Source: Hydrurus foetidus (lineage: Eukaryota). Taken from it: 35,108 nucleotides of DNA. The DNA lies in assembly GCA_900617105.1 (NCBI GenBank), contig UYFQ01000812.1:1-35108 (forward strand), read 5' to 3'. How positions within the stretch are numbered: position 1 is the stretch's first letter; the number at the start of each line of letters is the position of its first letter. This document shows, piece after piece, positions 1 through 35,108 of the stretch. The notes beneath the pieces are model-generated. The model ran no database searches and had not been told where the DNA came from. It worked only from the letters and a program-made list of their open reading frames with translations. Made by a program: the position numbers and the translations under genes.

Positions 1-12
1 CTCAATACACAC

Positions 13-1652
13 CTATGCAAACGGACGGCATCTCTTCCAAATCGATCGCTTGAGAACTGCCTTGGTCAAATCTCCTCGAGCCGTGGCGGTCAAGGAGCCG
101 ACAATGTCAAGCAGACGTTGCTTAGACTTGCCCGCTATCGCCACGTGCCTGAAAGCACAGTTGTCCCCGTATTTGCAGGAGTAGGCGCGGCCGTCCTTGT
201 TGACGGCACCCAAGACGTTTCCCAGATGCCCAACGCATGGCCTGGAGCTAACGTCCTTATTCTCATCCCCTGGCGTCACAAATGCAACAGCTGCCTTCTC
301 GTTATTTTTCCCAGCAGCTTCCTTCTTCGTCGGGGTTTTCGCCGCCGAAGCTGTATCCAAGCGTCGGATTTCCCGTATCCGAAAATGGGCCTCTCTCATC
401 ACCATAGATGGGTGATCCGAGAGCTCCATCGCCAACTTCCTGAACAAATCTGTGAGGTGCGTTGCGCAGAGCTCTGGGGTCCGTAATGACAACTCCGCTG
501 GCAGCGCCGAGCCCCGAACAGTAGCAACCTCACGGAAGAACCTCTTGAGTCCCAGTTGCACTGAGTGCTTCAAGAAATCAGAGGGAACCAGCTCCATAGG
601 CCTGCACACGCCTTCCAACTTATCAATAAAGGACTCTAAAACCTTCTCAAAGACGTCTGAGAAGCAGACTTGCATGACCATTTGGACATTTTTGAGAGCC
701 GTCACCAAGCCCGCGTTGTTGGATGGGCAAGGTGACGGCTTGCTCGAGATTTTTTCCCCAGATAAGAAGTCCTCCAAGCACTGGTGTCAGCGAGGACTGA
801 GCCGATAAGTAAAAGCTTGAGTTTACCGTTCTCAGCTAGAACCGGTAGTTTTTGAATCCGGTTCATAAGGCCGCAGGACATGAAGGCAGGGTGCCTGTCA
901 ATGACCTGCGTGTCCCCCTGTTCGAACAGCATTCCCCTATAGTACTCCGGCTGTAGGGTGACGTCGGATCTGATACCATAGTTATGTCTGACGGGGTCCA
1001 TGATACGATATGTGCACCATAACTCCCTCTCGCGTTGATGCAGGTCAGTCTTGTTCCTTGTCGAGTGCTCCCCCCCATCTAAATCTACGATGGACATACC
1101 TTTCGTTTTCCCAGAAGTGTCTTCCGCCTGCTCACCCCCTACCTCCAGTGGACGAAGACATGGACGCTTTGCGGGTTCTGCCCCGGACGCACTGCCTGCC
1201 GCAGGCTCTAGAGAGGCGCGCAGAGCTTGCAACAGGCGAGGTTGGGCCACCAGATAGTGACCCATTGAGGGAAACTTCATAAGTGCACCGACCGGGAAAG
1301 GTCGGTCCAAGGTTCCCGCCGAGAAATTGGAGCAATGACCATAAGTCATCCGGGTCTGAGGTTTCTCATGGACCTGGAAGAACATGGACTTGCACCTTGC
1401 AAGAAACTTAAAGTTGAGTGCTTCCTCTGCCTGTGGTGCATCCAATGGAATCACCACAACCGAGTTGGACGGAACCTCCGCAGCCGGAACCGAGAGGACC
1501 ATCTGCATAGCATACTGCTCGCCGTCATCGTCCGAGTACCCCGCTACGATCGACGCTGCGTGCTCCAAAGCACGCATCAGAGGCCCAGTCACCTGCGCGT
1601 ACGCTGGAAGGATCACACCGCTAGTTTCGACAGACGAAGCGGTAGCAGACAT
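13..1652 (-). mobile_element. Frameshifted gag-like ORF of a probable retrotransposon (possibly DIRS/Ngaro tyrosine-recombinase type); element truncated by the window edge
   Basis: Intronless and visibly GC-richer than the rest of the window. ATG at 1652 (MSATASSVETSG...) runs to ~780; coding continues in the -1 frame (LEDFLSGEKISS..., ORF 13..777). C-terminal C...CKYGDNCAFRH CCCH-type knuckle follows a K/A-rich linker. No RT or recombinase motif lies in the window, so the class is inferred. Confidence 0.5.
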
Positions 1653-3237
1653 AATGAAACGCGTTAGACTCCAAAGGCTAATATTAATCAAAAGATTATA
1701 AGACGATACTGTTAGTCGGTCGCGTTGAGTCGCACACGACGCTCCGTCTGCGACACGGATTGCACTCCACAGATTCGAAAACAATTCAAAAAACACAAAG
1801 CATAGCGCTGCAGTGACGAAGGGGACCGGTCTGCCACAGTATCTCGACCCAAGGTCTTCGTTGTCATCGCTTCCCCCCCCCTTAACACCATCCCCTCCGC
1901 AGCCGTCCCTATGGGAACCGGCGACGGTCAGCGGCCCTTGCTCATAGCCGCTCCAGAGAACCCGTGCTACCGAACGGTATCCATTAATTTCTGATGAAAA
2001 AAACAAAAAACGAAAAATCAGATCCCAGATCTCAGAACTCAAACTGTAGTAGGACGATGTGAAGTGTGAACTGTAAACTGCGAAATATTTACCATTTTTG
2101 TCCCAGTATTGTCCCGTTGGAAGATTCCGGTGAAATTTTCGATTTTTCAGAATGGATCCCCCCGACTCCCGAGAGCCCCGAGACTGGAAATCTGCCCGAA
2201 CCCCGAAGAGCACCAAGAGCACCGAGATAACGTCGAGTTAAATAGGATTGTTTTCGCTGTCAAAATCACGGAAATTTCTGCACGGTAATTGGAAACGGTA
2301 AAGTCTATCTCCGTCAGTTCGATGTCTTATAGGAACCTATTATCATGTCCATCTTCAGCACAGTTATTTAAGCTATACTGTCTATTTAGTTTTAGCGAAA
2401 CAATTCTGGTGATCGAAATATTTCGATCGCAAGACGTCGAACATGAATTTTCAGATCCGTGCAGAAAAATAACCACTCGTCAGAAAAGAAGTCTGACATG
2501 CTGCCATTGCATATTTTGACTATGGCAACAACATGCTTCATGCACCGCAGTTTTGTGGTGACTTTCTTTTGAGTTATGGCTGAAAAACAGTTATTTTTGA
2601 CGATTTCTGAAAACCGTTTTATCAATAATAGGGGACTTGACGGCAGACAGTTGTTGATCAGTGAGTAGGCTGTCGAATCTTTCGTTTCTCACGAAAATGT
2701 CTTTGAATGGATTTATGGAGTTGCGAATGTAGTCGGGCACTTAGGCTATCTACCTTCATGGCGACTTTGATTTTGAAAGCTCCAGTTATTCTGGAATAAC
2801 GGAGATAAATAATTTTGGAATTGACTGAAATATCTCCACTAAATCCTTGCATCATTGTGGTGTACAATCACGTAACACAATGTTCCATATCAAATTGCAC
2901 TGCTTCATCCATTTCGTATCTAATCGCCAGTGCTCCACTATGACCAGAAAGTTTTGTTCTCCGTTTCAATAATAATTTGAGTGATCACTCTATTCGATTC
3001 CGTATAAAATGTGGCACAAATACCAAATACAAATATTTGGTCAATGATAGTCGTCGGCGTACTTCGCGAAGTCATATCCGCTTTACATAATAATCAAATT
3101 TATCTGATTGACTGAGAGTAATCCCCCTGACGATTCATTTGTGCCCTTTTCCTCAATCAATCGCCAAATTTTGAAACGCAGCTGTCCGTTTTCGAAGCTC
3201 TTGTCGTCTTTCAGCTGCCTATGTTCCTATAAGAGCC

Positions 3238-4604
3238 ATGCGGCATGAAGAGCAGCTTAAGTTGGGCACTACGACAACACTTGATGAGCCGGTCTCCGAA
3301 ACGATTGTAAGGCTGGCCATGGCTCAAACTTAATAATCACCTGCAGACTCCATAGCAATCCGCTCCAATTGTGATGCGGAACTTTTGAAATATCAATGAA
3401 ATGACTCCTACCGTTGCAATTCTCTACACTTAGATGCGCGACTTGCGCCAAGTAGCTGACAAACTGAAAGTTGTTTTGCTACCTCTTGGCCAAGCGAGCC
3501 AGGACAGTGTACTTTTGAAACTGCGAGAATGTAAGCATTTATCACATGACCATATTAGAACAGCTCAAACGAGGCAGACTTTAAAGATCCTAATGGAAGC
3601 ACTCGACATTTCTCTTTACTGTCCCTTCACAATCTATTTCATAATGCGTATTTATCTTTTCAAGTTCTAAGATTTCCGCTACCCTATTTCTTCTTCTTTC
3701 CCTCATTCTTCACTTTTTTCCTTTCATTTCATTTTAGGGGATCTGTGGGGTCCTTTACTAGTTTGTTTATTGCTTTCCTCAGTACTGAGCTTCACAGCAC
3801 CCGGTGACTCCGCTTCTCTCGTCTTTGCTGCTGTCTTTGTAATTGTGTGGTGCGGAGCAGCAGCCGTTACGGTCAATGCGCAGTTGTTGGGCGGAACCAT
3901 TTCATTCTTTCAAAGCATCTGCATATTGGGATATTGCGTTTTCCCCCTCACGATTTCAAGCATATCATGCTTAATCCTAAGTTTCATCTACAAACAGGTA
4001 ATTCAAACTCAATTTTGAAGCACACACTTTAAATCTGGGTTGGTGCATGGGGATAGGGTCCTATATAGGTTTTCCAGAATATCTCTTATATTGGACCCGA
4101 TATAGGTTTTCCTTAAAAAGCATTATACACAGAGGACAGGATTCCCCCAAAAAATTGTGCACCAACCCAGCCTAAAATTGATATCAAGACTTAAATTACT
4201 TGTCAGTGAAGATTCTTTGGATCTTTCGTATAATACATAATGTAATATTTTCACACTCATTTTGAATCTTATTATTTTTTATTTCAATATATCAGCTGGT
4301 GTTGAAGATCGTCATAGTGGGTGTAGGGTTCGTGTGGAGCACGAGAGGTACGTACGTGCACAACAACACACATTTATTTAATTGCCGCAATCTTCTTCTT
4401 TGCTCCTGCAGAAATTGTTTTACACAATTTCAACAAAAGAAAAAAACTTCAATCTTCAAAAAAAGTTACATTTTTTTCTTTTTCTTTTTTTCAGCGTCCG
4501 TGGTCTTCATGAATAATGTCGTCAAGGAAGAAAGAAGAATGCTCGCTGTATTTCCTGTGTTCTTTTTCTACACCTTCATTTCTTGGCTCATATTACTTCA
4601 GTAA
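3238..4604 (+). CDS. YIPF6: Yip1-domain Golgi membrane protein (YIPF6-like), at least 5 exons
   Basis: Exons 3238-3306, 3434-3530, 3738-3997, 4296-4347, 4495-4604, all GT-AG and phase-consistent. Motifs TTLDEPVSETIMRDL, WDLWGPLLVCL, NAQLLGGTISFFQSICILGYCVFP, RRMLAVFPVFFFY. An acceptor-like site at 3214 may mean an extra upstream exon. Confidence 0.9.
4035..4170. mobile_element. MITE-like element in YIPF6 intron 3
   Basis: Perfect 13 bp terminal inverted repeats ctgggttggtgca (4035-4047) / tgcaccaacccag (4158-4170); internal direct repeat tataggttttcc; non-coding; no clear TSD. Confidence 0.55.
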
Positions 4605-4782
4605 TGAATTATATTGAGAAAACAATTTTACTTCCCCTTCCCATGTTTTCCTCTTTCTAGCGAATTTCCTAATATTTTGCTTTATTTATTTTCTCCACCG
4701 TACAAAATACTCATAATAATACACGAATTTAGTACTTCAGTCACAGAATGACTATTTTTTTTTGTCGTTTATAGTTGGTCAG

Positions 4783-4840
4783 ATCCTTTGATAAATGTGA
4801 GAGAGGAAAAAGTCCTTTGATAAATGTGAGAGAGGAAAAA
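4783..4840. repeat. Short direct duplication (~28 bp x2)
   Basis: tcctttgataaatgtgagagaggaaaaa occurs twice in near-tandem. Confidence 0.8.
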
Positions 4841-4964
4841 GGAAAAGTCTTCAAAACTCGACACGAATCAATTTCCCTCCTCAATCATTTTAAACTGAAT
4901 CAATCGATTCATATCGAGTAACAGTCAACAGGGGCATGCAAGCATTGCATACAATCACGACAAT

Positions 4965-5110
4965 AAAGTGTCTATGCAAACCCGATTTCGTTCATCTTTC
5001 CCTCTGCTTGTCTTTTGTGCACTCAAACTCAAATTCAAATTCACCATTACTGCACGCTGCTGAATTCATGTGGTGCGAGAAACGAGTGAAAACAGTTTGC
5101 AAAACGCTGG
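4965..5110 (+). mobile_element. MITE family copy A (~146 bp)
   Basis: Co-linear with 25233-25380 and with the reverse complement of 9224-9366 (shared ccgatttcgt, cttgtcttttgtg, tcacc-ttact, ctgct blocks). Degenerate TIR agtgtctatgcaaac / gtttgcaaaacgct; AAT on both flanks. Confidence 0.75.
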
Positions 5111-5788
5111 AATTCTTTTCTCCATTCGCAGTCAATTCCATTTCAGACAAACAAATGGCGACAACCAATTCAATTCGAGATCAGATTGAGACCCATTTCA
5201 AATATTGGAATTACTTATTCTCTCAAGCGAAGCTTGGATCGGCACTTTGCGAAAAGTTCGACCTAATCTGGGTTGTGTGGGCTGTTTTGCTTTGATGGGA
5301 TCTATCATACAGACTTGAAAGAATTATGACAGTGAAACAAGAATTGCAACATGTCTATCGGGCAAGACATTTGTCGATCTGTCCGACAGTATCTCGTCCT
5401 CTCTTCCTACCTCTCTTCCTTCTTTGCTTTATCTTTACTTCTCTACTTCACTTCCGCTCAATACATATTTATTGACCATCAGAACATCTGCTTCATCATC
5501 TAATTTCAGGGTTTCACATCTTTCGTCAACAATTGCCATCTTAATTATTTCTCTCTTAACAGTGGTGAACGAACACATTGAAACATAACATGGCATGGCA
5601 TGGCATGAAATGAAGTAACATTGAAATGAAATGAAGAATGTCAGAGCAACAGCAGAACAGGACGGTTCAGCAGTGTAACCACAACAAAACAGAATCAGCA
5701 ACAGGTCAGAGCAAAAGAGAACATAGAATTGTAATAAAGAAAAGAGAAAAGAAGGTCAGGAAGTATGTTACACGGAAATCTCGGAATT

Positions 5789-13371
<7,583 letters not shown>

Positions 13372-13741
13372 GATGCTACGAATTTGGTCGCTGATGCACG
13401 CAGATAGGCAAAGGATGCCAAAGCTGCTGTAATGAGCGAATTACTGGTCATAATGTAAGAAGTCTAAGTCGAAATGAATGGAAGGCTCAGTTACACCAGT
13501 TACAGTCTACAGTCACACACGTACATACTCTACGAAGTGTAAGTACTTGGGAAAGGGTGACGTTTCAAAGTTTACCGGATTTTTTTTCCCCCTCAACACT
13601 TCCGTAGCTTTTTCACTCTCGTCATGATTTCAACTCAATTGCGCTCGCTCTCTCAACTGTCTGACGTTTTGAAAGCTAAACTGTTACAGACATTATTTGA
13701 ACCTTGCAATCCAGTCTATTAATTCGCATACTATCATTGAA

Positions 13742-16700
13742 ATGGAACTAGCTCCTGAAGATAAAGTGAACATGTCCTTAGGTTCGTTGGGGAATATAAA
13801 CAACTCATCAAATTCGCGAAATCAACAACCTCGAATTTTTTGCCTCCTGCCCATTGAGATTTTGGCCTCGCACCAGTGACGCATAATTAAATCACTGCTC
13901 CTAGTGTCACAACTGAAATTTTCGCTCCCAAATTTCTCTGATCATGATACGCAGATGACCTCATCAAGGCGAAAAGGCTGAGCGCCGCCGCTGCCAAATT
14001 GGCAGCTCCTCCCGCTGCAGCAAAGAAACCAAGAGCTAAAAAGGTACTCTTCCAAGCAAGTGCAACTGATGAGTCATTTGGAGGGGCCCTATTATTCGCG
14101 TTCGGAAATAGAATCGCTGTTTATGGAAGAGTTTGACGATACATTTGATCCATGTCCATGATAATTGCCCTACTGTATGCTTCTTGATGACACTCTCACT
14201 GCAGGATTTCGGAATCTTCATCTGATAGACAGACCAGATCAGTTTCATCTGCCGCTCATTTTTATCACATGTGAGCTGAACTATTATTCCTTATATTACC
14301 ATTCAGCCAAACGCACAAGCGGCTGCTCCAAATGCCGGCAACCGCAACGCACCTCGACAAGCCACTGGAGCAGCAAATAAACCAAAGAGGAAGCCACGCA
14401 GAGGAGCAGGAGCAGGCGCCATGGATATCGTCCCTGCAGTCAGTCAGAAGGTCGCTCAGAATCTGGGCGAAGGAAAAGCGAAACGTGCAGCAGCAGTTGA
14501 CAAGGTGAATAATAGTATTTATTATGACTTGTTACAACCTTGCAAAAGAGTGCTACTCTATGAGTCCGCATCTTGGACTAGGGCATGATTTGAATAGCAT
14601 CCTCTCAGTCGATTAAGTGCACGTCATCTTGACCCCTCCCCTCTTCGAACTCTCAAGGAATTTGCTGCCTCATTATACCGCATCACAACCACTCTTCTCT
14701 TAAAATCTCCCATTTGTGACAATATCCATCCCCTGAGAGTCTTTAGCTTACAGCTACTCGTACTTTAACCCATATCAAGTACGCCTTGCTTTCTCTCTTC
14801 TCTCCATCCCCTACCACCCACTCCTCCAAATCTCAACCTCTCTCTCACCCTCGCTCTCATTTTCATAACCACTTCAATGCACTGTAGCGTCGTGGTCTGA
14901 ATGCCACAGGCAAGCCCACACGGCAACAGATGGATCTTGGAGGGGCACAGGAAGTGTCCGCAAACCGGGTAAGCATCTTCTCACTCTGGATGGGACCGGA
15001 CTGAAATCATACCGAATCTTACCAGGTTCAACCGGACCTATCAGACCGGGTAATGTGTGTTCTGGGAGGTACACGAACCTTCTGCGTTCTGCACACGTAC
15101 TAGATGCCGCGACTGACACGAATCGTGAGTACTTACAAAGAGGGAAATTGCTGAATGTGTTGAGTGCAGTGTTACAGCCAATGAGAGTTGAGTACGCACT
15201 GCACCGTAGCGGTTACAGGAATGGAGGGAAGGAGGAGGAGATGGAAGAGGAAGAAGAGGAGAAGGGGGTGAATGGAGGAGTATGATGTCGCCAATCCCCC
15301 GTTAGACTGATGGTCGCAGAAGCCAGTGTTGACGTTACATTCATTCCCTTCCGAGTTGTCATCATCCTTGCCACTGTGGACTGTCTCCTCTACTTCTCTC
15401 ACGAACGGATAGTGGGTCTAGGAATCACGATGGAATGTAACGCACGCACTTACTGACGTGCTGGCGTACGTACTGACTGAACGACTGACTGACGGGTGAC
15501 TCAACATCTATGAGTCAGTTGACCTCGGACCGGATATAGTGCGTCAGTGCTGTCTTCTCTTAGACTCTCCTCCTCTCCTCTCCCCCTTGTTTCCATCTCC
15601 TCTCTTCCCTCTGTATCAAGTCGCACAACACCTTCCCCTTGTCATACCAACTGCTCTTCACTTCTTACGGGATCGGTTCTTCACTTGGGGGGTCGCGTTC
15701 TATGCTATTGTGCAAAGCTTATACAGCTCTTACGGCATCATTGCACTGCGTTACGTCGTATCCAGCTCAGCTCAACACTCAGTCTCCTCTTTGAGGCCCT
15801 CTCGAGATTCTTTACTTCTCTTCTCTCCTCTTCTCTCCAGAGCCCACCATTTTCAATTTTGAAAATCTCCCTCTCTCTTTCTCTCTCTCGCGGGTATGCA
15901 ACTGACGTGTTCTGCCAATTCACGGGAGTTATACCGCGACATACGGCATAATTATACCGGCAACTGCAGCACCTTTGCGAAAGACTACTCAGTGAGATTC
16001 GATAATTGAGGTGGTCATTTGAGAACTTTCAAGTACTCGACTTAGCACTGTTCCTCACTCTCCAATAGTATCTCATGATATTTCTGCCTTATATTACTTC
16101 TCTGTCCATTGGCCTATCTACTGACGCACAATACGGCGAAGGGAGCTAGTGCAGAGATGAGATTTACATAATGTGCGAGAATAGAAGGAGATCGATGAGA
16201 CGATGACTGAAGGCCTGAGTCGAGGAATTCAGACTTGGAAAGGTAGAGGAGAGGAGAGAAAGGAAAGAGAGGAGAGGAAGGAAAGAGAGGAGAGAAAGAG
16301 AGTGGGTGTGAGTGCTCATCGGTCAGACGTGTTGACCGACTACTGGCTGTGCTGATTGACTCGCACTGTCGAGTTGTGGTTGATAGAACGATATGAATGT
16401 CGCGCATGCAATGCAGATCATTATGAGGCGCTGTAAGCAGCACACATGATGTATGCATTGAGGATGTACGATACAGTGAAGAAGAGAAATGAAGAGACGA
16501 GTGAAAGTGCATGGGTTGGAGACGAGGGAGACGATAATAACGTGCAGTCGAACGTACGTAAGCGCGTATATCAGAAGTACAGTACGGCGTACATGTAACA
16601 CCATACGGTCGATCAGAATGTATCCTGGAATCATGGATCCATAGTCCGATGGCTTTCCTTTTGTTGAGAGGCGAATCATCTTGCAATGTCTTTTGATCAT

Positions 16701-18150
16701 TGATGACATCTGTGCCTGTGTTACCGGAACAGAATGAAATGTCCAAATGAAATCGAATTTCAGGTGGAAATGATGATTTCAGCAGTGCATGAAGCATTCA
16801 AGATTTCAGCAGCGTTTCCAGTATGTATTTCGGACATTTTATTCTGTTCCAGTGATGCAACACTTGATGTGTAGGGCAGATTGTTTTTTCTACTCCTCCA
16901 TAGAACACAAGCATCAAATTGTGGATGTAGCATCAAATTGTGGATGTAGCATCAAATTGTGGATGTAGCATCAAATTGTCTTGACGTCATCTATTTCGCA
17001 GTATTACAAGTTTACATCATCTCATCTCTCTCTTCCGTTTCTTCTTCCTCCATTTCTGTCACTGTTCTCTCCCTGCCTTTCCTCTCCTTCCTCTTTCCCC
17101 TTTCCTTCCCTTCTCTCTTCTCCTCTCCACTCTCCTGTCGTTCTCTACGCATTCCTACTACTCCTTCTTTTATTCCTACTTCATTTAGAGGCGTCAAGAT
17201 AGAAAGAAAGCCGCCCTTAGAGACAGCAAAGCTAACGGGGCTCGGCCAGTATCTGCCCGGCAACCGGTTAAAAACGGCCTAAAGATTTCTTTCAAGCCAG
17301 CTGATCTGAACAAGACAACTGACAAATCCGTGGCGCTGCAGGTAAGCATTTATTTCCACTATTTCTTATTTTCTCCTCCTTTTCGCTTGATGCATTATTT
17401 CCCTTTTCTTCCTGCAGTAATTCCCTCCCTTCCTCTTTTCTCTCCCTCTCCCCACATCCATCTACCATTAGCTCCCTTTCCCCTTTCTCTCTTTTTTCCT
17501 GTCTTTGTCCCACTCTCTCCATCTCTCTTCTTCATCGTCACACCCTCCTTCCTTTCACCCTCATACCTTACTCACGACCACCTTCCTCTCACTCTCTCGC
17601 GCATCAGATCCGTGCAGTGCTGTCGAAGCAGAGAGGTGATGGAGGTCCAGGCGCAAAGAAGGGAAACAACAATGGTGGAATTATCGGAAACTCGGTACGT
17701 ACAGGACATTCAATTCGTGCTTTACTTTTTCAAAGTCCATATGCATAAGGACATGTATCAGTGTTCATACTTATATTTGAAACTATATTGTGATACTCTC
17801 TCTTTGGTTCTGCTTTACTACTTGAGACCTATCTGACATGTCATAAAGTGTGTCATTACGATTGCTACGATGACGCGTGGGATCATTTTCTATTGCCCAT
17901 TAAATCGCCATATTCGAATGTTGCCAAGACAGCGAAGACTCACTTTACATACTCACTTATCTACTCCTTGTCTACTCTCTGCAAACGAATCGATTTTACA
18001 AGTTTTACGATGACTTTCTTCTATTTCTCAACGGTGTCAATTTTATGTGCGATTTTTATGGAGCAGAGTAGATCTGTATCGAGTGTTGGTGCAGGTGGGA
18101 ACAACAACAACGGAGGAGGGGCGAGAAACAGAGGAGGAAGAAGAAATTAA
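13742..18150 (+). CDS. Basic nuclear RNA-binding protein with N-terminal UAP56-binding motif (ALYREF/UIF/CHTOP-like mRNA export adaptor), 7 exons, ~243 aa
   Basis: Exons 13742-13781, 13955-14043, 14307-14504, 14888-14968, 17189-17341, 17608-17694, 18067-18150 total 732 nt, GT-AG and in frame. Starts MELAPEDKVNMSLDDLIKAKR (matches the DKxxMSLDDIIK motif of ALYREF/Yra1/FYTTD1); K/R/A/G-rich body; ends GGGARNRGGRRN; no RRM seen. Confidence 0.75.
15046..16870 (+). ncRNA. Predicted large structured intronic RNA (four hairpin domains) in intron 4 of the UAP56-binding-motif gene
   Basis: Nested co-linear helices found by eye across 15046-15960, 16027-16240, 16319-16616 and 16706-16870. Non-Watson-Crick positions are mostly G:U on the + strand. 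No match to a ncRNA family I can recognise. Confidence 0.55.
16910..16979. repeat. 19 bp tandem repeat (~3.7 copies)
   Basis: Unit agcatcaaattgtggatgt, just downstream of the structured intron region. Confidence 0.9.
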
Positions 18151-19180
18151 AATGCTGAAGATACCTTTTACGACAACATTACTTGATGGGGTGAAAAATG
18201 AAAAAAAATGAAAAACGCGAGTGAATTTAGTACTGCAGTTGCGTATCGAATATTGCAACATTGTTGTCAAAACACCGTCAGAAATAAACGGAGACGGGAA
18301 ATGGAAGAGAACAGGGAAGAAGAAGGAAGGAAGTAATACGAGGAGGATAGGGGTGGGGAAGAGATAAGAGATGGAAGTGTACAATAGGATAGAGAACATA
18401 GCATACATTCTCACTTGTATGACGCAATATAAAAAAAATGGAACGATTGGATTACGATTTAGCTTGCCATGATATTTAAAAATAATGAGAAAAATTGTTT
18501 TTCTCACTGTGATAACGGAAATGCCAATTGAATACTTTCGTATTTTATCTTCAATAAAAATCTTATTTAACACCTTATATTAAGAAAGCAATCGTGAGCA
18601 TAACCTTCCTCCTTCGTGCAAACACAGCTTTCATTGCTTTCTTCTCAACTTTGATAAACGGAAGTTGCACTTTAGCATTTCAAGCAATATTACAGCTCAC
18701 TAACGACATCGACAACATGCTATCAGTTGAACATAATTGAAATCAGCACGTGAAGAGTCATGCGGATGAATCATCTACATAATTAGCGGGACAAATTTCG
18801 TCAAAGTGGAACCAGAATGCTGAAAAATGATGCTGGGGCTGCGATTTCTGCTTCTTTTAGACGATATTTGAGACTATTTGGTGACTACTCAGAATATCTG
18901 TCATATTTTTTTTCACCAAAATTTCACACGAAGATAAGCTCAAGGTTGGCTGATTATTGTGGGAGAGTTGAAATTGAGGTTAGATTATGCAACTACGACA
19001 TCGGTGACTTCATGTCCGCTGGAGGATGTGGTCACTCTGTTCAGTTGAATTCAGTATGGAGCTGAACATATCGTCTAGCATATCCGAGGAGGTGTTGGCG
19101 ACTCAGTAGACTCATCAGAAACACTTGTGGAAACAGTGGCTGTGGTTTGACGTCTTCAGACCAGGCATTTAGAGAAAATT

Positions 19181-22100
19181 ATGTCGATAGCGGATGAAGT
19201 ACCTTTGTTCCCGGAGCCCGGTGAATACAGCAAGGAGCAGCGGTCACTTCTAAGTAATGACGACACAGTGGAGGACCTGTACTCTAAGGAAACTTTATAC
19301 AGAAACTTCTATTCAATGTCAATAGCTTTCAGCATAAATCATGGTTGCGCTGTTACTTGCTTGGCTTATGCATCGACAGAACTGGGTAATCAGATGGGCA
19401 GTGCAACTAGTGGAATTCTCTATGTTGGATATGCGATCACAGCATTTTTGCTCGCCCGACCACTCGTTGCAGCCTTAGGTAAAATATTGAAGAGTCATAA
19501 CTGATCAATTTTTTTAGGAACTAGTGGATAATAAGTCGCAATTTGCTTTAGGGCTTATCGACGATAATGATGATATGAGTTTCAAATATCTCGATCAGTA
19601 TCATATTTATGACTAATTGCAGATGGACTAAAATAACTTCCTACCCCCTCGCTAATTACTAACTCTAATGCTATCAGGTCCAAAAACCAGTATGCTGATA
19701 GGAGCTGTAGGATACAGTGTGTATGTCGGTGGGTTCTTCGCATCGCTGCTATTCATCGATATTAGTTTCCTATCTCTGCGAATGGCTTGGACCGTTTCAT
19801 GTGTAACGGCTGCTGTGGGGGGATTTTCAGGGGGTCTTCTTTGGACATCGCAAGGAGCGTTCTTTGCTCAGAATTCTAAAATGTTCTGCAGAGTGACAAA
19901 AGCTCAAGTTGAAGCAGTGAATAATACATTCGCAAGTATATTCGCAACTACTTTTTTAGGAGTTGAAATGATAACGAAATTGTTCGCAACGGTTGTGTAT
20001 ATCTCAGTCCCAAAGGGATGGGGAGCACATCACATATTATTCGCATTTTATACGGTATTATCACTAGCTGCGTGCTATGTGATAATGGGACTGGATGACT
20101 TAGACTCGATTGCGACACACGATTTTAGCTATAAAACGGTATCTAAAGCCGCTGGTGCTGCTGCTAAATTGGTATACATGGAACCCAGATTCGCTCTGAT
20201 AGTTCCGTATCAATTGGCATTCGGATTTACGTCTAGTTTTGTACCGTATTATATTTTTGGAACGGTTATTTCCGGCTCCCATCATTTAGGGTCACAGTAT
20301 GTGGGGGTGCTCAGTGCTGTTGTTGTGTTCACTGCTGCTTCGATAACACTGCCTACAGGTGAGCTATGTGTGTGTGTGTTTGGGGGCAGGTGTATGTGTG
20401 TGTACGTGTACGTGTTCGTGATTCTGTGCAGATGCTTCTTGCTTAACGATGAATACAGAAAGTGAATATAATAAGTGAATGCAATAAGTGAATGCAATAT
20501 GTGAATATAATAAGTGAATGCAATAAGTGAATGCAATAAGTGCATGCAATAAGTGAATGCAATAAGTGAATGCAATAAGTGAATGCAATAAGTGCATGCA
20601 ATATGTGCATGCAATAAGTGAATGCAAGAAGTGAATGCAAGAAGTGAATGCAATAAGTGAACGCAATAAGTGAATGCAATAAGTGTATACAGCATCAATA
20701 TGTGAAGATAATAAGTGTAACGTCTGTGTGCAGTATACTGCATTGTAGTTTAGGTTTGACTACTGCCACTCTCCTCCGTTCTATATCGGCAACACTCAAC
20801 GCTTACTACCAGAACAGTGCATTGCGGCGTATCACAACAAGTGCGCATCACACTTTTTGTCTGTTTATTACACCATCAGCTAACACTTCAACATCAAATC
20901 CATAATTTACCTCAATCTCTTCCTACACTCCCGTCCCCCATTTCAAGACTTCTCACCCTTTCTATCATTTCTTTTTTTAATTTTTTTTGTTTCTCTATTT
21001 TTCTATTCTTGAAACAGCCACCATTGCTCACCGATACGGTAAAAGATATGTAATGTTCATTGGGGGATTATGTTTAATGGTGGTAGGAGGGTGTTTCTTC
21101 ATCGCTTCTGATGACGTATTAGGTAAGTCAGATCTTTATTTAGTACATCTTTTTTTTTTCTTTTTTCTTTTTCTTTTGAAGTGATTTATTGTTTAGCATG
21201 CACAATTAGCTCTGATTCGCTGTTTTTTGCTTTCTTCTTGGTCATAATGTGCGGTCTACAAATCGCATTAACTTTCAATTTACAAGAAGATTTATTTATT
21301 TTAATTTATTTTGTATCGTTTAATTATGTATATTTTATTTCAATTACTCCCATAAAAACGTATTTGATCAACAGGAACTTGGTATGTTGTGTTTCCTTTA
21401 ATGGTCGTATACGGAGTAAGCAGGGGAATTTGGGTACGTCTTTTTAGGCCTTTTTCTGTACTATTGTCACGGATAATGCTGAATATGAGCCAATAATGTG
21501 GAGAGATTGAATCTAATGTGGTTTTAGTATGATCTACGAATGTCAACTGTTCGTTATAAAAATGCAAATCTCCTGTGATCATTACCACTGAGAAACGTTG
21601 TATTTATCTATTTATCTCCTTCTCCATTCATCCATTAATTAATTCATACATCTTTCTTCCATTATTTACTCATCTACAATTAAAATGAAACCGTATTTTA
21701 GGAAAACACGAATAAGGCTGTGATAGCAGATTTCTTTTCTGAATCTCAAGAAGCCTGCACCACTGCCTTTGCGGCCACGGCGTTTTTTAACGGATATGCC
21801 GGAGCAGTGGCATACTTTATATTTTTGAAATTGCCGCGACAAGGTGAGATGGAAATCTTCTCCAACTTTCTTTTTCTTTTTCTTTTTGATGTTTTTTCAG
21901 AGATGTCTCCCGTCAGAAGCGTAGCGGTTATTAGACTGAAATGTTATCAAGAAACTTTCTCACAACATTATAAATTCCCATTCTTAATATTACACAGCTT
22001 TAATATTTCACTCATATTTTTTGTACTTCATGATGTAGGCAACAATAACTGTTTATTTCCAGTACTAACATTTCATTGCCTAAAAGTACATTACAAATTA

Positions 22101-22355
22101 CACTAAATTTCATTGCATAATTTACATGATATACATGTTGTAGGTATGGCGGCAGCAGTCACTCTTTCCAGCGCATTCGGTATGATATTCTACTCAGTCG
22201 CATTTCTCGTCAACGATGCAAAACGACTGGAAGCAAAAGTGGACAGAAAAGCGCTCGTACGTACCCAATATTTGAAGTACAGAGAAAATCACACCCACTC
22301 CCTTGCATCGGCTTCGGAGGATGTGTCGGGACAGGACTATGGGGGTCATTTCTGA
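19181..22355 (+). CDS. UNC-93-like major facilitator superfamily membrane protein, 6 exons, ~498 aa
   Basis: Exons 19181-19478, 19678-20358, 21018-21122, 21375-21433, 21702-21843, 22144-22355 total 1497 nt in frame. Many hydrophobic helices; motifs FSINHGCAVTCLAYA, LGPK, GGFSGGLLWTSQGAF, RGIWENTNKAVIADFF. Confidence 0.85.
20459..20684. repeat. 13 bp minisatellite (~17 copies) in UNC-93-like intron 2
   Basis: Unit aataagtgaatgc with few variants; explains the repetitive minus-strand ORFs at 20282-20743. Confidence 0.95.
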
Positions 22356-22428
22356 CCCCAGGGTTTGGGGGTCATTTCTGACTACAGGGTTTGGGGGTCA
22401 TTTCTGACTACAGAGTTCTAGGGGTCAT
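22341..22428. repeat. 26 bp tandem repeat (3+ copies) overlapping the UNC-93-like stop codon
   Basis: Unit gggggtcatttctgac(c/t)(c/a)cagggttt at 22341, 22367, 22393, partial at 22421. Confidence 0.9.
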
Positions 22429-24014
22429 AATTTCTAAATTCACCTCATTGCACTTTTCTATTTTCTACAATCTGACTATTTCTGATTTCAATTTCGAGAT
22501 ATTTGTGATAATCATCAAGAAGCATAAGAAGTTTGTATTCTGACTTTTATGACTAAAAGTAGTCCAGAAGAGTTTTATTCTGTTAATGATTATGTAGAAA
22601 CATTTTGAGTTTTCTTGCTTCACTAAACTGTCTGTTTTCATTCACTGAATTATTAAATAAACAGATGAATGAAAATATAAAAGTGTATCGACTTTGTTTT
22701 TGTTCCATTTTAGTACTGCAGTATCAGCATTTGAATATCAATTTTTGACAGACAGGCGCGGACGCTTTCCTTGCCCTTCTTTATTTCTGTCTCCACATAT
22801 GTCAGAAAATGAAAATTGTTGAACCAAATGCAATAACTTTGTCTGTGTAATCATCGAGATAATTGAGCGAGGCATCCACCATACAAGTTGCGTTGCAATC
22901 TAAAGCTTAAATCTTCGAATTTCTTCAATTGCTCCAATATGTTTGGTAGCCTGTAGCTTTCCGGGTTCAAAGAGTGCTCTACATGGCGACACGATTTTTG
23001 ACAGGGCTAGAACGCGGCACGACATCACAGGAAATGATATGACGTCATATGATTGTGGCATCTTATAAATCCCCTTGCAATTGTACTGAAGTTTGGATAA
23101 CGCTTGTATCGATAAGAATCTCAAATGACACATATTCTCGATCGTTCCAATGAGAATATCACATATTCTTCTCATGGCGCAGTCTTCTGGCGCTTAAGAC
23201 TGCGCCACCATGATTGCGCCATATGAACTTCGTGACTAAGCAAAAGCTGTCTTTCGAAGTTCACAGAAACTTATCTGTGGTGATGTTAAGACTTTCAAAT
23301 GGCAACAGAGACAACGGACAAAGTCTCTGTTGAGTGGCCATTTTATCGATACAAGTGTGATTCATTCATGTAAGGAATCAAATGAGAGTTTCTGCGACCG
23401 GTAGAGACTTCCTTGATGCTCGTCTATTGTTTATGTTGTCGTGTTCCATTTTTGAAAGTATCATGTCATCTGCTGTTTCTCGCGATCGATTCTTGACGGA
23501 CAATTCAGCGGCCTCTAAGGCTACGTAGAAAACGTTCTCATTTGTCTCAGATCTCGACTACAGCAGACTGGTAGGAAGAAAGTTGCAGAGGAAAAGATGT
23601 ACTGAATGAAGACGAAAAATCGGCGTGGCAACTTCTGGTCGAATATCAAAAATTGGACAAAAGGGTGTTGGAGGTCGGAGGGTTGGGGGTTGGGGGGGGG
23701 GGGTTGTTTTTTGTTTTTGCATTTTCAAAAAATCCACACACGCACTTGAGAAGAGCGGACAGCTACCCCCACTGATGTCACACTCATTTTTTAAAAATTA
23801 AACCGGATAGATGAAACAGATATTGATGGGATTGAAGATCTGACATAAACCTCAATATATCTGCCGGTAACTTTCTCCAGTTGTCTCCTTGTAAATTGCA
23901 CAGTTGTCTACAGCGTTGGAGAAGTTGCTGTGAGTTTAAAGAGGACACCGTCATTCCTGCGAGGGCCGACCAAGACTGCAATCTTTGCGTTATTCAATCG
24001 AGAAAATTGTCCAT

Positions 24015-26358
24015 ATGAAGCCTTCATCCTCTGAGGATCAAAAGCTCCTTCACAACCAAAAGGGTCCAGGTTCGACCAATGACATTCCGAGTTATCAGAG
24101 AGGCCCAACACCTGCTCAATCCTCCGCCGCTAAGGCCGATAATTCTGCTCGAAATGAAAGAATCGCACTTTTAAGTAAGTATCAAGGACAAGGTTCAGGC
24201 ATGACATACAGAGGACCGGCCTATATGTCTACGAGCGCATTTCAAATAATGGTGGAGGAGATTGAGAGGCAGAAAGAGCATTCCAAGTTGTCTCGAAGTG
24301 CCAGCGTAGGTGGAGATATGGTGCCATCTCCTTTGAACCCTGTCCTGACAGGTCCGTTACCAGACATGCACAATATTTCGTTGATACATGTTTCTGTAGA
24401 ACGCTGTCATCCTAGGCCTTATTTCTTATAGCTAAGAGCACATATGGTTGCAAAGTGAATCAGCAGACAGAATCTGTCGGAAATTATTGATTCAAAGTTT
24501 CCGGTCATTCTTAATGATCGCTCTATGAAACAGGAGGACGAAGAGCTCTGTACGGAACTTTACCTTTCGTTGCTGCCTTCGGGATGCAGCACAGAGAAAC
24601 ATCAATTAGAAGAGTTCTTTCAACAGCAAGTTGCAATGCGCTGCATGCTATGGATATGACGGAATATGAAGTGAGTGGACTCTTCATTTTTTTATCGCTA
24701 TCTTCATTTTCATCTTTATTTTCCTAGTTTTTCATTTCTTATGAACTTCATCGTCATCAATTTATCCATTGACATTTTTGGGCGTTCTTTTCAATTGAGA
24801 ATGATCTTGCATAATGCGTAACATGATGTACATCTTATCGTAAATCAATATTGCTGTCAATTTTCTCGTAAGTCAGTCAGCCCCATTTCGCCATCTTCTT
24901 CAGTAATTCATTGAATACTCTCATGTCTCTCCCTATTTATTTCATCTATCCGTTTTCTGTTTTGGCTTCCAGATTGACTTTTAATTCTGATTTTGTCAGT
25001 CTGAATAACAATTATAAATCATGAACGCTATTTTTCTTTTTATAGCATGCGGAGCTATTATCGAGCATAGACGTTGACGAGGTAAGAAAGATTCCAAAAG
25101 CACCTTCCGGAACATTTCTATTAATTTTCTTTCGGAGTCATACTTAATTTCTCCCTTGTTGTTATGCATTGATTTGAGCTTCAACAGGATTTAATTTTAA
25201 TAATAATTTCACTATGAAATCTTTCATTCAATGGAGTGTTTTTGCAAACCGATTTCGTACACTCTTTGCACAACTGCTTGTCTTTTGTGTACTCAAATTA
25301 AAAGTCAAATTCACCGTTACTCCACACTGCTCAATCTATATGGTGCGAAAAGTGTAAAATCGGGTTTGCAAAAACACTCTAATCACTCTTTTCTTTCATT
25401 CACTTCTCCTCTATTCCTTCCCTTAACCTATTGCATTCATACTTTCATTTATGCAGATAATTATCACATTTCCTCTAATTATGGCCACTGTTGTGGCCAT
25501 TTTAGCGCAATTTATGCTAGGGTATAATACAGGTATCATCCATCTAATTTTCTGTATAACAGCTTTTTATCTTTCCATATTTATCTTTTTTTGATTTTTG
25601 TTGTTGATTTTGCTGTTGTTCTTGTTTGTATTATCATGAGTTGTTCACGTGTGTCTTCATTTGATTTCAGTGTCCCTTGTCTTGTCAGATCTTATCTTAT
25701 TTGACTTTATATTATCCACCTCCTATTCTTTCACATTATCACTTACCCTTTTTCTGATTTTTCTCAGGCGTAATGAACGCTCCATCTTCTGTCGTATTCC
25801 CCGGTCACACTACTTTTGAATGGGCACTTGCCGTGAGCGCGTTTGCAGTGGGTGGCCCGGGAGGGGCCGTTTTAGGGGGGTATTTGGCCAATAAAAAGGG
25901 ACGAAGAGGTAGGCGTGGTATTTATTGCTGTAGTAAACAGGATATGATAAGAAATGATTTGGATGATTGCCTGCTGTGTGTGTGTGTGTGTGTGTGTGTG
26001 TAGAATCATGTTAAAATTGAGGCAAAGAATCTTCTTCGACTACAGATAATACCAAATCATCCACAACATGACAAAACTCAAAATAACGGTTTTCTAATAT
26101 ACGAATTTAAATTACTTCAGGGGCTATGATGATCAACACGTGGATTTTCTTTCTTGGCGGAATCATGATGACTCTCGCACCAAATGTTTATTGGCTCATT
26201 CCTGCAAGGCTGATTGTCGGTTTCGCTTCTGGACTAGCGTCTGTTGTGGTGAGTACGTACTTGTTTGGGAGGAAGGGAGGCAGGGGAGGAGTGGGAAAGA
26301 GTCGGTTAAAGAGAGAAGGAGGAAGGGAATGGGAGAGAGAGAATAAAATTGAGCGTGT

Positions 26359-26412
<54 letters not shown>

Positions 26413-29400
26413 ATGAATGTGACAAGGAGGGAGAGATTGAATGGGAATGAAGAGCGTGGGGCAATGAGTGAGTGGATTAGTTAGGGTGGGTGATCGAGGA
26501 CAGGATGCATTGAATGACAGATATGGCTGTGACAAGAGAGAGAGTGAAAGTAAAGATATTCGTAAAACATCAATAATAACGGGGAAATGAGCCTCAAATC
26601 TGAAATGTTCACAGTACACTAAACTTTTTGGAATTTTAATGTCAAGTTAAAGAAAGCTAATATCTCAAATATTGAAAAAAGCTACAATATCAACATAATG
26701 ATTCTGATGATAATGATATTATTTGATGCAGGTTCCGGTTTATTTGGGTGAGATTGCTCCACCGACACTGAGGGGTACTCTGGGTACACTCACACAGTTC
26801 TCCATGGTCATAGGTGAGTACTAAATACTAAATATTAGTAGACATGCACTATTATATTTTTTACTCGTACTTTTTCATATGGACGTACCTTTTCCTCCCC
26901 AGTTCATCTTCCTTCATCTCCTCTTCTTCTTTCCATCCCTGCTCTTTATTCAACGTACATCTTATCTCCTCTTCTATTTCTCCCTCCCTCCTTCCCATCC
27001 TTCTTTTAATCTCTCTTCCTTTTCCTCACTCTCCCTCCCCCTCTCCATCTTTCCTCCTGGATTCGCGGATCGTAACTCCGGCTCTTTGTTTACTACAATT
27101 GGCCGTAAGCCCCTTCTTATTGGAATCGCCCAGGTACATGTGCAGCAAAGAATGCACGCAGTAATAGCACAAATTGTCCCTTTTTCCTCTCTAATTCTCC
27201 CTTTCCTTCCCCTTACCTCTTTAAATCCCTCTATCCTCTATCTTTCGATACCTCCCCATACTCGCCACTCTCTCTTTTCTTCTCTTCTCTTTTTACTTCT
27301 CATCTCTCTCCTTCTCCATTCTTTTTCCCTCTATTCTCTTATCTTTTCCTCTTTGCTTTATTTCACACAGGTGGTTGCTTGGACTGAACGAGAACAGTGC
27401 AGAAGCCAGAGTCGTAATTAAACAAATGAGAGGATTCCGACTAGACGCAGATGTTGAACATGAGGTATGTGCGTATGTACCTACGTACGTACACGTGAAC
27501 GTACCTACCTACTCCCGATCTGTCGCGTGTCATGATTATTGTTTTCATGTGCACTGTGTGTAAAAATGTGAATTTGTAGTGGATGAGGTATGGTAATGAT
27601 GCTGCATTGTGCCTGTCGATATGTCTATCCTAGTAGTGGTCAATTTCGAATCAACCCATCTTGTAAAACGATACATACAGCTCTCAACTGTACAATGTAC
27701 CGCACATACCATATACCTGTACTTACTCTTACATCACGTACGTTACTGTGCAGGTGCAACATTTTCTGTTTGCGGCTTCGAAGCACAAGACGCACAGAGA
27801 CAGCGCACACAGCGGAGGAGCCATGTACGACCTGCTCAAATCCAAGTACGTACGTACGTACGGTGCAAGCTACGTACGATTAGTGCTACACGACACTATG
27901 ACCCGAACCCTCCTAATCAATCTCCCTCTTCCCCCTCCCTCCCCCTATCCCTTTACCCTCTATTCCATCCCCCTAACCCTATTCCATCCCACTCCCCCGT
28001 TTTCCAGGATATGCGTGTGCTAGTCGTCTTTTCAAAGACCTTAAGCGATTGACATTCTTGACTGGTTCGCATTCTCCATTCTTTTCCTTTTTCCTCCTTT
28101 TCCTTCCATCCTTTCTGATTCTTCGCCGCCGCGCCTTCCCCTTTTTTGACTCCCTCCACTTTCCCTCCACCCTCCTTTCCCTTTCCTCTTTCCTCTTCCT
28201 TCCTCCCTTTCGCCTCACCAACACCCTCCCTCCCTCTCCTCCTTCTAACCCCACAGACCCCTTAGTCGGAACAACTTTGGTAGCTTTTATGAATGTAATA
28301 GCGACATACATTGCTTTGAAATTAATGGACAACACGGCTAGGAGGACTCTTATACTAATTTCCGCGGGTGGAATGATAATTTCAACGATAGTGATCGTAG
28401 CAGCTATGACTGGTAAGGGTATTTCACTAATATATACTTTTTTAGTTTTTTTTTTTAGTACTTTATTCTGACTCATTATTTCTGACCGATTATTTTTTTC
28501 GATTTCAATTCATTTTATTTCAATTTTCCTAACCTCACTATTTCTTATTTTAGTTTTCTCACCTTACCTTACCTCACCTCACTTCACCTCACCTCACCTT
28601 TTCTCATTTTATCTTAATTGATGTGCACTTACCCTCCAGGATTGATATACAGTTCAGTCTCGCTGGTGGCTGTTATGTCGTTCGTCCTTTTTTACGGTAA
28701 AATTAAAACTGTCAATGCATGAGATTTGCGCTTGTGTTTTTACCCCTCTATCCTATTTACGTAGACAATGTGGGTGAGACCGTAAATTCAGAAAACCCAG
28801 AAGCCCAAATTTAGGATCTAGGACTTCTGGGTTTCTGGGATTTAGACAAGGAATCTGGAGACCCCCCCCCCCGCCCTTTCTAGATTTACAGGATCCCAGA
28901 TTTTTTGAAAATTTCACCCAAAATCTGGGGGTCTGGGTTTTTTAAATTTACGGTCGCACCCAGTGCACACATGCACAAACACACGCGCACACACTGAACT
29001 TTACTCACACACACCAAAACTCCTCTACTCCTACAGTTCACTGAAGACACACATTCACTCACACTTCCCCTTTCCCCCACCGCCCTACACACACACTCAC
29101 CATCACGTACGTATTTCAGAAATTGGTCTCGGTCCCATTCCTTGGTTGATTGTCGCTGAAATGTTCGATGCCAAATACGTTGCAACGGCAATGAGCATGG
29201 CCTGCATCGTCAACTGGTAAACCATTGCCATTAATTTGATGCTGATTAGTTTTATTTGATGATATTTTTTGTACTCTTGTACGTGTCATAACACTTTTGT
29301 TTTCACTGTGCTTTTTCAAGGTTGGAAAAAAAGTTTGATCGAAAAGTCGAAATTACGAACAACAAAATGTTTGTATAGTACACACTTTGTTTGTCAAGAT

Positions 29401-30303
29401 TCTATTCTTATTTTTAATAATACTTGTTCTGTCATCTACTCACATCTTATTGGTATGAATTCCCTACGGAAAACAGCGCAATAGTAAATGTGTTGTATTT
29501 GATCAATCTACCAATTTTTTTACTTTACTTTTGTATCGCTATCAGCTGTATCACTCATTACACTTCTATTTTTTATCACCGTTATTAGGATGTGTAATTT
29601 TCTAGTTGGCTTAACATTTCCGTATATATTCCAGGTAAGATAATCAACGAAATTAGACCGTTTCAGTGATTTTTATTGCACCCTCTACTTTTTGTTCCTC
29701 TATGAAGAATGTGTGACACATAGTGCAATTTGTTCTCTTTCAAATAATTAGGTAAACAACACATTACACATGAAACGTCATTCATTTCTCCAACATATCA
29801 TTCCAAATTCGTACCTCCACAACTCCCAAACCACAAAGCTAAAAAACTCTAAAATAATATTTCACGAATTGTCGACCATATCCGTGATAAGGCACTAGGA
29901 CCTTGGAGCTTTGCACCGTTTGGTGCGGTGTTAGTTTTTGTTTTTCTTTTTACATTTATTTATCTGCCGGAGACTCACGGTCGTTCCGTAGAGGAAATTC
30001 AGAGGATGGTAGGAGCCGGTGATGATGAGGTACGTACGTTATTTTTAGATGCTAATGCAGATATTTAGGTATTGTTGCAGATATTTAGATTTAGATTTAG
30101 ATTTAAATTTTTGAATGAAGGTCTGTAAAATGTCTGCTTGAAAAAAATCTTAAATTGTCGATAATGAGAAGTCAGAACAAGATGTAATGTAACAATAATG
30201 CACATCATATTATAATTTTATTTACTTTTTAAAATAGGTTCGTAAAGCTATACATATTATTCAAGCTGTGGAGAGTTACGATTTAAGTCTGGAAGACTGC
30301 TGA
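24015..30303 (+). CDS. Sugar porter (GLUT/SLC2A-like) MFS transporter, ~17 exons; two conserved segments absent as assembled
   Basis: Exons 24015-24351, 24534-24670, 25046-25081, 25457-25532, 25768-25908, 26121-26248, 26732-26813, ~27072-27133 (5' part missing), 27371-27464, 27754-27849, 28008-~28029 (3' part missing), 28257-28412, 28640-28696, 29120-29216, 29589-29634, 29892-30029, 30238-30303. Motifs [85 protein letters not shown]. Confidence 0.88.
25233..25380 (+). mobile_element. MITE family copy C (148 bp, best preserved) in sugar-porter intron 3
   Basis: TIR gagtgtttttgcaaacc-gattt / aaatcgggtttgcaaaaacactc; AAT on both flanks (25230-25232, 25381-25383); homologous to 4965-5110 and 9224-9366. 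Confidence 0.85.
25976..26001. repeat. (TG)n microsatellite
   Basis: TG dinucleotide run in an intron. Confidence 0.9.
26359..26409. repeat. (GA)n microsatellite
   Basis: GA dinucleotide run with one interruption. Confidence 0.9.
28771..28962. mobile_element. MITE-like element (192 bp) in sugar-porter intron 13
   Basis: 31 bp TIRs with 3 mismatches: tgggtgagaccgtaaattcagaaaacccaga / tctgggttttttaaatttacggtcgcaccca; internal cccaga/tctggg sub-repeats; no convincing TSD. Confidence 0.75.
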
Positions 30304-31214
30304 ATTACACACTAAAAAATAAATCAGAATGAAGGACTAAAAAGACTTTGAAAATGTGATATTTTTGAAATAGTGAATATCTTTTTTAACTGCTCTATTT
30401 TGACGCATTTTATTTGTTTTTTGAAAGTTATTATGTTTTGAAATTATCTGTGCATGGTACGTGACGTCATTTATCAGTATTCTACCTGAGTTAATAAGAC
30501 TAATACACTCACAACTTCTCCATTTACGTACATTTATACAAAATAAATACAATGTCAATAATTTTCACTAGAACTTATCAAATATTATTTTATTCATTCA
30601 TCAGTCCACATCATCAAAAACAAGATATTATTTTTTTTTGTTATCATCTTTTTGACATAACTTAAATTTGGTCATATTCAAGAAATTCACAATATTTTTA
30701 ACTTTTTTCGATAAAGATTGTAGTCTGCTTTGGAAGTCACAACAAAACAGCACTACATTGATGTACGAAAATAAACTCACCAACTCACCGTAACGTACAG
30801 CTTTACATTCCACGTGCTGTGCGATATGAGACCTCTTGGGTCTACCCTCTAAATATTGACTAAAATTTCTGTGTGCCAACTAGCAGGGATCAGATATGGA
30901 AAAGGCCACAGACTATTCTTCAAAAAACGATCGTGAAAAATTCCCCTCAGTAACTACTCTAGCATTTCTCAACTCGAATCAGATCACCATTATTTCCCAT
31001 TTTCATTTTCTAAACTTGTGCACGTACGGGGTAGCACGTACATTTGTGTGGGCTCTTGATTTGATGCGATTGGTGGTTGGCGAATTCAAAATGACATGAC
31101 CACAATTACCACTCCGTCAAAGCGCTCGTCACAGCTCAGGGAACTGTGTCAGGGACTTTGTCGGTGTAGGTGTCTCCTGCTTCTTTTCCAGAGTGACTAT
31201 AATTGGTGGTTAAA

Positions 31215-32690
31215 ATGGCGGAGAAGAAAAGGAAATATTTGTTATTTACGAAGGCCGATGGTCGTGCTGATGCACAAAAGCCTTGCGCTTTCTTCATAAG
31301 TGAAGCAGGCTGCAGAAATGGATCACAGTGTCAGTTTTCTCACGGCGCTGATGCGCCAACTCTAGCAACACCAGCTCCGAAGCCCGTCGTTTACAAGGAG
31401 GAGAAAGTAGAAGTAAAAGTCGTGAAGAAAGTAGTGAAGAAAGCAGAACCCGTCCCTGTTCCGGAGCCTATTAGAGAAGTAGTTAGAGTTCCCAAAGTAA
31501 TCGTCAAGGAGCCGAAAGTCGAGAAGAAAGTTGTTGTCAAAGCAGCACCAGCTGTCGTCAGGGAAGTTCATTCTGCTCCTGTTAGTCAACCTCAGAGTAG
31601 TAATTTCATTGATAATGCTGCGGTTATGAATGCGTTAGAAGCCCAGAAGAAACTCTTCGAGCAGCAGCTATTGATGCAGGAGAATCAGTTTCTGCAGCAA
31701 CAGAGATTAATGCAGCAGCAAATGATGCAACAGAATATGGATGCTGAGAAAGTGAGACAACAAGAACAGTACCAAATGGAAGAAGATAGAAAAGAACAAT
31801 TTCGTGCCAAGGCAGCATCAAATACACACGCACAGACTTCCAATGATCGCCGTATACAGGCAGAGAAAAATAAGAGAAGAAAGAGCAATGAATCGGTCCC
31901 CATCCCAATGCAGCAACAGAAACAGCAAGCACAACAACAACAACAGCCGCAACAACAACAATCAGTCTATCCACAGCAGCAACAATTGCAACCTAAGAGT
32001 GCTGTGAAAGTCTTGGCGGTAAGTTATATAATTTACTCGAGGAACATTCTAACTTCCTGAGATTTCTAAGGAACATTCCTGTCCGTGCACATGTTGTATT
32101 AGTACGCACACCTGATGTTTCATATAAGTATGTACGGAAAATTGCTGACATCACTTTATTTTTGCATATCCTCACATGCGTCCTTATCACTTTCTCGCTA
32201 AATTTAACACCCTGATATTTCATATTGAGTTCGTGTTATTTTAATTGTTCAGTATTGTGTTGTATTGTATTGTATTGCATCGTATTGTATTGTGCTGTAT
32301 CGTATTTTATTGTATCGTATCGTATTGTATTGTATGTGCAAGTGAGTGAGTGAAATTAGTTCTAGAATAAGCAGGTTTTTAATACTGGATTTCTTTTCTA
32401 TCTTGTCTAAGTCGTTGTTACTGATATAGTTGAATGTTGCAGAATTCAAAATTTGAGAAAACTCATGCACTTTTCGACTGAACAGTACAGTTTATAAATA
32501 CCACCAATCTTATTGAATTGTGATTTGCCAGTTAGACTGTTGTAATACGTCACGCTCTTCTCTTAATACCCCTTTCATCTGCCTGTGTGATCATTTGCTG
32601 TCATGACTGTACTGTACGTACTTGCATCAACCATACGCACTGACTGACACCACTTCATACCACTGCTGCACCATACCACGCACACACACA

Positions 32691-32729
<39 letters not shown>

Positions 32730-35108
32730 ACACACACACCACACACACACCACACACATACCACATACACACACCACATGCTCATCGTGTCGTACATAAC
32801 AATTACATAACCTAACCTAACCGTGTCTTTTTAACAAATCATACCTCGCCTTGCACCATATATACTTACCCTACCGTACACAACAAACGCACAGTACATA
32901 CCGAATACACCGCACCTAACAATCACACCGTAAATAAACAACAAATATGCCGTGTCTACAGTATGCACATGATAATTATACCGTGCCTACCGTATTTACA
33001 CAGCCGAGCCGTCCCGACTTCTCCATGGGTCTTCCGATCTCCACTCCAAGAGACTCTCTTTGCTCTCCTAACTCTGCGACAAAGGTGAAGGTGAACTACA
33101 CTGTGTCGTGCTGTTAATGTTGTGAGTGTTGTCAGTAAGGCATGAAACGCTCGTGATTTTGAATATATCTATGATGTAGTGGTGTAATATAACAAATGAA
33201 ATTCAATATTGTGATAAATTGTTGTGATGTAATGTTGGACAGGAGTTCTGGAATTTTCACTCATACCGATATTGTCATTATATTGCGCAGAGTAAAAAAA
33301 AATAGATTGCTAAATGGACGGACTGACAAATGGTGTTTTGATGTGTTCATGTATCGACATTAATCGTCTTTCTCTTTGTCTTTTCCGTCTGTCGTGCTTC
33401 TTCAAGAGACGAAAACAAATTCCTTATTAGCTTCTCCTCTGTTCTCCCCGTTTTCTTCTTCTTCTTTTTCTTTTCTACTTCTTCCTCTCATTCTTTTATA
33501 CCCTCTTCTTTTCCTTTTTTTCATTCTTGTATACCTCTCCACTGCTTTTTCTTCTTCTTCTTCTCTCACTCTCACTCTCATTCTCATTCTCCCTCTACAC
33601 ACTCCACAGCACAATGCCAAGATAATAAATGAAGAAGATGAGGATACGAAGTTTCTCTTCGGGGCTGTTAACTCGGTGCTGAGGGGAGGCGAAGACAGCC
33701 CCATCGAAATGTCCAGTAAAAAAGGTGCTTCACTCCATATCTGTTTGTTGGCATTCTATGTGTACATCCAATTTCCTATTTTAAAATCTATACCCGGTTT
33801 TTCGCCTATTTATTTTCTCGTCCACTTACTTCTCATTTGTTGATTAATCTATTCCATTTTTTCATTTATGAGTCAACTTCAATAATTTTTATTGACCACT
33901 TAAAATATTTTAAATGTTTTGTTCAAACATCTCTTTACCTCGTACTTCTCAAGATCATCTCTTTACCCCGTACTTCTCAAGATCATCTGTTTACCTCGTA
34001 CTTCTCAAGATCATCTCTTCACCTCGTACTTCTCAAGATCATCTGTTTACCTCGTACTTCTCAAGATCATCTGTTTACCCCGTACTTCTCAAGATGATCT
34101 CTTTACCTCGTACTTCTCAAGATCATCTATTTTAGGGTAACAACACCTTTCTCCCTTTTCCTTTTCCTTTCCTTTAACCTTTCCTTTTCTTTAAACTTTC
34201 CTTTTCCTTGACTCTCCTTTTCTTTAAACTTTCCTTTTCCTTGACTCTCCTTTTCCTTGACTTTCCTTTTCCTTGACTCTCCTTTTCCTTGACTTTCCTT
34301 TTCCTTGACTCTCCTTTTCCTTGACTTTCCTTTTCCTTGACTTTTCTTTTGCCTTTCCTTGACTTCTCTTTTGCCTTGTAGAGTCTCCCAACCCCTTCCT
34401 TGAGAACAGCTCCGTTTTGCGTAGACTGTCTACCAGCGGAACCGATCACGCCACACTGGGCTCCACGTCAGTCAGAAACGCTGCTGCTGCCGCTGCCTCG
34501 AATGCTGTCAAAGCTGTTAATGTTGGTGCGAATGGGAATGCGGGCGGGAATGGGAATAATGCAGTAGGTGAGAAATAGAAATAGTAATAATGTGATGATT
34601 ATTATGATGATAGCGATAATGATAGGGATTATGATCATGGTGATAATGACAGTGGTGGTGTTGATGATGATTACGGTAGTTATCATAATGCAGTCATGAT
34701 CGCTGTAGCCGTCAGATTTCATCACATATAAATCGAGCCGCATTTTTTTTCTTTTCTTCTGTACTCATCTCTTTACTTCTTTTCTACCTTTGCCTTTCTC
34801 ATCTCTTTCGTTCACCTCCCCACCCCATTCTCCCCATCCCCCCAACTTAATTTCCTCTCATTCCTCTTCTAGCTTCACTTCGATCCACATCCTATCTCCT
34901 CTCACTTCCCTCTCTCTCCATTCCTATTTCTCCCATCTCATTCCACTCGTATCTCTCCAACTTAGGAACATTTCCAATACAATCCACCCCCACCTTTCCC
35001 CCCCAAACCCCAAACCCTTCCGGCCTGCTCGCTTCCGGCCTACCACTCATAGACTGTGTGGGGAAGTCCAGCTCACAGATAAGCGATCTTCTGTCCGCGT
35101 GCGTCACA
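31215..35108 (+). CDS. CCCH zinc-finger protein with K/V/P-rich and Q-rich regions; 5' part only, continues past the window
   Basis: ATG at 31215; CAFFISEAGCRNGSQCQFSH is C-x8-C-x5-C-x3-H. Exons 31215-32018, 33004-33084 (or 33090), 33610-33724, 34382-34567, 34966->35108, GT-AG and phase-consistent. Confidence 0.75.
32252..32334. repeat. (GTATT/GTATC)n pentanucleotide repeat
   Basis: Degenerate gtatt/gtatc array in an intron. Confidence 0.85.
32681..32778. repeat. (CA)n microsatellite, interrupted
   Basis: CA-rich run. Confidence 0.9.
33928..34128. repeat. 28 bp minisatellite (~7 copies)
   Basis: Unit catct(c/g)tttacc(t/c)cgtacttctcaagat, head-to-tail without spacers. Confidence 0.95.
34150..34375. 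repeat. 16-17 bp pyrimidine-rich minisatellite before an acceptor
   Basis: Repeats of ccttttccttgact(ct/tt). Confidence 0.85.

Follow-up and report, generated by a model that had tools for sequence, protein, structure and literature searches.

The window analysed here, a 35,108-nt stretch of genomic DNA from Hydrurus foetidus (contig UYFQ01000812.1), carries on its forward strand a gene with seven coding exons (Table 1). Each of the six GT-AG joints of this gene is covered by 88–209 reads in X17 and X18, which are stranded poly(A) runs with the same species label, from one sample, of which ~6% each was read. The corresponding introns are 173, 263, 383, 2220, 266 and 372 nt long, and the frame that is open across the seven exons encodes a basic protein of 243 aa. 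We found no report of the locus or of its gene family in the literature searched, which was mainly open-access.

The product carries an N-terminal motif resembling the UAP56-binding motif (UBM) and a conserved C-terminal LKISFKP domain. With a relative, P0003, as query against cluster representatives, 19 proteins were recovered at E ≤0.001, and a profile of 12 fuller members recovered 20 at E ≤0.01; the named members are records from Ochromonas, Hydrurales sp. and Paraphysomonas. Common to the family are an N-terminal MSL motif, which is invariant in 12 of 12 aligned members, a central KR..RG motif and a C-terminal LxISFxP..L..TT..QI domain. When the family profile was compared with the PDB (eight matches up to E 10), the top two matches were REF2 N-termini, at E 0.022 and 0.035, and THOC4 appeared at E 0.72 and 1.1. 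The REF2 match is confined to the N-terminal motif of the profile. A phmmer search of the PDB with P0008 alone gave no match, and the ESM Atlas gave no usable match.

The UAP56-binding motif is described for ALYREF, UIF, LUZP4 and CHTOP in the excerpted text of PMC5095910, where UIF/FYTTD1 and LUZP4 combine a UBM with little other homology to ALYREF. The host protein shares this arrangement, but differs from UIF/FYTTD1 and LUZP4 in having no Pfam or sequence match beyond its putative UBM. ALYREF and its orthologue Yra1, which that excerpt also describes as having an RRM, carry this domain centrally between N- and C-terminal UBMs, whereas no RRM was found by Pfam in the five host-gene exons searched, which had no Pfam match at all, or in 12 homologues, which gave nothing below E 0.018. 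Lacking an RRM, the host is not an ALYREF member; it looks like an export adaptor of the UIF type. Judged by its named members, the family is a chrysophyte one with an N-terminal UBM-like motif and without an RRM, and the window is on this basis likely to be from a chrysophyte, or golden alga. The preliminary description had called the gene export-adaptor-like, and the invariant MSL motif together with the REF2 N-termini as best, if weak, PDB matches agrees with that view.

Table 1. Coordinates of the host gene and of features in its fourth intron, in window positions
Feature	Position	Strand	Basis or measure
Host gene, 7 coding exons	13742–18150	+	Joints from RNA reads, open frame, homologues, PDB profile
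Host-gene exons 1–4	13742–13781, 13955–14043, 14307–14504, 14888–14968	+	RNA-read splice joints
Host-gene exons 5–7	17189–17341, 17608–17694, 18067–18150	+	RNA-read splice joints
Intron 4 (GT-AG, 2220 nt), kept selectively in poly(A) RNA	14969–17188	+	Read depth, X3/X9 contigs
In-frame stop, 34 nt into retained intron 4	15002–15004	+	Frame reading
Core stem 5′ arm, unique sequence, 69 bp, 10 G:U	15120–15211	+	Duplex energy against null
GA-rich tract, pairs with CT-rich 15566–15624	15212–15271	+	p about 0.9; pairing mostly compositional
Apical arm with 10-bp helix 15325-42/15433-50	15317–15455	+	p 0.84; alone z 0.4, not beyond shuffles
Sense-only hairpin, 40 bp, 10 G:U	15455–15555	+	Fold against shuffles, strand scan
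CT-rich partner tract	15566–15624	+	Fold, duplex scoring
Core stem 3′ arm, 20-nt bulge at 15750–15769	15703–15810	+	Fold and duplex energy
Second GA tract, can pair with pyrimidine tract 17064–17128 upstream of 3′ splice site	16242–16315	+	Duplex scoring
Rarely used internal 5′ splice site, with joint 16553–17189 into exon 5	16554–16559	+	8 reads, 4 starts, X17
Inverted-repeat element, probably decayed MITE	16717–16859		Symmetric z −5.9/−5.3, raised depth

Selective retention of intron 4

Intron 4 is retained selectively, with the neighbouring introns spliced, and is the sole intron of the host gene to behave in this way in poly(A) reads, as had been predicted. Specifically, sense-strand depth is 0–18 across the bins of intron 4 in X17 and X18, part of it cross-mapping at GA tracts, and the inner bins of introns 3, 5 and 6 have a depth of 0 in both runs. 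At position 14996 the depth is 8 and 10 versus 174 and 142 spliced-joint reads in X17 and X18, respectively, which corresponds to a retention of roughly 5%, with ~95% of transcripts having intron 4 spliced. Antisense reads are almost absent from the intron apart from repeat cross-mapping at 16245–16278.

Contigs from X3 show exon 3 joined to exon 4 and then running into intron 4, and also intron 4–exon 5 sequence joined to exon 6; X3 is possibly from the source study and was not counted as independent. A metatranscriptome contig from X9 likewise has exons 3 and 4 joined and continues with intron 4 sequence to 15036. X10 contains the joint of the spliced form as well as contigs, possibly of DNA origin, that span most of intron 4. 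The run comparison as a whole covered eight of the 18 listed runs, namely X3–X5, X9, X10, X12, X17 and X18.

The retained form would encode 147 aa, without the conserved C-terminal domain. The joint from the rare internal 5′ splice site to exon 5, seen in X17, is not listed in X18. A 77-nt candidate poison exon at 16477–16553 would begin with an in-frame stop, and no upstream joint is listed for it. A 24-nt mini-exon at 15026–15049 was considered and rejected: the reads show no joint for it, and relatives carry a changed or interrupted donor.

Intron 4 had been described as the longest intron in the window and as much less low-complexity than its neighbours. The first statement stands within the host gene, which our comparison covers (2220 nt versus 173–383 nt), and the second is not borne out, as the 3-mer entropy of intron 4 is 4.80 versus 4.94–5.07 in introns 1, 2, 3 and 6; only intron 5, at 4.19, has a lower value.

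Folding of the retained intron

The preliminary description placed a rod of about 17 strictly nested helices at 15046–15960. We find that 15040–15965 folds beyond chance on the sense strand only, with z −4.2 to −4.4 there and −1.4 to −2.3 on the antisense strand. The sense-strand MFE of −310.3 kcal/mol has z −4.41 against global shuffles (0 of 20 as low) and z −4.44 and −4.18 against shuffles in blocks of 30 and 60 nt, which preserve local purine/pyrimidine skew (0 of 30 each). The antisense strand gives z −1.43 with global shuffles and −1.57 and −2.26 with block shuffles. Of 19 control windows of 926 nt, with nine shuffles each, two reach z −3.8 or lower (3600–4525 and 22400–23325), and none has an MFE below −282.4 kcal/mol. 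Local 300-nt folds gave no signal in the 15046–15960 region, and the fold signal is therefore mostly long-range.

The arms of the 16 main helices of the proposed rod are present at the coordinates given and able to pair, but among the 17 named helices only nine exceed an ensemble probability of 0.5 at 37°C: the 4-bp CCGG at the terminus, the seven that run from 15120 to 15246, and 15325-42/15433-50. Probabilities are at most 0.09 for five outer helices, 0.24 for 15371-77/15409-15, and 0 for both 15299-305/15489-95 and the tgactca side arm. When one pair is forced in every one of the 17 helices, the energy is −289.5 kcal/mol, which is 21 kcal/mol above the MFE, and aligning the two arms of the whole rod with gaps does no better than shuffles (z 0.1). 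The excess of G:U pairs that had been attributed to the rod is not significant over its full extent (strand-neutral count of 35 G:T versus 23 A:C, p 0.15; 6 versus 7 in a second count). The claimed strand asymmetry holds locally, for the hairpin at 15455–15555, and not as a rod-wide G:U excess. In the predicted fold the splice sites are 112 steps apart, a distance that has no control and carries no weight.

When segments were shuffled in place, the MFE cost was 1.6 kcal/mol (outer arms), 2.7 (GA/CT tract), 10.6 (core stem), 6.5 (hairpin) and 14.7 kcal/mol (core stem and hairpin together); the duplex z of the outer arms is −0.1. According to these models, the fold signal comes mainly from the 69-bp long-range stem and the sense-only hairpin, and the outer arms add nothing. 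The proposal of a large structured RNA is in this sense partly confirmed, as a modelled domain of about 690 nt in which two elements are real, rather than as a rod of 17 helices.

The two arms of the core stem are 490 nt apart and form the best tile pair across the seven regions scanned. Their duplex energy on the sense strand is −81.3 versus a null of −49.0 (z −6.8, 0 of 300), and the antisense strand gives z −3.5. Strand asymmetry of the core stem alone is not significant when compared with simulated decayed palindromes (P 0.07–0.12).

The hairpin folds with −45.6 kcal/mol on the sense strand (z −6.1, 0 of 200) and −22.5 kcal/mol on the antisense strand (z 0.3), and it tops the strand asymmetry among the 17 rows with z ≤−3.5 in a scan of 1401 windows, 170 of them scored. 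In simulations of decayed palindromes with comparable stability, 7 of 3121 match its asymmetry in the sense direction and 22 of 3121 in either direction; the hairpin was picked for this test after the fact. A strong G:U excess is found for this hairpin only, and several bulges interrupt it. The earlier reading had paired the region differently and missed the hairpin. The word ACUGAC, which we take to be branch-point-like, occurs seven times in 14969–16150 (Bonferroni 0.067), and most of this cluster sits on the 5′ arm of the hairpin.

Repeats make up other parts of the intron. The GA/CT tract has duplex z values of −2.2 and −2.4, alike on both strands. Those of the second GA tract are −2.0 and −2.6 on the two strands, and because they are similar its pairing is taken to be compositional. 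The arms of the element at 16717–16859 match each other, and 16814–16847 shows raised depth and unrelated flanks in all four of four runs; the element is probably a MITE and lies outside the RNA-level signal. MITE-like palindromes are present in the genome. Intron 4 also holds a 19-nt tandem array, and shuffling this array together with the element abolishes the sense-strand excess of the 3′ half of the intron. A candidate second rod at 16230–17155 (z −4.3/−3.7) was rejected, being driven by the element and repeats. The domain at 15046–15960 had been open to the objection that it might be a multi-copy repeat; outside the GA tract it is single-copy in run X5, with a flat depth of 88.5.

Variation among relatives

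Environmental relatives differ by about 5–8% in intron 4 and about 0–3% in the exons, and on this account intron 4 has no marked sequence conservation. Structural conservation of the fold was not borne out either by the differences listed. Among 48 listed differences, 23 are unpaired, 10 keep a pair, 15 break a pair and none is compensatory, and the null expectation for breaks is 15.7. A further 129 and 151 rows of the difference tables lie beyond those listed, and pairing partners may be among them, in either sense. Of the listed X9 changes, two disrupt pairing in the core stem's 3′ arm, unless their partners are among those further rows.

For X5, 37 of its 51 differences are listed, a set that appears complete up to 15668. 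Taken alone, these listed differences break 8 pairs versus 10.9 expected and, in a second setting, 7 versus 7.1. Without the GA/CT tract, where 10 rows were dropped since indels shift the register, 3 of 27 break a pair versus 6.4 expected (P 0.048), and the other setting gives 2 versus 4.1 (P 0.16). Across the four settings, P is thus 0.048 in one and 0.14–0.58 in the other three. None of the 37 listed X5 differences lies in the core-stem 5′ arm of 92 nt, with P 0.005 for the arm and 0.08 as a largest-gap test. Selection on structure in intron 4 is hinted at by these comparisons.

Judged from protein read-through, the orthologous intron appears to be about 195 nt in P0004 and about 54 nt in P0045, and it is apparently absent in P0012, P0016 and P0017 on the same evidence. 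A metagenome scan with exon 5 returned two bacterial-looking chance loci and no orthologue, a scan of viral sequences returned no orthologous DNA, and a scan of prokaryotes returned one chance locus.

Proposed retention-based feedback and its alternatives

Yeast and vertebrate export adaptors set their dose via their own introns. We tentatively propose, with a little less than even confidence, that the stem and hairpin of intron 4 act as a cis-element that slows splicing, such that the host gene damps its own expression. A minor fraction of poly(A) transcripts keeps intron 4 and with it the early stop at 15002. From this observation, the gene structure and the sense-only folding, we infer the later steps: the core stem and the G:U-rich hairpin would form in vivo; these elements, or the ACUGAC words hidden by them, would be bound by the host protein or by some splicing factor; retention would climb with the level of host protein; and the retained RNA would either stay in the nucleus or be degraded through nonsense-mediated decay (NMD), as with CHTOP intron 2. 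Against this reading, the stem and hairpin overlap no splice site, a 2.2-kb intron among introns of 173–383 nt could be slow by length alone, and the UBM match is weak (E 0.022).

The closest parallel is human CHTOP intron 2, for which the excerpt of PMC5175361 reports demonstrated binding, feedback and NMD and a stem-loop region conserved across vertebrates. Both cases involve a gene of the UBM type, putatively so for the host, with one retained intron, a stop near the 5′ end of that intron and predicted stem-loops in its 5′ part, and the host layout likely works like that of CHTOP. Unlike CHTOP, the host belongs to an unrelated chrysophyte family, its structured domain is larger, and its fold and feedback are predictions. 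Yeast YRA1, whose pre-mRNA encodes an export adaptor and has several cis modules in its intron (PMC2864733, in part), recalls the probable adaptor gene studied here. Like intron 4, NXF1 intron 10 is long (1.8–4 kb) and retained and houses a structured element, a predicted one in the case of intron 4, and its gene encodes an export factor, as the host gene probably does. According to the portion of PMC4338338 consulted, the NXF1 CTE spans 94 nt, is conserved between fish and man, binds Nxf1 and favours export; intron 4 yielded no conserved element of this type, and the host is not NXF1.

It is also possible, if rather unlikely, that intron 4 grew by repeat expansion and element insertion, that its late splicing results from length, and that the folds are by-products without a regulatory role. 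The GA/CT tracts, the tandem array and the probable MITE are all inside the intron, orthologous introns are seemingly short or absent, none of the 48 listed differences covaries, two of the 19 control windows attain a similar z, and the excess of the 3′ half is gone once element and array are shuffled. By-products of this kind would not be expected to include a core stem of unique sequence that is single-copy in X5 and pairs at z −6.8 across 490 nt, a hairpin that folds on the transcribed strand only, or a core-stem 5′ arm without listed X5 differences.

The pairings might instead aid splicing by looping out an over-long intron, the retained fraction being the residue of imperfect splicing, which we consider very unlikely. 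A zipper stem reportedly enhances splicing of RPL7B, and the high spliced fraction of intron 4 would fit such an aid. No CTRAY/CTCAY-type word occurs in the last 100 nt of intron 4, which also favours an aid, although intron 6 has none either. Complementary simple repeats pair across the (AC)m-(GT)n bridged introns of zebrafish (PMC4691745, in part), a feature shared with intron 4; unlike those, however, the repeats here are GA/CT, internal, and carry little of the fold signal. The helices with the best support all sit within the 5′ half and leave the two ends of the intron unconnected, and the end-proximal helices of the preliminary description have near-zero probability.

We give an equally low standing to a separate hosted RNA, such as a microRNA precursor at 15455–15555 or a stable intronic RNA, as the earlier suggestion of an intron-hosted non-coding RNA would have it. 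A 40-bp hairpin on the host strand is suggestive, and brown-algal miRNAs are mostly intronic and on the host strand in the excerpt of PMC4513859, but the same excerpt reports three diatoms without strong miRNA candidates. Rfam 15, searched three ways, gave no match at gathering score in the window, its hits being sub-threshold only, and ARAGORN found no tRNA. No sharp or discrete read ends were seen in intron 4 in poly(A) or contig libraries, in which small or non-poly(A) RNAs are invisible, and the reads within the intron are continuous with the exons. The 10 G:U pairs and several bulges of the hairpin also argue against a precursor.

Least credible of all is that the core stem goes back to the terminal inverted repeat, now decayed, of an old DNA transposon: its long-range inverted arms, an asymmetry compatible with a DNA palindrome and the MITE-like palindromes of this genome would fit, but the copy number expected of a MITE failed to appear in the flat, single-copy X5 depth outside the GA tract, no target duplication was seen by eye at 15120/15810, and the sense-only hairpin would be left unexplained.

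Returning to retention-based feedback, we can extend the proposal to a history that we hold to be decidedly unlikely as a whole. A short ancestral intron would have become a 2.2-kb detained feedback intron, recently and independently, in a chrysophyte lineage and in an uncharacterised family of UAP56 adaptors, with the G:U-rich hairpin hiding ACUGAC decoys and opening on binding of the host protein. The analysis flags an unannotated family of UBM-like proteins in stramenopiles. If the proposed history is true, intron 4 would show export-factor autoregulation in a stramenopile at the point where it originates, with the circuit re-arising by convergence in an unrelated adaptor family and in an intron that relatives seem to have in short form or to lack, and it would offer a young example for seeing how such elements form.

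Repeats and a possible cassette exon in intron 4

In the 3′ half of intron 4 of the host gene there are an inverted-repeat element and a tandem array (see table). The element is probably the remnant of a MITE. Its right arm has matches to many unrelated contigs from four environmental runs, and a contig of sequence run X4 carries the two arms joined, with the middle absent. The tandem array is reduced in length in the relative represented by run X10. In the same intron, positions 16477-16553 form a possible 77 nt cassette exon, which has an in-frame stop at its start and the rare internal 5′ splice site (joint 16553 to 17189) at its end. Bin 16452-16615 shows an elevated read depth, but no joint upstream of the cassette is present among the joints listed.

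Coordinates of repeats and neighbouring genes in the window
Feature	Position	Strand	Remarks
ORFs	13-2237	-	Long, GC-rich; 257 and 511 aa
Inverted repeat	4025-4180		23 nt arms
DEAD-box helicase-like gene	~5435-13440	-	Multi-exon; motifs judged by eye
Inverted repeat	7149-7287		63 nt, 13 nt spacer, 90% complementary; strong on both strands
Inverted-repeat element	16717-16859		Intron 4
Tandem array	16910-16979		Intron 4; perfect 19 nt unit, 3.7 copies
Direct repeats	near 22340-22425		At control window 22400-23325
Symmetric palindrome	near 23130-23300		Inside control window 22400-23325
Inverted repeat	28771-28962		45 nt arms

Repeats and genes elsewhere in the window

The 63 nt inverted repeat is probably a DNA palindrome or a MITE. 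The control window with the symmetric palindrome, one of the 926 nt stretches folded against shuffles, has folding z values of -6.1 on the forward strand and -1.7 on the reverse strand. Moreover, GA-rich and CT-rich tracts at 9738-10432 and 26410-27054 are able to pair across other introns, and therefore GA/CT pairing is common in this genome.

The putative helicase-like gene, so named from its motifs, is arranged head-to-head with the host gene, with ~370 nt between the starts. The ORFs at the 5′ end of the window differ in their GC richness from the remainder, and possibly represent a transposable element.

Members of the host-protein family

The family member P0013 is labelled 'archaeon' by NCBI, and its source is probably a eukaryotic contig within a mis-binned assembly. 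Four other members (P0003-P0006, proteins from ENA) extend unbroken across the 3′-terminal part of intron 4 and exons 5-7. If these proteins are transcript-derived, then intron 4, which is short in a relative, would be retained there too.
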